Shown: positions 1 to 64,000 of the stretch, piece by piece
How the letters are laid out: every line of letters starts with the position of its first letter
How positions within the stretch are numbered: the first letter of the stretch is position 1
DNA from: a virus
Taxonomy: Duplodnaviria; Caudoviricetes
IMG/VR virus record: IMGVR_UViG_3300021400_000128
Location: 72,916-136,915 of that record
Strand: one strand, 5' to 3'
DNA length: 64,000 bases
Translations under genes and position numbers: made by a program
The notes under the pieces: generated by a model
Seen by the model: only the letters and a program-made list of their open reading frames with translations
Told to the model about the DNA's origin: nothing
Databases searched by the model: none

Positions 1-286
1 CACCAAACATATCATTCACTAAGGCAGCGGTGATGGCGCATTGTCCGTAGGTCGGATCGCTTGCTTCCCAATCCTTCTGACAGTCAGGGTAAGCCGTATT
101 TGCTCTCCAACATTTGCGAAGCACAGCATATAGTTCATTCAGATTTGTGATTCCTGGAAATTGTGGAATTTCCTTGCATTTCAGTTCGCCGAGTTGTTCA
201 CCCTTGTAATGACCTCTGCGATCTTTGGATGTTTCACGAATATACTGCATATCTTCTAATGCTTTTGTTACGTTTGGGTTATTCAT
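1..286 (-). CDS. YunG-like protein (partial, runs off window)
   Basis: ATG at 286 with AAGGAG RBS; translation ends ...W.ASDPTYGQCAITAALVNDMFG, matching the YunG GQCxxTA motif. Confidence 0.55.
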   Translation of the reverse strand, partial: MNNPNVTKALEDMQYIRETSKDRRGHYKGEQLGELKCKEIPQFPGITNLNELYAVLRKCWRANTAYPDCQKDWEASDPTYGQCAITAALVNDMFG

Positions 287-299
287 AATACTCTCCTTT

Positions 300-443
300 T
301 TGACACTCCCCATGCCTAAAGGCAGGGGATTCTCTCTCGATGACGGTAACCCGCCAAGCATAAAAGAGCTATCTCCGTGTGCCCCACGGTTAGTTCGTCT
401 TTGACCCCATAGCTAAAGCAAGGGGATTGCAGACGGTTTTTTG
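300..443 (-). mobile_element. Non-autonomous IS605-type mini-element (left end + omegaRNA + right end, no ORF)
   Basis: Right end TTGACACTCCCCATGCCTAAAGGCAGGGGATTC identical to the TnpB elements; left-end hairpin CCCCATAGCTAAAGCAAGGGG; flanked by TTGAA (444-448, minus strand). Confidence 0.9.
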
Positions 444-450
444 TTCAAGT

Positions 451-909
451 TTAATTCCACGGGCTATCCAGTTTACCGCCGGGAGTCCACTGTTGTCTGA
501 TCGGGTTTCGTCTCATCCACGCATCAGCTCGTTTTTGTGCATCTGCGTGAATTTTCGCAAGAGCCTGCAATTTTTTCTGTCCTGCATCATCAAATACGCA
601 GGATGAAACATCATCCGGGAAAGTGGTGTGCCAGCTTACCGGGCCATCAGTCCAGATTTTAGCTCCGACAAAATTGCAATTGATAAGATCAGCACCAAAG
701 AAGCTAACACCCATCAAATCGCATCCCGTAAAATTACAGTCGGTAATTTTTGCATTCACAAAATTACTGTTGCGAATATCAAATTGACTAAAATCAATAC
801 CATTGATATCACTGTCTTTGAAAGATGCCGGGAAATCATCCTGAGACAAACGTGTATCAGTCGTTATAGTTTCTCGCCAGAAATTTGCTTTGAAGTCTGC
901 CATATTCAC
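451..909 (-). CDS. Pentapeptide-repeat protein
   Basis: Repeats such as ASFKD/IDFSQ/SNFVN/CNFTG/CDLMG/VSFFG/ADLIN. Confidence 0.8.
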   Translation of the reverse strand: MNMADFKANFWRETITTDTRLSQDDFPASFKDSDINGIDFSQFDIRNSNFVNAKITDCNFTGCDLMGVSFFGADLINCNFVGAKIWTDGPVSWHTTFPDDVSSCVFDDAGQKKLQALAKIHADAQKRADAWMRRNPIRQQWTPGGKLDSPWN

Positions 910-1193
910 CTCTGAACTTTAGAAACCCGATAGGTATTCATCATAGCGCCAAAATCATCTAACTGCTGCGACGATAAATCAACACCGCGAAGGTCAAATG
1001 GACAAATATAATCCACTGTGGTAATATCAATTGCCAAAGACGCAAGGCTCAAAGGCAGTACACCGATGACGTGCTTTCCACGAACATCATCAGGCGTTGC
1101 TTGAGAAATAACTTTTCCGGTAATTCCACGCATCGCGAGCCAATCAATAAGTCCAGAATGTCTGGTAACAATGATAGTGTTGTTGTCTGTCAT
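906..1193 (-). CDS. Csx16 (VVA1548)-like protein, putative cyclic-oligoadenylate ring nuclease
   Basis: IVTRHSGLIDWL...VIGVLPLSLA matches the Csx16 signature (SRHPGAxEW...VIGTLPxHLA). Confidence 0.7.
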   Translation of the reverse strand: MTDNNTIIVTRHSGLIDWLAMRGITGKVISQATPDDVRGKHVIGVLPLSLASLAIDITTVDYICPFDLRGVDLSSQQLDDFGAMMNTYRVSKVQR

Positions 1194-1213
1194 AGTATTC
1201 TTCTTACAGCTTC

Positions 1214-1477
1214 CTAATTAAATTTCACATCAAGTTGTGCAAAATTAGGTATGATACCATATTCGGCGAGAATTTCTTCTGCTTCACGAACTATTGTATG
1301 CAGTTCGTTAGGATAGGTTTCCCACGCAAAATCAGATGCCGCAATGGCATCATACCAGTGATGCTCCGCTTCGAGAATGCTGTTACTGACGTAATTCAGT
1401 TCAGCCTGTTCCCAATAAGTGGTCAAACCTTCAGTGCTGTCATTGGTGTTGGTATCGTAATCGAAATTGCCGTTCAT
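1214..1477 (-). CDS. Acidic hypothetical protein, first gene of an early cassette
   Basis: ORF with GGAGG RBS directly downstream of a consensus promoter. Confidence 0.7.
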   Translation of the reverse strand: MNGNFDYDTNTNDSTEGLTTYWEQAELNYVSNSILEAEHHWYDAIAASDFAWETYPNELHTIVREAEEILAEYGIIPNFAQLDVKFN

Positions 1478-1578
1478 GATTGCCTCCGTGATTCAAAATT
1501 TATTATTTAATCAACTTACATCTATTATTATATGCGTTAATATATATTTGTCAATGTCTTTATTTATTTTTATTACAT
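1478..1578 (-). promoter_or_regulatory. Early promoter cassette (TTGACA-16-TATAAT, leader TAAGTTGA, RBS GAATCACGGAGG)
   Basis: -35 at 1549-1554 and -10 at 1527-1532; module recurs about 10 times in the window. Confidence 0.85.
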
Positions 1579-2001
1579 TTACAATTTTTTCGCAATTTCT
1601 TCAAGAGACTTCGTAAGTTCATCGTCTTCAACATCTTCAGCCTTATTGATGGAAATGCTCTGATTATCACGCCATCCTAACTGTTTCAAACTAAAAATTG
1701 CCGCTCCGTGCTTAATAGTTCCATACAGCATGCCCTGTTCAAGCAATACTTCTTTCCATCCTAAAAGCTCTTGTGCTTTTTCGCTCAAGTCTGCATTGTC
1801 CCGCTGCAATTGCATAACGTAATCATAATTCCATCCATTTTTCAGGCAGCATTCTTTGAATACAGGGATCCGCAGCGGTTTCCGTTGTCCGGTTTTTGTA
1901 TATTGAGAACCGTCCACGTTGCACTCCTGCATGTATTTATCAATTTGGTTAATCATATATGGGATATCATATATTGGTTTTTTTGGTCTTCCTGCCGGCA
2001 T
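1579..2001 (-). CDS. Terminase small subunit / DNA-packaging gp3-like
   Basis: N-terminal GRPKK and C-terminal GAAIFSLKQLGWRD motifs. Confidence 0.7.
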   Translation of the reverse strand: MPAGRPKKPIYDIPYMINQIDKYMQECNVDGSQYTKTGQRKPLRIPVFKECCLKNGWNYDYVMQLQRDNADLSEKAQELLGWKEVLLEQGMLYGTIKHGAAIFSLKQLGWRDNQSISINKAEDVEDDELTKSLEEIAKKL

Positions 2002-2019
2002 AATATCACCTCTTTAAAA

Positions 2020-2072
2020 AAAATAAGAAAGTGCAATGAATACACTTTCTTAGAGTCTTTTGTTATTATACC
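2020..2072 (-). promoter_or_regulatory. CTAAGAA-leader element (-10 box, conserved motif, hairpin + U-tract)
   Basis: TATAAT-11nt-CTAAGAAAGTG...CACTTTCTTATTTTTT; one of nine copies. Confidence 0.7.
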
Positions 2073-2125
2073 AGTTTTTATTATTTGTCAATATTAGTAT
2101 TTGATTATTACTTTGTCAAACAGCT

Positions 2126-2344
2126 CTAAAAACCGCTTGTAGTCTTTTTTTTATTTTTTATGACATAACCAGGATTATGAAACAATTCAGGATTACTTAA
2201 AAGTTCATTCATTAGTTTGTCAAGCGTCTCATATGCTTCTTTCACATTTTCTGGTGCATCATTATTCAATTTTCCCGTCTCCTCATCATAATAAGGCTTA
2301 ATAATCTTTAACAATGCTTTTGCTGTTTTCATTTTATCTTCCAT
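2126..2344 (-). CDS. Small protein downstream of MGG metallopeptidase (possible immunity partner)
   Basis: Coupled to the upstream gene; function inferred from position only. Confidence 0.55.
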   Translation of the reverse strand: MEDKMKTAKALLKIIKPYYDEETGKLNNDAPENVKEAYETLDKLMNELLSNPELFHNPGYVIKNKKKTTSGF

Positions 2345-2346
2345 TT

Positions 2347-3249
2347 TTATCCTCCATATCCTAATCTGTCAATTTCATCTAATAATACCTTGACATATGC
2401 CTTTGAAACTTCACTGGCATTGTCTTTATTAGTATATATATCTGCAAATGCTTCCGCAAATGCTTCTTTTGTTGGGCTGCCGCCATATGACTTCGCATCA
2501 CTGGCATACCCCGAGATTTCATGTCGGAAAGATGGTAAGGCTTTTTTATATCCTATTGATTTTTTTGCTTCCTTTTCCAGACGTTGTAAAGTTTTACTTT
2601 TTCTGATATCATCCATCATATTATAAGTATCAAAAAAACCTTTTTTCTTTGCATCTTTCAACATTCTGCCTAATAAGTAATTATGTATCGCATGACCGAA
2701 TTCATGTGCAACCACAGATTCAGGTGTCATATTTGGGATATCAAATCCTCTTTCAGCTCCTGAAAACAATTTTGGATCATCTACCTTTGAAAAATGTACG
2801 CCTAACCCAAAGGTTTGACGTGTTTCACCAGTAGCCCCACTGAATGTAGATTTAATTTCTGCGGCAGTTGTACCACCAGGATCAACGATGTAATGGAATC
2901 CATTTATAGCCCCCTGCATAAAGGGATATCTTTCTTCAAGTTCAGAAATGGTATTCAACGCCCGTTTTATCATTTGTAAATCATGGTTCTCCGTAAAACC
3001 CTTTGCAACATTTGTTTCGCCATATTTTTCAATCAACACAGAACGCAGATCTTCTTTTGTCTGCGCATCATTTATTTTATCCCAAAAAGACTTTTCTTTT
3101 GGCTGCTTTGCGGTTAACCGTTTTTGCCGCTCCACTTCTTTCGCTGCCTGTCTCTGCTGTTCAAGTTCATCGATTTCACTTTGAGGAGCCCCGTTCTGCA
3201 ATGCTCTTGCTATCTTTTTTGCTAACCTGTAGCTTGCTGATCCACCCAT
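2347..3249 (-). CDS. MGG-leader protein with zincin metallopeptidase domain
   Basis: Starts MGGSASYRLAKKIA; HEFGH...ISGYA...EAFAEAF motif. Confidence 0.75.
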   Translation of the reverse strand: MGGSASYRLAKKIARALQNGAPQSEIDELEQQRQAAKEVERQKRLTAKQPKEKSFWDKINDAQTKEDLRSVLIEKYGETNVAKGFTENHDLQMIKRALNTISELEERYPFMQGAINGFHYIVDPGGTTAAEIKSTFSGATGETRQTFGLGVHFSKVDDPKLFSGAERGFDIPNMTPESVVAHEFGHAIHNYLLGRMLKDAKKKGFFDTYNMMDDIRKSKTLQRLEKEAKKSIGYKKALPSFRHEISGYASDAKSYGGSPTKEAFAEAFADIYTNKDNASEVSKAYVKVLLDEIDRLGYGG

Positions 3250-3368
3250 GTCAACCATCCTTTAAAGCAAAAGAAGACTGAACATTGATCGCTCAGTCTT
3301 CTTAGGAATCTCGCTGATTATAATTATATCATGAGCGGTGATATATTTTACAGTTTATCTCATCATCC

Positions 3369-3767
3369 TCATCCTAATTCCCAGACATCTTCATCTGAGT
3401 CTCGGTACTCGAACATATCATCCGTAGGTTGTGTTCTGAGCTCCGGATTTTCTTCGATCTGCTTTATCACACCCCAGGCAAGGTCATCCAGAACGTCTTC
3501 ATAGTCATACCATGCCCGTGACGTATCGAAAAGAGCATTAGCGATATAATTGACCGTCCTGTCACCCATCGCCATCAGATAGCGTGCAGCGGGATTGCAC
3601 GTTTCCTTTCCATATTCGATTCCGACACGATCACCATCGTTGTTATAACGATAGATGATCCTGGAAGTAGCACGAACCATCTCCCCGGCAACGCTTTCCG
3701 CTTTTCCCTCGAAAGGAACCAATTCATCAAACAGTTGATTTAATTGATCCTCGTAAATGCTCATCAT
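3369..3767 (-). CDS. Conserved phage hypothetical protein
   Basis: LVPFEGKAESVAGEMVRA..RIIYRYNNDGD, a recurrent phage motif. Confidence 0.7.
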   Translation of the reverse strand: MMSIYEDQLNQLFDELVPFEGKAESVAGEMVRATSRIIYRYNNDGDRVGIEYGKETCNPAARYLMAMGDRTVNYIANALFDTSRAWYDYEDVLDDLAWGVIKQIEENPELRTQPTDDMFEYRDSDEDVWELG

Positions 3768-4059
3768 TTTTGACCTTCCTTTACAATTTGCTGGCCTCGT
3801 TTTATTGCTTTGACACTCCCCATGCCTAAAGGCAGGGGATTCTTAAGAAGGTTGCTAAGATAGCCTTATTCTTAAAGGGCTTGCCAATAGCCCGCTATCC
3901 AGTCTTTCAAAATTGAAATTCTGTTTACATTTCCGTTACCGCCTTATATCCCCATAGTTGAAGCGAGGGGTTTTACGGCTGTTTTCTGATAAAATCACCG
4001 TACCAGTTTGTTTCGAATTGAAAATCAAAATTCTTCAGCATTTGCTGTCGAAGTGTCAT
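3764..4059 (-). pseudogene. 38-aa ORF interrupted by the mini-element
   Basis: Removing 3810-3988 restores MTLRQQMLKNFDFQFETNWYGDFIAIKRGQQIVKEGQK*. Confidence 0.65.
3810..3988 (-). mobile_element. Non-autonomous IS605-type mini-element with a third omegaRNA-like scaffold
   Basis: Same right-end hairpin; left end CCCCATAGTTGAAGCGAGGGG; TAM-like TTTAT at 3989-3993. Confidence 0.85.
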
Positions 4060-4239
4060 GTCATTCTCCTCTCAGCAAACCGCCATCATCTGCTGCCAAA
4101 TGCACATTTTTTCGTTATCATCATAATCGGCAGCGTCCAAATCGTCATATACTTCGATCATGGCGTACTATTTTTCTTCTAAAGTGCTGATGGTGGACAA
4201 CTTGTTAAGATAGTTGGCGAAAATTGTGTTTGCGTTCAT

Positions 4240-4376
4240 AGGTAACCTCCGTGATTCAAAATTTATTATTTAATCAACTTACATTTATTATTATATGCGT
4301 TATTATATATTTGTCAATGTCTTCTTTTATTTTTATTACAATTAATCGTAAAGAAAAAACCGGGATATCCGGTTGT
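4240..4376 (-). promoter_or_regulatory. Terminator + early promoter cassette
   Basis: AACCGGGATATCCGGTT hairpin with T-tract on minus, then TTGACA (4312-4317)-16-TATAAT. Confidence 0.85.
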
Positions 4377-4380
4377 AATA

Positions 4381-5280
4381 TTATTTTGAATTATCGTATG
4401 TTACTTTAAATCCCGCTGATTCGATTTGTTGAATTGTCGCCGCATGTGATGGATTATTTTTCCATGTCTTTGGTACAGAGAAATGATCTATATCATTGAG
4501 TGTTACATCACCGTGGAATTGTAATTCAGCGTATTGGTATCCATAGCTGCCGGTGTCATATAATTGTTTTGCTTGTTCGTAAAAATAACGAGCTTCACCT
4601 TCAGTAATTCTATCCGGTTCACCCCATTCTGCACTATATTTTGAAATGATACGGGGATTTGACACCCAACTCGGATATAAAACATCATACAACGAATCTC
4701 CAAGGGTCATTGTTGTACGGCTCACCATTGTATCTTTTTTGAAGACAATATCCAAATTACCGTAAGATGCAGCAGAAACAGAATCAGGACTTCCAAGATA
4801 GCCGTATTTTTCATAATCAGCGGGAGCTAAGACACCATCATATTCAAATGCTGTTCGCGAAAAATAATCTCTTGCGTCGAGATCTTCTGCACCCATTGAT
4901 GTACCCGTCTCGAACTGATTCATAATTCTTCCACTGGATAAAATCTTTGCAACTGTACTTTCTTTTATTCTTCGGCGAAATTCAAGTTTCTCAACTGCTT
5001 TGCGTAAATATTCTTCTCCACGATCGATTAGTTTCTGTGCGTCTACGGGCGAGTTATCCCGTAAGTTCTTTGACTTCTCAATATGCCCTGTGAAATTCTT
5101 TAATAATTTTGGTAATTCTGTATTTACAGGATTATTCTTTTCTCGTAAATATTGCTCATATGCTTCTTTTGCTTGCTGCCGTACATAATCTTCATCGAAT
5201 TCAAAAATTTCATTTTCGTATTCTTTTCTTTTCTTTTCGATAAATCTTTTAACAAATCTGAATTTTGCACTTCCACCCAT
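4381..5280 (-). CDS. MGG-leader protein with DUF3626-like putative ADP-ribosyltransferase domain
   Basis: MGGSAKFRF start; NQFETGTS.G, YGYL, YG, TMTLGDS and YAELQFHG motifs. Confidence 0.6.
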   Translation of the reverse strand: MGGSAKFRFVKRFIEKKRKEYENEIFEFDEDYVRQQAKEAYEQYLREKNNPVNTELPKLLKNFTGHIEKSKNLRDNSPVDAQKLIDRGEEYLRKAVEKLEFRRRIKESTVAKILSSGRIMNQFETGTSMGAEDLDARDYFSRTAFEYDGVLAPADYEKYGYLGSPDSVSAASYGNLDIVFKKDTMVSRTTMTLGDSLYDVLYPSWVSNPRIISKYSAEWGEPDRITEGEARYFYEQAKQLYDTGSYGYQYAELQFHGDVTLNDIDHFSVPKTWKNNPSHAATIQQIESAGFKVTYDNSK

Positions 5281-5359
5281 GTGTTACCACCTTAAATAAA
5301 AAAAGAAGACTAAACTTTTTTAGCTTAGCCTTCTTAGGGTCCTGTAGCTGATGATTTAC

Positions 5360-5677
5360 TTATTTTCTTATTCTCTGCTCGTAAATTTTCTCTTCACGAT
5401 CAATTAATTTTTTGATATGCGACTTTACTTTATCCGGTACTGGAACATTTTTGTCACGGAGATCCTCTAATCCTTCCGTTTCCCATCCATCATCATACAC
5501 TCTGGCAATGTTAAGGAATGAATCTAAAACTCCACTCTCACCATTTCCGTAATAAGTAGTATGTTTATGTAATTTATCTTTATAATCCGGGAATTGTACA
5601 AGGTAGAAGTCGGAATATTCTTCATCACCAACTTCTTTCTTTTCACGTCCAATTACTTTCATCTTGATTTCTGCCAT
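5360..5677 (-). CDS. Hypothetical protein
   Basis: ORF with GAGG RBS. Confidence 0.6.
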   Translation of the reverse strand: MAEIKMKVIGREKKEVGDEEYSDFYLVQFPDYKDKLHKHTTYYGNGESGVLDSFLNIARVYDDGWETEGLEDLRDKNVPVPDKVKSHIKKLIDREEKIYEQRIRK

Positions 5678-5696
5678 ATTTACCTCGCTGATTTAA

Positions 5697-6074
5697 TTAT
5701 ACATCATCTGATTTACGATGGTTTGATAATTCTGTGGAAAAACCTTCTGGATATCGAGCTTTGAGCTTATCCACATTCATTTGCATGATTTCGTCAAGCT
5801 TCCACCCAAAAGAATGTGCAATCATGGCACAATACCAAAGTGTGTCTCCAAGCTCTTTTTTTGCGTGTTCTCTGTCAAGTTTCGCGCTATGGAATATCCA
5901 CTTTTTTATCATGTCATTGAGCTCTCCTACTTCACCGGAAAGACCAAGGCAGCCATTCAGAATACCACCAACGTCCAAAGTCGTGTCATTACAGTCCATT
6001 CAGAAGTTTAACCGTTCTGTAGCCTTGCCATCGTTAGTTCTCATTGCTAATTCTTGATATTCGTTTCCAGTCAT
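5697..6074 (-). pseudogene. MazG-like nucleotide pyrophosphohydrolase with in-frame TGA at 6000-6002
   Basis: MTGNEYQELAMRTNDGKATERLNF*MDC...GLSGEVGEL..KK...KELGD; intact paralog at 50618-50989. Confidence 0.75.
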
Positions 6075-6084
6075 ACATCTCTCC

Positions 6085-6759
6085 TCACATATGAATATTA
6101 ACACAAGTCAAATAATAATCACCTGGAATGCTGTCAAGTATTTTGTTGTATTCATCATTCCATTGTGTATTAAATTTTCCTTCTTGTTCGATCCATTCTC
6201 CATCTGGTTTCAATACCGCCCACGGAGTCCATGTAAAAAGAAATTCTGCAAACGTCCGCTTTTCTGGTGACCAATTAGGATTCGAGGAGCAATCAAGAAC
6301 ATGCTGCACCCATCTGCGCCAAATCAAAGGGAACTGTTTTCTCAGCTTTTCTTCTGGTGCCGCAAGGTCAATTCGTGGAACATCTTTGATCTGAATATAA
6401 TTGTTGGGCTGTTCGTACAGGCCACAACCTTCTTTAATTATGTAATAGTCCCATTTCGCATCGGGATTATTTGCAGAAATAGCATTACCTTCTTTATCGA
6501 TATCTTCATACAATTCCATTTTTAAACTGTAATAGCGAATCGTGCCGATATCATCTTTATCCAGTGCTTCAAAAAGCTCTCTTTTTCCTTGTTCCGATAA
6601 TAAATCTGAATATTTTCTTAATCGTTTTTTTACCTCTGGATATTCAGCGCAAATATATGGATCCACTTCTAAATCCTGATCGAATGGTTCCATGCACTCT
6701 GCTATCATCTTCAGGGTTGGTTTTTTCTCTGTGATAACCGCAACTTCTAAATGTCCCAT
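6085..6759 (-). CDS. Phage hypothetical protein
   Basis: NPDAKWDYY and AVLKPDGEW motifs common in phage proteins. Confidence 0.7.
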   Translation of the reverse strand: MGHLEVAVITEKKPTLKMIAECMEPFDQDLEVDPYICAEYPEVKKRLRKYSDLLSEQGKRELFEALDKDDIGTIRYYSLKMELYEDIDKEGNAISANNPDAKWDYYIIKEGCGLYEQPNNYIQIKDVPRIDLAAPEEKLRKQFPLIWRRWVQHVLDCSSNPNWSPEKRTFAEFLFTWTPWAVLKPDGEWIEQEGKFNTQWNDEYNKILDSIPGDYYLTCVNIHM

Positions 6760-6762
6760 CTC

Positions 6763-7488
6763 TTAGCTTCCTTCCCTTATCTTTGGCTCATAGTTTTTTT
6801 CATTCTCGTCATATTCTTCACGATCAATGAACCTGGTTCCGCATCGTGGACACATCCGCCACTGCGAAGATTGAATGACTGCGCCGCAGTTGCAGAAACC
6901 ATTATTTTCTTGAATTTCTTTTTCTGTCATTGTCTCAGAAAAACCGAAGCCTCTTTTTATGATTTGTTCACACCAATTAAAAGATATTGGTTGACCGTCA
7001 TCAACTAACCAACTCGGATCTTCAAACATCTGATAATATGGTTCAGCATCCGTAATATTGTAGACATTATCATGACCTAATAAAAACCAGTTCCCGGTTA
7101 TACGAACGTTGATTTCCATGACCATTACTCGTTTCGCAAGTCTGCACAACCAGGTAATGAATGATTTCAGTCCTTCTTTAAATGACCGATCACGCAGATC
7201 GCCTTCTACCACCAGAAAATAGTTACTCTGCATTCGCATCCAGCCATGATTCCTATCCCTATATCCATCCCTATCAAATAGATTGTTTGTACGATTACCG
7301 AATTCGTCATGAGAACAGGAATCTGTGTTACCGCTTCTTTGAATGATATGAACTGTCATATCTCCTTCACTGCCGGATACGATAGGCAGATGATTCAGTA
7401 CGGTTTCTAAAACAAAGCGTTTTTCTGCTTGTGTTCTGCCAATCGGCGAAACGGTAATTAATCCGCGGATATGTGTCCAGTAACTCAT
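6763..7488 (-). CDS. Phage hypothetical protein with C-terminal zinc ribbon
   Basis: MSYWTHIRG start; CNCG...CPRCG. Confidence 0.7.
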   Translation of the reverse strand: MSYWTHIRGLITVSPIGRTQAEKRFVLETVLNHLPIVSGSEGDMTVHIIQRSGNTDSCSHDEFGNRTNNLFDRDGYRDRNHGWMRMQSNYFLVVEGDLRDRSFKEGLKSFITWLCRLAKRVMVMEINVRITGNWFLLGHDNVYNITDAEPYYQMFEDPSWLVDDGQPISFNWCEQIIKRGFGFSETMTEKEIQENNGFCNCGAVIQSSQWRMCPRCGTRFIDREEYDENEKNYEPKIREGS

Positions 7489-7937
7489 AAGTTATCCCCA
7501 CCAGTGACGATCTCTTTCATCAACTCGGCAATTTTCTCCAACTCACTTATTTGTTGCTGTTTCTTTTCGTACCGTGCGTACTTCTCAGGCTCAACAGCAT
7601 CCCAATCAATCGCCTGACCGCATCGTGAACAGTAATTCGATTTCTGCTGATTGTGCCTTCGCGGTACGTACTGCTCTCCGACGAACCATCCGCAAGTAGG
7701 GCAGCACCATTCAGCCCATTTGCTGATCCAGGTGTCTCCTGGTTTGTCAATATAATCAGTACCAATAAGTGATTCACCTGTCTTGAAAATAGGTTCTTTC
7801 GGTATCAATCTGTTATCATCTTGCAACACGTGATACTGATTATCTAATTTTGGCAAATCAACATAAATACAATCCATCTCATTGACTTCAGGATATTTAA
7901 TTGCTATTGCATTCGCGTCAATCAATCTGTAACTCAT
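7485..7937 (-). CDS. Zinc-ribbon hypothetical protein
   Basis: RLIDA start; CPTCG...CSRCGQAIDW. Confidence 0.7.
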   Translation of the reverse strand: MSYRLIDANAIAIKYPEVNEMDCIYVDLPKLDNQYHVLQDDNRLIPKEPIFKTGESLIGTDYIDKPGDTWISKWAEWCCPTCGWFVGEQYVPRRHNQQKSNYCSRCGQAIDWDAVEPEKYARYEKKQQQISELEKIAELMKEIVTGGDNL

Positions 7938-7986
7938 TACTTGTTTCCTTTTTTCTTACATAAAATAAAAATCCATTGCACTTGTC

Positions 7987-8316
7987 TTATTTTTCATTGT
8001 CAGCTCCGTTATAACTTCCGCAGTTCGGGCAGTACGAAAAATCTGTGAAGTAATACTGATACGGAGCGGTCATATACTTCCCACACACAGAACATCTTGC
8101 TGACTGCCAGACTGGAATTTCATAATCCGCATTGTCAAAAGTTTCCTTTTCCATCCACTTTCCTTTCTTCCGCTCTGGCTCTACGGATGGCAATGTTTGC
8201 ACCAGTTTTCTCACACCGCTGGCGGCACCCCCAAGGTCGCCATACAGGCCTCTTAATGTTTCTGCTCTCGAAGTCAATAAATTAATTATCGTTTGCCTAT
8301 CTATACAATCACTCAT
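7987..8316 (-). CDS. Zinc-ribbon hypothetical protein
   Basis: DCIDRQ...KGKW...CSVCG...YCPNCG. Confidence 0.7.
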   Translation of the reverse strand: MSDCIDRQTIINLLTSRAETLRGLYGDLGGAASGVRKLVQTLPSVEPERKKGKWMEKETFDNADYEIPVWQSARCSVCGKYMTAPYQYYFTDFSYCPNCGSYNGADNEK

Positions 8317-8491
8317 TCCAACTCCGATCTAACTTTGCACCGCAATGTGAACAATAAGAATCACAACTAAAAACTTTTTTCTTGCAATACTAAATTCTCT
8401 GGTATCTTCACTAATATATTCACCACACTCAAATAAATGTGTAAACATTATTTTTTTTTGCGCGTCTATTGCGTCCTGTCTGCCTATAAGG

Positions 8492-8851
8492 TCACTCATA
8501 ATTAGCTTTCTCTAAATCCATATATCCACATTTATCCATCATATCCGCTCCGCAGTGGTAACAATAGTAAAAATTGTGATTCCCGATATCTGAGTTTTCT
8601 AAAACTGCATGACATTCAGAGCACTCCCAACAATCTTCATCTTTTCGGCGTTGCCACCTTCCCTTCTTTCGATCTGCGGAAGCTAAATTATTAATTGCTT
8701 TTATCGCATCGTCCAGCCCTTTGTTGTACTGTGTGAACGGATTACCTTCACTAACATAACCGTTACTATTTCCTTTGTAGGCAGTCATGTAAACCTTCTC
8801 AAATTCGATTGCTTCAACAGCATCATTTCTATCAATCAAATCACTCATCAT
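8492..8851 (-). CDS. Zinc-ribbon hypothetical protein
   Basis: DLIDR...KGRW...CSECH...YCYHCGADM. Confidence 0.7.
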   Translation of the reverse strand: MMSDLIDRNDAVEAIEFEKVYMTAYKGNSNGYVSEGNPFTQYNKGLDDAIKAINNLASADRKKGRWQRRKDEDCWECSECHAVLENSDIGNHNFYYCYHCGADMMDKCGYMDLEKANYE

Positions 8852-9237
8852 TTACTTCTCCAAGGTTCTGGTAACGGCATCCATGCGAGTACATTCACAT
8901 TATGTGCGTCACAGTCACCATCATGCGCACACCACCATGCACTCTGATTCCAACTAATATACCCGACAGAGATAAATGAATTCTGGTTATATTTTTTATC
9001 TAATCTACGGATTGTCAACAGTACAAACTCTCCATCTTTCGGCAATGCTTCAGTAACAGAAATCCACTTCCGCTCCGGCTCTGCGGATGGCAAGGCTTTC
9101 AATGCTTCTACTGCTGGTTTTGCATCAAAACCTTCCGGGATGGAACAGCCATATGTTTCAATGTCTTCCGTTTCCAACCGATACATTGCATCTATCGCAT
9201 CCTGTCTCCGAATCAAATCACCATTCATACTGCACAT
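8848..9237 (-). CDS. DUF551-like protein
   Basis: WISVTEALP...VLAWMPLPEP. Confidence 0.7.
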   Translation of the reverse strand: MCSMNGDLIRRQDAIDAMYRLETEDIETYGCSIPEGFDAKPAVEALKALPSAEPERKWISVTEALPKDGEFVLLTIRRLDKKYNQNSFISVGYISWNQSAWWCAHDGDCDAHNVNVLAWMPLPEPWRSK

Positions 9238-9556
9238 CCTCCTTGCAAATATCGTCTACTCTGACGATCCAGACAGGAAACCAACCTTTACCATAATTCG
9301 GCTTTTCCTGACCGACTTCAGCCACATACCCTGAAGCTCTTTCGCCATCATACCACCCACAATAATATCGACACCAACCATCTTTGATTTCTGCTTTTGG
9401 ATTTATGTCCACATTAGGTATATTATTCAGACAATCTTCGCCTACGATATAACCAATCACAGCTCTTTTTTCACGGCAAACATCTTTAGAAACGACGTAA
9501 ATACTACCTTCATCAAAATCTACCAATACACCCCATGTGAATTTTCTGTTACTCAT
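9218..9556 (-). CDS. Hypothetical protein
   Basis: Tightly packed ORF in operon. Confidence 0.6.
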   Translation of the reverse strand: MSNRKFTWGVLVDFDEGSIYVVSKDVCREKRAVIGYIVGEDCLNNIPNVDINPKAEIKDGWCRYYCGWYDGERASGYVAEVGQEKPNYGKGWFPVWIVRVDDICKEDVQYEW

Positions 9557-9763
9557 TACTCACTCCAATAAAACCAAAAATTTCAGCACAAATGCATTTC
9601 GATGATGGACAAATATATTGGTAATGATTTTCTAAATCACATGAACCTATATGAGTACCAATTTCACTTCTATCTATTGTGTTTTTCCCACTAAAATATG
9701 GACAATTACAAATATATTCATCAATTTTTTTGTTATCCATACAGTCTTCCATCTCAGCATTCC

Positions 9764-10045
9764 TCAACCAGCGTCTTCATCGTCACTCCAATCCAGTTTT
9801 ACTCCGCACACCGGGCAAAAATTGACTTGAGCACCATCATAAAATCGTCTGAGATAAAATCCGCATTCGCATTTATACACTTGAAATCCAAGATAATTCG
9901 CTTTCACTGTTCGCTTTTCAGGGTCTATGGTAGGCGCGTTTTCAATCTCTCGCCATACGTCCTTATTAGAAAAATCTTGGTCATCGTGAACATTCCACAG
10001 TTCTTCCAATTCCTCTTTCAATGCGTCAGCGTCAATTAACCTCAT
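9764..10045 (-). CDS. Zinc-ribbon hypothetical protein
   Basis: MRLIDADAL...APTID...FCPVCGVKLDW. Confidence 0.7.
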   Translation of the reverse strand: MRLIDADALKEELEELWNVHDDQDFSNKDVWREIENAPTIDPEKRTVKANYLGFQVYKCECGFYLRRFYDGAQVNFCPVCGVKLDWSDDEDAG

Positions 10046-10215
10046 CTGACAGCTCCTTACTCTCTATTATTTCTTCTGGATCAGGATCCATAAGAGCGCC
10101 ACAATTAGGACAATACAGTGACTTTTCTTCTGGCGTGTCGTACTCAAATCCGCATTCCGAGCAACGGTTGTAACCGTAATCGTCTTCTATCCATTCGCCA
10201 AATTGAATATCCATC

Positions 10216-10857
10216 TCAGCACTCCTCAATCATCTCCGTCGTTTCGCTAAACTCGCCACCCGAATTTTCTATCTTTGCATAAATGTCGCAATAAGTACAA
10301 TCAAAGTAATCGTCCACTTTTTCAAGAAACCATGGTTGTTTTTCTAATTCTGGGCCACCGTAATAATTCCAATTCAAGCCTCCGATTCGTGCATGAATAT
10401 ACAGAACATCGTCGCGGCCACAGTATTTATTCCAAACATTCCACTGCGCTCTTACTCTTTTATCTGCTTTTTTAAAAGCATATCTAAACATTTTGCGTTT
10501 TCTGCCGTGAACAGATTTCCATTTAACGTCTACCGTTTCACCATCTCGGCGGAATAAATACTTTTTAATAATTCGATCAGTTCGACCTGATAATTCAAAA
10601 CCGTTAGGGTCCAGCGAAACAAAATCTGATTGACAAAAATCCTCACAAAACATTAAAGCACGATAGTTAATCAAATCTTGTATTTCTTTTTCTGTCAGAG
10701 GTTTTTCATTTGTCATAAGACGCAGACCGCGAAGTCTCGGAACATCAATATTGTTATTCGTCATTACTGGTTCGAGATCTTCAATTTGAGCATAAGCACC
10801 TAAATCCATAATCATTCCTCTTTCGATTCTAATATTTTTAGTGCGGATTTTGGCCAT
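10216..10857 (-). CDS. Conserved phage hypothetical protein (start probably MDLGAYAQ)
   Basis: MDLGAYAQI...HARIGG.NW...DCTYCDIYAKI. Confidence 0.65.
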   Translation of the reverse strand: MAKIRTKNIRIERGMIMDLGAYAQIEDLEPVMTNNNIDVPRLRGLRLMTNEKPLTEKEIQDLINYRALMFCEDFCQSDFVSLDPNGFELSGRTDRIIKKYLFRRDGETVDVKWKSVHGRKRKMFRYAFKKADKRVRAQWNVWNKYCGRDDVLYIHARIGGLNWNYYGGPELEKQPWFLEKVDDYFDCTYCDIYAKIENSGGEFSETTEMIEEC

Positions 10858-11150
10858 CTTGTATCCTCATTCCAACCGTGATACCCTTTTGGTTGATAGC
10901 ATTCGATTTCTTCACCATCAAAGTGAAGAACAGGTGTCGCCCAAGTGGAAGCAAGATAAGTGGCACTTTTTACTGGTCTACCATTTTCATAGATAGTTCC
11001 GCCAGTCCAAAACCAATCTTCAGCCAATCCGGCACTTGCCGTTTCCGGTTTTCTCTCTTTTATGATTTTCGCCGCTTTATCCCAATCAAAGACTTTCCCA
11101 TTTCCGTAAGGTGTTGATTGATTTATTTCAATCTCTTTTAATAAAGCCAT
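10812..11150 (-). CDS. Hypothetical protein
   Basis: VFDWDKAA...AGLAEDWFWTGG. Confidence 0.65.
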   Translation of the reverse strand: MALLKEIEINQSTPYGNGKVFDWDKAAKIIKERKPETASAGLAEDWFWTGGTIYENGRPVKSATYLASTWATPVLHFDGEEIECYQPKGYHGWNEDTRWPKSALKILESKEE

Positions 11151-11496
11151 TTTCCACTACCCTTTCTTTTTTATATGCAAGCCACGTTTTCCCGTAATTA
11201 GCAGCATAAAACAATCTTGGATCAGTCAAAATTCCTTCAATAAAAGATTGTCTGATAACTACCCAGCCGCAATGTTTCTTTCCGATACTTTGAGATTCTA
11301 TCCAGATAGGTTTTCCGACCATCTGTTGAAGTTCTTCATATTCAAGTGGCTCGTTTTCAACATTTTCAAGCATTTCTCGATACTCTGTCAGATAGTGGAT
11401 CGTATCTGACAGCTCATTTTCATGCAGCTTAATCATTTGGTCATCATCAGGCTGCAAATCAGACAACCATGTGATTATTTCAGTTAAAGATTTCAT
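11128..11496 (-). CDS. Hypothetical protein, PLxxEEL..M.GKP.W family
   Basis: Motif shared with 49971, 55361 and 56303. Confidence 0.65.
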   Translation of the reverse strand: MKSLTEIITWLSDLQPDDDQMIKLHENELSDTIHYLTEYREMLENVENEPLEYEELQQMVGKPIWIESQSIGKKHCGWVVIRQSFIEGILTDPRLFYAANYGKTWLAYKKERVVENGFIKRD

Positions 11497-11698
11497 TCAT
11501 GACCACCGTTCCGCTCTGCGTAATACTGTCGGAGCTCATTCGTTAGTCCCAATACCATGACGATCTCGTTCCATTCATTAGAGCGTTTTTTGAGTTTTCC
11601 ATATTCAGCATCATCAGAAGCGTTCTCAATAGCATCATTCGCTTTGACGGCCATCTTGAAAAGGCGTTTCTTTGCACCATCGCTAATCACTGCATAAG

Positions 11699-11944
11699 TC
11701 ATTTATTTTTTTCCTCATCGTCCACTTTCATCACGATATCCTCACCGAAAACGACGTTCAAACCGGAGCCATTATCCCAATGAACCAGGATTGAGCCGAT
11801 ATCGTCAACGCCATGTACCGTTCCTAATGTTCCCATCGGAGGAGCCTGTACATCATTCATGTGGATAAGCTTCACACGGCAGCCGACCGGATAGATTTTG
11901 CGCAGTGTCGCGATTACGTCAGGGTGAATATTATTGAATTTCAT
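11699..11944 (-). CDS. DUF4314 protein
   Basis: YPVGCRVKLIHMND..PP.GTLGTV..VDDIG..V.WDNGSGL. Confidence 0.85.
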   Translation of the reverse strand: MKFNNIHPDVIATLRKIYPVGCRVKLIHMNDVQAPPMGTLGTVHGVDDIGSILVHWDNGSGLNVVFGEDIVMKVDDEEKNK

Positions 11945-12010
11945 TTGAGATTCCTTTTTTTAAACAGGTCGGGCGGATTTTTTCACCGCCCAGACCTTTA
12001 TCAATCCTTA

Positions 12011-12934
12011 TTATGCTTCAGCGTTCACCATGGCATATACCTTATCCAGGAGCGGGTGACCGTTCGTTACCTTATCGAAAAGGTTTCCGAAGTAGGAATC
12101 TGTCATTCTCAATGGTTCTGTGTGGCTTACCATGTCACTGACCGCATTCACAACACCGAAAGCCGTACCCCTGAAGTTGGCAATATCATCAGCGTTATAA
12201 CAGCGTTTCAGCTGTTCCCGCTGATAAAAAGCGTTTCTCAGTTCTCGTTCACTTGCATCCTTACTGACCGGGAAAAGTTCTTCCCAGAATTTCTGGATCT
12301 TTTCGTTTGAGATTTTGATTCTGGCAAGGCGGACATAATCCTCATTTACTTCCGTGAAGTAATCCTCAGACAATTTCAGCGTTCTGTCAGCTTCTTTAAT
12401 CTTTCCCTCAATATCACCGGTGTGACGAATCGAGAAGGAGCGATACGCATCCTTCACAGCAAGATTCAGTGTATTCTGACAAATTACGCGGATCGGGGTC
12501 ACGCAAACCTTTACCGCACCTTTTCCATCAAAGGAATTTTTGAAAATCAGGTAATGATGATACCAATCTCCCATCACCTGTTTCGGTTCCAGACTTGCCT
12601 GCAGCCAGATGGTTTTCCAGTCATTGCAGCTTCCGGCATTTTCGTATGTACATCCACGACCGATCAACCCGTCAGTGAATGCAAACGCATCCGTATTTTG
12701 CACGATCTTGTACCGATCAGTGACCATTCCAAGAACTTTTCCATCATTGGATTTCCGATTAACCCGGTATCCTTTGATATGGTTCCCTTGAACATCAAAC
12801 ACAGGTTCCTGAAGCACCTCGAAATCAAGGTGAGCAGCTTTCAGCGCATCAGCAGAAGTCAGTGCGTCATTCACAATCGTCGCATTGGTGCGGGCGAAAA
12901 TACTCGGGCGGGTGGAATAAAAACTTGTAAACAT
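12011..12934 (-). CDS. DUF932 (LGT_TIGR03299) protein
   Basis: LGMVTDRYKIVQN.DAF.F.D; NSFDG; TPIRVICQNTL; IRHTG. Confidence 0.85.
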   Translation of the reverse strand: MFTSFYSTRPSIFARTNATIVNDALTSADALKAAHLDFEVLQEPVFDVQGNHIKGYRVNRKSNDGKVLGMVTDRYKIVQNTDAFAFTDGLIGRGCTYENAGSCNDWKTIWLQASLEPKQVMGDWYHHYLIFKNSFDGKGAVKVCVTPIRVICQNTLNLAVKDAYRSFSIRHTGDIEGKIKEADRTLKLSEDYFTEVNEDYVRLARIKISNEKIQKFWEELFPVSKDASERELRNAFYQREQLKRCYNADDIANFRGTAFGVVNAVSDMVSHTEPLRMTDSYFGNLFDKVTNGHPLLDKVYAMVNAEA

Positions 12935-13149
12935 GTCATTCTCCTTATATTTTTACTTCAGATTATTTGATTACGATATCTTGTACATGGATGGGAATAA
13001 TATTATTCCTTTTAAAAAATCTCAACGCTTGCATAATCGGCGACATCAATATCGCCGTCAGGATATTTCACCACAACACAAGGATCGCCGTTTTCGATAA
13101 TGTATTCCAGGATTGAAACTTTTTCACCGTCAAGATAAGTGCTCATTTG

Positions 13150-13485
13150 TTGCCTCCGTTATTTTTAGTCTTGCTTTTTTCAACTTACATTACTTATTAT
13201 ACGCGCTTTTATTTAATTGTCAATGTATTTAATCATTTTTATTACATTTCAACTTATTTTTTAACCGGGAATTTCACCCGGTTATTATTACATATGACGA
13301 ATTATGGTATCAATCACCAGATACAGAGCATACAAGGCAACCAGTGAAGCAATCGCACCGATAAATTCTGAAATAATCGTAAAAAACATTGTGACCTCCG
13401 TTGTTTTTTATTCAATCAACTTACATTATTTATTATATTCAGCATTATATATTTGTCAATGTTTATGTTTATTTTCATTACATTT
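13150..13485 (-). promoter_or_regulatory. Two tandem early promoter cassettes with an intervening terminator
   Basis: TTGACA at 13218-13223 and 13454-13459, each 16 nt from TATAAT; hairpin at 13263-13283. Confidence 0.75.
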
Positions 13486-13638
13486 AATAATTGTTTCTAT
13501 TTTACATTTAACAAAAAATGCGCCTTGAAAAATTAACATCAGGACGCATTTTGAAGGACATTTTGTGTTTGATATATTGTTTATTGGTTTTGATATTTCA
13601 ATAGCTTTATTTTTAATCCTGTGCGCTCCAGTTGGGTC

Positions 13639-14250
13639 TTAACCGATTATGTGGATACGTCCACACTTTGGGCACTTGCTGTAAACAGGCTGCTTAATCG
13701 GTGCCGATACATTCTCAGGATCGTTGGTCATCGGTTTGTTCATTTGTTGTGAAGTCTGCACAGTTCTTGCTTCATGTTCCTGGGCGGTTTCAGCTGGTGC
13801 ATCGTCATAGACTTCCGTCAGATATCCGGTATTGGTTGGAGCTGTTGTCTGCGGTTTGAAGGATGGCGCGAATCCGAACATTGCCATATCGAAGTTCATG
13901 CTTTCCAGTTCCCGTTTTTCTACTGCAAGTTTTTCGGCATCCCATGTAGCAAATTCTGCTGTCCGGTTATCAGCGATCCGGTATGCTCTGATCTGTTCAT
14001 CTGTCAGGTCATCCGCACGAACACAGGGAACGGTCTTCATATGGAGCTTTATCGCTGCCTTCAGTCGTGTATGTCCAGCAACGATCTCATTATTCGCGTC
14101 AATGACAATCGGCTGTTTGAATCCGAATTCTTTTATACTGTTTGCTACATAATTCACCGCAGCGTCATTTCTGCGTGGATTTTTGATATATCCGAACAAT
14201 TCATCTACCGGGATTTCTTCTATTTCCATCATTTCAGCCTCCGGAGCCAT
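13639..14250 (-). CDS. ParB-N/Srx domain protein
   Basis: NPRRND..V..VANSIKEFGFKQPIVID...IVAGHTRL...AYRIADN. Confidence 0.9.
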   Translation of the reverse strand: MAPEAEMMEIEEIPVDELFGYIKNPRRNDAAVNYVANSIKEFGFKQPIVIDANNEIVAGHTRLKAAIKLHMKTVPCVRADDLTDEQIRAYRIADNRTAEFATWDAEKLAVEKRELESMNFDMAMFGFAPSFKPQTTAPTNTGYLTEVYDDAPAETAQEHEARTVQTSQQMNKPMTNDPENVSAPIKQPVYSKCPKCGRIHIIG

Positions 14251-15326
14251 TGATCATATACTTGAGAGGATATCTGTGCCATCATGACAGGCGGAACGCT
14301 CATTCCGCAAATGTATTTTGGAGATTGGTTTAAGAAGTTATAATCTTCTGGAAATGTCTGCATGTGGATAATATCCGTATCACTGATATTTTTACCATCA
14401 TACATTCTCGCCATACTTCCTGAGGCTGCAAGTGTCGGAGCAACATCGTTATCCGCAATTACACCATATTGAAAGCTCGTTTCTTTTTGGTTATTGTTTT
14501 TCATAATAGAAGATATATCCTTATCGCCAGGTTTTCTAACCATCAGGCGCATTTTTGATATTGCGTTTTCATTAGCCCATTCTTTTCCCGATTCGCTCCG
14601 TATTTCTTTAAACAGGATCGGCGGTTCATTGAAGGATAATTTTAATTTCGGAAGGTCAATATCATTTCTATGAGCAATGAAGAACACTCTTTCACGTCTC
14701 TGCGGTACTCCCATTTTCGCGGCATTCAGTTTAAATAACTGCACTGTATATCCCGCTTCATGATAAGCTTTGATGATTTCATTTACGTATCCTTTGGCGT
14801 TTCCTGCAAGTAATCCTGTGACGTTCTCCGCAATACTGACCTTTGGCTTCAGCTGGTCGATCAGTTTGATAAACCAGAAGAATAGATCGTCTAACCGCTG
14901 CATTTTCTGACCTTCCCGGAATTGCTTTTCTACATTCCACCCTTCTTCACGTTTTCCCGCCTGACTGAAGACGCTGCAGGGCGGAGAACCGTCCAGAATG
15001 TCCAAATCATATAATTCAGCGGGCTTTTCTTTATCCAGAAAATCACGGATATCCATCAAAAACGGGTATTTTGGATGATGATTCACCTGATATACTTTCA
15101 TTACACTGGAATCGATCTCACAATTACCGAGTAATTCATATCCGGCTAATTTGTATCCCATAGAGCTCCCCCCCCCGCAAGAGAAACATGAAAAGACAGT
15201 ACAGCCGTTCTTTTTCACATTTGCAAGATCTGTAAGGTTCCATTTCCACGGAAATTTATGTTCAGTCATTGTACCGGAATCCGCAGTAAGGGCATTGCCG
15301 TTCAAATTGTTCGTCTGCATAGTCAT
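14229..15326 (-). CDS. DNA cytosine-C5 methyltransferase
   Basis: FSCGGGSSMG, GSPPC, ENV, PQRRERVF, GMSVPP. Confidence 0.9.
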   Translation of the reverse strand: MTMQTNNLNGNALTADSGTMTEHKFPWKWNLTDLANVKKNGCTVFSCFSCGGGSSMGYKLAGYELLGNCEIDSSVMKVYQVNHHPKYPFLMDIRDFLDKEKPAELYDLDILDGSPPCSVFSQAGKREEGWNVEKQFREGQKMQRLDDLFFWFIKLIDQLKPKVSIAENVTGLLAGNAKGYVNEIIKAYHEAGYTVQLFKLNAAKMGVPQRRERVFFIAHRNDIDLPKLKLSFNEPPILFKEIRSESGKEWANENAISKMRLMVRKPGDKDISSIMKNNNQKETSFQYGVIADNDVAPTLAASGSMARMYDGKNISDTDIIHMQTFPEDYNFLNQSPKYICGMSVPPVMMAQISSQVYDQWLRRLK

Positions 15327-15861
15327 CTAAGTCAATCTCCTCATTGTCGTTTATTTTACTGATTGGTTCTGTTGGTCTTGTATGGATCGGTATTTCTTCA
15401 TTGCTATCATATTCTGAATCATCGGAATATGTCTGATCGATTGGCAATGGTTCCGGGTCCTGAGTGATAATACCGAACCCAAAACTGTTCATATCAAAAC
15501 CAACGTTTTGAAGCTCTTTCATTTCGATACTGAGCTTTTCAAAGTCCCAACCGGATTGTTCCTTCACCTTGTTATCCGCTAATCTGTATGCTTTGATCTG
15601 CTCATCGGTAAGGTCATCTGCCATCACACATGGCACTGTAGTCAGTCCGAGTTTCTTTGCGGCAAGAAGACGGGTATGTCCTGCGACAATAACATAATCC
15701 TTATCTATTACGATAGGCTGCTTAAAACCAAATTCCTTGATTGACGCAGCAACATATTTCACCGCCGGAAGGTTGTTCCGTGGATTGTTTTCATACATTT
15801 TCAGTTTCTCAACCGGTATCTCTATTATTTCCATCAGCTTTTTCTCTTTCCATAAATCCAT
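15262..15861 (-). CDS. ParB-N/Srx domain protein
   Basis: NNPRNN...FGFKQPIVIDK..VIVAGHTR; C-terminal CPYCG. Confidence 0.9.
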   Translation of the reverse strand: MDLWKEKKLMEIIEIPVEKLKMYENNPRNNLPAVKYVAASIKEFGFKQPIVIDKDYVIVAGHTRLLAAKKLGLTTVPCVMADDLTDEQIKAYRLADNKVKEQSGWDFEKLSIEMKELQNVGFDMNSFGFGIITQDPEPLPIDQTYSDDSEYDSNEEIPIHTRPTEPISKINDNEEIDLDDYADEQFERQCPYCGFRYND

Positions 15862-16496
15862 GCAATAGGAATAAGCGTATAAGTGTCTTTTAGTGCTCTG
15901 ATACAGTTAACCATCGTCATTCCACTTGTACAAACATCATCAATAAAGATACAAACTGGTTTATTAGAGTGTCCGATTACCTGTATCACACCTCTGTCCT
16001 GTGTTACATCCGCGTATGTTGATCCTGATAAGTGTCTGTCTGCAAACATCTTGACGTATGGACAATTTAATTTCTCAGCAAGAACTTTCCCGACTTCGGA
16101 AATGAAATGTTTTTTTGTTTTGCTATGTCCTTGCGGAGCATTATAGACAAAGCAGTTATCGGTTTTATGAATCAATTGCCGGATCGTGAGTTCGAACTCA
16201 CTGGCAACCATATTCAGAGCTTCAGGTTCCTGTTCCGCTTTTACTCTCTTGAGCCATTTGACCTGTTCTTTTTCGCTGGTGTCCCAAGAGCGAATAGACA
16301 ACCAACGATAATCACCTTTTCTGTTAAATTTCGGAGCTAATGTTCCGATATTAACAGGCATGATTTTCAATTCATGGTCAACAGTATCAAATGCGCTGTA
16401 TGTACTGATTTTTTTCTTTGTACTTTCCGGAGATAACAAGCCATTATCAAATGAAAACACATCGAAGCTGAACCCAGCTCCTAAATCATTTCGCAT
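15834..16496 (-). CDS. Phosphoribosyltransferase-fold protein (ComF-like)
   Basis: IFIDDVCTSGMTM PRPP-binding loop. Confidence 0.7.
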   Translation of the reverse strand: MRNDLGAGFSFDVFSFDNGLLSPESTKKKISTYSAFDTVDHELKIMPVNIGTLAPKFNRKGDYRWLSIRSWDTSEKEQVKWLKRVKAEQEPEALNMVASEFELTIRQLIHKTDNCFVYNAPQGHSKTKKHFISEVGKVLAEKLNCPYVKMFADRHLSGSTYADVTQDRGVIQVIGHSNKPVCIFIDDVCTSGMTMVNCIRALKDTYTLIPIAWIYGKRKS

Positions 16497-17020
16497 TCGA
16501 TCCCCATGTTCGTTAACCGTTCGTAGGTTTCCCGCTGTTCATTTAGGCTCTTGCATTCAATCTGTACAATGAAGCGAGGATTACCTGATCCGGATGTTTC
16601 ATTATCATCCTCATCCTCTTCTTCATCGTCAGTATCATAATTCGGGAAAAACCCGAAGTCGGCGATGTCGAATTCCAACGGATCGAGAAGCATGAATTCT
16701 TGTTCCAGACGGTCATAATCCCAGGTGGACATTTCCGCTACTTTGTTATCTGCAAGACGAAAAGCGCGGATCTGGTCTTCTGAAAGGTCATCTGCCATGA
16801 TGCAAGGGACTTTTGCCATCTTTAACCGTCTGGCTGCCTTGTATCTGGTGTGCCCGCAGATGATCATGTTGTTCTTATCAATAATAATGGGTACTTTAAA
16901 ACCGAAATTCTGAATTGAATTTGCCACGTACTGGACTGCATCGGAGTTCTTTCGTGGGTTGTTTTCATACATTTGAAGGTCGTTGATGTCTTTATATACT
17001 ATCTGTAACTCATCTGCCAT
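16481..17020 (-). CDS. ParB-N/Srx domain protein
   Basis: NNPRKN...FGFKVPIIIDK..IICGHTRYKAA. Confidence 0.9.
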   Translation of the reverse strand: MADELQIVYKDINDLQMYENNPRKNSDAVQYVANSIQNFGFKVPIIIDKNNMIICGHTRYKAARRLKMAKVPCIMADDLSEDQIRAFRLADNKVAEMSTWDYDRLEQEFMLLDPLEFDIADFGFFPNYDTDDEEEDEDDNETSGSGNPRFIVQIECKSLNEQRETYERLTNMGIECEMI

Positions 17021-17265
17021 ATTCTCTCCTTACGTTTAAATAAAAAGTAGACACTTGTATGTACAAAGTGCCTTCTTAGGGTCTGATTATATTTTACCTT
17101 ATTTTATTATTCACATCGTTGTCATTTCATCCCATATATAGTGATATGGTATCCATCGTGTGGAAGTGTCGAATTCCGTCACAGGCTGAATCACGGGTAT
17201 CCGGTACTCACCTGTTCCAACGAACATCGCTTTTTCAAGATTTAATAATGGGAGCTGACTTTTCT

Positions 17266-17979
17266 TCATTTCTTCTTACCGAGCTTTTCCCGCTGTTTTC
17301 TTATCCGCTCATCATGTTTTTCCATATCTTCAACGTTGTATGTCTTTCCACCAAACAATTGATATCCTCGTTCTAACGGTATCACTTCATCCTTCAGCTC
17401 TTCTGGCACAATACCGTTAAACAATATCTGTGATGGGTTCAGTCGTTTCTTCATTTCTTCATAACCCATCCAGAAATTATCATAATAATCCTTCGTCTGC
17501 ATTGTCCCAACGGTTGACACACAGACCACCGAGTTTGTAGGTTCACCGTCGAAGCAGAATTGAAACGTCTGTGGCAATGCCCATGTGATCGTTGGGATAA
17601 TGTTCACCCCGTTCATTTGAAGATAGGCAGCTACCCAGTGTTTTCGGTAGTGATTCCACACCTGCATCGCCTTCGGCATATTGGTATATATCGAAAACTC
17701 AGGGGAACAGACATAGCGGTACTGTTTCAGACGATCAAGATACAGGTCAGGTGCACTCCAAAGACGTTCGAATTGATAATCATGAACGTGAAAATGGATA
17801 CCACGCTTAGATGGATCGTTCTTTTTGATATCACTTTGCATATAGTTGAATGGGATCCACTTTGTTGTTGTGTCGTATTCCTTCACTCTGCCTGCTATCA
17901 CAGGAATTCCATATTCACCGACACCATCAAACAGAGCTTTTTCCATATTTAGCAGTGGGACAATAAACTTTTTTGCCAT
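17266..17979 (-). CDS. DUF4417 protein
   Basis: GIHFHVHDYQFERLW..P..Y; SPEFS.Y..MP.A.Q.WNHYRKHW; IPTITW; CFDGEP. Confidence 0.85.
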   Translation of the reverse strand: MAKKFIVPLLNMEKALFDGVGEYGIPVIAGRVKEYDTTTKWIPFNYMQSDIKKNDPSKRGIHFHVHDYQFERLWSAPDLYLDRLKQYRYVCSPEFSIYTNMPKAMQVWNHYRKHWVAAYLQMNGVNIIPTITWALPQTFQFCFDGEPTNSVVCVSTVGTMQTKDYYDNFWMGYEEMKKRLNPSQILFNGIVPEELKDEVIPLERGYQLFGGKTYNVEDMEKHDERIRKQREKLGKKK

Positions 17980-17982
17980 GTG

Positions 17983-18549
17983 TCACCCCACGGAAGATTC
18001 ATAATCGTTCCTGACAGATGCGTCCCCCATCTCACATCTTGCCATTTTGTGAAATTCGTCTAATCCTTTGTCGCGGATACACTCCAGGAACTTGATAATC
18101 AGTGTATCAGTCTCCGGATGAAAATGTCTGCCTTTTCGCATTTTCTTATAGTGGATCATTGGTGATTCAGGTGTCCAGGCTTCTTTTTGATAGACCTTCC
18201 CGGCACCGATCCAGTCACAGATCATCTCTATGACATAGTGATATGGGATTTTGTTTGCAATCACACTTCCGTCTGCTTCAGTAAAATCTGTCCAAAATTC
18301 CCAATGATGAGGATTCGCTCCTTTGTGATGGAGCCATGCATAGCTGTAGCCGATGTCTTCCTTCTCTGCTTCAATCGGGCTTCGGTTCCCTTGAAAGTAT
18401 TTCGCCGAGGGTATGAACTCTGCAAAACTAAATTTTGAAAGATCATGTTTGATTCCCTGCCATGTGATACCACACGCTCTGCATTCCTTGAATACAACTT
18501 TTTTATGTCTGCAAACGGTTAGAAAATGTTTGATATAGGGATTGTTCAT
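17983..18549 (-). CDS. DUF5662 HD-like protein
   Basis: H...V..H; HDLSKFS; AWLHHKG.NPHHWE; EMICDW; start set to ATG 18549 after AGGAG. Confidence 0.8.
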   Translation of the reverse strand: MNNPYIKHFLTVCRHKKVVFKECRACGITWQGIKHDLSKFSFAEFIPSAKYFQGNRSPIEAEKEDIGYSYAWLHHKGANPHHWEFWTDFTEADGSVIANKIPYHYVIEMICDWIGAGKVYQKEAWTPESPMIHYKKMRKGRHFHPETDTLIIKFLECIRDKGLDEFHKMARCEMGDASVRNDYESSVG

Positions 18550-18628
18550 ATTACTCCTAATGTGTAAATAAGAAGGCACCTGTTAATTAAGGTGCCTTCT
18601 TAGGGTCTGTGTTTATTATAACAGAATA

Positions 18629-20923
18629 TTATTTAGCAAACTCCCGAATCTGGTTCAGCCCTATGTATTTCTTTCCACCACTAACCAAAACTGGAACGCT
18701 CTGGATATCGTATTTTTTGGCAAACTCAGTTGTAGCTTCATCCTTCACGACAATCTTTTGATAATCGATCCCAGCTTGCTTCAGTACATTCTCAGCCATG
18801 TTGCAATTTGGGCATGTCTCTGTTGAGAAAAGCATATTAACATCCTTCTTTTCCTTGTGAAAGTTAGGATCATATTCTTTTCGCTCTTTGAATTCCTGCA
18901 CCTTCCCATCATTCCAATTGCGCAGCGGACGATAATATCCCGTGATTCTGCTGTACACTTCGGTTTCTTTTCCACATTGTGGACATTGAGCAACTTCACC
19001 TGTCAAATATCCATGGTCAGGACAAATTGAATACGTCGGGGATAGTGTGTAATACGGGAGATGATAATTTTCCGCTATTTTCCTTACAAGCTGCGCCGCT
19101 GCTTTCCACCCGCTCAATCTCTCGCCGAGAAATACATGGAATACGGTTCCGGACGTGTAAAGCGTTTGCAGTTTATCCTGAATATCCAGTGCTTCGAACA
19201 CATCTTCAGTATAACCGACAGGAAGGTGAGATGAGTTTGTATAATAAGGTGTTCCGTCTGACGCTGTTATTATTTCCGGCCATCGTTCTTTATCATGCTT
19301 CGCAAGGCGATATGATGTTGATTCTGCTGGTGTCGCTTCAAGATTGAATAAATTTCCGTATTTTTCCTGATAATCTGAAAGACGTTCCCGCATATGATTT
19401 AGAACATTTTCTGCAAACTTCTGCGTTTCAGGATTTGTCAGATCTTTTTTCAACCACTTCGCATTCAGTCCCGCTTCATTCATACCAACCAAACCAATTG
19501 TAGAAAAATGATTGTTAAACGTTCCGAGATAGCGTTTTGCGTAAGGATAGAACCCTGCATCAAGATATTTTGTGAGGACTTTTCTCTTAATATCTAAAGA
19601 ACGGGCAGCAATATCCATCATTTTATCTAATCGCTTATAAAAGTCAGTTTCATCTTTCGCAAGAAAAGCGATGCGGGGAAGGTTGATGGTAACAACGCCG
19701 ATCGATCCAGTACTTTCTCCGGAGCCAAAGAATCCACCTGATTTTTTACGCAGTTCACGAAGATCAAGGCGCAACCGACAACACATCGACCTCACGTCTG
19801 TTGGTTCCATATCGCTGTTGATGTAATTAGAAAAATAAGGTGTTCCGTACTTGGCGGCCATTTCAAAAAGCAGACGATTGTTTTCAGACTCCGACCAATC
19901 AAAATCTTTCGTGATAGAGTACGTCGGAATTGGGTACTGTAATCCACGACCATTTGCATCACCTTCAATCATCACTTCGATGAATGCTTTGTTTACCATA
20001 TCAGCTTCTTTTTGGCAGTCGCCATATGTGAAATCCATCGGTTCCCCTCCGACCAAAGCAGGCTGGTCTTTCAGGTCAGTAGGAATTCTCCAGTCCAGCG
20101 TGATGTTAGTAAATGGAGCCTGTGAACCCCATCGGCTTGGCGTGTTTACCCCGAAGACAAAAGACTGAATGCAGTTTTTTACATCTTCATATTTCAGGTG
20201 ATCCGCTTTTACAAAAGGAGCTAAATATGTATCAAAAGAGGAAAATGCCTGTGCACCAGCCCATTCGTTTTGCATTATTCCAATAAAATTCACCATCTGA
20301 TTACATAGAGAGGATAGATGCCTCGCCGGAGCAGATGTGATTTTACCAGGAACACCGCCAAGTCCTTCCTGGATCAACTGTTTCAGCGACCATCCGGCAC
20401 AGTATGGAGCTAACATGGCAAGGTCGTGAATGTGAATATCAGCATTTCGGTGTGCATCACCGATTTCCTGATCGTAAATTTCACTCAGCCAGTAATTTGC
20501 CGTAATAGCTCCACTGTTGGAAAGAATCAGTCCGCCAATAGAATAAGTTATGGTCGAATTTTCTTTAACTCTCCAATCAGAACTATCAACATAACTGTTG
20601 ACCAATTCTTTGTAGTCAAGGAAAGTGCTTTTTAGATTTCGGATATTTTCTCGCTGTTTGCGATAAAGGATATAGGATTTCGCAACATCTGAATATCCGG
20701 CTTGACTAAGAATTGTTTCCACACTATCCTGAATATCTTCAACGTTAATCGTATTATTCTTCACCTTTGATTGGAAATCTGCCGTAACCTGTATTGCAAG
20801 CATTTCTAAAACATCTGGAAATACAGTTTTTTCTTCCGCAAGAAAGGCTTTTTCCATAGCGTGAATAACTTTTTGAATATCGAACTTAGCATGACTGCCA
20901 TTTCTCTTTATCACATCACACAT
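18629..20923 (-). CDS. nrdD: Anaerobic (class III) ribonucleoside-triphosphate reductase with ATP cone and C-terminal glutaredoxin-like domain
   Basis: VIKRNG ATP cone; IHIHDL; SMCCRL; YSRITGYYRP glycyl-radical motif; CPNC...IQSVP. Confidence 0.95.
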   Translation of the reverse strand: MCDVIKRNGSHAKFDIQKVIHAMEKAFLAEEKTVFPDVLEMLAIQVTADFQSKVKNNTINVEDIQDSVETILSQAGYSDVAKSYILYRKQRENIRNLKSTFLDYKELVNSYVDSSDWRVKENSTITYSIGGLILSNSGAITANYWLSEIYDQEIGDAHRNADIHIHDLAMLAPYCAGWSLKQLIQEGLGGVPGKITSAPARHLSSLCNQMVNFIGIMQNEWAGAQAFSSFDTYLAPFVKADHLKYEDVKNCIQSFVFGVNTPSRWGSQAPFTNITLDWRIPTDLKDQPALVGGEPMDFTYGDCQKEADMVNKAFIEVMIEGDANGRGLQYPIPTYSITKDFDWSESENNRLLFEMAAKYGTPYFSNYINSDMEPTDVRSMCCRLRLDLRELRKKSGGFFGSGESTGSIGVVTINLPRIAFLAKDETDFYKRLDKMMDIAARSLDIKRKVLTKYLDAGFYPYAKRYLGTFNNHFSTIGLVGMNEAGLNAKWLKKDLTNPETQKFAENVLNHMRERLSDYQEKYGNLFNLEATPAESTSYRLAKHDKERWPEIITASDGTPYYTNSSHLPVGYTEDVFEALDIQDKLQTLYTSGTVFHVFLGERLSGWKAAAQLVRKIAENYHLPYYTLSPTYSICPDHGYLTGEVAQCPQCGKETEVYSRITGYYRPLRNWNDGKVQEFKERKEYDPNFHKEKKDVNMLFSTETCPNCNMAENVLKQAGIDYQKIVVKDEATTEFAKKYDIQSVPVLVSGGKKYIGLNQIREFAK

Positions 20924-20939
20924 TTCTCTCTCCTCTTAT

Positions 20940-21614
20940 TTAACGCACCATTGTTTTTACATATTTATTTCCAATGGAACGATATTCTTTCATTTCCTCT
21001 GATGTCGGTGAATGCAGACCGCGTTGAAACACCTCCGTTGTATCCATGAAAGGCTGTAAATACCAGATAGTGGATCCTTGTAAATACCTTCCGGTTTCTT
21101 CGATATCCCTTTGGGAATGAAATTCTCTGACAACGGTCGTGCGAAATTCATAAGGAACACCACTACTACGGATAATTTCTATCGATTGCTGAATAAGATC
21201 GGTTTTCAGATTTTGGATTCCGGATGTTTTAGCGTATTTTTCAAAAGAGTTTTTTACATCCATTGCAATGTAATCAATGATATTTTGTGTTAGTATCTTT
21301 TGTAAAGTTTCAGGATTGCTTCCGTTCGTATCAAGTTTGATGGAATATCCAATCTGCTTGATTTCCTGCAAAAAAGGAATAATATCTTGATGTATTAAAG
21401 GTTCTCCACCTGTTACACATACACCATCTATTATTCCTTTGCGCTTTTGCAGATATTGAAAAACAGTTTCCGGATCAATTGATTCATCACCATTCACAAT
21501 CCCACTGTTATAACAAAATGGGCAGTGAAAATTACAACCTGTCGTAAATATTACGCAGGCTGTTTTATCCGGATAATTTAGCAAACTGAGCTTTTGGAAT
21601 CCGCCAATCTTCAT
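20940..21614 (-). CDS. nrdG: Anaerobic RNR activating radical-SAM enzyme
   Basis: CNFHCPFC, TGGEP, KLDTNGS, YEFRTT. Confidence 0.92.
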   Translation of the reverse strand: MKIGGFQKLSLLNYPDKTACVIFTTGCNFHCPFCYNSGIVNGDESIDPETVFQYLQKRKGIIDGVCVTGGEPLIHQDIIPFLQEIKQIGYSIKLDTNGSNPETLQKILTQNIIDYIAMDVKNSFEKYAKTSGIQNLKTDLIQQSIEIIRSSGVPYEFRTTVVREFHSQRDIEETGRYLQGSTIWYLQPFMDTTEVFQRGLHSPTSEEMKEYRSIGNKYVKTMVR

Positions 21615-21800
21615 TCTTTCGTCCTATAGCAAAAATAAAAGAAAGCACAATTCAATTACGAAATGTGCCTTCTTAGGGTCTGAGGTAATTATAACTGATT
21701 TTCTTTATGTGTTTTTTTTATTTTAATTGGCGATATCCTTGATGGAATATACTTATCATCTGTTTACTGAATTATCGCCGGATATATGAGCTTCGACATA

Positions 21801-22124
21801 TTACCTTTCCTGGTACTTCGGACATTTCTCATTATCGAAATATACCCCAGTGGGTTTTGTTTCATACTTTTCACATGATCCGGCAGTGTAGTCTGTTGTC
21901 TTACGACCGCTGAACATCTTTCCTGCAAATTTACACGTTCTGCAAGCCATGTTCTTTTGCTTTTCACGCTGACGCTCTGCTGATGCCGCCATAGCTTCAT
22001 CTTCTGAATAATAACGGAGCCATACGCTTTTCCTGCTGTCTGAAAGACTGTTAAATTCCTTCTTTTCTTCATCTGAAAGGTCATTCCAGATTTCATCCAA
22101 ATATTTTTTCTCACTATCTGTCAT
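21801..22124 (-). CDS. Small Cys-rich protein downstream of ART gene (possible immunity partner)
   Basis: CRTC...C..YE.KP..V.F....CPKY. Confidence 0.6.
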   Translation of the reverse strand: MTDSEKKYLDEIWNDLSDEEKKEFNSLSDSRKSVWLRYYSEDEAMAASAERQREKQKNMACRTCKFAGKMFSGRKTTDYTAGSCEKYETKPTGVYFDNEKCPKYQER

Positions 22125-22136
22125 TTTTCACCTTCT

Positions 22137-23033
22137 TTAAATTTTACTCCAATCAATTTCAGGGCGTTCAATAGTTTTTGCATCTTGTCCAACTATAGTA
22201 AACACGACTTGTGGAGTTCCATATCTACCACCAGTTCTGTTGATCGCAATCGGTTTCAGTTTATAACCTCTCTGTAAGATGATTTCAAATTCAGTTCCAT
22301 AATCAGATTGTTTTGAAACACCATCCCATCCTAAACCGCTTCCCATCCCATGAATACTAAAAGGTTCTGCGTAAATACCTTTTGATCCTTTCGGTACAAA
22401 AATCTTCATTTCCACGCCACTAAATCCACTTTCAGAAGTCGCACCTGTTGACATAAAGTTATTAACATCTATGATTTTACCTTGATCGATGGCTTCCTGA
22501 ACACCATCCAACATTGCTGGTATAGGCTGAGCAAGCATTAAACCAAACATTCTGTTCATATGTCGTGTTGATACTCCGCGCCGCACCCAGATATCTTCTG
22601 GAATCTCGGTTTTATCCAAAGCAGCTGTCAGCTGATTCACACGTTCCATTGTTCCATCGTAAAGGTATTCTGTAGGATCCAGTCTTCCACCTAATAATTT
22701 ATTCATTGAATCATAAGCACCACCGGTAAATTCATAAGCAGCATCTCTTTCATCATCTGTAAAGCTATTCCATGCTTTACCGGAGCTTTCCCGGAATTTA
22801 TCATCAACTTCTTGTTTGTCTTTAGTCCATATCGCATTATCTAATCGTTTTTGATCGTATGATTCACGGTATGGGCTTTGATTTTCTGAATTCTGCTGTC
22901 TTCTTTTTTCTCGTTCCGCTTCTTTTGCTGCTTGTCTCTTGCGTTCAAGATCATCAATTTCAGTCTGCGGAGCTCCATTCAGCCTTGCATTGGCTATTTT
23001 CTTTGCTAATCGATAACTTGCTGATCCACCCAT
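22137..23033 (-). CDS. MGG-leader protein with VIP2/Alt-like ADP-ribosyltransferase domain
   Basis: MGGSASYRLAKKIA start; R (VRRG), S-T (FMSTG) and E-x-E (TEFEIILQRG) catalytic motifs. Confidence 0.85.
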   Translation of the reverse strand: MGGSASYRLAKKIANARLNGAPQTEIDDLERKRQAAKEAEREKRRQQNSENQSPYRESYDQKRLDNAIWTKDKQEVDDKFRESSGKAWNSFTDDERDAAYEFTGGAYDSMNKLLGGRLDPTEYLYDGTMERVNQLTAALDKTEIPEDIWVRRGVSTRHMNRMFGLMLAQPIPAMLDGVQEAIDQGKIIDVNNFMSTGATSESGFSGVEMKIFVPKGSKGIYAEPFSIHGMGSGLGWDGVSKQSDYGTEFEIILQRGYKLKPIAINRTGGRYGTPQVVFTIVGQDAKTIERPEIDWSKI

Positions 23034-23118
23034 AGAAAAGACACCTCCTAATCAAGATGCCCTTTCTTAGAGCGCACATCTTTTTATTTGTTTACTATTA
23101 TTTTAACTCCGTACAATT

Positions 23119-23553
23119 TTATTTAGTTGTTTTTTTATATCCGGGCCATTCAGGAAGGTTTCCTAATTTCCTAATAAATCGTTCAGTTTTTTCATTCTGA
23201 ACTTTTAGATTATTTTCAATATCTTCATATTCTTTTTCATTGTAGCTAATACCATTATCACGAAGCAATTGAACAAATTCATTTACAGTCATGTTGTTTT
23301 CCTCTCGAACAGCTTTAATCTGTTCACCTGTCAGTAATCCGTGAAACAAGCGATTAGCAACAGTATATTTTCTATCTAAATCGCTACTGTCCACATTATA
23401 TCCGTCACCACATTCAGGACATTTCCAATAAATAACGGTTCCTGTTATAACATCGTTACCGATATAACCTTCTTGAATTTCAGAAACAAGTGTATGCATT
23501 GTGTATTCTTGACAATCTGAACAAAACATTTTTTTCTGTTCACCAATATTCAT
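23119..23553 (-). CDS. MqsA-like antitoxin (zinc ribbon + HTH)
   Basis: FCSDC...KCPECG...GLLTGEQIKAVRE. Confidence 0.7.
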   Translation of the reverse strand: MNIGEQKKMFCSDCQEYTMHTLVSEIQEGYIGNDVITGTVIYWKCPECGDGYNVDSSDLDRKYTVANRLFHGLLTGEQIKAVREENNMTVNEFVQLLRDNGISYNEKEYEDIENNLKVQNEKTERFIRKLGNLPEWPGYKKTTK

Positions 23554-23557
23554 CGTC

Positions 23558-24316
23558 TTATCCTCTCTGTTCATCTGTAGCACTGTTTCTCATCGGTGCT
23601 GTCCTGTGGAGACCGACTAAAACAGCATATGGCTTTCCATCGTTACTATGAAAAGGGTGCACTTTCACATAAGTCCTGATACTTTCACCGCTGTTATTTG
23701 TAACGAACGTCTCAAACTCCCATAAATAATCATTTTCTGGTATTCCATCTATTATAGGTGTCTGTCTTGCATCTAACACTCTCCTTAAATTTTCTGGAGT
23801 GAGTTGTGGCATTACCTGTTCTAATATTGCTTTATAATCTGGCATATCATTGTATTGTAAATAATTACGATTTTTTACTTTACCATCAAAAAACAAGAAT
23901 CCACCCTTTTCTGTTTCTATGTCTCCTGTAATTAGTCTGTTAACCGCATTGGTTTCAGGTGAGCCATTTCTATCTTCTGGAGACACTTTATCGTCATCAT
24001 TTAAATTATCAATTGCTAACATTCTTTGTAAGAATCCGACGACTTCCCTTCCGGTCTGTGGCAATGGAGTCATCGCTGCCCTGCCTGTAGCCGTCGGATT
24101 CTCGAATTTGTCTAATACACGGTTTTCCAGTGTCCGTAATATGTTTGTTCGCTGTTCTGCTATCGGCTCTGCCATATTTGCAAGAGCCATATGATCTTCA
24201 ATCGTTATATTGATATTATGAAAGCGATGATTGACAGGCTTCCCGTCTTTTCTGAAATAAATTCCGTTTCTTCTGTAATATCGTACCGCACCTGAATTGT
24301 CTCTGCCACCGCCCAT
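23558..24316 (-). CDS. MGG-leader protein with MqsR/RelE-like C-terminal domain
   Basis: MGGGRD start; KNRNYL...LTPEN...LWEF...TYVK...LVGLH; directly upstream of an MqsA-like gene. Confidence 0.55.
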   Translation of the reverse strand: MGGGRDNSGAVRYYRRNGIYFRKDGKPVNHRFHNINITIEDHMALANMAEPIAEQRTNILRTLENRVLDKFENPTATGRAAMTPLPQTGREVVGFLQRMLAIDNLNDDDKVSPEDRNGSPETNAVNRLITGDIETEKGGFLFFDGKVKNRNYLQYNDMPDYKAILEQVMPQLTPENLRRVLDARQTPIIDGIPENDYLWEFETFVTNNSGESIRTYVKVHPFHSNDGKPYAVLVGLHRTAPMRNSATDEQRG

Positions 24317-24386
24317 AGGGATGCCCTCCTTTTTCGATTAGGACACCCCTTCTTAGGGCGCATGTCACTCGATTTAATTATACAAC

Positions 24387-24502
24387 TTGACACTCCCCAT
24401 GCCTAAAGGCAGGGGATTCTTGCTTCACCCACCACAGCATGATTTTCATCACGTCTTACACGATGTCCACAAGCGTTGATTCCCGTGTGTCCCACGGTAT
24501 TT
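24387..24502 (-). ncRNA. TnpB omegaRNA (reRNA) scaffold overlapping the tnpB 3' end
   Basis: ACCGTGGGACACACGGG hairpin ... GTGAAGCAAGAATCCCC ... GTGTCAA. Confidence 0.8.
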
Positions 24503-25599
24503 TCTTTTAAAATTTCCAATCCTTTATTCAGAATGTTGATCGCTGCATTAGCATCACGATTATGATGAGTTCCACATTTTGGACAGTCCCATTCTCGGAT
24601 CGATAAATCCTTTACTTCAGGATTTTTATATCCGCATTGGTTACATGTCTGACTGCTTTCATAGAAGCGTGGTATTTTAACTAATATTCCTTTCCTGTCA
24701 CTCATCTTGTATTGCAGCATTCTGAAAAATTCACTCCAACTTACATCTGCGATTGATCGTGCTAATTTATGATTTTTCATCATTCCTTTGATGTTCAGAT
24801 CTTCAACACATACAACTTGATTCTCGTTTGCAAGTGTTGTTGTCACTTTATGAAGGAAATCTGTTCTGATATTAGTCACTTTTTCGTAAGCAATCGCAAC
24901 TTTTATTCTCTGCTTTTCTCTGTTGTTGCTCCCCTTTACTTTTTTTGACATTCTTCTTTGTGTTCTTGCAAGTTTTTTTGCGTATTTTTTATATGTTTTC
25001 GGATTCGGGATACTATTTTCATTACTGTCAACAAGAAAATCTTTGATCCCAACATCTATTCCAATAATGCCTCCGTTATTTGTCAATTCAGGTTCATCTG
25101 TCTCAACACAAAGCGAAACATAATACTTTCCACTCATCGATTTACTTATTGTTGCATTCAGGATTCGTCCATCGAAGTGTTTCAGTCCTTTATATCTGAC
25201 ATAACCGATTTTAGGTAGCTTGATTGTATTTGCGACAAGCCTAATTCCGTTACTCTGATTTCTTGTTCTGAAAGATTGTTTTCTTTTCTTTGAATGGAAC
25301 TTTGGGAATCCGGCATTCCTTTTGAAGAAATTTTGATAAGCCTTATCTAAATCCTTCAAAGTCTCTTGATATGCCATGCTGTCGGTCAGGTTTAGCCATT
25401 CTTGAGTTCCGTCTTTTTTTAGCTCCGTCAACAACCGCATCGTTTCATACATTGACACTGATTTCTTTTCTTCTTTGTATGACTTAATCCGAAGATCAAG
25501 AAAATGATTATATACATAGCGAACATTTCCAAATGTCTGCTCAATTTGGCTCTTTTGTTCTCTCGTTGGATATAATCTCGCCTTGTATCCTTTGTTCAT
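24403..25599 (-). CDS. tnpB: RNA-guided endonuclease TnpB
   Basis: YKARLYP HTH; RuvC GIDVG / VEDL / RDANAA; CNQC...CPKC. Confidence 0.95.
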   Translation of the reverse strand: MNKGYKARLYPTREQKSQIEQTFGNVRYVYNHFLDLRIKSYKEEKKSVSMYETMRLLTELKKDGTQEWLNLTDSMAYQETLKDLDKAYQNFFKRNAGFPKFHSKKRKQSFRTRNQSNGIRLVANTIKLPKIGYVRYKGLKHFDGRILNATISKSMSGKYYVSLCVETDEPELTNNGGIIGIDVGIKDFLVDSNENSIPNPKTYKKYAKKLARTQRRMSKKVKGSNNREKQRIKVAIAYEKVTNIRTDFLHKVTTTLANENQVVCVEDLNIKGMMKNHKLARSIADVSWSEFFRMLQYKMSDRKGILVKIPRFYESSQTCNQCGYKNPEVKDLSIREWDCPKCGTHHNRDANAAINILNKGLEILKENTVGHTGINACGHRVRRDENHAVVGEARIPCL

Positions 25600-25724
25600 A
25601 CAACACTCACTCGAATAATATTAATATTACCGTCTTTCATCCCCATAGCTAAAGCAAGGGGCTTTTCGGCGATTTTTGGTAATCGCCCAACTGTCCGCTC
25701 AGTTCCATTTGAAAACGTGTCATT

Positions 25725-25852
25725 GCCAACCTCCGTTCAAAATTCATTCAACTTACATTTATTATTATATTTATTATTATATATTTGTCAATGCGTTTAC
25801 TTATTTTTATTACATTGATTCACAAAAAGAAAACCGGATCAACTCCGGCTTT
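25725..25852 (-). promoter_or_regulatory. Terminator + early promoter cassette
   Basis: CCGGA..TCCGG hairpin; TTGACA at 25786-25791; TAAATGTAAGTTGA leader. Confidence 0.8.
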
Positions 25853-26349
25853 CGACAATTCAAAAAGTTTTCTTCGTTTATATTAATTAGTTTCATAATA
25901 TTTGCACGCTTTCAGATAATATTTAGAATTATCAGATTCATCATAATGTTTTAATCGTAAACGATCCAATTCTTTTTGTGCTGTTTCTTTGTTATCATAA
26001 ATGCCAACAATTTCATAACATAATTCTGTATTCAAAAAAGCCCAGAAAGAATAATACTTATGGACGATCGCATAACATTCTTTACTATTCATCATTTCAT
26101 GTCCCTCTCAAACCAGCAATTATAATAATTTATTACTTTGAATAGATGGGAGTCATTAACCGTTTTTCCGATATTTTCAACATCGTAATAATGTTTATGA
26201 TTCATGCAGATTCTATTGACACTGTGAAGATCAACTTTAGTTTTTGAACTTAACTTCACTTCAAAATATAAAGCATCCGCATCAGAATCATAATAAGAAC
26301 AATAATATGATACTCTGTCTGCGAATGAGTTAATCACATATCTCATGAT

Positions 26350-27138
26350 TTAACTGCCCTGGTACTTTGTTTCAAATCTCTTCACAATATCTAATAGACG
26401 ACTGTCAAGATATTTCTCGGCAAGTTCTCTTATTTCGTCAGGTACACCGTAATACGCCTCCGCCATGCCACCTGCCATACAGGCAATCGTGTCACTGTCT
26501 CCGCCGATGGATATTGCTGTCCGGATCGTGTCTTCAAATGAAATGGATTCAAGAAATGCTTCTATTGCCTGAGGTACGCTGTCCATACACGTTTCCACAT
26601 GTTTATACGTCGGACGGATTTCATCACAGGTGAAATTCAGCTTGTAGTATTTCCGGTTCACCATTTCCCGTATATCTGCCAGCGGAGCTTTTTCTTTTGC
26701 CATCATCATGACCTCAGTGACGGCCAACGCACCTTTAATCCCTTCAGGGTGATTGTGCGATACCTCTGTCACTGCTTTAGCTGTCTCCAGTGCTTCTGTA
26801 AGGTCATTACAGGCAAAAGCAACAGGGCTAATCCGCATCCCTGCACCATTACCCAGGCTGTTATAAGGTTCTGTCAGTCCATTCATGATCCAGGTATAGA
26901 AGAATCTGCCATATCCACAGTTTGGGTAATGTTTCCCGATTTCGTGCATGGTTCGTATCGCTGCCTGCTGCATGGTCTCATTTTCGCCTTTTGTCAGCAG
27001 TGCTTCCGCAATAGCACAAGTCATCACAGTATCATCTGTAAAGGTACATTCCGGAGCAATTAGCATAAATTTCTTTGATTTATGGTTGTGAAACTCGAAT
27101 CTGCTCCCGGCAATATCTCCAACAATAGCTCCAATCAT
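26350..27138 (-). CDS. ADP-ribosylglycohydrolase (DraG family)
   Basis: GAIVGDIAGS, FTDDT, GNGAGMR, SHNHPEG, GGDSDT. Confidence 0.92.
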   Translation of the reverse strand: MIGAIVGDIAGSRFEFHNHKSKKFMLIAPECTFTDDTVMTCAIAEALLTKGENETMQQAAIRTMHEIGKHYPNCGYGRFFYTWIMNGLTEPYNSLGNGAGMRISPVAFACNDLTEALETAKAVTEVSHNHPEGIKGALAVTEVMMMAKEKAPLADIREMVNRKYYKLNFTCDEIRPTYKHVETCMDSVPQAIEAFLESISFEDTIRTAISIGGDSDTIACMAGGMAEAYYGVPDEIRELAEKYLDSRLLDIVKRFETKYQGS

Positions 27139-27153
27139 TTTTTTATTCCTTGC

Positions 27154-27672
27154 TTAGTTTTTGGTTACACTGTAACTTATGATTTCATTTAGATATTCAT
27201 TCTTTGCTTGCCATTCAGCACTGTCTTCATCAAGATCGATCATTTCATTCATCATGGCGATTCCTGCTTCTGTCTCATAGCGGTAAATGGGTTTTAGCGT
27301 ATATTCTGCATCGCCATCGAGCATTTTTGTTTTTGTCAGGCATTCCCAGCAATGGCCATAGCTTTCACCATTCCATCCATTTAGAACATAATACTTTTTA
27401 CCGAGCTGAATGATTTCGTGTGCACCGTCATTCATCCAATAGCCCCGGTGATGATACTCAGGAAATTCACATTCACCACGAAGTTCATAAGCGTTCATTT
27501 CATTGTCTGCTAATGGTTCTGCATATTCTATCTCACCCCATGCCCAGAGCTTGCGACCGTCCGCAGTGGAGATCTGCTTTTTTCCTTCGGGATAATTCTC
27601 GATCCTTGTAGGCTTCCCCGGATATGTGCCGATACCAACCGGGCGCATTATTGAATAATATCTGTACGTCAT
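27154..27672 (-). CDS. Protein with DarA_C-like (defence against restriction A C-terminal) domain
   Basis: YRYYSIMRPVGIGTYP...AWGEIEYAEPL...AYEL. Confidence 0.6.
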   Translation of the reverse strand: MTYRYYSIMRPVGIGTYPGKPTRIENYPEGKKQISTADGRKLWAWGEIEYAEPLADNEMNAYELRGECEFPEYHHRGYWMNDGAHEIIQLGKKYYVLNGWNGESYGHCWECLTKTKMLDGDAEYTLKPIYRYETEAGIAMMNEMIDLDEDSAEWQAKNEYLNEIISYSVTKN

Positions 27673-28610
27673 TCTGTCTCCTTTACTCTTGGATGATTTC
27701 ACAATCTGTCACCTGTCTCCACCCGAATTTTCCTTTCCGCTTAATTTTGTATTCGTGCATATTATGCCTCCGTGACAGGCTCCCATTCGGTTACATCACG
27801 CTGCACAATGCGATATTTTTCAGGGTCTTGACCTTTAATACTGTTCTGAGCTTTCTCTAAATGGATATAGTAGCAATAATAAGGGTCGTCCATCACCCAA
27901 TATCCATCCTGCTTCCGTTGAACCCTATACTCCTTCATAATCTACTCCTTAGTATTCAAAAATCGGATTGTACAGATCCAGGTCGATACCTTTTTCTTCT
28001 GCCTGTCTGGCGATTTCTGCACTCAGGATTTCCCGTTCCTTATCCTCATCATCTAAAGGTGTTGTTTCTGCATACAGTTCAATACCTTTGATGTTAACAA
28101 ACATATAAGCAACACCGTAATCGCCATAGCGAGACTGTCCGTTTTCATATACCGCTTTTACGTCTTTGTCTTTGTTGCCTTTCCAGATTTTCATCACGAC
28201 CTCCTTACATTTCGTTGTACCAAAATTGATTCAGGCAAAAATTTCTCTCAGTATCGATTTCTGCGATCAATCCGTGTCCCTGGTTCAGAAGCATTTCCTT
28301 TGCTGTCTCAAAGTCGTTAGAGCCATAATCCCACGCATCCTCAGATGATTCCTGAACTGCGTACCAAATTCGATTTTCCATTTCAACCTCCTTTACGCAA
28401 TGATCCAAAGAATATCGGTGATAGCACGGGCATAGCCATCTTTCCAGTCCTGGTTATCCGTTTTCGGATATCCGCCGTTACCGTTTTTCTGCTGATAGCT
28501 TTCCAGCCGCTTTGCAAGTTCCTCGATTGTCATGCTGTATTTGGAATTTTCGTTATTCATAAATTAACCTTTCTTACCACAGTTTTTTTCTGGCGGGAAA
28601 CCCCGAAGCT

Positions 28611-29867
28611 TTAGCTTCGTGGGAGGAACGCCGAATTTCTTTTTTCAACAATGTAACTATTATTAGGTTGTATCAGTTTTAATTTCTTGTAACTGACTGA
28701 ACCATTATTTACCTTTGTTCCGTCCAAAGAACGGATGTCAAAATATCCACTATCTCGACGTCCAAATACAATATATGGCTTATCTTGATACACAACCATA
28801 TCGAACAACCGAAATCCCCTTACTTCGTGTGGAGCTTGATTTCTCTTTTTTGCCCCACCTTTCAAAAAATTACATTTGTGTATCTGCCTGTTGTGACAGC
28901 GAACTTTTCTGTAGAAAAAGACTTCACCGTTACTCTTCGCTGTAGGATTCCCGCTGATACACCGTGCATCGATGTAATGATCCTTTGGTAACCCATTCTC
29001 AATACGAGTATGTTTTGTGATATACCCATAAGTAAGATTCACGTTAAGATATGTCTGCTTCAGTTTTCCGTAAAATGCCCATCGCATGATTCCCATAAAA
29101 GCAGCATCTTTGAAACTCATACCGCGTTTAATTCTTTTCGGGAGATCAACTGTTCCGTTATGATATCCTTTATGACAGGTCTCACACAGCGTAATAAGAT
29201 TGTTCGGAGCATCTCCACCGGTTTTCCTTGATTCAATATGATGCACATTCAGAATCTTATCTTTTGACTTTCCTTTACAGCATTGACACTTATGACCATC
29301 CCTGTATAAAACATATTCACGCACATTCCAAAATCCTAACTGTTCACCCTGCTGATACTCTGCACCACTGATTTCAGGATTCTTGATTTTCTGAATATCA
29401 AATGAAGCAACCTCCACCATTATTTTTGAAACGGGTAGTATATTATGGATTCTCCGAATAAATGAAAGATGCGTGTCAACCTTCTGCTGTACTGAAGGTG
29501 CTAACCAGCCGTCTTTCCGCTTGCGGTTATCAAATCTTGCTTTGCGATAACGTAGTTTACGGTTCCGGCGAGAGCTTCTTTGTTCTCTCCGGGATGAAAG
29601 CAATTTCACGATATCGTTTCTTACTTCAACATTTGCTTCAAATAAGACTTTTTCTTTTGTTGTAGTAGAGATACCAATCACCTTTGATCCGGCATCGACG
29701 CCTAAAGTAACCTCCTGCGTATAATTTGTTGTTTCATACGCTAACTGTATTGTGAACGGACATTTCTTGATTACCTTTGCCTTATGCGACTTTAGGAGAA
29801 TACGCACTTTTGCATGGTTCTCTGTGGGCATTAAGGGCTGTCCGTTTGCGCTTATAACATAAACCAT
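28611..29867 (-). CDS. iscB: RNA-guided endonuclease IscB
   Basis: PLMP domain; LGVDAGS; Arg-rich bridge helix; VEVASFD; CQCC..VHHI..NLITLCETCH (HNH); HYIDA. Confidence 0.95.
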   Translation of the reverse strand: MVYVISANGQPLMPTENHAKVRILLKSHKAKVIKKCPFTIQLAYETTNYTQEVTLGVDAGSKVIGISTTTKEKVLFEANVEVRNDIVKLLSSRREQRSSRRNRKLRYRKARFDNRKRKDGWLAPSVQQKVDTHLSFIRRIHNILPVSKIMVEVASFDIQKIKNPEISGAEYQQGEQLGFWNVREYVLYRDGHKCQCCKGKSKDKILNVHHIESRKTGGDAPNNLITLCETCHKGYHNGTVDLPKRIKRGMSFKDAAFMGIMRWAFYGKLKQTYLNVNLTYGYITKHTRIENGLPKDHYIDARCISGNPTAKSNGEVFFYRKVRCHNRQIHKCNFLKGGAKKRNQAPHEVRGFRLFDMVVYQDKPYIVFGRRDSGYFDIRSLDGTKVNNGSVSYKKLKLIQPNNSYIVEKRNSAFLPRS

Positions 29868-29879
29868 ATTATCGTTTTC

Positions 29880-30159
29880 TCCTTTCCTAACTCTTTTCGA
29901 GTTAATAACTCACTCCGAAGAGCGGTAAGCATACCTTCGCCAATGTTATCCCAAGGTTTTGTATGTCTGCATCACTGTTCCTTCCTCACAGAACTGTTTA
30001 AACACAGACCGTAGTGTTCGGAATTAGGTATTACGTCCCGAAGTACCTATATATTCTCAGGTAACGTAGTGCTCATGGCACTTAGGCTATTCAATGTGAA
30101 TTGCTTTTCGGTTTTTGCCATCAGCAATCCCCGAAGCTTTAGCTTCGTGGGTCATTGAA
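29880..30159 (-). ncRNA. IscB omegaRNA (HEARO-type)
   Basis: TTCAA...TTGAATAGCCTAAG...ACTACGTT...TTTAAACAGTTCTG...AACATTGGCGAAGG upstream of iscB. Confidence 0.88.
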
Positions 30160-30234
30160 GATCCACTGTTCGTGACCGTTGGCGCAAGGTTCGCTGTTGA
30201 TGAATTCGATACCGATTTTTTTGAAGAAGTTCAT

Positions 30235-30372
30235 GAGTTGCCTCCGTTATTCAAATTGTTTGTTTAATCAACTTACATTATTTATTATATACGCTTTTAT
30301 ATATTTGTCAATGTATTTAATCATTTTTATTACATTGAATTATAAAGAAAAAACCGGGATATCCGGTTCTTC
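30235..30372 (-). promoter_or_regulatory. Terminator + early promoter cassette
   Basis: AACCGGGATATCCGGTT; TTGACA at 30306-30311; GAATAACGGAGG RBS. Confidence 0.85.
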
Positions 30373-30633
30373 TTATTTTTTATGGACAATTATTTAAATC
30401 AAATCTATTCTGTATTACATCACCGCTGTAAAATCAGCGATCCGCTTTCCTTCTGGTGAAAACAAAGCTCCTTTCGTCTCATCCAGGAAGTAACCTTGCC
30501 GTGTCAGTTTTTCTACTGCGTTTCCCTGAAAGTTTTTCGGCAGCAGCGCATCGATCCTTTTTTCATCACCGCTGCAGCTTGCCATCATGCCATTCATAAC
30601 GTAATATCGACCTCTCATTTTACACTCCTCTCG

Positions 30634-30936
30634 TTAGCCTTCATCTTCCGGCGGTTCCGGCACTTCGATCTTCATCCAATGCGTTATCTGTCCAGGCATC
30701 CCGTTATAGTACCAACCTGTAGACTTATATTCAACTTTGTCCCGATGAACTCTCGTACCATTATCATCAGTAAAATTGATTTCAGGTTCGATCATGACTT
30801 TCCCTATGTCATCTTTATTGTAAGAATCGACATCCACCTTTGTTGGATTATCAACAAGTATCACCCATACATCTTCACTTGTTTCCGGCAAATCAGCCGG
30901 ATTTTTCCGTAAATCATGCCATTTCTCTGTTATCAT
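30634..30936 (-). CDS. DUF551-like hypothetical protein
   Basis: KWHDLRKNPADLP...ITHWM. Confidence 0.6.
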   Translation of the reverse strand: MITEKWHDLRKNPADLPETSEDVWVILVDNPTKVDVDSYNKDDIGKVMIEPEINFTDDNGTRVHRDKVEYKSTGWYYNGMPGQITHWMKIEVPEPPEDEG

Positions 30937-30952
30937 TTTTTACTCCTTTTAA

Positions 30953-31738
30953 TTATGCGACTTTATTGTCAAGACGGTATTCTTCATAAAAATACAGCCT
31001 TGTTTCCCGACGACGTTTGTTATAGTTGTATGCGTTCTGAACAGATTCCAGTAAGCGATCAAAGCTTTGTGAATAGACAGTGTGCGGATCTGTGTTTTCC
31101 AGTGCTTCAATGATTTTGTCATGGTCGATTCCGTCATGTGTTTCACCGTATCGAATCAGATAGAAGATGACCTTGTTCTGAACACGAGCATGACCGCCGA
31201 ACTTTTTGAACACATTAATATATTTCTTGTGAATATTTAAACGAGCACAAACACGGATATAGTCTGCTTCCGTAAACTCCAGTTCACCATCACGGATTTT
31301 TTCGTATCCATCACCGGATGCCCCTTTTCCTTTGGCTGCCATGACAGTATCAAAGGTTACACCGAAATGTTTAATGATTTCCTGAACTCGCTGATAATCT
31401 TTTACTTTGGATTCTGCGTAGGATTTTACATAATCCATCGTGCTCCATCCCTTCAGGTTGCTGTTCATGGTTCGGCAGTCATTTAACCCTGCTGTATCAA
31501 CAATATGATATTCAACAGGTAGCCCGAGCCGTTTCAGTGCCTCCAAGCGTCCCTGACCGTCGATGACCTCAAATTGTTTATTAACGATGATAGGATTGGA
31601 AATCCATCCGATTTTTTCAATGGATTTAACAATATTCCTTACCCGTCTCTCTTCAACATCACGATTACCACGCATTTTATGAAATTTGTTATAGTCGTAT
31701 GTCTTGAAGATTTGATTATTTTCGACAACTGTATCCAT
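30953..31738 (-). CDS. ParB-like nuclease-domain protein
   Basis: TYDY.KF....GNR...PIIVN...VIDGQGRL; paralog of 33929-34780. Confidence 0.75.
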   Translation of the reverse strand: MDTVVENNQIFKTYDYNKFHKMRGNRDVEERRVRNIVKSIEKIGWISNPIIVNKQFEVIDGQGRLEALKRLGLPVEYHIVDTAGLNDCRTMNSNLKGWSTMDYVKSYAESKVKDYQRVQEIIKHFGVTFDTVMAAKGKGASGDGYEKIRDGELEFTEADYIRVCARLNIHKKYINVFKKFGGHARVQNKVIFYLIRYGETHDGIDHDKIIEALENTDPHTVYSQSFDRLLESVQNAYNYNKRRRETRLYFYEEYRLDNKVA

Positions 31739-32746
31739 CTGGTTTTCCTTTACTTTAAAATTGCTTTAAATTGGGCATTTTCAGGCGTTTTTCTTTTATA
31801 CCCTTATAACTTTACACTTGAACTATAAAACGCTCATATTTTTAATTCTGAGCTTAAATTTAGGCTTCTGTGATATATTTGAGCTTCCAGGATTGAAAAT
31901 GGTCTTCTTTGATATCATGCAAGAATCCATCTGAATCTAACAAGGTGATATATTCTTCTTTCATCTTGTCAAAACTGTAACCGTACACCAGGAACCAGCG
32001 ATCATCGTCAACGCCTTTTCCATAAACAGGTTTTCCAACCATTTCCTTCATTTCTTCAAAGGAGCCGATTTTCTTGAGCATTATTTTCCTTCCTTGTACG
32101 CGCCCCAACTGAATTTAACAAATCCATCTTTGAAGGCGATGTGCTTTCCGTATATACCCCATCCGTCTTTGTGATAGTGTGTTGGTTCTGTGTATCCTGC
32201 TGCAAGTGCATCCATTTGGCTGTTGAATACTTTATCAATAGTTACGCCCAAAAAACGTGGAGTTTTGACATAATCACCGACTTTCATAATCACCTCTCAA
32301 TTCCGATTGCATCCATGATTTCGCCAAGAATACCGAGCATCTCTGATGCTCTCTTGTGCTCATATTCCCAATAATGGGAATCATTCAAATCATCTTTATA
32401 TGAGCTGTATTTGTCTAATAACCATTGTTTTGTTTTTGCACTGATTTCGGTCATAATTCGATCTCCATTCCGAACACTGCCTTGTAGCCTTCTTCACTCA
32501 TTGGATAAACACGACCATCACGATGAAGCATTACAACACCTGGAAGCAATTCACCTTCGATGAAAATATCGCAAGCAAGGGCAATGGATTCGACTGCTTT
32601 ACAATGGTCAAAAGCTCTCATCGCCGTATCAAAATAACGCCAAGCTTTCCAGTTATAACCATTGATCCGGATATCTTTTTGCGCAATGCGCTCACAATTC
32701 TCAAGAAGTAATTCAAAATTGGTATCGTCCATGTCATTCTCCTTCT

Positions 32747-32774
32747 GCCGGGTACGAAGCCCCCGGCTTGGCTT
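32747..32774 (-). other. H-type RNA pseudoknot upstream of an RBS
   Basis: AAGCC-AA-GCCGGG-GGCTT-CGTA-CCCGGC. Confidence 0.6.
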
Positions 32775-33060
32775 TGGAAAAATGGTTATAATGCAGCAAG
32801 ATTTTTAGTCAACGAAGCACACGCTTCGGTAACACCGGCACCATCAGCAACCCATTGCCGATATTCAGCAGTCCATCCATAGGCATCCAGAATGCCATAC
32901 AGGATTTTGAGTTGAAGATTCAGCATGGAATCTTCTTCAGTGAAGTCCGCTGACACAAAAGTGTCATATACATAGTCGAAAAATTCGACCTTGCTCATCT
33001 TTTTTCCAAACATCGAAATCTGATTCATGACAACCTCCTAAACAGAAAAGAAAAGATTTG

Positions 33061-33088
33061 ACAACTGACCATGCCCGTCGTTGGGCAT
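33061..33088 (-). other. H-type RNA pseudoknot
   Basis: ATGCCC-A-ACGAC-GGGCAT-GGTCA-GTTGT. Confidence 0.55.
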
Positions 33089-33116
33089 TTTTCAAATTCA
33101 GTTGTCAAGGTTCACG

Positions 33117-33554
33117 TCAGGCAGTCACTTTGCGAAAGCTGACCGTCGGATTCCCGATCTTCTTGGCGATCCCGATTTCAGGGAATTGCTTTTCCAGCAC
33201 TTTAAGCGTTTTCCCGTCCCATGTCGTCTTACCGGACACCCAGCACGCCATCAGGGATTCACCCTTGACCGTCGCACCGCATTCAAGAACATCGTTCTTG
33301 ATTTCTGCTTCGAGCAGTCCGATCTGTTCGATCAGGTCGGCGTTCTTAGCTTCAAACTGTGCCATCAGTTCGTTATAGACGTTCCGAAGGTTGTTCAGGA
33401 CATCCAGCTTTTCTTCTGTTGTTACCTTTGTCGTTACGATTTGACATTCCTCATAATGGGGATTCTCTCTCGACAATGGCAATCCATTGAGCATAAAAGA
33501 GCTATCTCCGTGTGTCCCACGGTTCGTTTTTGTTACGATTTCGATGTTTTCCAT
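33117..33554 (-). CDS. Coiled-coil phage protein (Gam/Gp157-like) carrying an in-frame 99-bp omegaRNA insert
   Basis: C-terminal GKTTWDGK.L.....PEI...K.GNPTVSFR; roughly residues 9-38 derive from the omegaRNA. Confidence 0.6.
   Translation of the reverse strand: MENIEIVTKTNRGTHGDSSFMLNGLPLSRENPHYEECQIVTTKVTTEEKLDVLNNLRNVYNELMAQFEAKNADLIEQIGLLEAEIKNDVLECGATVKGESLMACWVSGKTTWDGKTLKVLEKQFPEIGIAKKIGNPTVSFRKVTA
33441..33524 (-). ncRNA. Immobilised TnpB omegaRNA copy inside a CDS
   Basis: 33458-33524 matches 52172-52238 at 66/67 nt; right-end hairpin shortened; no left end. Confidence 0.8.
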
Positions 33555-33714
33555 TGTTGCCTCCGTTATTCAAAATTCATCATTCAACTTACATTTATTA
33601 TTATACGAGTTTTTATATATTTGTCAATGTTTTTAATTATTTTTATTACATCTTTTTATTTATCGAAGTTATGACATTCCAGTTGAAAAATTAACCGGAT
33701 TATCTCCGGTTAAT
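33555..33714 (-). promoter_or_regulatory. Terminator + early promoter cassette
   Basis: TTAACCGGA..TCCGGTTAA hairpin; TTGACA at 33622-33627. Confidence 0.8.
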
Positions 33715-33928
33715 TCAATTTTCCTGATTTATGCGTTGTATTCAGCGTATTCGTTCATCAAGTCCAGATCGAGAATGGTTTCAAACACCCCGCAAAATTT
33801 GGTTTTGCATTCATTACCGATACTCGTATCTTCATTGATGATCCAGTTCCTGATAAAATAATCAGCCTTGTTGAAGAGAACGCTTTTTTCTGCTTCACTC
33901 ATAGAAATCAGCTCCATTCATTTTGAGA

Positions 33929-34780
33929 TTAGACACCTAACGCCATTTGTGCTGCCGTCATCGGGCTTAAATAGCTCTTATATCGTCCGAAACGTGTTTC
34001 TACCGCCTGGTTCCTGGGTGTCAGTTTGTAATCAGACCCGAATAGGATTTTCTCATTTCTTGCTCTGCCTTTGTTATAGATCCGTTCAAACGAATCCAGC
34101 AGGGATTGTGTATTCATCGTCGACAGATAGGTCGGTGTAGCTCGTTTGATAGCCGAACACAGCTTATTAACCACATCTTCATCGTAATGCTGCACAACAA
34201 ACAAGGATGCGGTTTCTTTTACGCTCTTATCACCCCTGAATCCGATTTCCGACATAGCGTCCCAGACTTCATAGACCATCGGGAGACGCTTATCTGCGCG
34301 ATCCTTGTGCTCTTTGGTGTAAATCAGTGTTCCATTCTGCATTGATGCTTTTGTGATGTCATTGGTGCTGATATTTGACGCACGCAGCACCAATTTATAA
34401 GAGGCAGAATATTTCTGCATGATTTCGTAAAGGCGGATGTAATTTTCATTTCCCCGCTCGATGTATGATAAGATGTAATCTGTCATCTTCCATTTCATGC
34501 TGTCATTCGCGTCTTGAACGTCATCAATTCCGCCTTTGATAACAAGGTAACGAACAGGAATGCCGACTGTCTGTGCTGCCTGAATCCGGTGTTGTCCATT
34601 GAGCACTTCAAGGTTCTCGTTGACAAATATCGGTCCAAGCCTCCAACCGTTTTTTGTCATATCTGCAACCAGTTCCTTCACACGGTTCGGGTTTACCTTC
34701 CGGTTTCCAACGATCCGCTTGAAGATCCCATAATTGTTAGTCTCATAAACTTCACCAACTTTTACATTCAAATTATCCAT
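33929..34780 (-). CDS. ParB-like nuclease-domain protein
   Basis: ETNNY..F....GNR...PIFVN...VLNGQHR. Confidence 0.75.
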   Translation of the reverse strand: MDNLNVKVGEVYETNNYGIFKRIVGNRKVNPNRVKELVADMTKNGWRLGPIFVNENLEVLNGQHRIQAAQTVGIPVRYLVIKGGIDDVQDANDSMKWKMTDYILSYIERGNENYIRLYEIMQKYSASYKLVLRASNISTNDITKASMQNGTLIYTKEHKDRADKRLPMVYEVWDAMSEIGFRGDKSVKETASLFVVQHYDEDVVNKLCSAIKRATPTYLSTMNTQSLLDSFERIYNKGRARNEKILFGSDYKLTPRNQAVETRFGRYKSYLSPMTAAQMALGV

Positions 34781-34803
34781 TATTCAAAATCCTTTCATTT
34801 TTT

Positions 34804-34830
34804 TCCGGGTTTATTCCCTCCGGATGGGAA
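34804..34830 (-). other. H-type RNA pseudoknot
   Basis: TTCCC-A-TCCGG-A-GGGAA-TAAAC-CCGGA. Confidence 0.6.
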
Positions 34831-35969
34831 AATTCACCTTATGCTGTTTTGCTGTTTGCTTTGATACTCAACAGCTCTTTTGCCCATTGCTCGCATTCTT
34901 TGCGGACACCATCGCGGTTCAGACCTTTTTCCCAGGAACAACCATCTGCGGAGTAGATGTTGTAGGTCTTCATCTGCTTGTTGGTCAGCGGATTCCACCA
35001 TTTTTCTTCAATTACGGTGATACCGTATTTTTCTTCAAGACCTTTGAATCCGTACATAATATCCTCCTTAAAACATCTCACAATCTGCAAACGAATCGTC
35101 TTGATCCGGTTCTGTATCTTGTTCGTCTTCTTCCGGTATCTCATCGAGCATATCCCAAATATCGCTTATCCTATTGAAGTAATAGTCATAGCTGATATCA
35201 CCGTTCATATATTCGTGTTTCAGTTCCGTCAATTCATCAAACCATTTCTGCTTATTGTCCATTATTTCAGCTCCAAGAAGTCAAAATCTTTTTTCTCAAC
35301 AAGACCAAGGATCTCCAAGGCGTTTTTCATTCCAAGGTAATATGACAGTTCACCGTCAAAATCGCTGAATGTACCGCCCTTTTCTTTGATGTCTCTGACA
35401 CGCTTCAAACTTTCATCTGCCAGGAAAAGGATTCTTTCCAGTGATTCAGTGTTGACCGTTGTGTTTCCGGTTGTTTCCATTTCCAGCTCCTTTCCTTTAC
35501 GCGTTCAGTCCGACACTGTAAGCGTTATTCTGAGCGAAGCGCAGACCCAGGTTATAAACTTTTCGCTGTGCACCGATTGTGCAGGGCATTTCTGACGTAA
35601 TCTGACGATCACCGTCATTGATGATGAAGTAATTATCGAAAACATCCGCACTGATGGATTTTTCGCCATCGGTAATCAGGAAATTCGCCATATAGCGATC
35701 AAAATTCTTGTTCGCAATCATCTGAGCATCGGTCATGCTTTTCAGAATTTCCTTTGCGGTTTTGAGCATATCTTCAAATGTCATCGTGTGCCTCCTCAAA
35801 ATAACTATCGCTGATTCAAAATGGTTGTTCGTTTTACCATCCGAGCCAGTCTTCAAATGCTCCGGCTGCTTCAATTTCTGCGTATTTCGCTTCGATGTAT
35901 TTTTCATATTCGTTATCAAATTCGTTATTCATTGTTGCCTCCGTGATTCAAATTAGCTCAAAAATGGTT

Positions 35970-35997
35970 CCCGGTGTTTTGCCCCACCGGGTAGGGC
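35970..35997 (-). other. H-type RNA pseudoknot
   Basis: GCCCT-A-CCCGGT-GGGGC-AAAAC-ACCGGG. Confidence 0.6.
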
Positions 35998-36031
35998 TGT
36001 CATTCTCAAATGAGCTTTCGCTCCGTGTGAA

Positions 36032-36268
36032 TTAGGCGATGCCCATGTATTCACGATCCCAACCAAGGGAAACAAGCTGCTTCAAGAGCTCACCGAATTT
36101 CCATTCGTATTCCTGAGCTTCTTCACGCCAACCTTCTGCAAGGCTGTTGTGTTCGGCTTCCAAGGTTTCAGCCATTTCATAGCATTCGCGGGCAGAGACC
36201 TGATAGAAATCAGCGTCCTGGAAAAGTTCGTTTTTGTTGATGGTGATGGTGTTGGTGTTGGTATTCAT
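36032..36268 (-). CDS. Acidic hypothetical early protein
   Basis: GAATCACGGAGG RBS. Confidence 0.65.
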   Translation of the reverse strand: MNTNTNTITINKNELFQDADFYQVSARECYEMAETLEAEHNSLAEGWREEAQEYEWKFGELLKQLVSLGWDREYMGIA

Positions 36269-36437
36269 AAGTGACCTCCGTGATTCAAAATGTTTGTTGT
36301 TTGTTTTCTTAACTATAATTATTTTATCACATGTACGGATACTTGCAATATGATAACATTCAAATTATGACATGACAAATACCATGTTTCCGTACTTGTA
36401 TTAATCATGTATAATTTTCTAAAAGGAATTAAGTGAT

Positions 36438-36776
36438 ATGAAAAAAAGAATTGGCTCCAAATTGTATGATACCGACACTGCGATACTTATCATTCCAGAG
36501 CAGAATTTATATCGCACTCAAAAAAATCAAACTTACTTTTTATTCGATGGTAATATCATCACTCCCTTAGATTTTGAAGAAGCTGAAAATATCATCAAAA
36601 AATATGGTTCAGCAGATTTGATAAATATGCTTAAGCGAAAACCTAATAAAAAAGGTCAGATTAGTGTTATGATTTCACCGTCATCCGCAGATCGCCTTTC
36701 CGCTTACTGCCGCCGTCACAAAACTTCCCAGAAAAAGGTAGTTGAAGAACTGATCGACACGCTGCCGGATGATTAA
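36438..36776 (+). CDS. YDT-motif protein with C-terminal ribbon-helix-helix
   Basis: MKKRIGSKLYDTDTA...QISVMIS...RL..YC....SQKKVVEELI; AAGGA RBS; paralog at 40484. Confidence 0.7.
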   Translation: MKKRIGSKLYDTDTAILIIPEQNLYRTQKNQTYFLFDGNIITPLDFEEAENIIKKYGSADLINMLKRKPNKKGQISVMISPSSADRLSAYCRRHKTSQKKVVEELIDTLPDD

Positions 36777-36832
36777 ATAGTCATTTGCAGCTAATTATTC
36801 TTATCAATAACAATTTATAATTATGGATAAAC

Positions 36833-37336
36833 ATGAATACACCATTATCAGGAATCGACATAGCAAGATATTTTCTTTTAAAAGACCCGACAAGAAAAGT
36901 ATTCAATAAAAGTGGGATCGAACACAGAGAGAATCGAATTTTCTATGCAGGAAATACGAGATTGAATGAATATCTGCATCTTGCTCAAAATTTATGGATC
37001 GCAAAAACCGGGCAAAAATTATTTTTTGATGATTTATACGCATTCGATAACGGAGCTATTGTGTACCCTGTCATGAATAAGTATTCGTTGATTCTTGAAC
37101 AAAATATTAAGCCTGAATTACCGGATAATGTTATTTCATTTCTCGATAAATTTTATGTAGCTTTTCAAAATGCTTCTTTAGATGAATTGATTGAATTATC
37201 TCATGAAGATAATGAATGGCAGATAAAACATCAAGGTCAAAAAATTCCGGATCAAAGAATGGATTCTTTAGCTCACATGGAAGAATATAAACAACAGTAT
37301 GCAGGTATTCTTGAAGTCTTGGAGCGTATGCCTTAA
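36833..37336 (+). CDS. Panacea/SocA (DUF4065) antitoxin-like protein
   Basis: DIARYFL...YLHLAQ......G..LF.DDLYAFDNGAIV..V...L.ELSHE..W. Confidence 0.75.
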   Translation: MNTPLSGIDIARYFLLKDPTRKVFNKSGIEHRENRIFYAGNTRLNEYLHLAQNLWIAKTGQKLFFDDLYAFDNGAIVYPVMNKYSLILEQNIKPELPDNVISFLDKFYVAFQNASLDELIELSHEDNEWQIKHQGQKIPDQRMDSLAHMEEYKQQYAGILEVLERMP

Positions 37337-37403
37337 ATTTTGCGTCAGAACGTTCAAATTTGAAGGGTTTTCCATCAGTATGTAAGTTTGTTCGCCCAGA
37401 TAA

Positions 37404-37438
37404 GAAAAAGCCCACAGTTTAACGCTGTGGGCTTAATT
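37404..37438. terminator. Bidirectional intrinsic terminator
   Basis: AAGCCCACAG..CTGTGGGCTT between convergent genes. Confidence 0.8.
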
Positions 37439-37454
37439 TTGATATTCTCGTGAA

Positions 37455-38612
37455 TTATCCAAGGAACATTTTGCAGCGGGTTAGAACGGTCTGCTTTTCA
37501 CCGTTGTATTCCTTATGATCCTTTACGATTCCGGTGATTTTCTTAGGAGCACCTTCGTAGTATTTACTTGCGAACCAAACAAGTGTGTTGTTATCGGTGG
37601 TGATGAATTTATATAATCTGCCAACACCAAAACGTGTCACAAATTCAGTTACAAGCTTTGCTTCCTTTATGTTTGCGGTGATTTTTTCACCGATATTGCC
37701 GATATAGCTGCTGTTTGCCTTTGCTTCATCCTGGAGCTGTTCTTGGAGCTGCTTTTCCTTCATTTGCTGATAAGCAATTGGCGCGAAAGCGATATAACCA
37801 AAAGCACGGCTCCTGATATATCCGCTCTGGATCATTGTCTTGACGTTACACAAGAAATCCGAAAGCTCATCATATTCCATAGCGGTCAGAACATCTTTCA
37901 TTTCGTTGGCCAGTTTCACGGATTCTTCTGACGGTTCGGATTTCCCGATTTCAATAAACAGCCGTGTTTTCGTACTGTTATCTTCACTTGACTTCACATA
38001 GCCATGTTCTTTGATAATATCATTAGCTGTTGCAATTGCTTTCAGTACATCGAAAGCGTATTCACCGCTGCCTTTGAAGTCATACTCGTCAATGTTGTAA
38101 TCATTTTCAATCAGGTCATGGATCTCCTGTGCTGCAACAATCATTTTCGGATCGATACCGCAGTAATCCTTCAGACAGGTTTTTCCCACCTGTTTGTACT
38201 GTCCTGATTCATCCTTCACAATGAAAGAAAAACGCTTTACATGGCGGCCATGGCAATGTTCGCAATACAGAGGCATTGTATACCAGGCAAGCTCGGCGGG
38301 GGATTCACCATCGAGCATCTTGACAATATTCTGCTCATGTCCAACTGCTTCGATCTGAGCAACAACCGTGTATCCTTCTTTACGGATGACATCGGATTCA
38401 ATATTGACTTCAATACCGAAAACCTTATCCTCACCGGTTTTCACCAGTGTATGAGTATCAGGGTTTACAGAGTAAAGGTTACGGGAAACCGTCACTTCTT
38501 CACCGAAGCTCCAACTGATCTGGTTGCCATAGGTCTTTGCCTTCTTGCTGAGTTTTTCGAGCTTCTTCTGAAGCTCATTCTTAACGATTGCGGGAATAAT
38601 GAATTTTGCCAT
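37455..38612 (-). CDS. Conserved large-phage protein (Zn motif + C-terminal OB-like domain)
   Basis: CEHC...KQVGKTCLKDY.G; YIGNIGEK...VKDHKEYNGEKQTVLTRC. Confidence 0.75.
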   Translation of the reverse strand: MAKFIIPAIVKNELQKKLEKLSKKAKTYGNQISWSFGEEVTVSRNLYSVNPDTHTLVKTGEDKVFGIEVNIESDVIRKEGYTVVAQIEAVGHEQNIVKMLDGESPAELAWYTMPLYCEHCHGRHVKRFSFIVKDESGQYKQVGKTCLKDYCGIDPKMIVAAQEIHDLIENDYNIDEYDFKGSGEYAFDVLKAIATANDIIKEHGYVKSSEDNSTKTRLFIEIGKSEPSEESVKLANEMKDVLTAMEYDELSDFLCNVKTMIQSGYIRSRAFGYIAFAPIAYQQMKEKQLQEQLQDEAKANSSYIGNIGEKITANIKEAKLVTEFVTRFGVGRLYKFITTDNNTLVWFASKYYEGAPKKITGIVKDHKEYNGEKQTVLTRCKMFLG

Positions 38613-38750
38613 GATTGCCTCCGTGATTCAAACTCAATTTCAACTTACATTTATTATTATATGCGTTATTTAATAATTGTCAATGTGTATCATTATTTTT
38701 ATTACATTTAATAATAATTAAAAAAGCCCGGTAAAAAAGTCGGGCTTTTC
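38613..38750 (-). promoter_or_regulatory. Terminator + early promoter cassette
   Basis: AAAAGCCCG..CGGGCTTTT hairpin; TTGACA at 38678-38683. Confidence 0.8.
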
Positions 38751-38769
38751 ACGTAAGGAGACTGATCTA

Positions 38770-39525
38770 TCAATCTGTTATTTTTCTGAGAATTTCTGTA
38801 CCAAAGCTGTCATATTCGGCAATGAGCAGATAATCGTCAGCAAATTTATGGTAAGGTAATCCGTTATATCGCACGATATCAGCGGATACAACGATCTTAG
38901 CTCCATAACTTAGCTGTCCGCAAATTCGCATTGTGTCCGCATCTCGGATGTTCGCCGCATCACAGACAACCATACACACTCCACCATCAATTTTCTGTTC
39001 GTAAGATACCGGATTTGTATAGATTTGTTGAGATGGCACAAACACCGGGTTCATGGGCGGCTGCTGCATCACTGGCATTTGCTGAGTGTCAGGTATGTAG
39101 TCGATCACGGATTGCATGACGGTTTTCGGATCAAAGACCGTGCTGATTTTTCCTGCGTCCCGTCTTGCTTCAAAATGCAGATGTGGGCCGCTCGAGTTTC
39201 CTGTGCTTCCGGAATATGCAATCAAGTCACCTTTTTTAACTGGTTGTCCTTTGATACAATTGACCTTGCTTAAATGAGCATACACCGTACCAGAGCCGTC
39301 TCCGTGCAGCAGGACAACGTAATTACCATATCCGCCGGGTTCATATCCAACAGTTTGCACCCAACCATCCGCAGCCGCAAGAATGGACGTTTCCATCGGG
39401 CATCCGTAATCAATTCCTTTGTGAGGATTGGATTTTGTGTAATACGGTTCCCAAATTGCGCCATAATCTAACGTAATGGGATATTCACCGCTGAAAGGCT
39501 GTCTCAGTTGAATCATATGCGCCAC
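38770..39525 (-). CDS. M23 peptidase endolysin
   Basis: HKGID, GYGNYV, YAHL, GNSSGPHLHFE. Confidence 0.9.
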   Translation of the reverse strand: MAHMIQLRQPFSGEYPITLDYGAIWEPYYTKSNPHKGIDYGCPMETSILAAADGWVQTVGYEPGGYGNYVVLLHGDGSGTVYAHLSKVNCIKGQPVKKGDLIAYSGSTGNSSGPHLHFEARRDAGKISTVFDPKTVMQSVIDYIPDTQQMPVMQQPPMNPVFVPSQQIYTNPVSYEQKIDGGVCMVVCDAANIRDADTMRICGQLSYGAKIVVSADIVRYNGLPYHKFADDYLLIAEYDSFGTEILRKITD

Positions 39526-39527
39526 CT

Positions 39528-39908
39528 TTAACTATCGATCTTTAAATTCCACTTACTGGCTTTGTTCAAAAGGTTTTCATTTGACAGTTTTCGGAATTCA
39601 TCCAGGTTCTTATTTGCAGTTTCAAGACCGCCGTTATGAGTGCCATTCATCACGCAATACACAAGTTCATGATCCAGTTCTGACATAACCTGCATACCCC
39701 GAAGGAGGATGTAGTTATCGTATTCCCGTTCCTTCCGACCTTCTAAATTCTCTCTCCGGATTTCTTCCTGTTGAATTCTGAAAGCCTGTTTCATTTGGTC
39801 ATTAACGTTATTTGAAAACATTTTGAAAAGCCAGATAACCACAACGATCGCTATCGCACCAATAGCGACCAAAACAGATGCGGGTACGACCTCAATGATC
39901 TTGTTCAT
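39528..39908 (-). CDS. Single-TM lysis-cassette protein (holin-like)
   Basis: N-terminal hydrophobic helix; located between holin and endolysin. Confidence 0.6.
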   Translation of the reverse strand: MNKIIEVVPASVLVAIGAIAIVVVIWLFKMFSNNVNDQMKQAFRIQQEEIRRENLEGRKEREYDNYILLRGMQVMSELDHELVYCVMNGTHNGGLETANKNLDEFRKLSNENLLNKASKWNLKIDS

Positions 39909-40384
39909 GATTTTGCTTTTCCTTTTACTGCTTTTTTCACAGGCTCCTGGATAACAATTGGCTCCTCGATAACCGGAACTTCTTCCGTTTTATCATCATC
40001 GCCATTATCATTATTGAGCATTTCGATCTGATATTCATACGGATTTCCGTAATCGTTCATATCCTTTACAGCAGCTTCGATGTAAGCAACAATGATTTCG
40101 ATATCGAGCTTAATTCCCTTGGCTGCAAGATACTTTTCCACGACATTGATAGCGTAATTGAGTTTTTCGTGTCCGTGTTCGCCTCCGTACACCTGTTCAG
40201 CAGCAGTTACTGCTTCGCGACAGACAACCTTCAGGATTTCATACAGCTCCGGATTCTTATCCTTGAGCTTTTTGAAGATCTCAATTGCTTTACCGATTGC
40301 CCAGCTTGCCAGTGCAGCAGCAAGAATAGGAAGAGCCGCTTCTAATACCGCTTGTAAAACTTTACTTAAGAGTTCCATATTCAC
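39905..40384 (-). CDS. Phage holin, LL-H-like
   Basis: TM helix followed by AVTAAEQ...G.EKL.YA...IEAAV. Confidence 0.8.
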   Translation of the reverse strand: MNMELLSKVLQAVLEAALPILAAALASWAIGKAIEIFKKLKDKNPELYEILKVVCREAVTAAEQVYGGEHGHEKLNYAINVVEKYLAAKGIKLDIEIIVAYIEAAVKDMNDYGNPYEYQIEMLNNDNGDDDKTEEVPVIEEPIVIQEPVKKAVKGKAKS

Positions 40385-40483
40385 CTCCGCTTAAAATAAA
40401 AAAGCGCATCTTTTGTAGACACGCTTTCTTAGAGACTTTATCTAATTTTTATTATAACAGTTGTTTTCTATGTAAATAATTTT

Positions 40484-40807
40484 TCAATGCAATGTTTCAT
40501 TAGCCCATTTTTTTACAAACTGAGAAATCGGTAATCCTTCTGCATCTGCTTTATCTGCTATCTTTTTATGCGTTTCCCGATCCACCCAGATTGTTGTCTT
40601 GTCGGATTCAGGTTCTTTGTCAACCCGTACATCTTCGCCGAGCAGTGCTTTTGCTTGTTTGTCATCTATCGGATCTATATAATCACCAATCAGCAAAAAC
40701 CATTCTCGTTTCCGTGTGCGCTTTCTGTAAAGGATTCCAACACCAACATCAGCAACCTTTTCACTGGTTTCCGTGTCGTACAATTTCGTTCCGATGCGTT
40801 TTTTCAT
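40484..40807 (-). CDS. YDT-motif protein with C-terminal RHH
   Basis: MKKRIGTKLYDTETS...TTIWVDRETH..I...A...G.PISQFV. Confidence 0.7.
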   Translation of the reverse strand: MKKRIGTKLYDTETSEKVADVGVGILYRKRTRKREWFLLIGDYIDPIDDKQAKALLGEDVRVDKEPESDKTTIWVDRETHKKIADKADAEGLPISQFVKKWANETLH

Positions 40808-41111
40808 AAGCCTCTTTCTTTGCGGTAATTTTGCCATGCTCTTTCAGCCAGCAAATGTAATTTAACGTTATTATCAGTGCGAAATGGTCAATCTGGATTA
40901 TTGCAATCAGGCGGTACCACACTTGCTTGCATCGGATAGTTGAGCCTTGTACATTTATCAGTATTCGAGACTGATAATATCGTTGGAACGGACATTACAG
41001 CTTCGATTGCATCTTCTTCTGTATAATTTTCCATTCCCATGAAGTAATTGTATTTTTCAGTGCTCTTTCTAATAGCTTCGATCGCATCCTGACGACTAAT
41101 CAAATCATCGT

Positions 41112-41453
41112 TCATGCGGGAACCTCCTTATAGTATGCTGATGGTGGCCAGAAGCTCATGATAACGACATGAGCTTTGGTTTTGGCATCGTCGGCATCGT
41201 CCGCCCAGACATATACATCAGTGGAACGGCTTCCGCCGTTGTCGCGGAGGCAGTCAACATAACCGCCCCAGCGACCAACAAAGCCATTGTCGATTTTGCA
41301 GTCAAAGTCACGGTCACGAACCGTGAACCGTGCCACGTTGCCGTCAATGGTGCAGGGATAGACGGAGCCGACATTCCATCCGCCATCCCAGCCGTAGGAC
41401 ATTGAATAGTGACCACTCAAGGTCACGCAGAAAAGTTTTTTGTTGTCAATCAT
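41112..41453 (-). CDS. Hypothetical protein (higher GC than flanks)
   Basis: ORF with AGGA RBS. Confidence 0.55.
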   Translation of the reverse strand: MIDNKKLFCVTLSGHYSMSYGWDGGWNVGSVYPCTIDGNVARFTVRDRDFDCKIDNGFVGRWGGYVDCLRDNGGSRSTDVYVWADDADDAKTKAHVVIMSFWPPSAYYKEVPA

Positions 41454-41694
41454 ATTTCCTTCTATGCTTCACCGTGATACGGCTTACCATCCTTAGAAAC
41501 GCCACACCAAACGGTCTTGCCCATGTTGGTTGCACGGAAGCTGAACATCTTGACGGCATCGGAATACCGTTCCGCCTCGAAAGTCATCAGGACTTCAAGA
41601 CCGCGGGCATTGTCACGAACGTTGACGGTATAACCGCCGTTGACAATATCTTTTTCTGCTACGAGATAGTAAGTTTTCATCATAGTTATCCTTT

Positions 41695-42042
41695 CTATTT
41701 CCAAGATTTCGGCTTTACTGCATCAGCCATTGCTTTCAAAACAGATGACGTATCATCAGTTTTTTCAATGCGATCATACACATCATTCAAAGGTGTCCGC
41801 TTGTAGGCAATCAGAGTAATGTCATTGTCTGATTTTTTCACGATCTGAATCAAAGATTCAATTGCGTTGATATAACGCACTTTTATAGTATCAATCAAAT
41901 TGAAATCTTTATCAAAGATCTCATACCAAACTTGTTGAATGGTTCGCGTTGTGAAAATCTTTTGATAGCAATAAACGGCACCTTCCGGTAATTCATCTGC
42001 GGTTTTAATGCTCCGCATATTTTCATAGTCTTTTTTGTTCAT
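41695..42042 (-). CDS. Hypothetical protein
   Basis: ORF with AAAGGA RBS. Confidence 0.6.
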   Translation of the reverse strand: MNKKDYENMRSIKTADELPEGAVYCYQKIFTTRTIQQVWYEIFDKDFNLIDTIKVRYINAIESLIQIVKKSDNDITLIAYKRTPLNDVYDRIEKTDDTSSVLKAMADAVKPKSWK

Positions 42043-42101
42043 GTCATTATTCCTTTCTGAAAGTGATATTCGTCGTTGTTGTTTACATTATAATATAAGT
42101 T

Positions 42102-42234
42102 GTCAAGGCACATGACTTGTAGTTCCCAGAATTTCTGGAATGGTATTTTCCCCGCGTAAGCGGGGGCTCCCGAGCGGAGCATTTTCCCCGCCCACGCGGG
42201 GGTGACTCGAATCAAGTGCCTTGTGGATTGAAAT
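42102..42234 (+). ncRNA. Putative CRISPR-repeat-mimic RNA (I-C, II-C and two I-E-like units)
   Basis: ATTTTCCCCGC....GCGGGGG twice; TTGTAGTTCCC...ATGGTAT; GTC-AAGGCAC...GTGCCTT-GTGGATTGAAAT; TATAAT at 42089-42094. Confidence 0.65.
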
Positions 42235-42510
42235 GCAATCAAAACCTGATATGAGCCTGATTTTCAGGCTCGTATCATTTAATCACAAACTCCGAAAAAC
42301 CCAGATTGTGGTACAAGCCCATCTTCCGACTGCGTTTCTATAATAGAAAAAGGTGTGTACAACCTAAACATTTTTTCATTGTCGAAAATATCATTTAACG
42401 CTTCGGCCTTCCAATAACCATCCAAGAAAAATCTTGCTTCGCTCTTAGTAATTTCAATAGGTTTTGAATTTTCACTTTTCAGCGTTTTTATGTATTTCAT
42501 CTCACCCTCC

Positions 42511-42927
42511 TTATGCTTTTTCAGTGATACTAACCATCACACCGTTGACAACATCCTCGATTGTGTAACGGGGATTCGAATTATTCCACTTGTAACCTGT
42601 TTCGACATCAGTGAGCCATGTACCGAGTGCTGAAACACCGTAAGTGATGCGGTGGATTTCCGCCGGACCGGTTTGCTTGAAAAGCATCTTCTGTCCTGGT
42701 TCCTCTCCTACCCATTCGTGAGGGACAATTAAACCGATACCTTTGACTGTCTGGCCGAGGTCATTGCGATCATTATCAAAAAGCCAAGGCAGAACTTCGA
42801 TATACTGCTCTGCGGTTACTCCGTATTGCTTCCAGTTCTCAAATGCGCTGTAAGCACGGTGCTGTTTGTTACCTGTCTTTATTGCGTTGGTTACACTCTG
42901 AAAAGTTTTTTCGCTATAACTGTTCAT
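42511..42927 (-). CDS. Hypothetical protein
   Basis: ORF in operon with AAAGGAGA RBS. Confidence 0.6.
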   Translation of the reverse strand: MNSYSEKTFQSVTNAIKTGNKQHRAYSAFENWKQYGVTAEQYIEVLPWLFDNDRNDLGQTVKGIGLIVPHEWVGEEPGQKMLFKQTGPAEIHRITYGVSALGTWLTDVETGYKWNNSNPRYTIEDVVNGVMVSITEKA

Positions 42928-43424
42928 CTCATTCTCCTTTCGCGAATCTTTTATCTAAAGGTTCAATATCGCATTTTGAAAATGCTATGTACTCATCAAG
43001 ATCATCATTGTACAAAGCATACGTATCAATATGTACTGCACCGCCATATTCTCTAATATCTGCTTCAGCGTAATTATCAACAAATGTCTGCACTGCATCT
43101 GACAGACTTGATGTTTCGTACTGAATATCTGACAGATACAGTTCATTGTTTTCAAATTCTTCTTCTACCCAAATTCTTTTGAATCCATCGGTTGCAATCG
43201 ATTCAGTCGGCTCAGTGTAATTTCTAACGATAATTTTGTACATCTCATTATCCTTTCACAATTGTCCAATCTTTCGGGTCAAATTCACTCACCGCCCACA
43301 TATCATGCTTTCCTGCAAGATATTTTTCTCCACGCCATTCGATGACCTCAAGTGTATCATCTCCGCATTTTACAACATCACCTTGTTTGATTTCAGACCA
43401 ATCTTTCATCTCATCCTCCTTTTT

Positions 43425-43994
43425 TTATTCACCAAGCAAAGCATTGATTTCTGCAAGTCGCGCAAGAAGTTTTTCTTTTTCTTCTTCCAGTGCTTTGCGA
43501 TCAATCTGCTCTCCGACAATTTCCATTGTTACTTCGTCAGGAAGTTCGCATTCATCAAGAGCGGTTTTCGGAAGGCTCATCAGCTTCACAACACAACCTT
43601 CAGGAACAATTGTGTGCCAGTTCTTCACAGAACCGCCGCTTTTTGGAGCACCTTCCAGAAACATAACATCTTCACCGATACGAGCACCGCTGTCACGTCC
43701 TGATGCTGATGCAATCGTGCGTCCAAGTATTGTTACCGGACCATGCCAGATTGAAATTTCTTTGTCGAATTTCAGAATTACTTCTACTGTTTCCGAAACA
43801 GGATTGTCATCCTGTCCGTAGATGTTGCGCATTGCAGAACGCACATCTTCAACAGCATTTTCATTCACTGTCCAGCATTTCTGTGTTGGATTCCAACGCC
43901 CGCCGAGAAGTTTAATCCTCGCCACGAAGTCTGCATTATAAGGTGTGTACACTTGTGCCTTACCATTTTCTATTTTGATTTCAAAGTTTGCCAT
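43425..43994 (-). CDS. Phage hypothetical protein
   Basis: TPYNADFV..IK.LGGRW....KCW; ASASGRDSGA. Confidence 0.7.
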   Translation of the reverse strand: MANFEIKIENGKAQVYTPYNADFVARIKLLGGRWNPTQKCWTVNENAVEDVRSAMRNIYGQDDNPVSETVEVILKFDKEISIWHGPVTILGRTIASASGRDSGARIGEDVMFLEGAPKSGGSVKNWHTIVPEGCVVKLMSLPKTALDECELPDEVTMEIVGEQIDRKALEEEKEKLLARLAEINALLGE

Positions 43995-44451
43995 CTCGTT
44001 CTCCTTTCAATTACCGTCGTAACCTCCGTGGCAGGTTTGGGTTGATTTACTTTAAGTAAACTCTCATCGCCTGTAATTCTTGTTCGTATTTCCAATGACC
44101 TTCAAGTTTTGCTCTCCGTGCAACGTCGGCGTGCATCAAACAAAGTGATAATGATTTGTATGAATCAAATGTCGCTCCCACGAATTCATCTCTGAACATT
44201 CCCGGGATTCCAATCATGATATCGTCAACGCTTTCTGTTTTGCCTTCAACTGTAAATGTTCTTTCGATTGCGATTGAGTTTTCCATCTTTGTCATCCCCT
44301 TTTTTGCCTTTCTTGATTATAATTATATGCAAATCTATAGATTTGTAAAGAGAATTTTTTATTTTTGTTACATGGTTTCTGAAATTAATACAACAGCTTT
44401 AATAAAAAAAATCGGTATGTCTTCTACCGATTTTTTAAATATATTTGTGTT

Positions 44452-46494
44452 TCATTCCATGTGAAGTATATTTATTATTTTATTGATTGGCATTTTAAAT
44501 AGCCAATCTCGTATATCAAACTCATCATCTTTTCGTTTCAAGAACAAATATGCACGGAGCGGATGGTTCTTTACTGCTTCAGCGAAATCCTTTTGAGTGG
44601 CATACTCATTTTCGCAAAATGTTTTCCACTCATTTTCTGCATAATCGCAAAATGTTTGTATTTTATTCAGCACTGCATCGACTTTTTCTTTTTGTTCCGG
44701 GGCATATGCAAGGAAATCATCCAATTGATCGCTGCGAATCAGTTTGAGGATACGCTTTTCGGTCACAGCTCCGTTCATTCTGATATGAGCAGCAAGCAGA
44801 TATTCCGGAGACTTGACTTTAATCCGGTTTCCGAATAAGTCATTGACCACAAAGCCCTCCTCATCTTTACTCATCATCTGCGCAGCAGTTACCACGTCAT
44901 GCAAATTGCTGATATGATACACTTTTGGATATTGGATCCTTGCTTCCGGTACAAATTCAGGGGTATCAAAATATTCGGTTCCTGTTGTGGTTTCCTTTCG
45001 TGAAAGATAATAAATTCCGTCCTGATACGGAATGACGACCTGTGTCTCCGGTGATGTCAGTTCAAACATGTACGTCAGGTTCTTATCGAGCGTGCTGCCG
45101 AATGTCTGAATATCCGTTCCTAATGCTCTGACAAAAATATCGCCGAAGAATAATTCATCATCCTCACCGACCGGGGCTTCAAAGGCATCGATCGTCCCGT
45201 TTGTAGACAGATGCCATTGTCCGTTGTCATACCAGACTTTACACAACGATCCATCGACTTTTTCAGTCACTCTTGCGGTTTTCCAGTCAATATCAGCAGC
45301 ATACTCTTCACCATAATTGAAAAACTTATCAAAAGGACGGCAGACATAAATATATTTACCGTTATCATTTTTCAGGATACAGCCGCGAGCTTCCCGTGAT
45401 GCCACATAGCTCATATCTGTTGCGAATTGGTTGTACTTTAAAAGAATATAATGATATTTTTCATTAATTGTTTCACGAATTGTCAATGAGAATGGTGGAT
45501 TCTTTAGCCGTTCACGCCAATCAGCAAATGTATTCATCAGATCAATTAAGTGCATTGATTTGTATTTCGTCATTGATATCTGTCCTGTTTCATCTGCTTT
45601 TCTGAGCATCACGAGTTTATCATATAGTTCCGCTCCGTAATACTCAATAAAATCCACCTTTTTAAAAAAATCTCTGTACACAGCATCGTGATAATGGATT
45701 AACCTTGCAATATTCTTTGTGCGCTCTGATATGTCATAGCCATGAACCTTATCGCATAAATACAGATATGCGCTCACGTTTTCATGCTGATTAAAATGGG
45801 CTCCTTTTTCGTCTTCTGACCGTGTATAGTTTTTTCCAAGGTCATGATACCAGGCAGCTTCTTTCACATCGTCAGGTGCATTCATTGCATCCGCAGCTTT
45901 GAATACTAAATCCGTATGATGACCGACATTTTCAACGTGCCATTTTCCGGTCTGATCGATACCGTATAATTTTGGATACAGCTCATCAAAAATCTGCGTG
46001 TCAGTATGATTGTATGGATTATAAAAGACGATTTTGTTAAAACCTTCATGAAGTTCCGGCATAAAGAACGCTGACATTTGACGATATATCACATCCTGTG
46101 GTGTTTGCCTTTCACGGCTTCGCTGATTCTCAATCGCCATATTTGGCGGAGCCAGTATCGCATAACATTCCTTGTTAATTACAACGCCACGAACACGGCA
46201 CTGATTCAGTACGTTCCTTCTTGCTTTCCGGGATAGGTTTGTAGCATCCAGGATCACATCTTTTCCTTCTGTCAGAAATCCTTTCACTCTGCGATACGCT
46301 TCCTGAAATACTTTTTCCGGGTCTCTCTGGATACTTTCGTCACCAAACATTTCTTCACGGATTGAATCGGAGGATACGACACGAACATCGGATTTAGCAT
46401 GGACATCAAGATATTGATTGAGTAATGTATGTTTTACAAAGGTGGATTTTCCGCTGCCGGATATTCCAACCATAATAATCAATTTTGGCATCAC
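44452..46494 (-). CDS. Polynucleotide kinase - HD phosphoesterase - T4 Rnl1-like RNA ligase fusion
   Basis: GISGSGKST, DATNL; H...HT...HDLGK..H; KFFN, EKVDGS, EGFVV, KVKSPEY. Confidence 0.88.
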   Translation of the reverse strand: MMPKLIIMVGISGSGKSTFVKHTLLNQYLDVHAKSDVRVVSSDSIREEMFGDESIQRDPEKVFQEAYRRVKGFLTEGKDVILDATNLSRKARRNVLNQCRVRGVVINKECYAILAPPNMAIENQRSRERQTPQDVIYRQMSAFFMPELHEGFNKIVFYNPYNHTDTQIFDELYPKLYGIDQTGKWHVENVGHHTDLVFKAADAMNAPDDVKEAAWYHDLGKNYTRSEDEKGAHFNQHENVSAYLYLCDKVHGYDISERTKNIARLIHYHDAVYRDFFKKVDFIEYYGAELYDKLVMLRKADETGQISMTKYKSMHLIDLMNTFADWRERLKNPPFSLTIRETINEKYHYILLKYNQFATDMSYVASREARGCILKNDNGKYIYVCRPFDKFFNYGEEYAADIDWKTARVTEKVDGSLCKVWYDNGQWHLSTNGTIDAFEAPVGEDDELFFGDIFVRALGTDIQTFGSTLDKNLTYMFELTSPETQVVIPYQDGIYYLSRKETTTGTEYFDTPEFVPEARIQYPKVYHISNLHDVVTAAQMMSKDEEGFVVNDLFGNRIKVKSPEYLLAAHIRMNGAVTEKRILKLIRSDQLDDFLAYAPEQKEKVDAVLNKIQTFCDYAENEWKTFCENEYATQKDFAEAVKNHPLRAYLFLKRKDDEFDIRDWLFKMPINKIINILHME

Positions 46495-46838
46495 TCTTCC
46501 TCCTCTTCAAAATCGTCATCGTCCAGTTCAGAATCATCGTCTATATGAATTGCGTCGTGAACGATATCATAAATCATTGCGATGGTTTCACTGCGCTCTG
46601 CGTTATCTCTGTCCCTAATGATATCAGCGACCAGATTCCTGAGTGTGGAAAATTGAACCTCATCGATAATTTCATCATTCTCATCGTCATGTACAAAGGT
46701 GTCTGTGCGAATGATATCATAATTATCACTTTCCATATAAACATAGACCCGGAGCTGATACTGGTCAACAATTTCCTCGATCAACGAAGAAACTGTAGCA
46801 TACTCGAATTGACCGTCTCCATATTCTTCATCATCATC
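46491..46838 (-). CDS. Highly acidic hypothetical protein
   Basis: Very D/E-rich ORF overlapping the RNA-repair gene start. Confidence 0.55.
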   Translation of the reverse strand, partial: DDDEEYGDGQFEYATVSSLIEEIVDQYQLRVYVYMESDNYDIIRTDTFVHDDENDEIIDEVQFSTLRNLVADIIRDRDNAERSETIAMIYDIVHDAIHIDDDSELDDDDFEEEEE

Positions 46839-47373
46839 CATTCTTATCCTCCGCAGGGTAATATACAGCCTTCTTTTTAACAAGGTCGATATACTGGTTT
46901 AGTTCTGACATGGCAAAAGCGAATTTCTGAACATCCTCACTAACATTAGCCATTGCTTGAATGAATTGCCGTAATGTTTTGTTTTCGTTTACTGTTCGTT
47001 TTGCCTGACGGTTTTCAAGTTCAAGCTGATAAACCGTTCTTTGCAAATCTTGTACTTGTTCTTCCAGTTCGTTAACCCGATCCCGCAATTGCTTTTTGGT
47101 CATTTCCGGCTGGCTTGCATCAAGAATTTTGATCGTTATGACTGGCTTATTAGGAAGATTGATTTCCAACCGATTTTCATAATCGACCACAAAGCCGTCA
47201 TTATAAGATTCTCCGCTTGAAAAATAATCATGACCAACATATTCATCGTAGGCATATGATAGGTAGCTGTCAAATTTTAACGGTTTACCGTAAATCGCTT
47301 TCGCTATTTTCCATGCCTGGAGACTATCTTTTGCCTGAATTTCCATTTTTTCTGTTTGTTCGTTTGTGTTCAT
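46834..47373 (-). CDS. Coiled-coil hypothetical protein
   Basis: ORF in operon. Confidence 0.6.
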   Translation of the reverse strand: MNTNEQTEKMEIQAKDSLQAWKIAKAIYGKPLKFDSYLSYAYDEYVGHDYFSSGESYNDGFVVDYENRLEINLPNKPVITIKILDASQPEMTKKQLRDRVNELEEQVQDLQRTVYQLELENRQAKRTVNENKTLRQFIQAMANVSEDVQKFAFAMSELNQYIDLVKKKAVYYPAEDKNG

Positions 47374-47823
47374 TTTTTATCGCATTCCATTTCTCAAAAT
47401 CATGTCCAAGTCTGGCTCCGCAAGAAGAACAATAATGTTCATCCCTGGAATCAATTCTGTGACCGCAACATTGACCGTCATGATATTCTTCATCATTTTC
47501 CATTCTCAACCTCCACCAGCATATTGAAGTGTTGTTCTTCCTGAATTTGACATTTTAGAAGCTCACGATAATCCTTTAAATATAAAATAGCCTGCTCTGC
47601 TGCTTCTGTTGCCCATCTTGGGCCGCCTAAAGATATATCAAATAATCGGTCAATCACGTCATTAAGTTCCATCGTATGCTCTTGACGATTACTGAATTTA
47701 TTTAGATAATATAGGACATTTGATAGAGTGCCAGAATCGTCATCTTCAGCCTTTACTGAGACCCGACTAATCACATCTGTTAGTGTGAGTGTTGGTTGAC
47801 CTAACATACCTTTTTTACCTTTA

Positions 47824-48189
47824 TCACCATTCTCTCTCATTTATTTTCTCTTTCCTGCAATGCTCGTTCCACAAATCGATAAATTTTTTATCCTTCTCTG
47901 CGTCCCATTTTATCTTCCTACCACATTTCGGGCAGAAATTTTCTAATCCGTCCAACGTGTTTCCGCAATTCTGACAGTATGTTACAAAATTATCGTAATC
48001 ATATTGGGCGGGTATCTTTTCTTTACTTTGTCTTAATTCCTTCAGATATTCGAGAGCATCATCGTTCCGGTGAACATTGCATATCATTGAATCTTTGTAT
48101 TCATACGGGCAATCTTTGCACTTTGAAAAATCGCCTGTTCTGCATATATAAAATGCTTCAATTACTTCGTCAAGACTTAGTTCTGCCAT
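47824..48189 (-). CDS. Zinc-ribbon hypothetical protein
   Basis: CKDCPY; CQNCG...FCPKCGRKIKW. Confidence 0.65.
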   Translation of the reverse strand: MAELSLDEVIEAFYICRTGDFSKCKDCPYEYKDSMICNVHRNDDALEYLKELRQSKEKIPAQYDYDNFVTYCQNCGNTLDGLENFCPKCGRKIKWDAEKDKKFIDLWNEHCRKEKINEREW

Positions 48190-48992
48190 GGAAACTCCTG
48201 CTTGAAATCATCTCCCATCTGCTTTTGTAAGCTGTCTTTCATAAACAGAGGAATGTTGGCATTCTCGCACACTTCAGCAATCTTTAAAATCCATTCCTTC
48301 TTTGGTCTGACCTTGCCGACACGGTTACCGGTCTCTGCACCGACAATGATCCACTCAATGGAATTACCGACCAGGTCTCTGTGTTCCCATCCGGTGAATA
48401 TGTTTTCCTGGATCGGTTCGATGGACAGGAAGCAGTGATAACCGTCTTTGAAATACGGAGCAAAAAATTCACCTGTTTTATTCGTGATCGTTGTCCCATA
48501 CCAGAAATTATCACGTTTCGGTAGTTTTCCGCTTTCCTTCAGATATGTGTATCGCATCGGATTCTTTGTCAGGAAGAAATATCTGTGCTGCGGAGCTTTG
48601 TCACAAGCGTCAAAAACTTTCTGGATCCATTCGTCAGGTGTCCAATTTCCGAACAAATCAGCCATTGAACAGACAAATATATCCTTCGGCTCCTTCCATA
48701 ACTGCGGTTCACTTAGTTTGTAGGGATAGAAGGTCGGCTCAAATCCGAATGGATAAACAGCAGTCTGAATCTCACCGCTCTTTGTCTGTTTGGTCATCGG
48801 TGATTCAACCGTATAGATGTTTGTTCCTTTATACCCTGTGATAGAATATCTATGAAGATTTACTTCATCCTGGACATATCCGGCAAATCGATCCGCTATC
48901 CGTTTAGCATAACAAAATACACATTCGTGTCGGCAGCCTGTAACCGGATTCCAGCTTGAATCAAATGTCTCGATGGTTGTTGTCTTTCCCAT
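48177..48992 (-). CDS. DUF5131 (Gp37/Gp68) radical-SAM-like protein
   Basis: WNPVTGC...CVFCYA; FVCSMADLF; LTKNP; WIIVGAETG. Confidence 0.9.
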   Translation of the reverse strand: MGKTTTIETFDSSWNPVTGCRHECVFCYAKRIADRFAGYVQDEVNLHRYSITGYKGTNIYTVESPMTKQTKSGEIQTAVYPFGFEPTFYPYKLSEPQLWKEPKDIFVCSMADLFGNWTPDEWIQKVFDACDKAPQHRYFFLTKNPMRYTYLKESGKLPKRDNFWYGTTITNKTGEFFAPYFKDGYHCFLSIEPIQENIFTGWEHRDLVGNSIEWIIVGAETGNRVGKVRPKKEWILKIAEVCENANIPLFMKDSLQKQMGDDFKQEFPWQN

Positions 48993-49006
48993 TTTTATCT
49001 TTCCTC

Positions 49007-49588
49007 TTACAAAATTCTTTCTTTGTCAATTACGTAATCTTTTCCGTTAGCACTATACCTTTTGTCAATAGGGTACATTCTGACTTTTGGTATCTTATTA
49101 TTAATTTTACTTAATTGATCGATCGGAGCAACGTTACCTTGTGAGAGAATGGATGCAAGTCCGATGATAAAAGCAGTATTGTCGTATTTTGTATCAACTT
49201 CAACAGAATTGACATACATCTGCGCCGTTCTTAGTGCATCCCGTGCTTCAGGTGTCTCACAATCGTTAATAGCCTTATAGAAGGATTGAATATATTGAAT
49301 CGTATCAGAATAATATTGATCTGCCTTCTTATTGACGGTTTCAAGGATTTCATTCATTTCCGCTTTATAAGCAGCTGCTTTTCCACTGTATTCAATGTAC
49401 ATTTGTTCCATTTTTGTCTTTCGGTCTTTCAAATCTTCAATTTCCTTTAAAATTTTGTCCATGTCGCTGTATTTTCCATCTGAGTTACTGAAGATTTCAA
49501 GGACACCGATAACGACTTTACTGTCAGCTTGCTGTTTTGTGTAGCCTCTTTGAATTAATTCTTCTTTTAAACATTCAAGTCCGGTCAT
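49007..49588 (-). CDS. Hypothetical protein
   Basis: ORF with AGGAGA RBS. Confidence 0.65.
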   Translation of the reverse strand: MTGLECLKEELIQRGYTKQQADSKVVIGVLEIFSNSDGKYSDMDKILKEIEDLKDRKTKMEQMYIEYSGKAAAYKAEMNEILETVNKKADQYYSDTIQYIQSFYKAINDCETPEARDALRTAQMYVNSVEVDTKYDNTAFIIGLASILSQGNVAPIDQLSKINNKIPKVRMYPIDKRYSANGKDYVIDKERIL

Positions 49589-49970
49589 TCTCTCTCCTTC
49601 AAGCCATGTGTCATTTGTATATATAGTCGTCTCTGATTCTCGATCAGCGTTTCGATGTTCTTTTCAACCCAATCCTGACAAGAAGCATCATCCTGTTTTA
49701 TCGGGCATTCATCACATTTATTGTTCAAACACGCAAGTGCAGCTTGTTTCAGCAAATCAAATGCGGCCATTGTCTGCTGGTTCGTCTCATCGATTAGCTG
49801 TTGCCATGCTTTCTGGTCGGTTTCCACTTTGCAATGGAATTCGCAGATGTCGCCCGGTTTGATTGCAATTTTTTTGTCATCTGGGCTTGGCTCACAAATT
49901 GGTTCTGTTACTCGTTTAATACCATCCCATTTGACAGGCTTCCCGTCTTTCGTCATAAGATACAGATCCA

Positions 49971-50411
49971 TCATACCCGCTCCTGTTTGTAGGCTTTCCA
50001 TATCGTGCCATACTCAGCCATTTCATACCTCATTTCGCTTTTTGTATAAACAATTTTCTCGTCACCGTAATCTACAGCATCAGAAACAACGTCCCAAAAA
50101 CCGTACCATCTTGAGCCATCCCTTAACTCTTCCAACCATACGGGCTTTCCGACCATTTGTCTGAGTTCCTCCCAAGATAACGGTTTGTTTTCCGTTTCTG
50201 AAAGGCTATCTGATTTGTTTATCGTTTTCTGCGATTTTTGGTAATTTAGATATTCTCTCAGATAAGAATACGCATCATCTTTGACAGGGCTGTATCTTTG
50301 AATGTATCCGGTACAGCATTTCCAATGTTTTGTATCGAAGTACGGACACAGTGAAGGATCGACTTTTCCGCAGATTTCAAGAGCTTTGACGACTTTTTCG
50401 AGCGGTTTCAT
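49971..50411 (-). CDS. Hypothetical protein, PLSWEEL..M.GKPVW family
   Basis: Shared motif; ends YGTIWKAYKQER. Confidence 0.65.
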   Translation of the reverse strand: MKPLEKVVKALEICGKVDPSLCPYFDTKHWKCCTGYIQRYSPVKDDAYSYLREYLNYQKSQKTINKSDSLSETENKPLSWEELRQMVGKPVWLEELRDGSRWYGFWDVVSDAVDYGDEKIVYTKSEMRYEMAEYGTIWKAYKQERV

Positions 50412-50617
50412 TTAACCTCCCATTATTGTTTCTATAATATCGACAAAAACAGCCGTTTCATACAATCCGCCGATTGGAATTCCACGATTGATGTTGTCGT
50501 ATTTTTCGAGAAATTCATCGACATATTCTGCTCCAAGGTTTTCTTTCACCCATTTTGCACCTTCAGTGCGCAAATCATACAAGCCTAACCATTTTTTGAT
50601 TTTGCGTATTATCAGTC

Positions 50618-50989
50618 TCACACATCACCTTCTTTTCGGTGATTCGACAGCTCTGTTGAAAAACCTTCCGGGTACCGGGCTTTCAGCTTATCGACATTCA
50701 TCCGCATGATTTCATCCAGATTCCAACCAAAGGAATGACAGATCATTGCGATATACCAGCAAACGTCTCCAGCCTCTTTCTTTGCGTGTTCTTCATCCAG
50801 CGGCTTATCATGGAATATCCATTTCTTTATCATGTCCAGAAATTCACCGGATTCCCCGGCCAGTCCAAGACAACCGTTCAAGATTCCGCCAATGTCAACT
50901 CGACCGTCATTTACGAATGCTTCCAATCGCTCTGTAGCCTTGCCGTCATTTGTTCTCATTGCATACTGCTGATATTCATTTCCTGTCAT
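50618..50989 (-). CDS. MazG-like nucleotide pyrophosphohydrolase
   Basis: GLAGESGE..D.IKK...KEAGDV.WY...N.DKLKARYPEGF. Confidence 0.85.
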   Translation of the reverse strand: MTGNEYQQYAMRTNDGKATERLEAFVNDGRVDIGGILNGCLGLAGESGEFLDMIKKWIFHDKPLDEEHAKKEAGDVCWYIAMICHSFGWNLDEIMRMNVDKLKARYPEGFSTELSNHRKEGDV

Positions 50990-51156
50990 TTAACACCTTC
51001 CCATTTCTTCTAAGTCCCAGCCAAGCCGTTGTCCGCAATTTCCACAGTATTTCTGGCATCGTTTTACTGTTTGATGACAAACAGGACATTCGTAATACGA
51101 ATCTCTTTGGTCCTCATGGTAATTTACTGGTATTTTTGTATCGCGATTTACGTTCA

Positions 51157-51411
51157 TTATTCTCTCCATTCTGCTAATAACATTGGTATCGGCATCCACA
51201 TATCTACGATTTCCTGACTGACAAATCCCCTGAACATTTCATCGGTTGTAGGCGAATCGGTATAAAACAGTTGCTGACTTTTTTCATACCATGCCACTTT
51301 AACATTGCCGAATTGCGGATACATCCAACCGAAATGTATAATCACCGACTGATGATCTTCCGGGACTCTTTTCTTGATGTCGATCCATCCGACTTTTTCA
51401 CTCTGCATCAC
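51157..51411 (-). CDS. DUF551-like protein (paralog of 51887-52138)
   Basis: GWIDIK...NVKVAWYEKSQ..FYTDSPT. Confidence 0.7.
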   Translation of the reverse strand: MMQSEKVGWIDIKKRVPEDHQSVIIHFGWMYPQFGNVKVAWYEKSQQLFYTDSPTTDEMFRGFVSQEIVDMWMPIPMLLAEWRE

Positions 51412-51886
51412 TTCTCCTTAGTCAATAGTTCTTTGAGATACTTTTTTCCTTCTTCCGTCTGAGCATAATTGCGAATGCCGAGGATCCACTGAACATAATC
51501 TTTACGGTTTGCGCAGCACTTTACTACCAGATTTGCGATTGTTTTGGTGGCAATCTCATATTCTTTATTTGGAAAAGAAGAATACACTCCTTCAATACCG
51601 CTCTCGATCATCAGCAGATTTAATTCCAAATTCTCCTGTAAAGAATCATCATCTTTCTGCGCTGTCCATGAGAAATGTTTCCCGGAAACAGGCTCTTTTC
51701 TTATAACAACTGATCCGGTGTAGCCGTACCTTTCGCACAGTGCTTCAAATTCGTCAGCGAAGTTATATTTGTTTTCCATTTCTGAAATTCCTTTCATTGC
51801 TTGTTTTTTTATCTCTCTATACATGTAAATACAAAACAGGCTATATTTTTGCACAGGCAAATGTCATATTTCAGCTATGACATTAA

Positions 51887-52138
51887 TCACTCTCGCCACT
51901 CCACTAAGAACATCGGTATCGGCATCCAACGCCTGACAAGCTCTTGTGGAACAAATCCTCTGTCTATTTCATCCATTGTCGGCGAATCTGTATAAAACAA
52001 ATGCTGGCTCTTTTCGTACCATGCTACTTTGACATTCTCGAAATTCGGATATACCCACCCGATATGGATAATTATCGCCTGATGATTTTCCGGCTGTTTA
52101 TCTTTGATATCGATCCATCCGACTTGTTCACTACGCAT
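51887..52138 (-). CDS. DUF551-like protein
   Basis: Near-duplicate of 51157-51411; start MRSEQ just outside the IS right end. Confidence 0.7.
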   Translation of the reverse strand: MRSEQVGWIDIKDKQPENHQAIIIHIGWVYPNFENVKVAWYEKSQHLFYTDSPTMDEIDRGFVPQELVRRWMPIPMFLVEWRE

Positions 52139-52146
52139 TTTCACGC

Positions 52147-52240
52147 TTGACACTCCCCATGCCTAAAGGCAGGGGATTCTCTCTCGACAATGGCAATCCA
52201 TTGAGCATAAAAGAGCTATCCCCGTGTGTCCCACGGTTTT
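52147..52240 (-). ncRNA. Right-end omegaRNA of the adjacent TnpB
   Basis: ACCGTGGGACACACGGGGATAGCTC...GAGAGAATCCCC...GTGTCAA. Confidence 0.85.
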
Positions 52241-52248
52241 TATCAATG

Positions 52249-53379
52249 CTATTGTGCATATAATAACAACCCTTGTTTTCTGATATTGATAGCAGCATTC
52301 AAGTCTCTGTTGTGAACTGTTCCGCACTCAGGACATATCCAACTCCTATCACCTAATTTCAATTCAGCATTTACATATCCGCACTGATTACACGTTTTTG
52401 AAGAAGGAAACCACTTGTCTATCGCGATGAGCTTCTTTCCACGCTCAATCAGTTTATAGGACAGAAATGTTCTAAATTGTCCGAAACCGTTATCAGTCGT
52501 TGCTTTGGCAAGGTGTAAACCCTGTGACATTGCCTTATAGTCAATATCTTCCACGGCAATAATATCATATTGATCCGCAAGTTTGGTGCTCAACTTGTGC
52601 TGCCAATCTTGCCGACAATTGCGTACTTTTTCAAACGCACGAGCAACCTTGATTCTCTGCTTTTCCCAATTTGAGCTTCCTTTTTGTTTTCTGGATAATC
52701 TCCGTTGTTCACGTGCCAATTTTCGTTCCGCTTCACGGTAGAAATGGGGCATATCTGCTTTATTTCCTTCGCTATCCACATAAAAATGTGGGGAACTGTA
52801 ATCAAGCCCGATTGAATTTTCAGTATTCAGTTCACGTTCAGGAATATCAAGCTCATACTCAAACCCGATGGATACAAAATACTTTCCACTCGGTTCCTGG
52901 GACACTGTAGCATTCAGGATTCTTGCTCCTTCCGGTAATTTTCGGCACAGCTTTGTTTTCACTATTCCTAATTTTGGAAGGCGCACATTCCCGTTCTCAA
53001 TCCGCGTAACATTGTCGCATCCGACCGTTTGATAGGATTTTTGATTATCCTTCTTGCGCTTGAATTTCGGGAATCCAGGAGTACCACCCTTTTTTACGTT
53101 CCTGAAGAAATTCTGATACGCAGTATTCAGGTTACGGAGCGCACATTGCAAGGCGTTTTTATCCGGTTCTTTCAGCCATTCGTATTCATTCTTCAAGTCA
53201 GTAAGCATCTTGTTCTGCTGAAAAAATGATCTGCTTTCACCGTTTTCTTTATAAGCGGTGATTCTATCAAAAAGGAAGTGATTATAAACAAAGCGAACAC
53301 ATCCGAAAGTCTTCTGAATCAGCTCTTCTTGCTGCTTATTTGGATAAATTCTGTATTTGTATGCTTTATTTGAAATCAT
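52249..53379 (-). CDS. tnpB: RNA-guided endonuclease TnpB (CRISPR-adjacent), RuvC D-E-D intact
   Basis: KAYKYRIYP; IGLDYS / VEDI / RDLNAA; CNQC...CPEC. Confidence 0.95.
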   Translation of the reverse strand: MISNKAYKYRIYPNKQQEELIQKTFGCVRFVYNHFLFDRITAYKENGESRSFFQQNKMLTDLKNEYEWLKEPDKNALQCALRNLNTAYQNFFRNVKKGGTPGFPKFKRKKDNQKSYQTVGCDNVTRIENGNVRLPKLGIVKTKLCRKLPEGARILNATVSQEPSGKYFVSIGFEYELDIPERELNTENSIGLDYSSPHFYVDSEGNKADMPHFYREAERKLAREQRRLSRKQKGSSNWEKQRIKVARAFEKVRNCRQDWQHKLSTKLADQYDIIAVEDIDYKAMSQGLHLAKATTDNGFGQFRTFLSYKLIERGKKLIAIDKWFPSSKTCNQCGYVNAELKLGDRSWICPECGTVHNRDLNAAINIRKQGLLLYAQ

Positions 53380-53396
53380 TTTTCTTCCTTTTTACG

Positions 53397-53546
53397 AATT
53401 TTGCAGTCGTCTATACCCTCTTTTGGTAGGGGCTATCATCGGTTGGTATATACGTACCTAATTTAACAGGTGTCTATACCTTGGCTGCTATGTAGTAACC
53501 GGGGTTCTTTGGTATATACGTACCTAATTTAACAGGTGTCTATACC
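53397..53546 (-). CRISPR. Mini CRISPR array: two identical 36-nt repeats + degenerate terminal repeat, spacers 30 and 27 nt
   Basis: GGTATAGACACCTGTTAAATTAGGTACGTATATACC at 53511-53546 and 53445-53480; 17/21 match at 53397-53417. Confidence 0.85.
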
Positions 53547-53547
53547 T

Positions 53548-53675
53548 GGTATATTATCTTGTAAAATAAGGTACGAACTTCTTGCTTCACCGACCGCTCA
53601 GTGCAATCTCCACAAGCGTTATGTTCCCGCATACCCTGCGGTACAGTTTTAACAGTGTTTCACTGTGTTGCACTT
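53548..53675 (-). ncRNA. omegaRNA-derived tracrRNA-like scaffold with anti-repeat
   Basis: Shares TTCTTGCTTCACC and TCCACAAGCGTT with the omegaRNA at 24417-24477; anti-repeat 53548-53575 (21/28); TATAAT at 53679-53684. Confidence 0.8.
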
Positions 53676-53709
53676 ATTATTATACTCAATATCCTTGTTT
53701 TGTACAGGT

Positions 53710-53736
53710 ATTAGTGTAAAATAGTGTTACACTAAT
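53710..53736. promoter_or_regulatory. Palindromic operator in a divergent promoter region
   Basis: ATTAGTGTAA-7nt-TTACACTAAT overlaps the TG-TAAAAT -10 of the RHH gene. Confidence 0.65.
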
Positions 53737-53752
53737 TTGAAAGGCGGTTGCT

Positions 53753-53905
53753 ATGGTTTCCGATAACAATACCCGTGTCATGGTCACTATCCCGAAAGAG
53801 TTGAAAGAACAGTTGTCTGTCATTGCAGAAAATGAAGGACGCTCCCTTTCTAACCTCATTGTCCAGATTCTAAAAAATTATGTAAATGAATCCTTGACCC
53901 CATAG
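53753..53905 (+). CDS. Ribbon-helix-helix (CopG/Arc-like) regulator, 50 aa (below ORF-track cutoff)
   Basis: MVSDNNTRVMVTIPKELKEQLSVIAENEGRSLSNLIVQILKNYVNESLTP; GAAAGG RBS. Confidence 0.85.
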   Translation: MVSDNNTRVMVTIPKELKEQLSVIAENEGRSLSNLIVQILKNYVNESLTP

Positions 53906-54116
53906 CTAAAGCAAGGGGATTGCAGACGCTTTCCCATTCAATGTTTTCCTCACGGCATTTGTTACATCCATCTTTTTCATTACAATAATTATTTCTCGTG
54001 ATAAAATAGCATAACGTCGCACCATTACATAACTGTTCTCTCTCAATTTCAGTACAAGTAATTTTCATCTCTAACTCCACATGTAACACCGTCGAATGTA
54101 GCATTCAGTCAGCTTT

Positions 54117-54665
54117 TCACTTCTTATCATGCCAATTTCCTTTCAGATCATAATGTCCTAAATCTTCCCATCGTAACCATTTATGACAACGTGGGCATGT
54201 TGGCTTCAAAAATTCCACTTCGACATGGCATTCTGAACATGAATACTGTATTCCTTCTTTTCCTTTACTCATGGCTATAGCAACTGATTGTCTATTTTTG
54301 TTTTCATCCTTTTCTAACTTTTCTAAAATTAGTTCCTGTTGTGATGATCTTTCACCCCATCCATATTTATCTTCATCAATGTTTTGCAAAACTGTACTAA
54401 TAATTTCCTCGGCATCAATATAATTAAAAAAATCTTCATCCACGTATTGTAAGAAATATTCAATTAACTGTTTATTTAGTTCATCCCATACATCCATATT
54501 AGGATCTCCGCCAAAACCATCTTCTGATGCTAAATAGTACCATTTGTATGGGTCGGTTTCTTCACAATACCCTGGCATTTCTCTATAGCGTATCCAATTT
54601 AAAACAGTACTTTCAACTAATTCTGCTACCGCTTTTCTTTCAGTTAATAATTCTGTAAATTTCAC
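54117..54665 (-). CDS. Hypothetical protein with C-terminal zinc ribbon
   Basis: CSECH...CPRCH; flanked by an imperfect ~60-bp direct repeat. Confidence 0.65.
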   Translation of the reverse strand: MKFTELLTERKAVAELVESTVLNWIRYREMPGYCEETDPYKWYYLASEDGFGGDPNMDVWDELNKQLIEYFLQYVDEDFFNYIDAEEIISTVLQNIDEDKYGWGERSSQQELILEKLEKDENKNRQSVAIAMSKGKEGIQYSCSECHVEVEFLKPTCPRCHKWLRWEDLGHYDLKGNWHDKK

Positions 54666-54744
54666 TTTTTAACTCCTTTCACCTTTTAGAATTCTGGCTT
54701 CATCTTCTGTTTCTTTTCATTTTCTGTACACGTAATTTTCATCT

Positions 54745-55161
54745 TCAACTCCAAATCATGTAACATTTTCGGTTGTAGCATTCAGTCAGCAACGCTTTAA
54801 AATCTGCCCCGGTCATCTGTTGCCCCTTTTCCCAACCGCCGTAACCATATTGAACAGTGTCATCCATGTTTTGGATCGTCTCCAGTAACACCTTGCATTT
54901 GTAAGGCGAATATTTTCCGGAACAGTCTGATAGGTAAAGGAATTCCACTGCCCACTTCTTAGGCTTCAGCTTTCCTAACATTTCCATTTCTAACAAATAC
55001 TGCGTGTTGTCATCGACAACGCTTGTGTAACCCTGGGCATACAATTCGCCGAATTCCGGTGATATCTGTTTTGCAATATCCATCCGCAACCGTCCGAAGG
55101 TGAGATATCCCATGAACCACTGAGGAGCTTCTGGATATTTTGCAGACAACATGACTCCCAT
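54745..55161 (-). CDS. Phage hypothetical protein
   Basis: MGY..F.RLR..IA...FLYLSDC.GK. Confidence 0.65.
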   Translation of the reverse strand: MGVMLSAKYPEAPQWFMGYLTFGRLRMDIAKQISPEFGELYAQGYTSVVDDNTQYLLEMEMLGKLKPKKWAVEFLYLSDCSGKYSPYKCKVLLETIQNMDDTVQYGYGGWEKGQQMTGADFKALLTECYNRKCYMIWS

Positions 55162-55360
55162 TAAATCCGTCCTTTTTTATAGTCTTTTGTCAGCTTTTTT
55201 CGCTCGTCTTGCATAGCATGTTTCCAAGCATCATTGAGCCCATTCATAACATTTTCATTCGCCGGACAGCTAATATAGGTCTTCCAACCCATAGGAATCT
55301 TGTATGTAATGGCATACGGCGCTTTCGTGAACCCCATCAGCCATCTAACTAATTTAATAA

Positions 55361-55774
55361 TCATCCCCTCTCCTTCCTGTAGGCTTGCCATATTATGCCA
55401 ATGTCTTCTTCACATAATTCCATTTCGTCTAAATAAGTCGCAAGAATAATATCGTCTTTCCTGACTTCGCCGATTACCCACCATTCTGAATCGACTCCAT
55501 GTGAAGGGTCATCCCACATATCATGATTCAGCAATTCGATCCAGATTGGCTTGCCTTCCATCTGTTTCAATTCATCCCAAGTAAGTGGAGAATTCGCTTC
55601 TTGACATTCATCAATTCGGTCTTGCATATAATACAATGCGTCATAGTGCATAATATCTATACAAGTATTTCCTATTTCCGTTGGATAAGAAACATTTTTA
55701 TATGGACACCCTCTACAATCAGGTTGTCGTCCGCACATACTCATAGCCTTTGTAATTTCATTAAATGTCTTCAT
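55361..55774 (-). CDS. Hypothetical protein, PLTWDEL..MEGKP.W family
   Basis: Shared motif. Confidence 0.65.
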   Translation of the reverse strand: MKTFNEITKAMSMCGRQPDCRGCPYKNVSYPTEIGNTCIDIMHYDALYYMQDRIDECQEANSPLTWDELKQMEGKPIWIELLNHDMWDDPSHGVDSEWWVIGEVRKDDIILATYLDEMELCEEDIGIIWQAYRKERG

Positions 55775-56302
55775 TCCAGAAATTCTCCCACCTGGGCCCT
55801 TTTTATTGCGCTGATAAGTTCATCTGCATCCACGGTATAATACTGATCTTTGATTTGCAGCTCAACTTTTTCACCATCGCACCATGAGTTATGCACTCTG
55901 ATGCATTGTTGTTTCGGCTGAGAATAGTCTTTGATTTCAACTGTTACTTTCATTTGTCTGCTCCTTTAGTATTCCCATGTAGTCTGCGACTTGTACCAAG
56001 GTGTCGCAAGCATCATCAAATGCTTTCAAGACAGTAATCGCAGCAGCCAGATCATCCTGGTTGACATAGCAAGTTCCTTTTCTCTTCGGTGTGTTTTTCA
56101 AATTACCGATCAATTCTTTTACCGTCTTCATTTACTCAATCTCCTAAATTTGTATCGTTTCAATCTCCGCTGAAACTCAGCCAGATAAAAAAGTACATCA
56201 GTCAGATCTTCGACCATGATTACTACGTCACCATACCGCAGACCAGGTTCTGCATGGCCCAAATCCTCAATCAGCACGTCCAGTGGTTTGTGATAATCAG
56301 GA

Positions 56303-56890
56303 TCATCTGGCTTTATTTCTCTCAGTGTGAATGTCTTCATCATTCTGTTCCTTCCGATAAGCTTGCCACGTCTTACCAAGGTCTGCCTTATAATAATCAT
56401 TATCTTGGACCGTCACCATAGCCTCACCAAAATCATCATAAGCAAAACCGCCGACAACATCCCAGCCTTTCCAATGGCCATTTCCCAACAACTCTATCCA
56501 GACCGGTTTCCCTTCCATGGCTTTGAGTTCGTCCCAGCTTAGCGGCGGATTCACCTGCTGTTCCGTCCACCATTGTTTCAAAGCAACATAATCCGTCAGA
56601 ATTTCATTGACTTCCTTTTCTTTGTGTTTTAGCTCAATGACAGCCGCCTGATGTTTGTCCCTTGATTTGATATAGCTGTCAACAAAACCCTGATAGCTTT
56701 TCCGGTCAGCCTCCCAATGCACCTTGTCAGATCGGTACTCCTTCAGGTAGTGGAGCGCATCAGGAATACTTTCCGCACCGTCGTATGGACAGCCATTTTC
56801 TTGACTCAGACACCCAGAACAATTCTCGCACCGCAGTTCTAAGTCACATGCCTTTTCAAAGTTGTCAATTACATCATCAAGCGTCAGCAT
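56303..56890 (-). CDS. Hypothetical protein, PLSWDEL..MEGKPVW family
   Basis: Shared motif. Confidence 0.65.
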   Translation of the reverse strand: MLTLDDVIDNFEKACDLELRCENCSGCLSQENGCPYDGAESIPDALHYLKEYRSDKVHWEADRKSYQGFVDSYIKSRDKHQAAVIELKHKEKEVNEILTDYVALKQWWTEQQVNPPLSWDELKAMEGKPVWIELLGNGHWKGWDVVGGFAYDDFGEAMVTVQDNDYYKADLGKTWQAYRKEQNDEDIHTERNKAR

Positions 56891-57162
56891 CTGTCATCCC
56901 CAACATCTTCTTAACCATATACAAAAGCATTTCGTCTTTTGTCTGCTTTTCCTTTTGTTCTTTCAACCAATCAGGACTAACAGTAATGTCCGAAATCTGT
57001 GCTGAAATTTCTTTCGCTGTTTCATGGACTTGAAAACATATGTTGTCTGTATAAACCTGACCGTCCTCATATGCAATAATTTTGTTAGCATCAATGTAAA
57101 GGGGTACATTGTCCGGGTCTTCGCTATTGTATGCTTTCCGATGCACTTCAATAATCTGGTAA

Positions 57163-57444
57163 TCATTCATTATCACCTCTCCATGGTTCTATCAACGGCA
57201 TCCATGCAAGAACCTCCTTATCCGTTTCATTCCATGTGTCTCCGTTGTCCATCATAAATAAACCCTTGTAATAATGTCCACTTCGGACTTGTTTCTCACC
57301 GTCTGGCCTGACAATTGTTGCTAATAACCTGTCCATGTCTTTCGGTAACGCTTCGCTGACGGGAATCCACTTGACTTCTTCCAAGACAACATCATTTTTC
57401 CTGCCGTACAAATGGAAGTACTTGTCAATTTTCATCGGCATCAT
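57163..57444 (-). CDS. DUF551-like protein
   Basis: WIPVSEALP...VLAWMPL. Confidence 0.65.
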   Translation of the reverse strand: MMPMKIDKYFHLYGRKNDVVLEEVKWIPVSEALPKDMDRLLATIVRPDGEKQVRSGHYYKGLFMMDNGDTWNETDKEVLAWMPLIEPWRGDNE

Positions 57445-57603
57445 CCTTATTTGGACTAAAAATTATGAACAAATCTTGGTCAAGCATTGCAATAGCGCGG
57501 TTGATATATTTGATTTCATCTCTGAGGAATTTCAGTTCAAGCGAAACTAATATGCCAAGAAACGCAATGGCTATCACCAACACAGCAACAATTTCTACTA
57601 TTA

Positions 57604-57987
57604 TCATTCCTCACCTCGCCACGGTTCAGGCAACGTCATCCACGCACATCCATCAAGTTCTGTGCCGCCATCTAAATAACAACCGTCACCATCATTTACG
57701 AATGTGTCACTCCAAACAAATTTACCGTTTGACACAAGAATTTCTTCGCCGTCATCAGGTAATTTACAGTCCATTATGTAATCCCATTCCGGATGTTCTT
57801 CTTTTTCCTCTGCCGTTACAACTCTCATCGTGAAAGGAATCCATTTCGGTAAAAGTTCATTGTGCTTGATCTCTATAGCTGTAATCATGCCGAGTAATTC
57901 CATCTTGCATTTTTTACTGATGTTCATCTCAGATACTTTACGGTTAAAAAAAGAAACCATTTCACCAAAATCACGCTTCTCCATCAC
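57604..57987 (-). CDS. DUF551-like protein
   Basis: KWIPF...CKLPDDGEEIL...AWMTLPEPW. Confidence 0.65.
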   Translation of the reverse strand: MMEKRDFGEMVSFFNRKVSEMNISKKCKMELLGMITAIEIKHNELLPKWIPFTMRVVTAEEKEEHPEWDYIMDCKLPDDGEEILVSNGKFVWSDTFVNDGDGCYLDGGTELDGCAWMTLPEPWRGEE

Positions 57988-58264
57988 TCACCTCTCCAGT
58001 ACCACCATTTTGAAAAGTCGAAATCCGTATAATCAGGGGCAATTCTCAATTCCCTGCACATCGTGTTGAATGCCCTTACACACGGTCTGCCGAAGCTGTT
58101 ATCCTCACAAAAATCGCAAAGGTCTCCATATCCACAGCAACCTTCTGGAGTAGTACCATCCATCGACATTTTATCTGACCACCGCTGAAAAGCATTCTCC
58201 CATTTGCGTTTCTGCTTTTTGTCTACGTCAACAACGACAGGTGGAAGTTCAAATAACGTTTCCA

Positions 58265-58654
58265 TCACTCACCTCTCCACGGTTCAGGCAACGGCATCCA
58301 TGCAAGAACGTTTTCAATGGTATAAAATGGTTTCCATGCATCAAACGTAACCCATTGCTTTCTATATTTGCCGTCAGCCTCCCTCATTTCATCGTGTTTT
58401 GCAAGTGCGAAATGAGTGCTTTGGGCATATACAAGCACTTGTCTGTTATCTTTCGGTAGACGATCAGTCACAGGAATCCATCTCCGCTCTGGCTCTGCGG
58501 ATGGCGTAGACTCAATTGATTCTGCACTTTCAACTATATTTTCAGCGATAATCAGTCCGACAGCCCAATCTTCACCAACATGTTGATAACCTGGTTCGCA
58601 TTCAATTTTTTGTATTTCTTCTAAAACTGCCTTTCGGCTAATCAGATCGCTCAT
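58265..58654 (-). CDS. DUF551-like protein
   Basis: MSDLISR...WIPVTDRLP...VLAWMPLPEPW. Confidence 0.7.
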   Translation of the reverse strand: MSDLISRKAVLEEIQKIECEPGYQHVGEDWAVGLIIAENIVESAESIESTPSAEPERRWIPVTDRLPKDNRQVLVYAQSTHFALAKHDEMREADGKYRKQWVTFDAWKPFYTIENVLAWMPLPEPWRGE

Positions 58655-59084
58655 TCTTCACCTCTTCAATATCCGACAACAAAACGTATCTTTTTGCGTT
58701 GTTCTTAAAATAAACAACTCCTACCTTTTCTGATTTCGTTTTTTTCGTAAGATGATAATATTCTCCACAATAAGGGTCATCATTATAATCAGTTCCGATT
58801 TCACCGGAAGTAACAATATTTGTGATACCAACCAAATATCCATCAAACTCAGCTTCAATTCTCATTCTGTATTGCTTTGAAACTGTTTCGCCACAAAATT
58901 CAGACAGATCAGCTATTTCTTCGGTTTTACTTTTTTCCGAATCATATTTCATTGCTTTGACGGTAATTTGCTCATCCCAACGACTTGCCTGAGTTGGCAT
59001 ATTATTTTGTTCGCAATAAAGACATACACCATCGGAATATTTCTCAAGGTAGGCTTTACAATGCACTTTTCGAAATATTTTCAT
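58638..59084 (-). CDS. Hypothetical protein
   Basis: ORF in operon. Confidence 0.6.
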   Translation of the reverse strand: MKIFRKVHCKAYLEKYSDGVCLYCEQNNMPTQASRWDEQITVKAMKYDSEKSKTEEIADLSEFCGETVSKQYRMRIEAEFDGYLVGITNIVTSGEIGTDYNDDPYCGEYYHLTKKTKSEKVGVVYFKNNAKRYVLLSDIEEVKNERSD

Positions 59085-59491
59085 TGCTTACTCCAATCCA
59101 GCTTGACTCCGCAATATGGACAAACTTTAAATTCATCACAAACGGCATTCCCGCAGTGTTCACAGTGTCCGCATATACAAACGCCGTGTGCCGAATAAAA
59201 ACCTTCTGACCGATTCAGGATCTTCGCCGTCCGCTCAGTGCAATGTGCATTTTCTGCATATTCCTGTACGTTATCTCTTTGTGGAATCGGAGGAATCTTC
59301 ATCCAGTAATCCACTGTTTCATGAAAGAGTACACCACTGCTCCAGGCATTCGCTACCACGCACCTTTGAGCACCATCAGAATATGTAGTTCCCATCCAAA
59401 TGATGTCATCATCTTTCATATGAAAAAGAATATCTTCATTCAGTTCCGGCACTGCTTCTTTACTGCTGATCCATTTTCCGTATTCTTCCAT
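59081..59491 (-). CDS. DUF551 + zinc-ribbon fusion
   Basis: KWIS...DYWMKIP; CEHCG...CPYCGVKLDW. Confidence 0.6.
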   Translation of the reverse strand: MEEYGKWISSKEAVPELNEDILFHMKDDDIIWMGTTYSDGAQRCVVANAWSSGVLFHETVDYWMKIPPIPQRDNVQEYAENAHCTERTAKILNRSEGFYSAHGVCICGHCEHCGNAVCDEFKVCPYCGVKLDWSKQ

Positions 59492-59752
59492 ATCATCTCC
59501 TTATAACCATGTGCTCAAAATGTAAAACGTGTCCCAGGAAGGTATTACCAATCTCCCCTTCCACCAAAACAGATCTGCATCCGAATGAGCTTTACTATAA
59601 AAGTCCTGCAAGTCCCAATAGGATTCAAATTCTTTATCGCAAAAACGTGTCATTTTCCCTTCAAGGGAATTTAATGGCTGTTCACGTTCTGCTTTCGTCA
59701 TTTTACGAAATGGACTGAACCATTGTCCGTTATAGGAGAATTGTTTACTCAT

Positions 59753-59878
59753 AACACCCTCCGTTATTCAATTCAACTTACATTATTATTATACATGTTA
59801 TTTATTATTTGTCAATGCAATTATTTATTTTTATTGCGTTTGATTAAAAAAATAAAACCGCCGAAATTGGCGGATTTA
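59753..59878 (-). promoter_or_regulatory. Terminator + early promoter cassette
   Basis: CCGCC..GGCGG hairpin; TTGACA at 59810-59815; GAATAACGGAGG RBS. Confidence 0.8.
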
Positions 59879-59894
59879 CTGATATTGGAGTGAG

Positions 59895-60365
59895 TTATTC
59901 GTACAAGGATTCAGCCCATGTTCGTACAATCTCGCTAATACTCTTGTTTTGCTCTCTTGCTTTTCTCTTCAGGTTGAGCCGTGCTTTTGGTGATAACGTT
60001 AATGACGTTACCTTTTGTTTATCGTCTTTATCTTCCATAAAAATTTCCTCCAGTTTTTCGGGACAATTGGAATGCACCCAATTCCTGGCGGAGTTGTAAT
60101 TTGATTGCAGCCAGATCTCATATCTGAATCCACCAACCTCTTTTCCATCTTCTATCTTGTTATAAGGTGAGTTTTTTCCACCTTGACCAAGTACAAAATA
60201 TTCTCCGCTCTTCTTTTTATATAAGGTCTCTGTCCAATCATCATCCGGGTTTTCACCGTATTTTTCTCCAAATGTCTTTTTTACCGTATATAATGGTGTT
60301 GCTTTTTCGATGTCATAAAATTTATTATCAAGCTTCCTTGCAACAACTTTTTCTATCATCTTCAA
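59895..60365 (-). CDS. YD(T)-motif protein with C-terminal RHH
   Basis: KFYDIEKA...ETLYKKKSGEYF..G.GG...TSLTLS...LKRKA....SISEIV. Confidence 0.7.
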   Translation of the reverse strand: MKMIEKVVARKLDNKFYDIEKATPLYTVKKTFGEKYGENPDDDWTETLYKKKSGEYFVLGQGGKNSPYNKIEDGKEVGGFRYEIWLQSNYNSARNWVHSNCPEKLEEIFMEDKDDKQKVTSLTLSPKARLNLKRKAREQNKSISEIVRTWAESLYE

Positions 60366-60378
60366 ACTCCTTGTTGTC

Positions 60379-60407
60379 TTGACAAAAATCTATCTCTGCC
60401 ATAAAAT
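60379..60407 (+). promoter_or_regulatory. Consensus sigma70 promoter of a putative sRNA
   Basis: TTGACA-17-TAAAAT. Confidence 0.85.
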
Positions 60408-60412
60408 ATTGA

Positions 60413-60520
60413 TTACATTTGAAATATGTCATTCTCAAATGTAGCCGAGGTCTCCGTTATTCATTCAACTTACATTTAACAAGCTTCGGCTGAAACAGCT
60501 CTGGACTCAGGGCTGTTTTA
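60413..60520 (+). ncRNA. Putative trans-acting antisense sRNA against early-gene leaders
   Basis: Three hairpins, the last a terminator; loops ATGTCATTCTC and CTCCGTTATTCATTCAACTTACATTTA complementary to repeated leaders/RBSs. Confidence 0.7.
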
Positions 60521-61114
60521 TTTTACAATACTAATCAGACGTTTCACTGCGTCCTTCAATTCATTCTGATCGTCAGAAATATTATTGTTGCAATATGTTT
60601 GGAAATCATCATAGTTTCCGATTTTTTCAGAAAATCCGTTTTTCTTATACCAACTTACAAATCTTTTTGCAACTCGAGCCTCACGATCTTTGATGATTTG
60701 TCTGCTCCGATCAAAATATTCCGCTATCTCTTCAAACGTTTTCAGATTCCATCTCATTGCTGAAATCGTTACATTGTTATAATTCAAAAATACTTTTTTT
60801 TGTAAATTCGCAATAATGGTTTCCGGTTTTGTTATATCTTCGTCTGCATTGATAACATAACCGTTTTCTTTCCACTTCGTCAGTAATTCTACAAGTTTCT
60901 CAAGCTTTACCGGGCCGAACAAGTTCTGATCTGTTAAATCAGCATCATCTAACTTCCGCAGATGGTCTGTTGTTGTAATTCCGTAACTGTTTAAAAGCGC
61001 AACAAGACGTTTTTGTTTAATATCGTCTTGTTCTATTATTTCTGACAAATATACACATGGTGCTTCTTGTAGTATGTTTTTTACTCTGGTTGTTTCGATC
61101 CGTTTTCGTCCCAT
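60518..61114 (-). CDS. RNAP alpha-CTD-like + sigma region-4-like HTH protein
   Basis: KRLVALLNSYGITT...L.....L....FG...LE; KTFEEIAEYFDRSRQII...E. Confidence 0.55.
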   Translation of the reverse strand: MGRKRIETTRVKNILQEAPCVYLSEIIEQDDIKQKRLVALLNSYGITTTDHLRKLDDADLTDQNLFGPVKLEKLVELLTKWKENGYVINADEDITKPETIIANLQKKVFLNYNNVTISAMRWNLKTFEEIAEYFDRSRQIIKDREARVAKRFVSWYKKNGFSEKIGNYDDFQTYCNNNISDDQNELKDAVKRLISIVK

Positions 61115-61409
61115 TAATATCCTCCTTCCCTTTCATTTTTTTAAATTATATTCATGTTTTATATATTTGTCAATGTAACTTATTATTCTTATGCTTATAT
61201 ATTTGTCAGTGCTGTATATTATTTTTGTACTTAGTATTTATCATCCTCAATGATTTTTCCGCCCTCTAACTTATATTTCGGAGCTTTTTGTATATTGATA
61301 AACTTCACATTTCCTTGCTCAACAGAAATCGAAATCACCCCCCATTTTCTTGTTGATTCACGTATTTCGGCAAGACAGCCTATTACATATTCCATTGCTT
61401 CTTGGTCGC

Positions 61410-61814
61410 TCATATAATCATTTCCTCCTCAGGTACACCATAATATCGCTGAATTTCTCTTACTGCATCTTCGTAGCCATAGCATACAACAGATCGGTAA
61501 CCCACAGAGGAGAGATACTGCAGCCACTCTTTTTGCTGTTCTGTCGGCTTGTTTGTGTGGTCAGGTCGTTTCATTTCGATAAACAAACCGTGATACCCAG
61601 ACAATGGGACAGGTAAAAACAGATCTGGCACTCCTGCTTTTACACCTTCAGCTTTAAAACGCTTTGCTTCGGTAATGGATCGCTGTCCACCATTTGGAAT
61701 ATGCCAAATTTTATCAACATTTGGCAGCCGCCATGACTGATATTGACAGTATGCGATAACTGCCATTTGTTCAGATGATTCACTGCCGATCTTCCTGCGC
61801 ATAATCCTGCGCAC
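61410..61814 (-). CDS. VRR-NUC nuclease
   Basis: HIPNGG.R...A.RFKAEGVKAGVPDL..P....HGLFIEMK. Confidence 0.9.
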   Translation of the reverse strand: MRRIMRRKIGSESSEQMAVIAYCQYQSWRLPNVDKIWHIPNGGQRSITEAKRFKAEGVKAGVPDLFLPVPLSGYHGLFIEMKRPDHTNKPTEQQKEWLQYLSSVGYRSVVCYGYEDAVREIQRYYGVPEEEMII

Positions 61815-62134
61815 CTTGCTTTAAGAAAACATCTGCTAATTGATTAATAAAAGACCCCATTGCCTCCACATTCATTCTGGTCATCTCATTCATGGACTCA
61901 TGCGCAGAATGAATATATTCCGTTTGCTTCTTTTGCATCTCTGTATTTTTCTTTAGCAATTCGTTGTAATTTTTGTACATAGCTGACATTCGGGTTATAG
62001 CAATGCACCACATGATTGTATTGATTCCGGTAATTATGATAAAAAGTGTTCTGTCTGTCATCTCTCTCCTTTACGTTTTGCAAACTTATTTTTGTTAATA
62101 TTCGCCAATTAGTACATTTTTAGTATTACTCTTG

Positions 62135-62437
62135 TTACCAATCGACCTTAGTTCCGCATTTTGGACATGTTTCAAATCCAAAATGAATTTCTGCATTGCA
62201 GTTCCCGCATCGGTACTTTGGTTTTGCGCTGAGCGGTTTGTTTAGCTCATTCCAATTCTTGACAGCCATTTCAATGTGCAGATACTTCCTGGATGTCATT
62301 CCACACTGGCATTTAATAAAAAATGGCTTCCGCAAATCCTCATCGCTGTAAAAAATGTACCCTTTTCCACCGCAATGTTTACATCTGATAATTTCAAACC
62401 GCTCTTCCATACATTTAATCACCTTCCCATATTCCAT
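62135..62437 (-). CDS. Lar-like zinc-binding protein
   Basis: CKHCGG...CQCG...AVKNWN; CGNC...CPKCG. Confidence 0.6.
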   Translation of the reverse strand: MEYGKVIKCMEERFEIIRCKHCGGKGYIFYSDEDLRKPFFIKCQCGMTSRKYLHIEMAVKNWNELNKPLSAKPKYRCGNCNAEIHFGFETCPKCGTKVDW

Positions 62438-63020
62438 CAGGACGCAGCTGTGCCATAGCGATCAGGTAATGCAGCGGTTTGATTGCGTTCCCGGCTGTAG
62501 CTTCCCAATAATCGGTATTCGGAGCTTCGCTTATTTGCACTGTGTATTCTTCTTTGCGGTAATCTCGTTTCCCTTCGATAACATCTTTGAATAAATCGAT
62601 TTCTCCCCCTGTATCAGCATCAATGTAACGGGTCTTTGTCCGCTCGGTGATGATCCATTCTCCGTCCTTCTGGTACTTTTCTGTAATGCGCCGAATCATA
62701 TCTTGAAGCATCGGGATGGATTCAGCTCCGCTTTTTCCGTAAATTCCTCGAATACCGAGGTTTCGTGGCTGTTCTTTTTCTCTTTCGTCATCATCTTCCA
62801 GATTTCCATAAAACCGCACATCCCTTTCCACAGCGTCATAGTAATAGTTGGAATAGTTGTACGTGATACCAAGATGAGCCTCAGATGTCGGTTTTGGTGC
62901 AAACCGTCCAGTGTTCGGATCATAATCAGCAGCGTATGTGCTGCCGGTCATCAAGTGTTTTACCGGAAGCTCGATTTCTTCCTTCGTCACAGGGTCTTTT
63001 AAAGAAATGTCGTATCCCAT
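62415..63020 (-). CDS. Phage hypothetical protein
   Basis: MGYDISL.DP...ITYNY...GIRGIYG..GAES...DYWEAT.GNA...RPDGIWEGD. Confidence 0.7.
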   Translation of the reverse strand: MGYDISLKDPVTKEEIELPVKHLMTGSTYAADYDPNTGRFAPKPTSEAHLGITYNYSNYYYDAVERDVRFYGNLEDDDEREKEQPRNLGIRGIYGKSGAESIPMLQDMIRRITEKYQKDGEWIITERTKTRYIDADTGGEIDLFKDVIEGKRDYRKEEYTVQISEAPNTDYWEATAGNAIKPLHYLIAMAQLRPDGIWEGD

Positions 63021-63436
63021 TATTTCTCCTCGTGTTTTGCCATAAGATATATTAGGTCTTGATTCATCCTTTTGATTTGTTCCTCGAATTTTTCGAACCT
63101 ATTAGATGTCATCTCATATATCTTTTCTTCGATTGCGTTATCAATTCCGAACCAAATAGCAAAAATAATGGCAGCTGCTCCGACACCTGATAAAATATAT
63201 AGCCAAATCATTTTGATTCCTCCTTCTCTTCTAACATTTCTACTTTTGCTTATATCCTCTGCATTAGTTTTATAATATCGTCATATAATTCTTTAACATC
63301 GAAACAAAAATCGTCACCACAGCTGAATGATGTGCATGGTACGTATTTTTTATCCTTGTAGCCGCTGCTCTCACAAAAATAATTGATACGGTCAATGTTG
63401 ACAGATATCTTAGAATCATCTCTTAGGTCATGCAAC

Positions 63437-64000
63437 TCAATAAACTTGGTCATCTTCTCTCCTTCTTGTTCCGTCAGCGTATTCTTCCAGCATCAAAGCG
63501 GCTTCTATCATTAAAACCTGGTTGCATAGAGTTGTGTATTTGTTCTCACCGTCTTCATCTTCATCGATAAATCTTGGACATTTCACGCAGTTTATTTCAG
63601 CGCAACAGCGAAGCGCATGAATCAAATCTTCAACATTGTTGTCAATGTCATTTTCCTTTTTAGGCTGAGATAATTCATCAGATTCATTTCTGATTGCGTT
63701 CTTAGCCAGTTTCTGCAGCTTCTCAAGTGTCTTTGCTAACAATTCATTTGATGGTCGTTTATCATTCAGTCTGATCATTTCTTCAAGGGCATTACGCAGA
63801 TCGTTATGAACGGTATATCCCATTTTCTCGACGTAATCATCCATAAGAGATTTGGCCATAGCGGCGAACATAACCATACCTCGCTTGTAATTGAATCTCT
63901 GACGGAGTTCAATTCCCTTATTGTTTTCACCTTCCGCAATGATAATAAACTGCTTATCTGTTGGCTTTAGAATTTCAGCTGCTTCATCTATTGGGTTCAT
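63437..64000 (-). CDS. Hypothetical protein (may extend beyond window)
   Basis: Long ORF at the window edge. Confidence 0.55.
   Translation of the reverse strand: MNPIDEAAEILKPTDKQFIIIAEGENNKGIELRQRFNYKRGMVMFAAMAKSLMDDYVEKMGYTVHNDLRNALEEMIRLNDKRPSNELLAKTLEKLQKLAKNAIRNESDELSQPKKENDIDNNVEDLIHALRCCAEINCVKCPRFIDEDEDGENKYTTLCNQVLMIEAALMLEEYADGTRRREDDQVY

Follow-up and report, generated by a model that had tools for sequence, protein, structure and literature searches.

A probable TranC-type transposon–CRISPR intermediate within a transposable IS200/IS605 element carried by a phage from the ruminant gut

Can an RNA-guided transposon nuclease carry a CRISPR-like array while it still belongs to a transposon? 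The question is raised by a locus in a 64,000-nt stretch of phage DNA (hereafter, the window), in which a tnpB gene is preceded, between one pair of insertion sequence ends, by a tracr-like scaffold and a short repeat-spacer array. The host of the element is a ruminant-gut phage. From the features described below, we think it probable that the locus is a transposon–CRISPR intermediate of the TranC type, a class already published (Jin et al., Cell 2025;188:6283, doi 10.1016/j.cell.2025.09.004), residing inside a transposable IS200/IS605 element.

The element, its ends and its genes

The element is a non-autonomous member of the IS200/IS605 group that occupies positions 52147–53936. All of its features lie on the minus strand except one divergent gene encoding a ribbon-helix-helix (RHH) protein. 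In minus-strand order it consists of the left end, the RHH gene, a promoter, the scaffold, an anti-repeat, the array, tnpB, a right-end RNA and the right end. An earlier sequence-only reading of the window had proposed the IS ends, RHH gene, promoter, scaffold, anti-repeat, array and tnpB, and all of them were found where it had placed them. Both limits of the element were fixed by alignment with a sister element, L003, and by the empty site of a sibling mini-element.

The left end (53890–53936) contains a subterminal hairpin (CCCCTTGC..ATGGGG) and a 24-nt end repeat. End-like 24-mers of this repeat family, D3, are located at 53898–53921 and 52155–52178, and the left-end motif recurs at four further places in the phage. 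Just outside the element, flanking the left end, is the putative target-adjacent motif (TAM) TTGAA (53937–53941). The sequence-only guess of TTGAA fits the wider family: in eight of eight elements, the left end is immediately preceded on its 5′ side by WTGAA. Additionally, we compared the empty and filled sites of the sibling mini-element, a PATE. As is characteristic of IS200/IS605, the ends carry subterminal hairpins, and the element inserts on the 3′ side of a short TAM with no duplication of the target.

Because no Y1 transposase gene (tnpA) was found between its ends, we classify the element as non-autonomous. The phage encodes a single Y1 TnpA (G000:69599-69964), but the element that contains it has end hairpins of another kind, and RNA-only, PATE-like siblings are present in the same phage genome. 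The right-end flanks of the element family fall into at least seven distinct sequences, and a sister phage carries the element at a different site. These different positions in related phages agree with the earlier proposal of a still-mobile element: it occupies at least seven different sites and is still moving among phages. The reported absence of cas1 and cas2 from the window holds for the entire 136,915-bp genome of this complete phage, which is devoid of cas4 as well.

The RHH gene (53753–53905, plus strand) encodes 50 amino acids of the RHH_5/Arc-like type (Pfam RHH_5, 2.3e-11; PHROG Arc-like repressor), and its product is probably a repressor. It is divergent from the promoter of the scaffold, array and tnpB, and its position next to tnpB is kept in L003, L005, L012, L023, L024 and L025, as well as in the array-less L014. 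The promoter itself (53679–53706) is sigma-70-like, with TGTACA and TATAAT separated by 16 nt, and its 10 of 12 matches make it the best in the region. It is flanked by GTGTAACAC-type palindromes that, as read from the sequence, are likely RHH operators. In metatranscriptome contigs, two RNA-library runs cover only 52100–52355 and parts of tnpB, leaving the scaffold and array uncovered; because these data are contigs, they provide no evidence for or against transcription.

The tnpB gene (52249–53379) encodes a 376-aa, ISDra2-like protein that lacks a C-terminal extension and matches the Pfam families HTH_OrfB_IS605, OrfB_IS605 and Cas12f1-like_TNB. Its RuvC residues D193, E277 and D359 align with D191, E278 and D361 of ISDra2, in agreement with the sequence-only view of an intact D/E/D triad, and both CxxC pairs are present. 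The protein thus combines the TnpB domains with the triad that typifies IS200/IS605 (OMEGA) nucleases. Inside the array-bearing clade, tnpB has a dN/dS of 0.04–0.15. Among the GenBank phages in INPHARED, the closest TnpB is 50% identical.

As the earlier reading had also claimed, the element retains a right-end RNA of its own. This predicted RNA (reRNA or omegaRNA, type 1), together with the right end, spans 52147–52243; it lies at the 3′ end of tnpB and stops at the transposon end, finishing with GTGTCAA at 52147. It is conserved in at least 10 loci. Its GACAC loop pairs with GTGTC, and its middle hairpin covaries across these loci, array-less relatives included. From the right-end boundary and the known TnpB mechanism, we predict that its guide is the flanking DNA at 52127–52146, over the start of a DUF551 gene.

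An omegaRNA-like scaffold fused to a short array

The scaffold (53578–53672) is predicted to fold into a leader hairpin, a stem 1 with the pseudoknot loop GGUA, a CUUG:CAAG helix and a stem 2. When the structure was placed on eight loci, 97.1% of cells were paired and five pairs showed compensatory change. These values were reached by 0 of 500 shuffles, while slid controls gave 24–42%. RNAalifold, an independent prediction, returned identical scaffold stems. A search of 51000–55000 against Rfam found no family, its single match being at chance level (E 0.75).

The scaffold is followed, at approximately 53548–53575, by an anti-repeat, which takes the place that a right-end hairpin has in ordinary omegaRNAs. 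Our own count agrees with the reported 28 nt, 21 of them complementary to the repeat, and RNAfold forms 18 bp between the anti-repeat and repeat 1. In alignment A1, L003 and L025 retain the helix 72–79:128–135 although its sequence differs there. The array then begins with a 36-nt repeat (53511–53546), a 30-nt spacer (53481–53510), whose first two A residues perhaps belong to the repeat, an identical 36-nt repeat (53445–53480) and a 27-nt spacer (53418–53444), both spacers being read directly. Two 36-nt matches were given by none of 100 shuffles. The last repeat (approximately 53382–53417; family D2) is degenerate: it abuts the tnpB start codon, and the ribosome-binding site of that gene stands in place of the repeat's 3′ half, an arrangement common to all orthologous loci. 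The array therefore has the composition that had been reported for it, with two identical repeats, spacers of 30 and 27 nt and a degenerate third repeat.

The repeat and the scaffold are tied to each other in both sequence and structure. The 3′ part of repeat 1 (AGGTACG plus TATATACC) corresponds to the scaffold's terminal handle and pseudoknot partner; the final 16 nt of the repeat are identical to that handle and covary with the scaffold loop. The pseudoknot links the first loop of the scaffold, in stem 1, to the 3′ end of the repeat, and its pair 15:140 is G-C in three loci and U-A in four. Overall, compensatory changes are found in four helices and the pseudoknot of the scaffold and repeat. 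The proposed pairing of anti-repeat with repeat, and of loop with repeat end, has thus been retained while the sequence changed. As judged by computation and covariation only, the locus contains a tracr-like RNA, derived from an reRNA, with both an anti-repeat and a pseudoknot. As in TranC loci, a TnpB-like effector adjoins repeats with unique spacers.

Spacer turnover, targets and the likely nuclease

We compared ten array-lineage loci: the window, L003, L004, L005, L011, L012, L013, L023, L024 and L025 (L006 and L007 are the same sequence as L005). The nine other loci have TnpBs that are 78–96% identical and the same layout. In 10 of 10, the scaffold-array cassette lies between the promoter and the tnpB start codon and is co-inherited with that gene. 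The sequence-only reading had looked for orthologous loci with different spacers; these loci hold zero to three, and none is shared. Internal spacers have a regular length of 29–30 nt, and terminal ones are shortened to 17–27 nt. Spacers are wholly replaced even between elements with a tnpB dS of 0.135, and in a bovine-gut contig the same element has its array stretch swapped for 63 other letters. Relatives at 65–73% identity have no array and show the ancestral state. Searched at the DNA level, INPHARED returned nothing for the locus, for its scaffold or for three arrays.

The protospacer search that the reading had called for yielded a target for one orthologous spacer and for neither spacer of the window. 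Spacer S0 of L012 matches three IMG/VR contigs at 29/29, 28/29 and 27/29 positions, within a Terminase_3 gene. The carrier of this target is an unrelated, satellite-like element of 11 kb that has terminal repeats and encodes an integrase, a primase-helicase and ParA. As exact 20-21-mers, neither spacer of the window occurs in IMG/VR, nor does spacer 1 in GTDB species genomes; INPHARED, PLSDB and the phage's own genome yielded no match to either spacer, and the window's array as a whole was likewise unmatched among PLSDB plasmids. The search with spacer S0 of L005 matched its own locus only. Spacer variation and a match to a foreign mobile element, both features of TranC, are therefore present in the family, the target being that of a single orthologous spacer.

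The earlier reading had asked for the 5′ flanks of protospacers to be inspected for TTGAA or TTAC. The flank of the L012 S0 target, the one protospacer at hand, is YTKGACGA, with WTGAA not directly adjacent. As this is one protospacer family in a coding region, we name no TAM motif for the array guides. We also considered whether spacers could be trophies, that is, former right-end flanks of the element. This is unlikely, given the regular 29–30-nt length of internal spacers and a target inside a foreign terminase gene.

To which TnpB the scaffold is related bears on which nuclease would use it. A covariance model built from the scaffold (R1) matches the 3′ omegaRNA of element 2 at 48.2 bits and that of element 3 at 38.5 bits, compared to only 15.5 bits for the cognate right-end RNA. 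Elements 2 and 3 are those of the phage's two other TnpBs, which are 45–47% identical to the 376-aa TnpB; the TnpB of element 2 is encoded at 24403–25599. The scaffold core (AACGCTTGTGGAG ... GAAGCAAGAA) matches their omegaRNAs; the cognate reRNA of the array-bearing TnpB clade has a different core. The scaffold is thus homologous to omegaRNAs, as had been claimed. The accompanying idea that an omegaRNA turned into the tracr stands as far as descent from an omegaRNA is concerned, but that omegaRNA is not the element's own. The scaffold belongs to the guide-RNA lineage of the two other TnpBs and is no copy of its own TnpB's guide RNA. Because those TnpBs are only 45–47% identical to the adjacent one, recognition of the scaffold by the adjacent TnpB is an assumption.

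These scores invite an alternative in which the scaffold and array supply guides in trans to another nuclease, a TnpB like that of element 2 or element 3 whose gene lies elsewhere in the phage or in its host. The adjacent TnpB would then use its own right-end RNA only, its transposon simply carrying the cassette along. Both other TnpBs are indeed encoded by the same phage, and the protospacer flank differs from the WTGAA of the adjacent TnpB's family. However, we consider this alternative unlikely: the cassette sits between promoter and tnpB start codon and has been inherited together with this tnpB in all ten loci, the two types of RNA are alike in architecture from end to end and, as a weaker point judged from the lengths of the listed contigs, no TnpB-2 relative of at least 79% identity is listed on the 138-kb, about 60-kb and 85-kb contigs that bear the element.

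The locus might also be a relic, a duplicated or recombined omegaRNA end that is out of use, with junk between its copies. Some copies do seem to be decaying, because the array is tiny, the terminal spacers are shortened and two loci, L013 and L025, are spacerless. L013 has also lost stem 1, a deletion in L021 has removed both array and tnpB, and the terminal repeat is degenerate. Decay alone would nevertheless be hard to reconcile with compensatory changes in four helices and a pseudoknot, with the identity of the window's two repeats, with regular internal spacers that are fully replaced at a tnpB dS of 0.135 or with the perfect foreign match of one spacer, and we regard a relic as improbable. 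Solitary repeat units and mini-arrays are known in phages and the 36+30 geometry resembles that of type II arrays, but a mini-array copied from a host CRISPR, serving as a decoy RNA (RNA anti-CRISPR) or borrowing a host Cas effector and unrelated to TnpB, is very improbable, since the last 16 nt of the repeat are the scaffold's own handle and covary with its loop. A host-derived repeat is also rejected, at exact-pattern sensitivity: a degenerate 27-nt pattern of the repeat, run against 185,579 bacterial species genomes, matched none of them.

We therefore return to the reading of the locus as a TranC-type intermediate. In this model, the RHH-controlled promoter would produce one RNA containing the omegaRNA-derived scaffold, the two-spacer array and the tnpB mRNA. 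Because the scaffold is continuous with repeat 1, the first unit would be a natural single-guide RNA. The shared repeat handle would pair with the anti-repeat and would also form a 4-bp pseudoknot with the stem-1 loop. Since this common handle pairs with the scaffold, later units could be read as crRNAs and the scaffold as their tracrRNA. The transcript would presumably be processed, and the array guides would presumably act beside a TAM. The most likely user is the co-transcribed 376-aa TnpB, whose triad is intact and which would bind the scaffold and cut spacer-matched DNA in rival mobile elements. Its own right-end RNA would still direct a cut for transposon retention or homing at TTGAA plus the flanking DNA. 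As the phage lacks adaptation genes, spacers would probably be acquired by host machinery in trans.

A more far-reaching proposal is possible, and we offer it tentatively. The element could be a self-contained, transposable mini-CRISPR that hops as a unit from one phage genome to another and whose TnpB is "bilingual", using its own reRNA for homing and a captured scaffold of foreign lineage for array guides against satellites and rival phages, with spacer turnover that needs no Cas1-Cas2 encoded by the element or the phage. If so, this would be the smallest natural CRISPR-type effector, and splitting of an element's own reRNA would not be the only route to an array, since a guide scaffold captured from elsewhere could also give rise to one.

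Relation to known systems

What makes this family rare is that all stages stand side by side in one locus family. Intact transposon ends and an reRNA are accompanied by RNA-only siblings, by array-less relatives and by a fused single-guide first unit that precedes true repeat-spacer units.

The TranC class has bench support in the literature, which includes a phage-borne example, CauTranC9 (bioRxiv 10.64898/2026.03.27.714800). TranC systems share with our locus an effector the size of TnpB that has gained no further domains, and a guide RNA divided between a tracr-like scaffold and crRNA repeats, the latter still bearing the 3′ end of the reRNA. Also shared are short arrays with 36–38-nt repeats, the lack of cas1, cas2 and cas4, carriage by phages and spacers against other mobile elements. 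Our locus differs in that scaffold and array precede the gene as part of its mRNA leader, which an RHH-controlled promoter would drive; the scaffold runs into repeat 1 and is of another omegaRNA lineage than the retained reRNA; and the whole unit keeps its IS ends, at no fewer than seven sites. The family adds three testable points to the picture: a tracr-like scaffold possibly taken over from the lineage of another TnpB, an array located in the leader of its own nuclease gene and probably governed by a small repressor, and a unit that is still mobile among phages. The effector is also smaller, at 376 aa, than the 414-aa average of TranC clade 9, called the smallest clade (bioRxiv 10.64898/2026.03.27.714800). 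Together with its natural single guide, it is a candidate very small genome editor. LaTranC (9jfo) aligns with only residues 240–367 of the TnpB, the C-terminal RuvC part (E 8e-25), and the protein appears to lie outside LaTranC's clade.

Similarity to the TnpB–omegaRNA elements of the ISDra2 type (PDB 8bf8, 8h1j) extends over the full length of the protein (E 5e-85) and includes the RuvC triad and zinc finger. In both, a 3′ reRNA stops at the right end and forms a pseudoknot between loop and linker, the left end adjoins a 5-nt TAM, the ends have subterminal hairpins, and RNA-only siblings of the PATE type share the genome. Unlike ISDra2, our element has no tnpA, possesses an additional upstream scaffold and array and an RHH gene, and encodes a TnpB without the C-terminal tail.

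Type V-F and V-U (Cas12f-like) systems and the miniature Cas12 "hacker" of phages (bioRxiv 10.1101/2025.01.20.633832) resemble the locus in the anti-repeat of their tracrRNA, the pseudoknot to the repeat 3′ end and arrays without adaptation genes. The PADLOC models Cas12f and Cas12u4 match our TnpB. Their effectors, however, have 400–700 aa with enlarged REC and WED domains, their arrays lie downstream, and the systems are no longer within transposon ends. Arrays are almost always downstream of cas12 (PMC10691335).

The terminase match of one spacer suggests that conflict between phages and satellites is the setting in which the family has been selected. In this respect the family recalls phage ICP1, whose CRISPR-Cas against PLE satellites is of type I-F and complete, adaptation genes included. 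In both cases, a phage encodes an RNA-guided nuclease, here a predicted one, and a spacer matches a small, integrative, satellite-like element; in our family the match comes from one spacer of an orthologous locus, and the phage carries no adaptation genes.

Anatomy and mobility of the element

The window spans bases 72916-136915 of the phage record (IMG/VR; 136,915 bp with direct terminal repeats, rated complete), and the stretch is also present in public sheep, bovine and goat gut metagenome runs. On a minus-strand reading, all of the coordinates assigned to the locus from sequence alone hold. The element starts at 53936 with a left end bearing the hairpin CCCCTTGC..ATGGGG, next to a divergent gene, opposite to tnpB, for a 50-aa protein with an RHH_5 domain (53753-53905). 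The top-scoring promoter-like site in the region (TGTACA, 16 nt, TATAAT; 53706-53679) precedes a structured, omegaRNA-like scaffold (~53672-53578), a 28-nt anti-repeat and the array: two identical 36-nt repeats, the first followed by a spacer of 30 nt and the second by one of 27 nt, and then a degenerate repeat that merges into the tnpB ribosome-binding site. The tnpB gene (52249-53379) encodes a 376-aa protein, TnpB-1, with HTH_OrfB_IS605, OrfB_IS605 and Cas12f1-like_TNB domains. It aligns over its full length with ISDra2 TnpB (E 5e-85), and D193, E277 and D359 stand opposite D191, E278 and D361 of ISDra2, which bears out the claim of an intact RuvC triad; both CxxC pairs are kept. Downstream of tnpB, a 3' structured RNA region, the right-end RNA (reRNA), extends to the right end, which finishes GTGTCAA at 52147. 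Of two paralogous DUF551-like genes (51157-51411 and 51887-52153), the second has its likely ATG ~12 nt downstream of this end, so the predicted reRNA guide covers the start of that gene.

The element had been described as still mobile. In agreement with this, array-bearing copies have at least seven different right-end flanks, and in the sister phage L003 the element is not at 52-54 kb; it is flanked there by homologues of window ~3356-3776 and 441-2205. Immediately 5' of the left end, 8 of 8 family members have TTGAA or ATGAA. A 139-bp RNA-only, PATE-like sibling (302-440, minus strand) consists of a left end (hairpin 399-428) and a type-1 reRNA with right end (300-391), type 1 being the RNA type of the studied element; L003 has the corresponding empty site (CTCGAA/AAAGGAG, ~6002-6006), which fixes both ends of the element family. 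A 26-kb bovine-gut contig from run X3 carries both flanks of the studied site (52110-52147 and 53932-54000) around a different 1,533-bp insert; this site holds another element in a related phage. A metatranscriptome library from what is probably the source sample (run X19) yielded a 185-nt contig covering 52147-52322, which is not proof of transcription. Apart from one 1-nt insertion it is identical to the tnpB 3' end and reRNA, and its flank beyond 52147 is a different one, a hint that the same element has a second insertion site.

The studied element contains no tnpA. The phage's sole Y1 TnpA belongs to an autonomous IS605 outside the window (G000:C1:68490-69964 in the complete genome; loci L015 and L018) whose end hairpins differ from those of the studied element, and the cognate transposase would therefore come from elsewhere. 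The autonomous element also encodes a TnpB 45% identical to TnpB-1. With a second element (24387-25664, minus strand; tnpB 24403-25599, 398 aa, 47% identical to TnpB-1), the phage thus has three TnpB elements. The ends of the second element are nearly identical to those of the studied one, and its left-end flank suggests a TTAC-type TAM. Left-end-like hairpin motifs at 3944-3973 and G000:C1:11328-11357 (8-9 of 30 positions mismatched) are possibly further IS remnants.

Structure and lineage of the scaffold

The scaffold model comprises stem 1, a CUUG:CAAG helix, stem 2, an anti-repeat:handle helix (the handle being the 3' part of the repeat) and a pseudoknot that joins the loop of stem 1 to the repeat 3' end. 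On an alignment of eight scaffolds, 97.1% of cells are paired and five pairs are changed on both sides, counts biased in the model's favour because the structure was derived from the same eight sequences. None of 500 shuffles matched the observed values, and a control with the 3' partners slid gave 24-42% pairing. RNAalifold independently predicts the same four nested helices, and RNAfold recovers these helices in single sequences. At one pseudoknot pair, the window, L003 and L011 have G-C (loop GGUA, repeat end UACC), and L005, L012, L023 and L024 have U-A (GUUA:UAAC); the equivalent pairing in the element's own reRNA is GACAC:GUGUC. The scaffolds of L005, L012 and L024 finish with a short hairpin and the last 16 nt of the repeat, with the spacer directly after, a predicted form that corresponds exactly to a single-guide omegaRNA. 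Those of the window, L003 and L025 have this hairpin lengthened by an anti-repeat plus a complete repeat; the sequence of the anti-repeat varies among the three while its pairing is retained.

The scaffold and the element's own reRNA share one architecture from end to end. We built a covariance model, R1, from the scaffold. It matched the 3' omegaRNA of the second TnpB (24387-24504) at 48.2 bits (E 9e-10), that of the third at 38.5 bits, and that of a 44%-identical TnpB (L008) at 26.2 bits; the element's own reRNA scored 15.5 bits with filters off and a small search space. The omegaRNA core of the second element is of the scaffold's type, and the type-1 RNA (GATAGCTC..ATCGAGAGAGAAT) is the cognate RNA throughout the TnpB-1 clade, down to 65% identity. 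Because R1 favours the RNAs of the other two TnpBs and the TnpB-1 clade has its own RNA type, the scaffold belongs to the omegaRNA lineage of TnpBs that share only 45-47% identity with TnpB-1. The description of the scaffold as omegaRNA-homologous thus stands, with the correction that its lineage is not that of the element's own RNA. A further region, 33441-33529, has a weak R1 match (17.8 bits) and a BLAST match to the type-1 reRNA.

This lineage raises the question of which TnpB the cassette (scaffold plus array) serves. The adjacent TnpB-1 may read both the scaffold and its own reRNA, as argued by predicted co-transcription and by strict co-inheritance of the cassette with tnpB. The same two features speak against the alternative that the cassette may serve another TnpB, which the 45-47% lineage of the scaffold core favours. 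Among the clusters listed, no close TnpB-2 relative (a relative of the second TnpB) was on a contig whose length matched those of the sister phages, which counts weakly against that alternative as well.

Spacer turnover, targets and acquisition

In a protein search with TnpB-1, about ten clusters were 82-96% identical and thousands lay at or below 73%, and contigs of related clusters were retrieved for locus comparison. An upstream scaffold is present in every locus whose TnpBs are 78-96% identical to one another. Ten loci make up the array lineage (L006 and L007 have the same sequence as L005), and all except two carry spacers: three in L012 and L024, two in the window, L005 and L023, one in L003 and L011, and at least one in L004, whose contig begins within the array. 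L025 and L013 have none, and the L013 scaffold is truncated. No spacer is common to any two of these loci, the outcome of the proposed search for orthologues with different spacers. Between the window and L003 every spacer differs, yet tnpB dS is 0.135. L004 and L005 have identical right-end flanks, which places them at one insertion site, and different last spacers. In a bovine-gut contig with the same element, 53387-53508 is exchanged for 63 other letters. Internal spacers are 29-30 nt; trailing ones are shortened (17-27 nt).

More distant relatives (L014, L030, L033; 65-73% identity) have the left end, tnpB and reRNA, with or without RHH. They have no scaffold or array, so the cassette was gained a single time, at the root of the array-bearing clade. 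Purifying selection acts on tnpB (dN/dS 0.04-0.15). At L021:1806-1992 (minus strand), the right-end hairpin directly follows the same promoter (on the RHH side) and scaffold, with neither array nor tnpB. Its stem-1 loop (GGUA) has lost its match to the linker (GUGUC), so this variant looks like a deletion between the two homologous RNAs.

Searches for spacer targets, also proposed from the sequence, gave a divided result. Neither of the window's two spacers had a match in the phage's own genome, in INPHARED or PLSDB or, as exact 20-21-mers, in IMG/VR; spacer S1 was not found in GTDB species genomes either. Three IMG/VR contigs match the first spacer of L012 (29/29, 28/29 and 27/29) within a Terminase_3 gene; by our estimate, the chance expectation of a 22-mer in a collection of that size is well below 1. 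The carriers are only ~70-76% identical to one another in DNA, and their terminase and that of this phage share 22% identity. The protospacer 5' flank is YTKGACGA, with TTGAC two bases from the match (one protospacer family). The genes of one carrier, L029 (IMGVR_UViG_3300031853_005164; 11,046 bp, 119-bp terminal repeat), include those for an integrase, a primase-helicase, a ParA-like protein and a large terminase. Capsid and tail families had no match among its seven largest ORFs, which makes L029 satellite-like and possibly a phage satellite.

The absence of cas1 and cas2, noted for the window, extends to the complete phage genome, which also lacks Cas4. A search of 185,579 bacterial species genomes with a degenerate 27-nt pattern did not recover the repeat. 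Spacer length is regular (29-30 nt), which points to a ruler-type integrase that would be supplied in trans. A few genes downstream of the element, L003 encodes a 93-aa protein with the Pfam domain Cas_VVA1548 (L003:5242-5523; homologue at window ~926-1207, minus strand).

Comparison with known systems

The observation of a TnpB mini-CRISPR is confirmed. Its reading as a TnpB-to-CRISPR intermediate is supported, with the scaffold lineage corrected and with a putative function. The class itself is already known as TranC, defined by Jin et al. (Cell 2025, doi 10.1016/j.cell.2025.09.004). A 2026 preprint (bioRxiv 10.64898/2026.03.27.714800) describes many TranC clades, including the phage-borne clade 9, with an average of 414 aa, a 38-bp repeat, five repeats and spacers matching phages; it terms clade 9 the smallest active CRISPR-associated nuclease. 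By sequence, TnpB-1 falls outside the clade of LaTranC. Arrays lie almost always downstream of cas12, and RHH-TnpB pairs have been considered possible toxin-antitoxin systems (PMC10691335). What is distinctive here is the position of array and scaffold upstream, in the tnpB leader; the predicted RHH control of cassette and tnpB; the fusion of the first guide to the scaffold; a foreign-lineage scaffold beside a retained reRNA; the continuing mobility of the array-bearing element; and a very small putative effector of 376 aa.

What the first reader, a model, noticed from the sequence alone, without database searches (positions are those of the whole stretch)
53443..53641. Compensatory co-variation of the omegaRNA pseudoknot with the CRISPR repeat 3' end
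In the ordinary elements the 5' hairpin CCGTG-GGACA-CACGG (24483-24497, 52222-52236) has a loop that can pair with the right-end terminus TGTC|AA. In the tracr-like copy the hairpin is CCGCA-GGGTA-TGCGG (53627-53641). Its stem shows a compensatory change, and its loop GGTA now complements the repeat terminus TACC. Both spacers begin with AA, recreating TACC-AA in place of TGTC-AA. The predicted 5' end AGTGCAA also pairs with internal TTGCACT. This argues the RNA is under functional selection rather than a chance juxtaposition; the effective handle may be 38 nt.
Basis: partly seen in the sequence, partly recalled or inferred. Interest (0 to 1): 0.8.

Follow-up and report, generated by a model that had tools for sequence, protein, structure and literature searches.

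The report
Pseudoknot kept in a split TnpB guide
In a phage-borne transposon nuclease (TnpB) whose guide RNA is turning into a helper RNA plus a tiny CRISPR array, a 4-base pairing between a hairpin loop and the end of each repeat is real and kept by matched mutations. It is a clean new example of a known kind (TranC-like intermediates), not a new principle.

Summary
The main observation is confirmed. All three hairpins sit exactly at the stated coordinates. The loop G-GGUA (53632-53636, minus strand) complements the UACC that ends both repeats.

This pairing is the known ISDra2-type omegaRNA pseudoknot. On 43 aligned scaffolds, 98.3% of loop/tail cells pair. Shuffled controls give 71% and slid registers give 13-45%. 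Six pairing "codes" occur: GAAC:GUUC, GACA:UGUC, GAUG:CAUC, GGAG:CUCC, GGUA:UACC and GUUA:UAAC.

Among the close relatives that carry the same tracr and mini-array module (82-96% protein identity), loop and repeat ends switch together: GGUA:UACC in three loci and GUUA:UAAC in three.

The first A after the repeat belongs to the pseudoknot. It forms a G.A pair that flips to A.G in three scaffolds.

The claimed AGTGCAA:TTGCACT pairing is present here. It is not conserved and clashes with a conserved local hairpin, so it is probably chance.

New points:
- The recoded repeat ends have lost the transposase cleavage motif TCA[A/C].
- Each free repeat also carries a 5' copy of the loop strand and can fold on itself. 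That is a rival partner for the tail.

The kind is published (TranC, Jin et al. 2025). This scan has met similar phage cases on other genomes.

The parts
53679..53706 (-). Sigma-70-like promoter (TGTACA, 16-nt spacer, TATAAT) for the tracr/array transcript. The start is predicted near 53673.
   Evidence: A TATAAT is conserved at the same place in L001, L331 and L334.
53652..53666 (-). 5' hairpin ACAGUG-AAA-CACUGU. It corresponds to the palindromes AGTGTAACAT/ATGTTACACT of relatives. It may be an RNA hairpin, an operator of the divergent RHH protein, or both.
53627..53641 (-). Pseudoknot hairpin CCGCA-GGGUA-UGCGG. The loop strand GGUA is 53632-53635. G53636 faces the A after the tail.
53581..53616 (-). 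Helix A (CUUGU with GCAAG) enclosing the internal hairpin GAUUGC-ACUGA-GCGGUC. This is the canonical omegaRNA core, ACGCUUGUGGAG...GGUGAAGCAAGAA.
   Evidence: helix 27-31 with 92-96 is 98.6% paired and all 5 pairs change on both sides.
53548..53575 (-). 28-nt anti-repeat, 75% complementary to the first 28 nt of the repeat. It takes the place of the 5' strand of omegaRNA stem 4.
   Evidence: (inverted repeats I1 and I2).
53509..53547 (-). Repeat 1, joined to the anti-repeat by one base. The tail UACC is 53511-53514 and the following AA is 53509-53510.
53482..53508 (-). Spacer 1 (27 nt).
   Evidence: No target was found.
53443..53481 (-). Repeat 2, identical to repeat 1. The tail UACC is 53445-53448 and the following AA is 53443-53444.
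53419..53442 (-). Spacer 2 (24 nt).
   Evidence: No target was found.
53397..53417 (-). Degenerate terminal repeat. Only the 5' part is kept and there is no tail. It runs into the ribosome-binding site of tnpB.
   Evidence: (family D2).
52249..53379 (-). tnpB, 376 aa, ISDra2-like. The RuvC residues D193, E277 and D359 and the zinc-finger cysteines are conserved.
52147..52236 (-). The element's own 3' omegaRNA and right end. Its pseudoknot is GACA:UGUC and it ends TCAA.
53753..53905 (+). Divergent 50-aa ribbon-helix-helix gene (RHH_5), conserved next to the module.
   Evidence: The same gene is seen.
24387..24497 (-). Comparison omegaRNA of the second TnpB (24403-25599). It has the same canonical core as the tracr copy and the pseudoknot GACA:UGUC.

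Best explanation
The stretch is the core of a guide-RNA module on the minus strand, derived from an IS200/IS605 omegaRNA.

Layout:
- A promoter near 53680-53706 drives an omegaRNA-type scaffold (about 53673 to 53549).
- The last stem of that scaffold (stem 4) has been stretched into a 28-nt anti-repeat paired with repeat 1.
- A spacer, an identical repeat 2, a second spacer and a degenerate repeat follow.
- Then comes an ISDra2-like tnpB, which still has its own ordinary omegaRNA at the right end of the element.

Mechanism:
- The 5-nt loop of the 5' hairpin (G-GGUA) pairs with the four nucleotides UACC that close the repeat.
- The loop's first G faces the A that follows the tail.
- Together with the hairpin stem this makes an H-type pseudoknot. 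In TnpB and Cas12f complexes, this pseudoknot sits next to the guide and positions it.

What is shown and what is inferred:
- Shown: the pairing is kept by compensatory substitutions across the omegaRNA family, and between relatives that carry the same module.
- Inferred: that the RNA is made, that this TnpB loads it, and that the free second repeat uses the tracr loop in trans.
- My inference on the recoding: the tail changed from U to C or A at position -4, and this removed the transposase cleavage motif TCA[A/C] from the internal copies. That would explain why the loop had to change too.
For: 1. Exact sequences and coordinates.

2. Alignment A2 of 43 scaffolds.
- Pseudoknot columns 8-11 with 172-175 are 98.3% paired. 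Pair types are AU 28, GU 9, UA 3, GC 2 at one pair; AU 26, CG 10, UA 5 at the next; and CG 24, AU 14 at the third.
- The covariation score is 0.685 against 0.19 in shuffles. None of 500 shuffles reached it.
- Slid registers gave 13-45% paired.

3. G8-C175 is invariant in 43 of 43 scaffolds. The first loop nucleotide and the first nucleotide after the tail are G and A in 40 scaffolds, and A and G in L260, L285 and L007. This matches ISDra2, where -105G pairs with -3C and -106G faces -2A (PMC10097598).

4. Loci with the module.
- The window, L329 and L343 have loop GGUA and tails UACC.
- L001/L332, L331 and L334 have loop GUUA and tails UAAC.
- L328 shows tails UAAC but its loop is cut off.
- Of 12 tails in loci where the loop is also seen, 10 are perfect, 1 has a wobble (UAGC) and 1 has a mismatch (UCAC).

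5. MFE folds leave both loop and tail unpaired, in the same architecture, in L001's first unit and in the ordinary omegaRNA.

6. L330 shows what decay looks like: the hairpin and tails are lost.

7. The protein is a full-length relative of ISDra2 TnpB (E 5e-85) with the catalytic residues conserved.

8. T at position -4 occurs in 37 of 38 transposon omegaRNAs and in 0 of 5 tracr-fused units. IS608's right-end cleavage site is TCAA (PMC3201880).
Against: - There is no expression or processing data.
- Within the module-bearing clade there are only two pseudoknot codes, so only one or two independent switches. The protein tree needs 2, and the AU test against a single switch gives p = 0.03 with the group named after seeing the tree.
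- The shuffle control does not correct for relatedness.
- The scaffold core resembles the omegaRNA of the distant TnpB (46% identical protein), not the neighbour's own omegaRNA. The user protein is therefore inferred from synteny only.
- Free repeats can fold on themselves and bury the tail.
- L334's first unit has a mismatch in the pseudoknot.
Confidence: 0.8

Rival explanations
1. For the free (downstream) repeats, the tail pairs in cis with the repeat's own 5' end (GGUAUA... or GUUAUACAC...). Each repeat would then be a self-contained 'closing helix plus stem-loop' handle, like a Cas12a-type crRNA. The tracr loop would serve only the fused first unit.
For: - Every free repeat folds on itself, at -9.9 to -14.9 kcal/mol with z-scores of -2.3 to -4.4.
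- Position 2 of the repeat (G or U) co-varies with tail position -4 (C or A), exactly as the tracr loop does.
- L001 and L334 have a closed short stem 4 and no extended anti-repeat for a downstream repeat to pair with.
Against: - The cis helix has 1 mismatch in the window and 2 in L343.
- The window's 28-nt anti-repeat covers the repeat's 5' end, which would free the tail.
- First units in L001, L334 and L329 have no such 5' strand yet keep loop/tail complementarity.
- TnpB-size proteins are known to need the rest of the scaffold (PMC10097598).
Confidence: 0.3
2. The upstream scaffold and repeats are a decaying remnant of a foreign IS right end (a nested insertion) with no present function. 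The complementarity would be inherited from the ancestral omegaRNA.
For: - The core is of a different omegaRNA subtype from the neighbour's own.
- There are only 1-3 spacers and no cas1/cas2 nearby.
- No targets were found.
- L330 shows the module can decay.
Against: - The code is not the ancestral one, and it changed again within the clade in the loop and all tails together.
- Hairpin stems and the internal hairpin change only by compensatory or wobble substitutions.
- The promoter and synteny are conserved in at least 7 loci, and every spacer differs between loci. That indicates turnover, not drift.
Confidence: 0.08
3. The RNA is real but is used in trans by another TnpB of the phage with the same canonical-core omegaRNA. 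The candidates are the genes at 24403-25599 and at G000:68490-69581. The adjacent gene would not be the user.
For: The scaffold core (ACGCUUGUGGAG...GGUGAAGCAAGAA) matches those omegaRNAs and not the neighbour's (GCUCUUUUAUGC...UCGAGAGAGAA).
Against: - The module is always directly upstream of, and on the same strand as, the P0001-type gene. It lies inside the same IS ends, in different phage contexts.
- The overall helix plan is shared by both subtypes.
- Published TranC effectors are reported to use both a split guide and their reRNA. This rests on citing papers only.
Confidence: 0.12
4. The loop/tail complementarity in the window is a chance 4-nt match.
For: Four nucleotides is short. Within the window alone the prior is about 1%.
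Against: Family-wide covariation, with registers slid by one to three columns failing. A second matched code occurs in relatives.
Confidence: 0.02

Closest known systems
ISDra2 TnpB omegaRNA pseudoknot (cryo-EM; Nakagawa et al. 2023, PMC10097598)
   Same: - The protein is colinear with ISDra2 TnpB (E 5e-85).
- The pseudoknot joins a 5' segment to nucleotides -6..-3 next to the guide, with an invariant G-C at -3 and a G.A at -2.
- A stem 4 with a UUUA-type loop precedes the tail in the ordinary copies.
   Different: - Here the 5' strand is the loop of a compact 5-5-5 hairpin.
- In the tracr copy, stem 4 is replaced by a 28-nt anti-repeat:repeat hairpin.
- The unit lies upstream of tnpB and is followed by a second repeat and spacer.
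TranC, transposon-CRISPR intermediates (Jin et al., Cell 2025;188:6283). The paper is not held; it is known here through PMC13565253, PMC13639567 and bioRxiv 10.64898/2026.03.27.714800, which includes the phage-borne TnpB-sized CauTranC9.
   Same: - A TnpB-derived nuclease with a tracrRNA and CRISPR repeats made by splitting the transposon guide RNA.
- No adaptation genes.
- Small arrays.
- Phage location, as for CauTranC9, and similar repeat length (36-39 nt here, against 38 bp for clade 9 and 32 or 36 bp for clade 3).
   Different: - The protein is only 376 aa and is distant from the solved LaTranC (E 8e-25, C-terminal part only).
- The element still has both IS ends and its own omegaRNA.
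- The array has 2 repeats.
- Relatives at 70-73% identity lack the module.
- Clade membership could not be tested.
Cas12f (type V-F) tracrRNA:crRNA, repeat:anti-repeat 1 pseudoknot
   Same: The 3' end of the repeat pairs with a 5' part of the tracrRNA to form the pseudoknot beside the guide. A second repeat:anti-repeat duplex corresponds to omegaRNA stem 4 (as stated in PMC10097598).
   Different: The protein here is not a Cas12f: PDB matches are only E 1e-8 to 1e-4, with no REC/WED expansions. The first repeat is still covalently joined to the scaffold.
IS608 right-end cleavage site C_R (TCAA) and its guide G_R (He et al. 2011, PMC3201880)
   Same: Ordinary elements here end TCA[A/C]. The last base co-varies with the base just 5' of the stem-4 foot.
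   Different: The array repeats and tracr-fused units end [C/A]CA[A/U/C], so they have lost this motif.

Membership tests
IS200/IS605 (ISDra2-type) TnpB omegaRNA | An associated TnpB with an intact RuvC D-E-D triad and zinc finger | tested here: met
   D193, E277, D359 and the cysteines are invariant in 54 homologues. Pfam gives PF12323, PF01385 and PF07282. Match to ISDra2 TnpB 8H1J/8EXA at E 5e-85 over the full length.
IS200/IS605 (ISDra2-type) TnpB omegaRNA | A pseudoknot between a 5' segment and nucleotides -6..-3 adjoining the guide | tested here: met
   98.3% paired over 43 scaffolds. Three of four pairs change on both sides. Controls are far lower.
IS200/IS605 (ISDra2-type) TnpB omegaRNA | Lies at or over the 3' end of tnpB and ends at the transposon right end (TnpA cleavage site) | tested here: not met
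   The tracr copy lies upstream of tnpB and its units end CCAA, not TCA[A/C]. The ordinary copies at 52147-52236 and 24387-24497 do meet this feature.
TranC (transposon-CRISPR intermediate) | A TnpB-derived effector next to a CRISPR-like array | tested here: met
   Two identical 39-nt units with a 66-nt period, plus a degenerate third, directly upstream of tnpB. Relatives have 1-3 repeats, and all spacers differ between loci.
TranC (transposon-CRISPR intermediate) | A tracrRNA homologous to the front of the transposon guide RNA, ending in an anti-repeat | tested here: met
   The scaffold aligns with omegaRNAs helix by helix. The 28-nt anti-repeat is 75% complementary to the repeat.
TranC (transposon-CRISPR intermediate) | Nuclease activity guided by the split RNA (and by the reRNA) | not testable with these tools
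This needs a bench assay.
TranC (transposon-CRISPR intermediate) | Placement in one of the published TranC clades | not testable with these tools
   The paper and the sequence tables are not held. Similarity to LaTranC is only weak.
Cas12f / type V-F | A Cas12f-type effector with expanded REC/WED domains | tested here: not met
   The best solved relatives are TnpBs. Cas12f chains match only at E 1e-8 to 3e-4, over the RuvC half.
Any curated Rfam family | A match at the family's gathering score | tested here: not met
   Only HEARO at 29925-30159 passes. Permissive scans of 52100-53760 and 24300-24700 give noise only, with E above 0.7.

The most novel reading that the evidence does not exclude
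This reading has three linked parts.

1. The pseudoknot recoding marks the domestication step itself. Tail position -4 belongs both to the RNA pseudoknot and to the DNA cleavage motif TCA[A/C] read by the transposase. Changing U to C or A at that position made the internal right-end copies uncleavable, so the array cannot be excised. It also forced a matching change in the loop.

2. Each repeat acquired a 5' copy of the loop strand. The repeats therefore already form a self-contained 'pseudoknot-like helix plus stem' handle.

3. If both hold, the family would show three stages side by side in close relatives:
- a one-piece guide (L001 and L334 first units);
- a tracr-dependent split guide (the window, with its 28-nt anti-repeat);
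- an incipient tracr-independent, Cas12a-like palindromic repeat.
Probability: 0.25. Interest if true: 0.75.

Novelty: new member of a known kind. Interest (0 to 1): 0.5.

Why it matters
Structural work proposed that Cas12 guide RNAs arose by splitting or condensing the TnpB omegaRNA while keeping a guide-pseudoknot-stem core. The TranC work then supplied intermediates.

This locus and its relatives give a very young, base-by-base view of that step:
- The transposon ends and the ordinary omegaRNA are still present.
- Relatives at 70-73% protein identity lack the module.
- Relatives at 82-96% identity show different degrees of splitting.
- The pseudoknot has been recoded twice, with matched changes in the loop and in every repeat.

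This yields simple swap-and-rescue experiments on a 376-aa nuclease. It also gives a concrete hypothesis for how a guide-RNA end stops being a transposon end. It does not change the current picture.

Tried and rejected
- **Rfam.** No family covers the scaffold.

- **Loose DNA pattern scans.** The pattern sent to genome contigs and metagenome contigs had only 18 fixed bases. Of 244 pattern hits in the loci held at that point, only 10 had the full motif context, and 4 of those were the window's own locus, two copies of L001's contig, and L007. The few real hits (L105, L131, L133, L137, L244) are ordinary omegaRNAs and were not put into the formal count.

- **Protospacer searches.** Exact 20-mers of four spacers found nothing in IMG/VR, or only the source contig itself. 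Spacer 1 found nothing in INPHARED. In the phage's own genome there was only a 13-nt core match, judged to be chance. This shows no target in these collections only.

- **Extending the pseudoknot to a fifth Watson-Crick pair (columns 12 with 171).** Rejected. It holds in some scaffolds and fails in L252, L254, L261 and L329.

- **Repeat 5' part as a copy of the IS left end, or spacers ending in a common TAM.** Rejected. Left ends of relatives look different, and the spacer 3' ends share no motif.

- **'Orthogonality' of the pseudoknot code.** The same phage also carries omegaRNAs with GACA:UGUC three times and GAAC:GUUC once. The idea that the new code avoids these is possible but untested, and I rate it below the cleavage-site explanation.

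Full report
**Setting**

The window is the right 64 kb of a complete 136,915-bp virus record with direct terminal repeats. Everything relevant is on the minus strand.

A 376-aa TnpB (P0001, 52249-53379) is colinear with ISDra2 TnpB (E 5e-85 over residues 1-372). It carries the three OrfB/TnpB Pfam domains. The RuvC residues D193, E277 and D359 and the zinc-finger cysteines are invariant in 54 homologues.

Downstream lies an ordinary omegaRNA and right end (52147-52236).

Upstream, in order, lie:
- a sigma-70-like promoter (53679-53706);
- an omegaRNA-like scaffold;
- a 28-nt anti-repeat (53548-53575);
- two identical 39-nt repeat units with a 66-nt period;
- a degenerate third repeat.

A divergent 50-aa RHH_5 gene (53753-53905) and a left-end-type hairpin lie beyond. 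The whole module therefore sits inside one IS element.

The phage has two more TnpB genes, at 24403-25599 in the window and at G000:68490-69581. It also has a solo scaffold at 33441-33544 and an IscB-type HEARO RNA.

**Checking the observation**

The three hairpins are at exactly the stated coordinates.
- Ordinary copies read CCGUG-GGACA-CACGG, with a scaffold end ...GAGUGUC-AA.
- The tracr copy reads CCGCA-GGGUA-UGCGG, and both repeats end ...UAUACC-AA.
- The two stem differences are compensatory.
- GGUA is the exact complement of UACC.

**Is it more than chance?**

I collected relatives of P0001 from IMG/VR and from metagenome assemblies.

I cut 38 transposon-borne omegaRNAs and 5 tracr-fused first units from the hairpin to two bases past the tail, then aligned them (A2).

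Results for the loop/tail pairing (columns 8-11 with 172-175):
- It holds in 98.3% of cells.
- Shuffles gave 70.9%, and none of 500 reached the observed value.
- Partners slid by one to three columns gave 13-45%.
- Three of the four pairs change on both sides.

The codes seen are GAAC:GUUC, GACA:UGUC, GAUG:CAUC (L252), GGAG:CUCC (L007), GGUA:UACC and GUUA:UAAC, with G.U variants.

The hairpin stem and a second helix (columns 27-31 with 92-96) are equally well supported. The tracr copy therefore shares the whole helix plan of the family.

The shuffle control ignores relatedness. The slid-register control and the number of distinct codes do not depend on it.

**Identity with the solved structure**

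In ISDra2, -5U to -3C pair with -103A to -105G. In addition, -6G and -2A make non-canonical pairs with -102U and -106G (PMC10097598).

Here:
- G8-C175 is invariant in 43 of 43 scaffolds.
- The preceding loop base and the base after the tail are G and A in 40 scaffolds.
- They are A and G in L260, L285 and L007.

In 13 repeat ends from 7 loci that A is invariant, while the next base varies (A 9 times, U twice, C twice).

**The module in relatives**

The tracr and array module occurs only in a clade of 82-96% protein identity, which has 100/99 support. Relatives at 70-73% identity (L338, L339) have the RHH gene and tnpB but no scaffold or repeats. L249 at 67% and the other IMG/VR relatives also have none.

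Pseudoknot codes within the clade:

| Locus | Loop | Tails |
|---|---|---|
| window | GGUA | UACC, twice |
| L329 | GGUA | UACC |
| L343 | GGUA | UACC, twice |
| L001 / L332 | GUUA | UAAC, twice |
| L331 | GUUA | UAAC, twice |
| L334 | GUUA | UCAC, UAAC, UAGC |
| L328 | cut off | UAAC |

One G-C pair has therefore become U-A in the loop and in every repeat of the array together.

On the protein tree this needs two changes. An AU test against a single GUUA clade gives p = 0.03, but the group was named after seeing the tree. The conclusion is one or two events, or exchange of the RNA module between lineages.

L330 shows a decayed state. It has the scaffold core only, with no hairpin and no tail, and its 3' omegaRNA is truncated. 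All spacers differ between loci.

**Degrees of splitting**

- L001 and L334 have first units that are complete 90-91-nt omegaRNA-like single guides with a short stem 4, for example GUACC-AAA-GGUAC. Their fold is the same as that of the ordinary omegaRNA, with loop and tail free.
- L331 has an anti-repeat of about 18 nt.
- The window has a 28-nt anti-repeat joined to repeat 1 by one base.

**What does not hold**

AGTGCAA (53668-53674) and TTGCACT (53600-53606) are complementary. However:
- The pairing is absent from the MFE and centroid structures.
- It is not conserved.
- TTGCACT lies in a conserved local hairpin, GAUYGC-RCUGA-GCGGUC.
- The 5' motif belongs to palindromes of the type AGTGTAACAT/ATGTTACACT. 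These recur around the promoter in all loci that carry the RHH gene, and they look like operator sites or a 5' hairpin.

**Two additions**

First, the cleavage motif.
- In 37 of 38 transposon omegaRNAs, tail position -4 is U and the end reads TCA[A/C].
- The last base co-varies with the base 5' of the stem-4 foot: T with A 8 times, G or A with C 26 times.
- This is as expected for the TnpA cleavage site and its guide in IS608 (TCAA; PMC3201880).
- All five tracr-fused units and all array repeats have C or A at -4.
- I infer that the recoding removed an internal transposase cleavage site and forced the loop change.

Second, self-folding repeats.
- Every free repeat has a 5' end complementary to its own tail and folds on itself, at -9.9 to -14.9 kcal/mol.
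- Repeat position 2 co-varies with tail position -4.
- The tail therefore has two possible partners in downstream crRNAs. This is the main open point.

**Who uses the RNA?**

The scaffold core matches the omegaRNAs of the other two TnpBs of the phage rather than the neighbour's own. Synteny in at least seven loci favours the neighbour, but this remains an inference.

**Comparison and verdict**

The pseudoknot's conservation from TnpB to Cas12 guides and the splitting hypothesis are published (PMC10097598). TranC intermediates are published too, including a TnpB-sized one on a phage (Jin et al. 2025 via PMC13565253 and PMC13639567; bioRxiv 10.64898/2026.03.27.714800).

Earlier follow-ups of this scan reported similar phage cases on other genomes.

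This is a well-supported new member of a known kind. Its useful extras are a young lineage with an intact IS, graded intermediates, a pseudoknot code that changed again within the module-bearing clade, and loss of the cleavage motif.

Noticed in passing
window 29925-30159 (-): HEARO RNA (the IscB-type omegaRNA, RF02033), 130.7 bits over the full-length model. The phage therefore also carries an IscB-type element.
   Followed up: no
window 33441-33544 (-): A solo omegaRNA scaffold of the P0001 type without tnpB, inside a short reading frame. It is flanked on both sides by ATCGTAAC. The pseudoknot GACA:UGUC is kept and stem 4 is shortened.
   Followed up: partly
G000:C1:68490-69581 (-), outside the window; locus L342: A third TnpB (45% identical to P0001). 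Its canonical-core omegaRNA has the pseudoknot GAAC:GUUC and ends UUCAC.
   Followed up: partly
alignment A2 columns 99 and 177 (e.g. window 52147-52236): The last base of the right end (A or C) co-varies with the base just 5' of stem 4: T with A 8 times, G or A with C 26 times. This fits the IS608-type guide/cleavage-site pairing read by TnpA on DNA.
   Followed up: partly
window 53753-53905 (+) and 53710-53736: A divergent RHH_5 gene and a perfect 10-bp inverted repeat between it and the tracr promoter. Related palindromes occur in L001, L331 and L334. The RHH gene is also next to tnpB in relatives that lack the tracr and array (L338, L339). It is absent in L329 and L343.
   Followed up: partly
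L330:1392-1503 and 2640-2720: A decayed relative (82% protein identity). The upstream scaffold core lacks the hairpin and tails, and the 3' omegaRNA is cut before stem 4.
   Followed up: partly
window 53443-53481 and 53509-53547; L001:2399-2440; L343:1092-1130: Free repeats are end-to-end self-complementary (6-9 bp) around an inner stem-loop. This resembles palindromic, tracr-independent type V repeats.
   Followed up: partly
window 53377-53419 (-): A sub-threshold Rfam match (DUF2815 RNA, 19.2 bits, E 1.8) over the degenerate repeat and the ribosome-binding site. It is probably noise.
   Followed up: no

What the first reader, a model, noticed from the sequence alone, without database searches (positions are those of the whole stretch)
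53576..53645. The tracr-like scaffold belongs to the family of the distant TnpB (24403-25599), not its neighbour
It shares exact blocks TTCTTGCTTCACC (53579-53591 = 24417-24429) and TCCACAAGCGTT (53609-53620 = 24466-24477) with the omegaRNA of the 24-kb element. The adjacent TnpB (GLDYS type) uses a different GATAGCTC...GAGAG scaffold. Inference: either the array is served in trans by the other TnpB, or the original effector was replaced by recombination (the third repeat decays just before the tnpB RBS), or one TnpB accepts two scaffold types.
Basis: partly seen in the sequence, partly recalled or inferred. Interest (0 to 1): 0.7.

Follow-up and report, generated by a model that had tools for sequence, protein, structure and literature searches.

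The report
Foreign-type guide scaffold beside phage TnpB
A phage-borne transposon nuclease (TnpB) has its usual guide RNA behind the gene and, in front of it, a second guide-RNA scaffold of a different sequence class joined to a tiny CRISPR-like array; this second scaffold has been inherited with this nuclease in several related phages, so one nuclease probably uses two guide formats.

Summary
Both exact blocks exist and occur nowhere else in the window.

A covariance model of the upstream scaffold, built from five related loci, scores:
- 48.7 bits on the omegaRNA of the distant TnpB-1
- 12.3 bits on the neighbour's own 3' omegaRNA

The reciprocal model of the neighbour's class gives the scaffold 13.8 bits, from the first hairpin only.

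The interpretation needs correcting. The CGCUUGUGG...GAAGCAAGAA class is not TnpB-1's own. It is the common form across phage TnpBs, including a third TnpB in this phage and the closest outgroups of TnpB-2. The neighbour's GAUAGCUC...GAGAGAGAA class is the derived one.

The scaffold plus mini-array lies upstream of TnpB-2-type genes (82-90% identical) in five other loci with sequence. One of these is a decayed remnant without spacers. The 11 spacers are all different. The scaffold is more conserved (91-93% nt) than tnpB (80-86%), and a pseudoknot co-varies between scaffold loop and repeat tail.

Most likely reading: a foreign-class omegaRNA was captured into an LE-RHH-tnpB element and now serves the adjacent TnpB-2. 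This is a TranC-like variant. Use in trans by TnpB-1 or TnpB-3 is not excluded. Earlier notes of this scan describe TranC-like phage systems in other genomes.

The parts
53578..53645 (-). omegaRNA-type scaffold core (hairpin P1 with pseudoknot loop GGGUA, closing stem P2 CUUGU/GCAAG, inner hairpin P3): the tracr-like scaffold of the finding
   Evidence: Model R1 98.8 bits. Five orthologous copies with 95% mean column identity. Covariation of P1-P3 across 24 distinct tracr and native RNAs: 99.4% of cells paired, 15 of 16 pairs with compensatory changes.
53548..53575 (-). anti-repeat, 28 nt, 21/28 complementary to the repeat; it occupies the place of the right-end hairpin of a native omegaRNA
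   Evidence: Inverted repeats I1/I2. Decayed in L016 and collapsed to GTACC-AAA-GGTAC in L001.
53509..53546 (-). repeat 1 (36 nt plus AA); its 3' tail UACC pairs with the P1 loop GGUA
53481..53508 (-). spacer 1 (28 nt)
   Evidence: Differs from all spacers of related loci. No match in the phage's own genome, the GenBank phage set or IMG/VR.
53443..53480 (-). repeat 2 (identical to repeat 1)
53418..53442 (-). spacer 2 (25 nt)
53389..53417 (-). degenerate terminal repeat: the 5' half is kept, the pseudoknot tail is lost, and it runs into the tnpB ribosome-binding site
   Evidence: Repeat family D2. The same decay is seen in L001, L010, L011, L012, L016 and L017.
52249..53379 (-). tnpB-2 (376 aa), ISDra2-like; the RuvC residues appear intact by eye (GLDYS, VEDID, NRDLNAA)
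   Evidence: Pfam HTH_OrfB_IS605, OrfB_IS605 and Cas12f1-like_TNB. PDB 8H1J/8EXA, E 5e-85 over the full length.
52146..52240 (-). the element's own 3' omegaRNA (type-2 core 52176-52240, right-end hairpin 52155-52175, pseudoknot strand UGUC, end ...GUCAAG)
   Evidence: Model R2 90.9 bits. Covariation 100% paired, 8 of 16 pairs compensatory.
53679..53706 (-). promoter-like site (TGTACA-16-TATAAT) about 30 nt upstream of the scaffold; no minus-strand terminator lies before tnpB
53710..53736 (.). perfect 10-bp inverted repeat between the divergent promoters; likely RHH operator
   Evidence: Inverted repeat I5. Analogous palindromes are seen in L001, L016 and L017.
53753..53905 (+). divergent 50-aa ribbon-helix-helix gene
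   Evidence: Pfam RHH_5, 2.3e-11. Orthologues in L015, L016, L017 and array-less L013.
53898..53918 (-). left-end hairpin of the IS200/IS605-type element, identical to those at 25641 and 405
24386..24501 (-). omegaRNA of TnpB-1 (type-1 core 24416-24501, plus a right end whose 35 nt are identical to that of element 2)
   Evidence: Model R1 48.7 bits. Right-end identity.
24403..25599 (-). tnpB-1 (open frame of 398 aa running through its omegaRNA), 46% identical to TnpB-2

Best explanation
Window 53578-53645 (minus strand) is the P1-P2-P3 core of an omegaRNA/reRNA-type scaffold. Together with the adjoining anti-repeat and the 36-nt repeats it forms a complete guide RNA in split (tracr + crRNA) or fused form. 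The repeat stands in for the right-end hairpin, and its 3' tail makes the pseudoknot with the P1 loop just before the spacer. In sequence the scaffold belongs to the widespread CGCUUGUGG...GAAGCAAGAA class, which includes the omegaRNAs of TnpB-1 and TnpB-3 of this phage and of many other phage TnpBs. It does not belong to the derived GAUAGCUC...GAGAGAGAA class that the TnpB-2 clade uses as its own 3' reRNA. Inferred history: a foreign-class omegaRNA module was captured once, between the RHH gene and tnpB of an LE-RHH-tnpB-2-reRNA-RE element, and has been inherited with that tnpB ever since. Inferred mechanism: the minus-strand promoter at 53679-53706 transcribes scaffold, array, tnpB and 3' reRNA together. 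TnpB-2 then loads either its own reRNA (transposon homing or retention) or the scaffold/crRNA guides (targets of the variable spacers, probably competing mobile elements). The two RNAs have the same architecture but different pseudoknot sequences (GGUA:UACC against GACA:UGUC), which would keep them from mispairing. Shown here: class membership, architecture, co-variation, linkage and spacer turnover. Inferred only: transcription, processing, loading onto TnpB-2 and DNA cleavage.
For: Class assignment: model R1 gives 48.7 bits on omegaRNA-1, 34.5 on omegaRNA-3 and 12.3 on omegaRNA-2; model R2 gives 13.8 bits on the scaffold. Shared architecture: P1-P3 are 99.4% paired with 15 of 16 compensatory pairs across tracr and native RNAs, and the type-2 class has the same three helices. 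Function with the array: the pseudoknot co-varies at a fixed offset, GGUA:UACC in the window and L011, and GUUA:UAAC in L001, L016 and L017. P1 shows a double compensatory change in L011. Linkage to TnpB-2: the scaffold with repeats and spacers sits directly upstream of TnpB-2 orthologues in the window, L001/L015, L011, L016 and L017. L010 shows the array but its contig ends before the scaffold. L012 keeps a scaffold remnant and no spacers. Two further loci known from gene calls alone have an RHH gene and a 300-400 bp gap. These loci form one clade with 100% support. All 11 spacers differ. The scaffold is 91-93% identical in nucleotides, against 80-86% for tnpB and 80-83% for the 3' omegaRNA. 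In L012, where no spacers remain, P1 is also gone. The scaffold and repeat patterns were found nowhere else in IMG/VR or the JGI metagenomes. Plausibility of dual use: the nearest outgroups of the TnpB-2 clade (TnpB-3, L002, L030/34) use the type-1 class, and L018's omegaRNA is intermediate at 24.2 bits on R1. Capture rather than effector swap: array-less L013 has a homologous RHH (48% identity, E 4e-12) in the same LE-RHH-tnpB layout. Co-transcription: a promoter-like site and no intervening terminator.
Against: The single-stranded junctions of the two classes differ strongly, so acceptance of both by one protein is not a given. This complete phage also encodes TnpB-1 and TnpB-3, whose native RNAs are of the scaffold's class and which could use it in trans. 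The other array-bearing loci are short contigs, so trans partners cannot be excluded there. No protospacer was found, so targeting is unproven. In L001 and L017 the anti-repeat is reduced to 5 nt, leaving it unclear how downstream crRNAs would dock. The timing of gain rests on two array-less outgroup loci.
Confidence: 0.6

Rival explanations
1. Service in trans: the scaffold and array are guide RNAs for TnpB-1 and/or TnpB-3, whose native omegaRNAs are of the same class. Linkage to tnpB-2 would then be positional only, for example because the module rides in the same mobile element.
For: R1 scores of 48.7 (omegaRNA-1) and 34.5 (omegaRNA-3) against 12.3 for omegaRNA-2. All three TnpBs sit in one complete phage genome, and their RuvC motifs look intact by eye.
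Against: The module is inherited with tnpB-2 across a clade that has diverged to 80-86% nt identity, and it was found with no other effector. The terminal repeat abuts the tnpB-2 ribosome-binding site, and the layout suggests one transcript. Neither TnpB-1 nor TnpB-3 has relatives with this repeat in 80 IMG/VR loci.
Confidence: 0.15
2. Effector replacement: an older tracr-array-TnpB-X locus with a type-1 RNA lost TnpB-X to recombination with a TnpB-2 element. The scaffold is then a leftover that TnpB-2 may or may not use.
For: Modules recombine readily here. The 35-nt right end and 21-nt left-end hairpin are identical between elements whose TnpBs are 46% identical. Solo scaffolds lie upstream of other tnpB genes in L021 and L025.
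Against: The module lies inside the IS ends, between an RHH gene and a tnpB that are already neighbours in array-less L013. No locus with this scaffold and another effector was found. Strong conservation after the event argues for continued use.
Confidence: 0.12
3. Cis-regulatory leader: the scaffold and repeats are a structured 5' UTR through which TnpB (or the RHH protein) controls tnpB translation. The 'spacers' would be neutral filler.
For: The terminal repeat overlaps the ribosome-binding site region in every locus. L012 keeps P2-P3 and the terminal repeat although it has no spacers.
Against: A leader would not need a pseudoknot strand placed exactly before each variable 25-30-nt segment, a 36-nt repeat periodicity, or complete spacer turnover between close relatives.
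Confidence: 0.08
4. Decaying relic with no present function.
For: The array is tiny, its last repeat is degenerate, the last spacers are short (17-25 nt), and no protospacers were found.
Against: The scaffold is more conserved than the coding gene. Compensatory changes occur in P1, P3 and the pseudoknot. Spacer content differs in every locus.
Confidence: 0.05

Closest known systems
TranC (transposon-CRISPR intermediates; Jin et al., Cell 2025;188:6283, known here only through PMC13565253, PMC13639567 and bioRxiv 10.64898/2026.03.27.714800)
   Same: A TnpB-sized effector of IS605 ancestry. The reRNA architecture is split into a tracr-like scaffold and repeat-spacer units. Repeats are 36 nt in a short array, there are no adaptation genes nearby, and the system is carried by a phage (a phage-borne TranC9 is reported in the preprint).
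   Different: The effector is a close ISDra2-type TnpB (E 5e-85); the solved LaTranC matches only the C-terminal half at 8e-25. It still lies between IS left and right ends and keeps its own complete 3' reRNA. The array is upstream, whereas conserved Cas12-array associations are almost always downstream (PMC10691335). The tracr scaffold is of a different sequence class from the effector's own reRNA, so it was not made by splitting that reRNA. There are only 2-4 repeats.
Canonical IS200/IS605 TnpB-omegaRNA (OMEGA) systems, e.g. ISDra2
   Same: The same protein family. The scaffold shows the same kind of layout as the native 3' omegaRNAs compared here: P1 with a pseudoknot loop, P2, P3, a terminal hairpin and a pseudoknot strand before the guide.
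   Different: The scaffold is 5' of the gene, carries no transposase-binding right-end hairpin, and is followed by several repeat-spacer units instead of one flank-derived guide.
omegaRNA of TnpB-1 (window 24386-24501) and of TnpB-3 (genome 68370-68475)
   Same: The CGCUUGUGG...GAAGCAAGAA core, the P1-P2-P3 layout, and exact blocks of 12-15 nt.
   Different: P3 is 20-35 nt longer in the native RNAs. The pseudoknot sequences differ (GACA:UGUC and GAAC:GUUC against GGUA:UACC). The native RNAs end in right-end hairpins.
Type V-U / Cas12f-like mini-array systems and omegaRNA arrays (PMC10691335)
   Same: TnpB-like nucleases linked to short arrays without cas1/cas2. That paper proposes array origin from omegaRNA segments.
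   Different: Those effectors are generally immobilised with the array downstream. Here the element ends and the native reRNA persist.

Membership tests
omegaRNA class 'type-1' (CGCUUGUGG...GAAGCAAGAA; includes omegaRNA of TnpB-1) | Conserved core sequence around P2 (5' CGCUUGUGGAG, 3' GAAGCAAGAA) | tested here: met
   Exact blocks. Reciprocal scoring with model R1: 48.7 bits on omegaRNA-1 and 29-50 bits on 20 or more native phage omegaRNAs.
omegaRNA class 'type-1' (CGCUUGUGG...GAAGCAAGAA; includes omegaRNA of TnpB-1) | P1-P2-P3 secondary structure with compensatory changes | tested here: met
   99.4% of cells paired and 15 of 16 pairs compensatory; slid controls give 36-44%. The alignment was fitted to the model, which favours the structure.
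omegaRNA class 'type-1' (CGCUUGUGG...GAAGCAAGAA; includes omegaRNA of TnpB-1) | Location at the 3' end of a tnpB gene, ending in a right-end hairpin | tested here: not met
   It lies 200 nt upstream of tnpB-2, and an anti-repeat/repeat replaces the right-end hairpin.
   The class is spread over the TnpB tree, including TnpB-3 and the sister group of the TnpB-2 clade.
omegaRNA class 'type-2' (GAUAGCUC...GAGAGAGAA; neighbour's own reRNA) | Match to the type-2 covariance model | tested here: not met
   R2 gives 13.8 bits, from the P1 hairpin only, against 76-95 bits for true members.
TranC / nascent type V CRISPR-Cas | TnpB-derived RuvC effector next to a repeat-spacer array | tested here: met
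   tnpB-2. Two identical 36-nt repeats and one degenerate repeat, with 28- and 25-nt spacers.
TranC / nascent type V CRISPR-Cas | Guide RNA split into a tracr scaffold with anti-repeat and a crRNA | tested here: inconclusive
   The anti-repeat is 21/28 complementary and the pseudoknot co-varies. However, the anti-repeat is decayed or collapsed in L001, L016 and L017 and absent in L011. There is no RNA data.
TranC / nascent type V CRISPR-Cas | Spacers vary between related loci | tested here: met
   11 different spacers in 6 loci whose TnpBs are 83-90% identical to TnpB-2.
TranC / nascent type V CRISPR-Cas | Spacers match mobile-element targets next to a TAM/PAM | tested here: inconclusive
   No significant hit in the phage's own genome, the GenBank phage set or IMG/VR for the spacers tried.
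TranC / nascent type V CRISPR-Cas | RNA-guided cleavage with crRNA (and with reRNA) | not testable with these tools
   Needs interference or TAM-depletion assays.
IS200/IS605 TnpB element | Left and right subterminal hairpins, tnpB, 3' omegaRNA | tested here: met
   Left-end hairpin 53898-53918, right-end hairpin 52155-52175, identical to those of element 1 and of the solo-RNA element at 300-430. Ends are lost in L012 and L016.

The most novel reading that the evidence does not exclude
A still-mobile, ISDra2-like TnpB is served by two guide-RNA systems. They share one architecture but differ in sequence and have non-interchangeable pseudoknots. One is its own 3' reRNA. The other is a horizontally captured omegaRNA of another class that became a tracr plus CRISPR-like mini-array placed upstream. 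This would be an independent route to a type V-like system: capture of a foreign scaffold rather than splitting or duplication of the effector's own reRNA. It would also show natural tolerance of two scaffold classes by one TnpB.
Probability: 0.45. Interest if true: 0.8.

Novelty: new variant of a known kind. Interest (0 to 1): 0.6.

Why it matters
Current accounts have type V arrays arising from the effector's own omegaRNA, by functional splitting or serial duplication, or from insertion next to an existing array (PMC10691335; Jin et al. 2025 as summarised in PMC13565253). Here the helper scaffold is of a different sequence class from the effector's own reRNA. Both RNAs are kept and the element still has its transposon ends. 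If the adjacent TnpB uses both, three things follow. First, guide scaffolds would be exchangeable modules among TnpB lineages. Second, there would be a natural example of dual-scaffold tolerance, useful for engineering compact editors with two orthogonal guide formats. Third, it would document an early step from a selfish element toward phage-borne immunity or inter-phage conflict. If the array instead serves TnpB-1 or TnpB-3, it would be a case of guide supply in trans between co-resident OMEGA systems.

Tried and rejected
- **Exact repeat in IMG/VR:** the 36-nt repeat found nothing.
- **Degenerate repeat and scaffold patterns:** in IMG/VR and JGI metagenomes these found only one other phage, the same sequence in four loci (L001, L006, L014, L015).
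- **Broad core pattern:** this gave one informative native omegaRNA (L007) and two chance hits inside tail-fibre genes (L008, L009).
- **Megablast of the element against GenBank phages:** no match.
- **Protospacer searches:** no self-match in the 137-kb genome or in any fetched locus with up to 4 mismatches. Only chance-level hits (E 0.2-10) for three spacers in the phage set. No exact hit for spacer 1 in IMG/VR.
- **The genome search 'relatives':** not available for a virus record.
- **Counting TnpB genes in the records of other array-bearing loci:** only an 8.8-kb fragment could be reached.
- **DNA of the two most useful relatives:** not retrievable for the 138-kb contig with the 96% TnpB or the 59-kb contig.
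- **Rfam:** no family covers these TnpB omegaRNAs; only HEARO was found.
- **Idea that the spacers copy the element's own right-end flank (guide):** rejected, as they do not match it.
- **Idea that the repeat is the right-end hairpin of another TnpB in the set:** rejected, as the repeat occurs only in these arrays.
- **The GLDY/GIDVG motif as a predictor of scaffold class:** rejected, because TnpB-3 is GLDY-type with a type-1 omegaRNA.

Full report
**Setting.** The window is the last 64 kb of a complete 136.9-kb virus record with direct terminal repeats. The phage carries:
- three full tnpB genes: TnpB-1 at window 24403-25599(-), TnpB-2 at 52249-53379(-), and TnpB-3 at genome 68346-69584(-), outside the window
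- one Y1 tnpA, directly upstream of tnpB-3
- an IscB with its HEARO RNA
- several solo omegaRNA elements

TnpB-2 is 46% identical to TnpB-1 and 44% to TnpB-3. It matches ISDra2 TnpB over its whole length (E 5e-85).

**The observation.** Both exact blocks are present at the stated coordinates, colinear, and unique in the window. On the minus strand, 53578-53645 reads as follows:
- hairpin P1: CCGCA-GGGUA-UGCGG
- a spacer segment
- closing stem P2: CUUGU...GCAAG
- inner hairpin P3: GAUUGC-ACUGA-GCGGUC

I built covariance model R1 from this stretch and its four orthologues, and model R2 from ten RNAs of the neighbour's class.

| RNA scored | R1 (scaffold model) | R2 (type-2 model) |
|---|---|---|
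| omegaRNA of TnpB-1 (24416-24501) | 48.7 bits | 21.3 bits |
| omegaRNA of TnpB-3 | 34.5 bits | no hit listed |
| TnpB-2's own 3' omegaRNA | 12.3 bits (filters off) | 90.9 bits |
| upstream scaffold (53578-53645) | 98.8 bits | 13.8 bits (P1 only) |

At the level of sequence class the scaffold goes with omegaRNA-1, not with its neighbour's RNA.

**What the class is.** The CGCUUGUGG...GAAGCAAGAA core is not private to TnpB-1. R1 finds it at the 3' end of more than 20 distinct phage tnpB genes at 29-50 bits. The best are L021 (49.5), L081 (48.9), TnpB-1 (48.7) and L034 (47). On these RNAs together with the tracr copies, P1-P3 are 99.4% paired and 15 of 16 pairs show compensatory changes. That alignment was fitted to the model, which favours the structure.

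A protein tree (quick method) gives three results:
- TnpB-1 sits far from TnpB-2.
- The TnpB-2 clade (22 rows, support 100) is nested in a starred 29-row clade (support 99) with L005 and a weakly supported group (SH-aLRT 80) of TnpB-3, L002 and L030/31/34/37; that group uses type-1 RNAs.
- The GAUAGCUC...GAGAGAGAA class occurs only in the TnpB-2 clade and in solo elements.

Type-2 has the same three helices: 100% paired, with 8 of 16 pairs compensatory. Its P2 is CUCUU/GAGAG where type-1 has CUUGU/GCAAG. L018's RNA is intermediate. So the two "types" are variants of one architecture, and type-2 is the derived form.

**The scaffold works with the array.** Directly 3' of the scaffold lie, in order:
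- a 28-nt anti-repeat, 21/28 complementary to the repeat
- two identical 36-nt repeats separated by a 28-nt spacer
- a 25-nt spacer
- a terminal repeat that decays into the tnpB ribosome-binding site

The repeat tail just before each spacer pairs with the P1 loop, and the pair co-varies:

| RNA | P1 loop : tail |
|---|---|
| window, L011 | GGUA:UACC |
| L001, L016, L017 | GUUA:UAAC |
| native RNAs of elements 1 and 2 | GACA:UGUC |
| TnpB-3 | GAAC:GUUC |

The last two rows were read from the sequence. The upstream RNA is therefore a complete omegaRNA analogue in which the repeat replaces the right-end hairpin.

**Who is the partner.** Relatives of TnpB-2 at 82-90% identity from different metagenomes carry the same module directly upstream of tnpB:
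- L001/L015: two spacers
- L016: two spacers
- L017: three spacers
- L011: one spacer, no RHH gene
- L010: contig starts inside the array
- L012: scaffold remnant without P1, no spacers

Two more loci, known only from gene calls, have an RHH gene and a 300-400 bp gap. These loci form one clade with 100% support.

All 11 spacers differ. Across these loci the scaffold is 91-93% identical in nucleotides, against 80-86% for tnpB and 80-83% for the type-2 omegaRNA. The scaffold and repeat patterns were found with no other effector in IMG/VR or the JGI metagenomes.

Array-less members of the wider clade already have the type-2 3' RNA: L013 at 73% and L018 at 70% identity. L013 also has a homologous RHH gene (48% identity, E 4e-12) in the same LE-RHH-tnpB order.

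The simplest history is that a foreign-class omegaRNA module entered an existing LE-RHH-tnpB-2-reRNA-RE element and has since been kept under selection next to that tnpB. A promoter-like site (TGTACA-16-TATAAT, 53706-53679) lies about 30 nt upstream of P1, and no minus-strand terminator precedes tnpB. One transcript could therefore supply both RNAs.

**Verdict on the three proposals.**
- One TnpB with two scaffold formats is the best supported; I put it at about 0.6.
- Service in trans by TnpB-1 or TnpB-3 remains possible, because both sit in the same phage and use the scaffold's class. Nothing requires it, however, and linkage argues against it.
- Effector replacement is disfavoured by the ancestral LE-RHH-tnpB layout, though it is not excluded.

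Nothing here tests binding or cleavage. No protospacer was found, and no expression data could be obtained.

**Relation to known systems.** The locus works like a TranC or early type V system: the reRNA architecture is split into tracr and crRNA. These systems are described in Jin et al. 2025, which I know only through PMC13565253, PMC13639567 and bioRxiv 10.64898/2026.03.27.714800. Earlier notes of this scan report TranC-like phage systems in other genomes (e1-5466754, e1-5709296, e1-5657082), so the kind is known.

The differences are:
- The effector is an ISDra2-type TnpB, far from the solved LaTranC.
- It still lies inside IS ends and keeps its own reRNA.
- The array is upstream, whereas conserved Cas12-array associations are almost always downstream (PMC10691335).
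- The tracr scaffold is of a different class from the effector's own reRNA.

I rate it a new variant of a known kind, with interest 0.6.

Noticed in passing
L099:447-2065 (genome 68346-69964, outside the window): A complete IS605-type unit: a Y1 tnpA (Pfam Y1_Tnp, 1.5e-42) directly upstream of tnpB-3. It has a type-1-class omegaRNA, its own right-end hairpin (CTCGGTCATTTATGGCCGAG) and its own pseudoknot pair GAAC:GUUC. This is the only tnpA in the phage, and its hairpins differ from those of elements 1 and 2.
   Followed up: partly
window 300-430: A solo-RNA element: right end, type-2 omegaRNA (R2 93.2 bits) and left end, with no tnpB. It amounts to a free-standing guide RNA of the neighbour's class.
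   Followed up: partly
window 3810-3970 and L100 (genome 11195-11355): Two further small elements with the same right- and left-end hairpins but an unrelated about 90-nt interior. The two copies are nearly identical.
   Followed up: no
window 33462-33526: An orphan type-2 scaffold core (R2 90.4 bits) without right- or left-end hairpins.
   Followed up: no
window 28611-30159: An IscB gene (RRXRR + HNH, 418 aa) with its HEARO omegaRNA (130.7 bits) upstream. The phage thus carries four OMEGA nucleases.
   Followed up: partly
window 24386-24420 = 52146-52180; 25641-25661 = 53898-53918 = 405-425: The right end (35 nt) and left-end hairpin (21 nt) are identical between elements whose TnpBs are only 46% identical. 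This suggests exchange or conversion of ends, or a shared transposase supplied from outside the phage.
   Followed up: no
L021:1038-1180 and L025:968-1064: Solo omegaRNA scaffolds just upstream of other tnpB genes. In L021 a type-2 RNA with its right end abuts the left end of a type-1 TnpB element, the mirror image of the arrangement studied here. In L025 an orphan type-1 scaffold lies 140 nt upstream of tnpB. Tandem insertion may be the route by which foreign scaffolds come to lie in front of tnpB.
   Followed up: partly
L001:2347-2371, L017:398-424, L016:1339-1389: Natural single-guide-like fusions. The anti-repeat/repeat duplex of the window is shortened to GTACC-AAA-GGTAC (L001) or partly decayed (L016), while downstream full repeats persist.
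   Followed up: partly
L012 and L016 (3' flanks): Array-clade elements that have lost the right-end hairpin; L016 has lost the left end as well. These copies appear immobilised.
   Followed up: no

Follow-up and report, generated by a model that had tools for sequence, protein, structure and literature searches.

Does a 158-bp gap between two genes of an uncultured 137-kb phage from ruminant guts encode a regulatory RNA, and, if so, which mRNAs would this RNA address? The stretch of DNA analysed here (the window) is the final 64 kb of a 136,915-bp IMG/VR phage record, the ends of which repeat over 107 bp. Almost all genes of the record are carried by the minus strand. The locus in question (60379-60524, plus strand) corresponds to the gap between the minus-strand genes 60518-61114 and 59895-60359. 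The original prediction, made from the sequence of the window, had placed here a trans-acting antisense RNA against the leaders of early operons.

A predicted transcription unit on the plus strand

The following features were assigned to the locus:

60379-60407, plus strand: sRNA promoter (-35 TTGACA at 60379-60384, 17-nt spacer, -10 TAAAAT at 60402-60407)
60412-60524, plus strand: predicted sRNA of ~110 nt (start inferred from the -10, 3' end set at the U-tract; fold)
60414-60443, plus strand: hairpin 1 (arms 60414-60422 and 60435-60443, 12-nt loop 60423-60434; fold)
60444-60490, plus strand: hairpin 2 (closing stem of 7-8 bp, 60444-60450 with 60484-60490, around a 33-nt loop, 60451-60483)
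60491-60524, plus strand: intrinsic terminator (60491-60503 pairs with 60508-60520; U-tract up to 60524; fold and comparison)

A consensus promoter driving a non-coding plus-strand RNA of ~105 nt that ends in a terminator had been predicted, and this was borne out by the near-consensus promoter, the fold, the U-tract and the retention of the unit in 11 relatives (see below). The promoter, of the host type (sigma-A/sigma-70), scored 11/12. The terminator stem comprises 11-13 bp at 60491-60520, and its U-tract shares bases with the stop codon of the 198-aa gene, which converges on it. This terminator was not listed by a simple terminator scan; its assignment is based on the fold and the comparative data. 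Folding of the region gave -37.4 kcal/mol (z -6.9) for the plus strand versus -31.2 kcal/mol (z -4.2) for the minus strand, and the three hairpins described earlier form in the computed fold.

The possibility that the locus encodes a small peptide was considered and rejected. Both a 17-aa plus-strand ORF and a 36-aa gene-strand ORF lack a Shine-Dalgarno (SD) sequence, and the differences between relatives are all nonsynonymous; the former is missing in half of the family and the latter is not conserved across it. Rfam searches (gathering threshold over the whole window; E<=10 over 60300-60600) revealed no match to the sRNA, including to C4 (RF01695). With a promoter, no conserved ORF, a covarying structure, an intrinsic terminator and retention in relatives, the locus has the properties of an independent bacterial-type sRNA gene. 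Thus, it very probably represents a genuine, conserved phage sRNA gene that is transcribed independently from the plus strand.

Promoter, helices and terminator in related phages

At the DNA level, the GenBank phage collection contained no match to the phage, and IMG/VR scans with the two flanking proteins yielded no close relative. Relatives were found via the 154-aa protein encoded at 59895-60359, homologues of which (45-99% identity) were present in ruminant gut assemblies, sheep-rumen and ruminant-GI ones among them. Together with metagenome and MAG contigs, the contigs concerned yielded 11 distinct versions of the intergenic unit from ruminant gut metagenomes, always located between a gene of 190-209 aa and the 154-aa homologue, with neighbor-protein identity down to 58%. 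Pattern scans of IMG/VR returned no further sRNA homologues, only chance coding matches or unrelated phages of ~40 kb that share the box at position +1 of the early leaders (see the last section).

The -35 hexamer TTGACA is invariant in 11/11 relatives, at a fixed position on the antisense strand and with a spacer of 16-17 nt. The -10 reads TAnnnT in nine of the 11 versions, TATCCT in one and TATAAA in one. Promoter scores were 10-12/12 on the sRNA strand versus 6-9/12 on the gene strand, the latter without positional conservation. Every relative has a closing stem around a large loop, and a terminator U-tract only on the sRNA strand.

In an alignment of eight sequences (A4), 91% of the cells were paired versus 82.7% in shuffles (0/500) and 31-50% in slid controls. 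Both sides had changed in 11 pairs, versus 5.2 in shuffles (0/500), and compensatory pairs were found in all three helices: at three pairs of hairpin 1; at three pairs of the hairpin 2 stem, for which there are at least five unrelated stem sequences across the relatives; and in the terminator. A separate count for the terminator stem gave compensatory changes at 9/12 pairs and eight U-G cells in the core. The ratio of G-U to A-C cells in the conserved helices was 24:2. Since G-U cells would be mismatches on the opposite strand, the selected structure is that of the plus-strand RNA. Only this conserved-helix count separated the strands; G-U counts in whole-molecule minimum free energy folds did not (25 versus 29), and whole-molecule folding energy favored the sRNA strand in only 8/11 relatives.

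The loop of hairpin 2 was compared between the window and its closest relative, L007. No difference was found over a 35-nt core, whereas the remainder of the unit differs at ~16% of positions and third-codon identity in the flanking genes is 0.71-0.78. The stem differences between the two are mostly compensatory or wobble-compatible. Judged by this comparison, loop 2 is under strong constraint. In all ten versions that were folded, the anti-leader loop was predicted to be unpaired, with a P(unpaired) of 0.55-0.81 versus 0.27-0.44 for the rest of the RNA; the value for the window is 0.77. The 5' edge of the loop reads CUCCG or CCUCCG in 9/11 relatives, while L015/L016 have UUCC and L034/L035 a CUUCG variant.

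Complementarity of loop 2 to early-operon leaders

Genome-wide, 13 operons open with one and the same leader cassette, and nine of these are inside the window. The cassette consists of an upstream AT-rich box, perfect -35 and -10 elements, a box at ~+1, a variable spacer, a ribosome-binding site (RBS) block and ATG. Two blocks in loop 2 are complementary to this leader, with the spacer removed, so that the copy at 60452-60478 has both leader blocks fused:

60452-60463, plus strand: anti-RBS block (complement of the RBS block in the early leaders)
60465-60478, plus strand: anti-5'-end block (complement of the initial ~14 nt of the early mRNAs)

The leader blocks are strongly enriched. There are 10 minus-strand copies of the 14-nt 5' block (<=2 mismatches) versus 1.2 expected, a number reached in 0/100 shuffles, and 10 copies of the 12-nt RBS block (<=1 mismatch) versus 0.5 expected. 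Nine of the 10 copies of the 5' block are directly behind a consensus promoter; the sole copy without promoter and ORF is that at 60452-60478. The predicted target leaders in the window, all assigned by block search and energy scan, are:

59753-59786, minus strand: target leader (-35.2 kcal/mol), cassette promoter at 59788-59815
38613-38653, minus strand: target leader
33555-33597, minus strand: target leader, best trans match (-38.6 kcal/mol)
30235-30281, minus strand: target leader
25724-25761, minus strand: target leader
13390-13429, minus strand: target leader
13147-13193, minus strand: target leader
4240-4287, minus strand: target leader
1478-1524, minus strand: target leader

The prediction that the loop of hairpin 2 is complementary to both the 5' block and the RBS of these leaders was checked genome-wide by an energy scan of the whole gene strand with the loop. 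After the cis site, 13/13 cassette leaders were among the top 17 of 13,687 windows, in agreement with the prediction. Their energies ranged from -26.5 to -38.6 kcal/mol versus a window mean of -10.2 (sd 3.7), and the bipartite complementarity spans 12-27 nt. Two sites that had been included among the leaders have to be set apart: those at 35939 and 36276 carry the RBS block only and are located behind other leaders.

All 13 cassettes also contain an AT-rich box with ATGTAAT 12-27 nt upstream of the -35 (for example, at 59827-59842, minus strand), which may be a regulator site or a UP-type site. A leader motif borne by the host was considered as well and rejected: a -10 followed by the +1 box was not enriched in 401 Clostridia genomes (19 matches versus 13 in the reversed control).

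Co-variation of loop and leaders

The match between loop and leader was also analyzed across phages. The leaders of each relative's own cassettes were gathered where enough flanking DNA was available. In the matrix of own versus foreign leaders, the diagonal was best or near-best in every row. For six distinct phages, the true assignment of sRNAs to leaders was the best of 720 permutations. Thus, the covariation of sRNA loops with leaders, which had been proposed as a check, was found: own leaders fit best. When the sRNA of one phage was scanned against the genome of another, no cassette was among the top matches.

A 148-kb relative, a contig binned with a Flexilinea MAG, illustrates the correspondence. 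Its +1 box is changed, its sRNA loop carries the matching complement, and the box upstream of the -35 is retained; the ATGTAAT core persists in its cassettes (G003:C7) despite the different +1 box. The loop of this relative is U-rich and its energies are noisy, with only four cassettes among the top 16 matches.

The homology between loop and cassettes has sharp boundaries. In the window, L012, L017 and G003:C7, it begins 2-7 nt after the -10 and stops at the SD. Because the homology in these well-aligned cases runs from ~+1 to the SD, the loop copies only the transcribed leader and not the promoter. For L011 and L019, in which gapped local alignment over-extended into the AT-rich promoter, the boundaries were taken from contiguous matches. 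Co-variation of loop and leader is a prediction of selection on RNA-RNA pairing, unlike what is expected of a decaying DNA cassette. Alternatively, the cassettes and the leader copy could have been kept in step by gene conversion.

Hairpin 1 as a possible second seed

The loop of hairpin 1 had been proposed to pair with a second RBS/start motif. Its complement is indeed present as exact matches at 4058, 12933 and 32731, versus 0.14 expected (0/100 shuffles), and all three are in an RBS-spacer-ATG context. An additional match near 35999 is 15 nt long instead of the 14 nt reported:

35993-36007, minus strand: match to the complement of hairpin 1 (3' arm and loop), upstream of the RBS-block copy 35939-35950

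This site is a possible extra target of the sRNA. It belongs to an intergenic region (35932-36031, minus strand) in which the 15-nt match is followed by a terminator-like hairpin and then by the RBS block, an arrangement that represents a second kind of leader sharing pieces with the sRNA locus.

Hairpin 1 is an optional 5' hairpin, found in about half of the family. L012, L014, L019 and L020 lack it, and L011 has a short form. It occurs in the window and in L007, L034/35, L017 and L015/16; of these, all but L015/16, in which it is altered, retain the loop core. Thus, while the three exact sites agree with the proposal, the absence of the hairpin from about half of the family weakens it, and hairpin 1 is a possible second seed. 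A gene-strand promoter within hairpin 1 (ATGACA-16/18-TATTTT or TATTGT, 9/12) was rejected as a general explanation for the conserved loop, since it exists in the closest clade only. There, the bases of the loop core could supply the -35 of this weak promoter, which may contribute to loop conservation.

The surrounding operon

The genes around the sRNA locus were assigned as follows:

61145-61173, minus strand: operon promoter (TTGACA-17-TATAAT), with a leader (61115-61144) that lacks the sRNA target box
60518-61114, minus strand: 198-aa gene, convergent with the sRNA and first gene of the surrounding operon (ORF; counterpart of 190-209 aa in relatives)
59895-60359, minus strand: gene of the 154-aa protein (ATG at 60359), divergent from the sRNA promoter, with a C-terminal ribbon-helix-helix (RHH)-like domain

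The product of the 198-aa gene has no match in Pfam or PHROGs. The C-terminus of the 154-aa product consists of a beta-strand and two helices. Sub-threshold matches to RHH_1 and NikA-like domains were obtained for 12 and 9 of 20 family members (Pfam, PHROGs), in addition to a weak Ntox33 match. The AlphaFold model of the protein had a mean pLDDT of 82, and a fold search against the PDB gave no match at E<=0.001.

No gene-strand promoter for the RHH gene is conserved among the relatives. This gene must therefore be transcribed through the sRNA gene from the promoter at 61145-61173, and the sRNA is thus also perfectly antisense to the operon mRNA. The original prediction, which considered action in trans only, missed this full complementarity to the mRNA running from the 198-aa gene to the RHH gene. 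From this layout, a cis-antisense role of the sRNA on its own operon is also likely. The sRNA starts ~40 nt upstream of the SD of the RHH gene and runs away from it, so that SD and start codon are not covered; within the 198-aa gene, its overlap is limited to the stop codon. In 6/7 phages, the first leader of the operon lacks the sRNA target box, and for this reason the module seems to be exempt from its own trans-silencing.

A distant homologue of the RHH product (47% identity) was found in a different element with ParB and DUF932 neighbors (L018:1771-1886, minus strand). Upstream of it are a divergent TTGACA-16-TAGAAT promoter, ~80 nt and a U-tract terminator. With this layout, the pairing of protein and sRNA may be older than the phage family.

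Predicted function and alternatives

Silencing in trans of the early leader class is the best explanation for the main function of the sRNA, and we regard it as fairly likely. The stem of hairpin 2 would hold the ~33-nt loop open and single-stranded, and the loop would pair in trans with the 5' end and the RBS of ~13 dispersed early mRNAs. This pairing would keep the 30S subunit from binding and would probably make the duplexes accessible to decay of the RNase III type, so that the early gene set would be turned down as a class. The sRNA would probably also control the surrounding operon in cis via the read-through mRNA, with the module escaping its own trans-silencing through the missing target box in the first leader. 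Such a switch may serve early shut-off in lytic growth, or immunity against related superinfecting phages. The early-to-late timing and the lysogeny or carrier-state role of the original prediction are conjectural. Counted against this explanation is the logic of timing: the sRNA and its targets have promoters of one class.

This shared promoter class, by which the sRNA would be made simultaneously with the early mRNAs, fits a positive role, as does the extension of the complementarity to the extreme 5' end of the mRNAs. The sRNA would then act as an activator or stabilizer, shielding the 5' ends from decay or reorganizing the leaders. Yet the loop also covers the SD and, by established sRNA mechanisms, would block initiation (PMC4152353), which makes a protective role highly improbable. 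A purely cis-acting RNA that collides with the read-through mRNA or forms a duplex of ~105 bp with it, as sar does in arc-ant of P22, would have a layout that is classic among phage antisense RNAs (PMC12197685). The sRNA is fully complementary to the sole plausible mRNA of the downstream gene, given that no gene-strand promoter is conserved, and the two are linked in every relative, perhaps even in the distant L018. The likeness of the loop to the leaders would then be due to ancestry or gene conversion. This leaves unexplained why the loop is an exact copy of the transcribed leader up to the SD, is single-stranded, stays invariant while the stems drift, and tracks the phage's own leaders; moreover, neither the SD nor the start codon of the downstream gene is overlapped. 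We therefore consider action in cis only to be unlikely.

An element that functions on the gene strand or as DNA, with the plus-strand transcript being secondary, could serve as a decoy RNA that captures a protein binding to the leaders, or the boxes could be operators for the RHH protein. The gene of this putative DNA-binding protein adjoins the locus, the short box is present two to three times in the locus, arranged as an inverted repeat (hairpin 1) or duplicated in tandem (L012, L019, L020), and a related box is found upstream of the -35 in all cassettes. Against such an element, which we judge decidedly unlikely, speak the 24:2 ratio that puts the selected structure on the plus-strand RNA, the conservation of promoter and U-tract on the same strand, and the arms of hairpin 1, which show compensatory changes (a G-U pair among them) in place of the fixed sequence of a protein site. 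In addition, the upstream box is retained where the +1 box and the loop have changed in concert. Finally, the locus might be a functionless, decayed promoter cassette of the minus strand, the null hypothesis named at the outset. Its block is oriented like the cassettes and is located 0.7 kb from a very similar one. But there is no trace of a cassette promoter or start codon, the homology is confined to the stretch from +1 to the SD, the covarying unit is kept in 11 relatives with neighbor-protein identity down to 58%, and the loop has stayed unchanged despite a divergence of ~25% at neutral sites. A decayed cassette is thus scarcely credible.

Comparison with known antisense RNAs

To our knowledge, the phage antisense RNAs OOP, sar, c4, P4 CI and STnc6030 act on one gene or one operon each. 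In the immI region of P22, sar RNA is encoded beside the RHH proteins Arc and Mnt. Like sar, the sRNA described here is antisense, has its own promoter and terminator inside an operon, and adjoins an RHH gene; this is an analogy, not homology. Both sar (P22 immI, arc-ant) and lambda OOP are short antisense RNAs with their own promoter and terminator that act in cis (PMC12197685). They overlap the RBS or the 3' end of the regulated gene. Our sRNA shares with them the position inside an operon and on its opposite strand, whereas it leaves the RBS, start and coding 3' end of the presumably regulated neighbor uncovered, and its leader mimic would be aimed at distant operons.

The RNA had been called C4-like. 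As described in PMC8546580 (citing Citron & Schuster 1992), c4 of P1/P7 (immI; RF01695) is excised from the leader of its own target operon, icd-ant, which is essentially the only one. The likeness extends to a phage sRNA with short exposed blocks (here 60452-60463 and 60465-60478) complementary to sites at or upstream of the RBS, and to target-specific co-evolution; c4 represses translation, which is predicted here. Membership in the C4 family did not hold. Apart from the missing Rfam match, our sRNA is not processed from the sense-strand leader of a repressed operon: it is flanked by a promoter and a terminator of its own, is oriented antisense to the operon around it, and matches ~13 dispersed operons.

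The sRNAs RsaE, RNAIII, FsrA and LhrC of Firmicutes use C-rich, loop-exposed motifs for anti-SD pairing, usually without Hfq (PMC4152353). The unpaired, pyrimidine-rich motif of loop 2 is likewise complementary to the GGAG-type SD of several mRNAs. Those sRNAs are host-encoded, have seeds of 4-8 nt and address metabolic or virulence genes; in contrast, the present RNA is of phage origin and has a bipartite match of 12-27 nt to a phage regulon. Homology to the RsaE/LhrC class was not detected in Rfam.

Possible significance

Early-gene shut-off is usually credited to proteins, namely RNA polymerase modifiers, RegB-type nucleases and repressors. Surveying the literature on phage sRNAs, including a 2025 review (PMC12197685), we found no RNA aimed at a leader common to many early operons. 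The picture that emerges is one in which a family of large ruminant-gut phages tag their early operons with a leader "address" that one master antisense RNA reads, silencing a dozen or more dispersed operons. The address and its reader could double as a phage-specific immunity code against superinfecting relatives, and the RNA would be coupled to an RHH regulator in a self-exempt module. Taken as a whole, this picture is tentative, and our own leaning is slightly against it. If true, regulon-wide control through one co-evolving RNA and a leader common to its targets would give a phage a different, very economical means to time or lock its early program. It would also explain why early leaders are uniform within a phage and differ between relatives, and such address-and-reader pairs would be a ready set of orthogonal multigene RNA switches for Gram-positive-type expression systems.

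Further features of the phage and its early operons

Several observations were made on genes behind the cassettes and elsewhere in the genome. The first gene behind the cassette at 13459 is a strongly hydrophobic ORF of 33 aa (13288-13389, minus strand). It resembles small membrane peptides such as type I toxins or holins and would count among the predicted sRNA targets. Directly behind another early cassette is a HEARO/IsrB-type element (28611-30311, minus strand) with a HEARO RNA (Rfam, 29925-30159, 130.7 bits) and a 418-aa RRXRR+HNH ORF (28611-29867). With just 31 aa, the first ORF after this cassette looks like what an insertion of the element into the first gene would leave. Two TnpB (OrfB_IS605/Cas12f-like) ORFs were found at 24403-25791 and 52249-53379 (both minus strand); the former is right behind the early cassette at 25791, the first ORF of which has 24 aa.

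A tyrosine recombinase (Phage_integrase, 94 bits) is encoded outside the window and opposite to most genes (G000:C1:22077-22568, plus strand). Because of this gene, a temperate or plasmid-like lifestyle is possible; the phage may be temperate or plasmid-like, or the recombinase may serve dimer resolution. NrdD, an anaerobic ribonucleotide reductase fused to a glutaredoxin domain (18629-20923, minus strand), points to a strictly anaerobic host. A 680-aa protein that combines a kinase with a T4-type RNA ligase (44452-46494, minus strand) may be an RNA-repair enzyme.

In the unrelated IMG/VR phages of ~40 kb mentioned above (L004:1305-1326, L005, L025/L026/L029/L031), several of which derive from a single metagenome, a host-type promoter precedes the +1 box TGTAAGTTGA and a GGAGG site. 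Pairing of the sRNA with the early mRNA of these phages could in principle occur.
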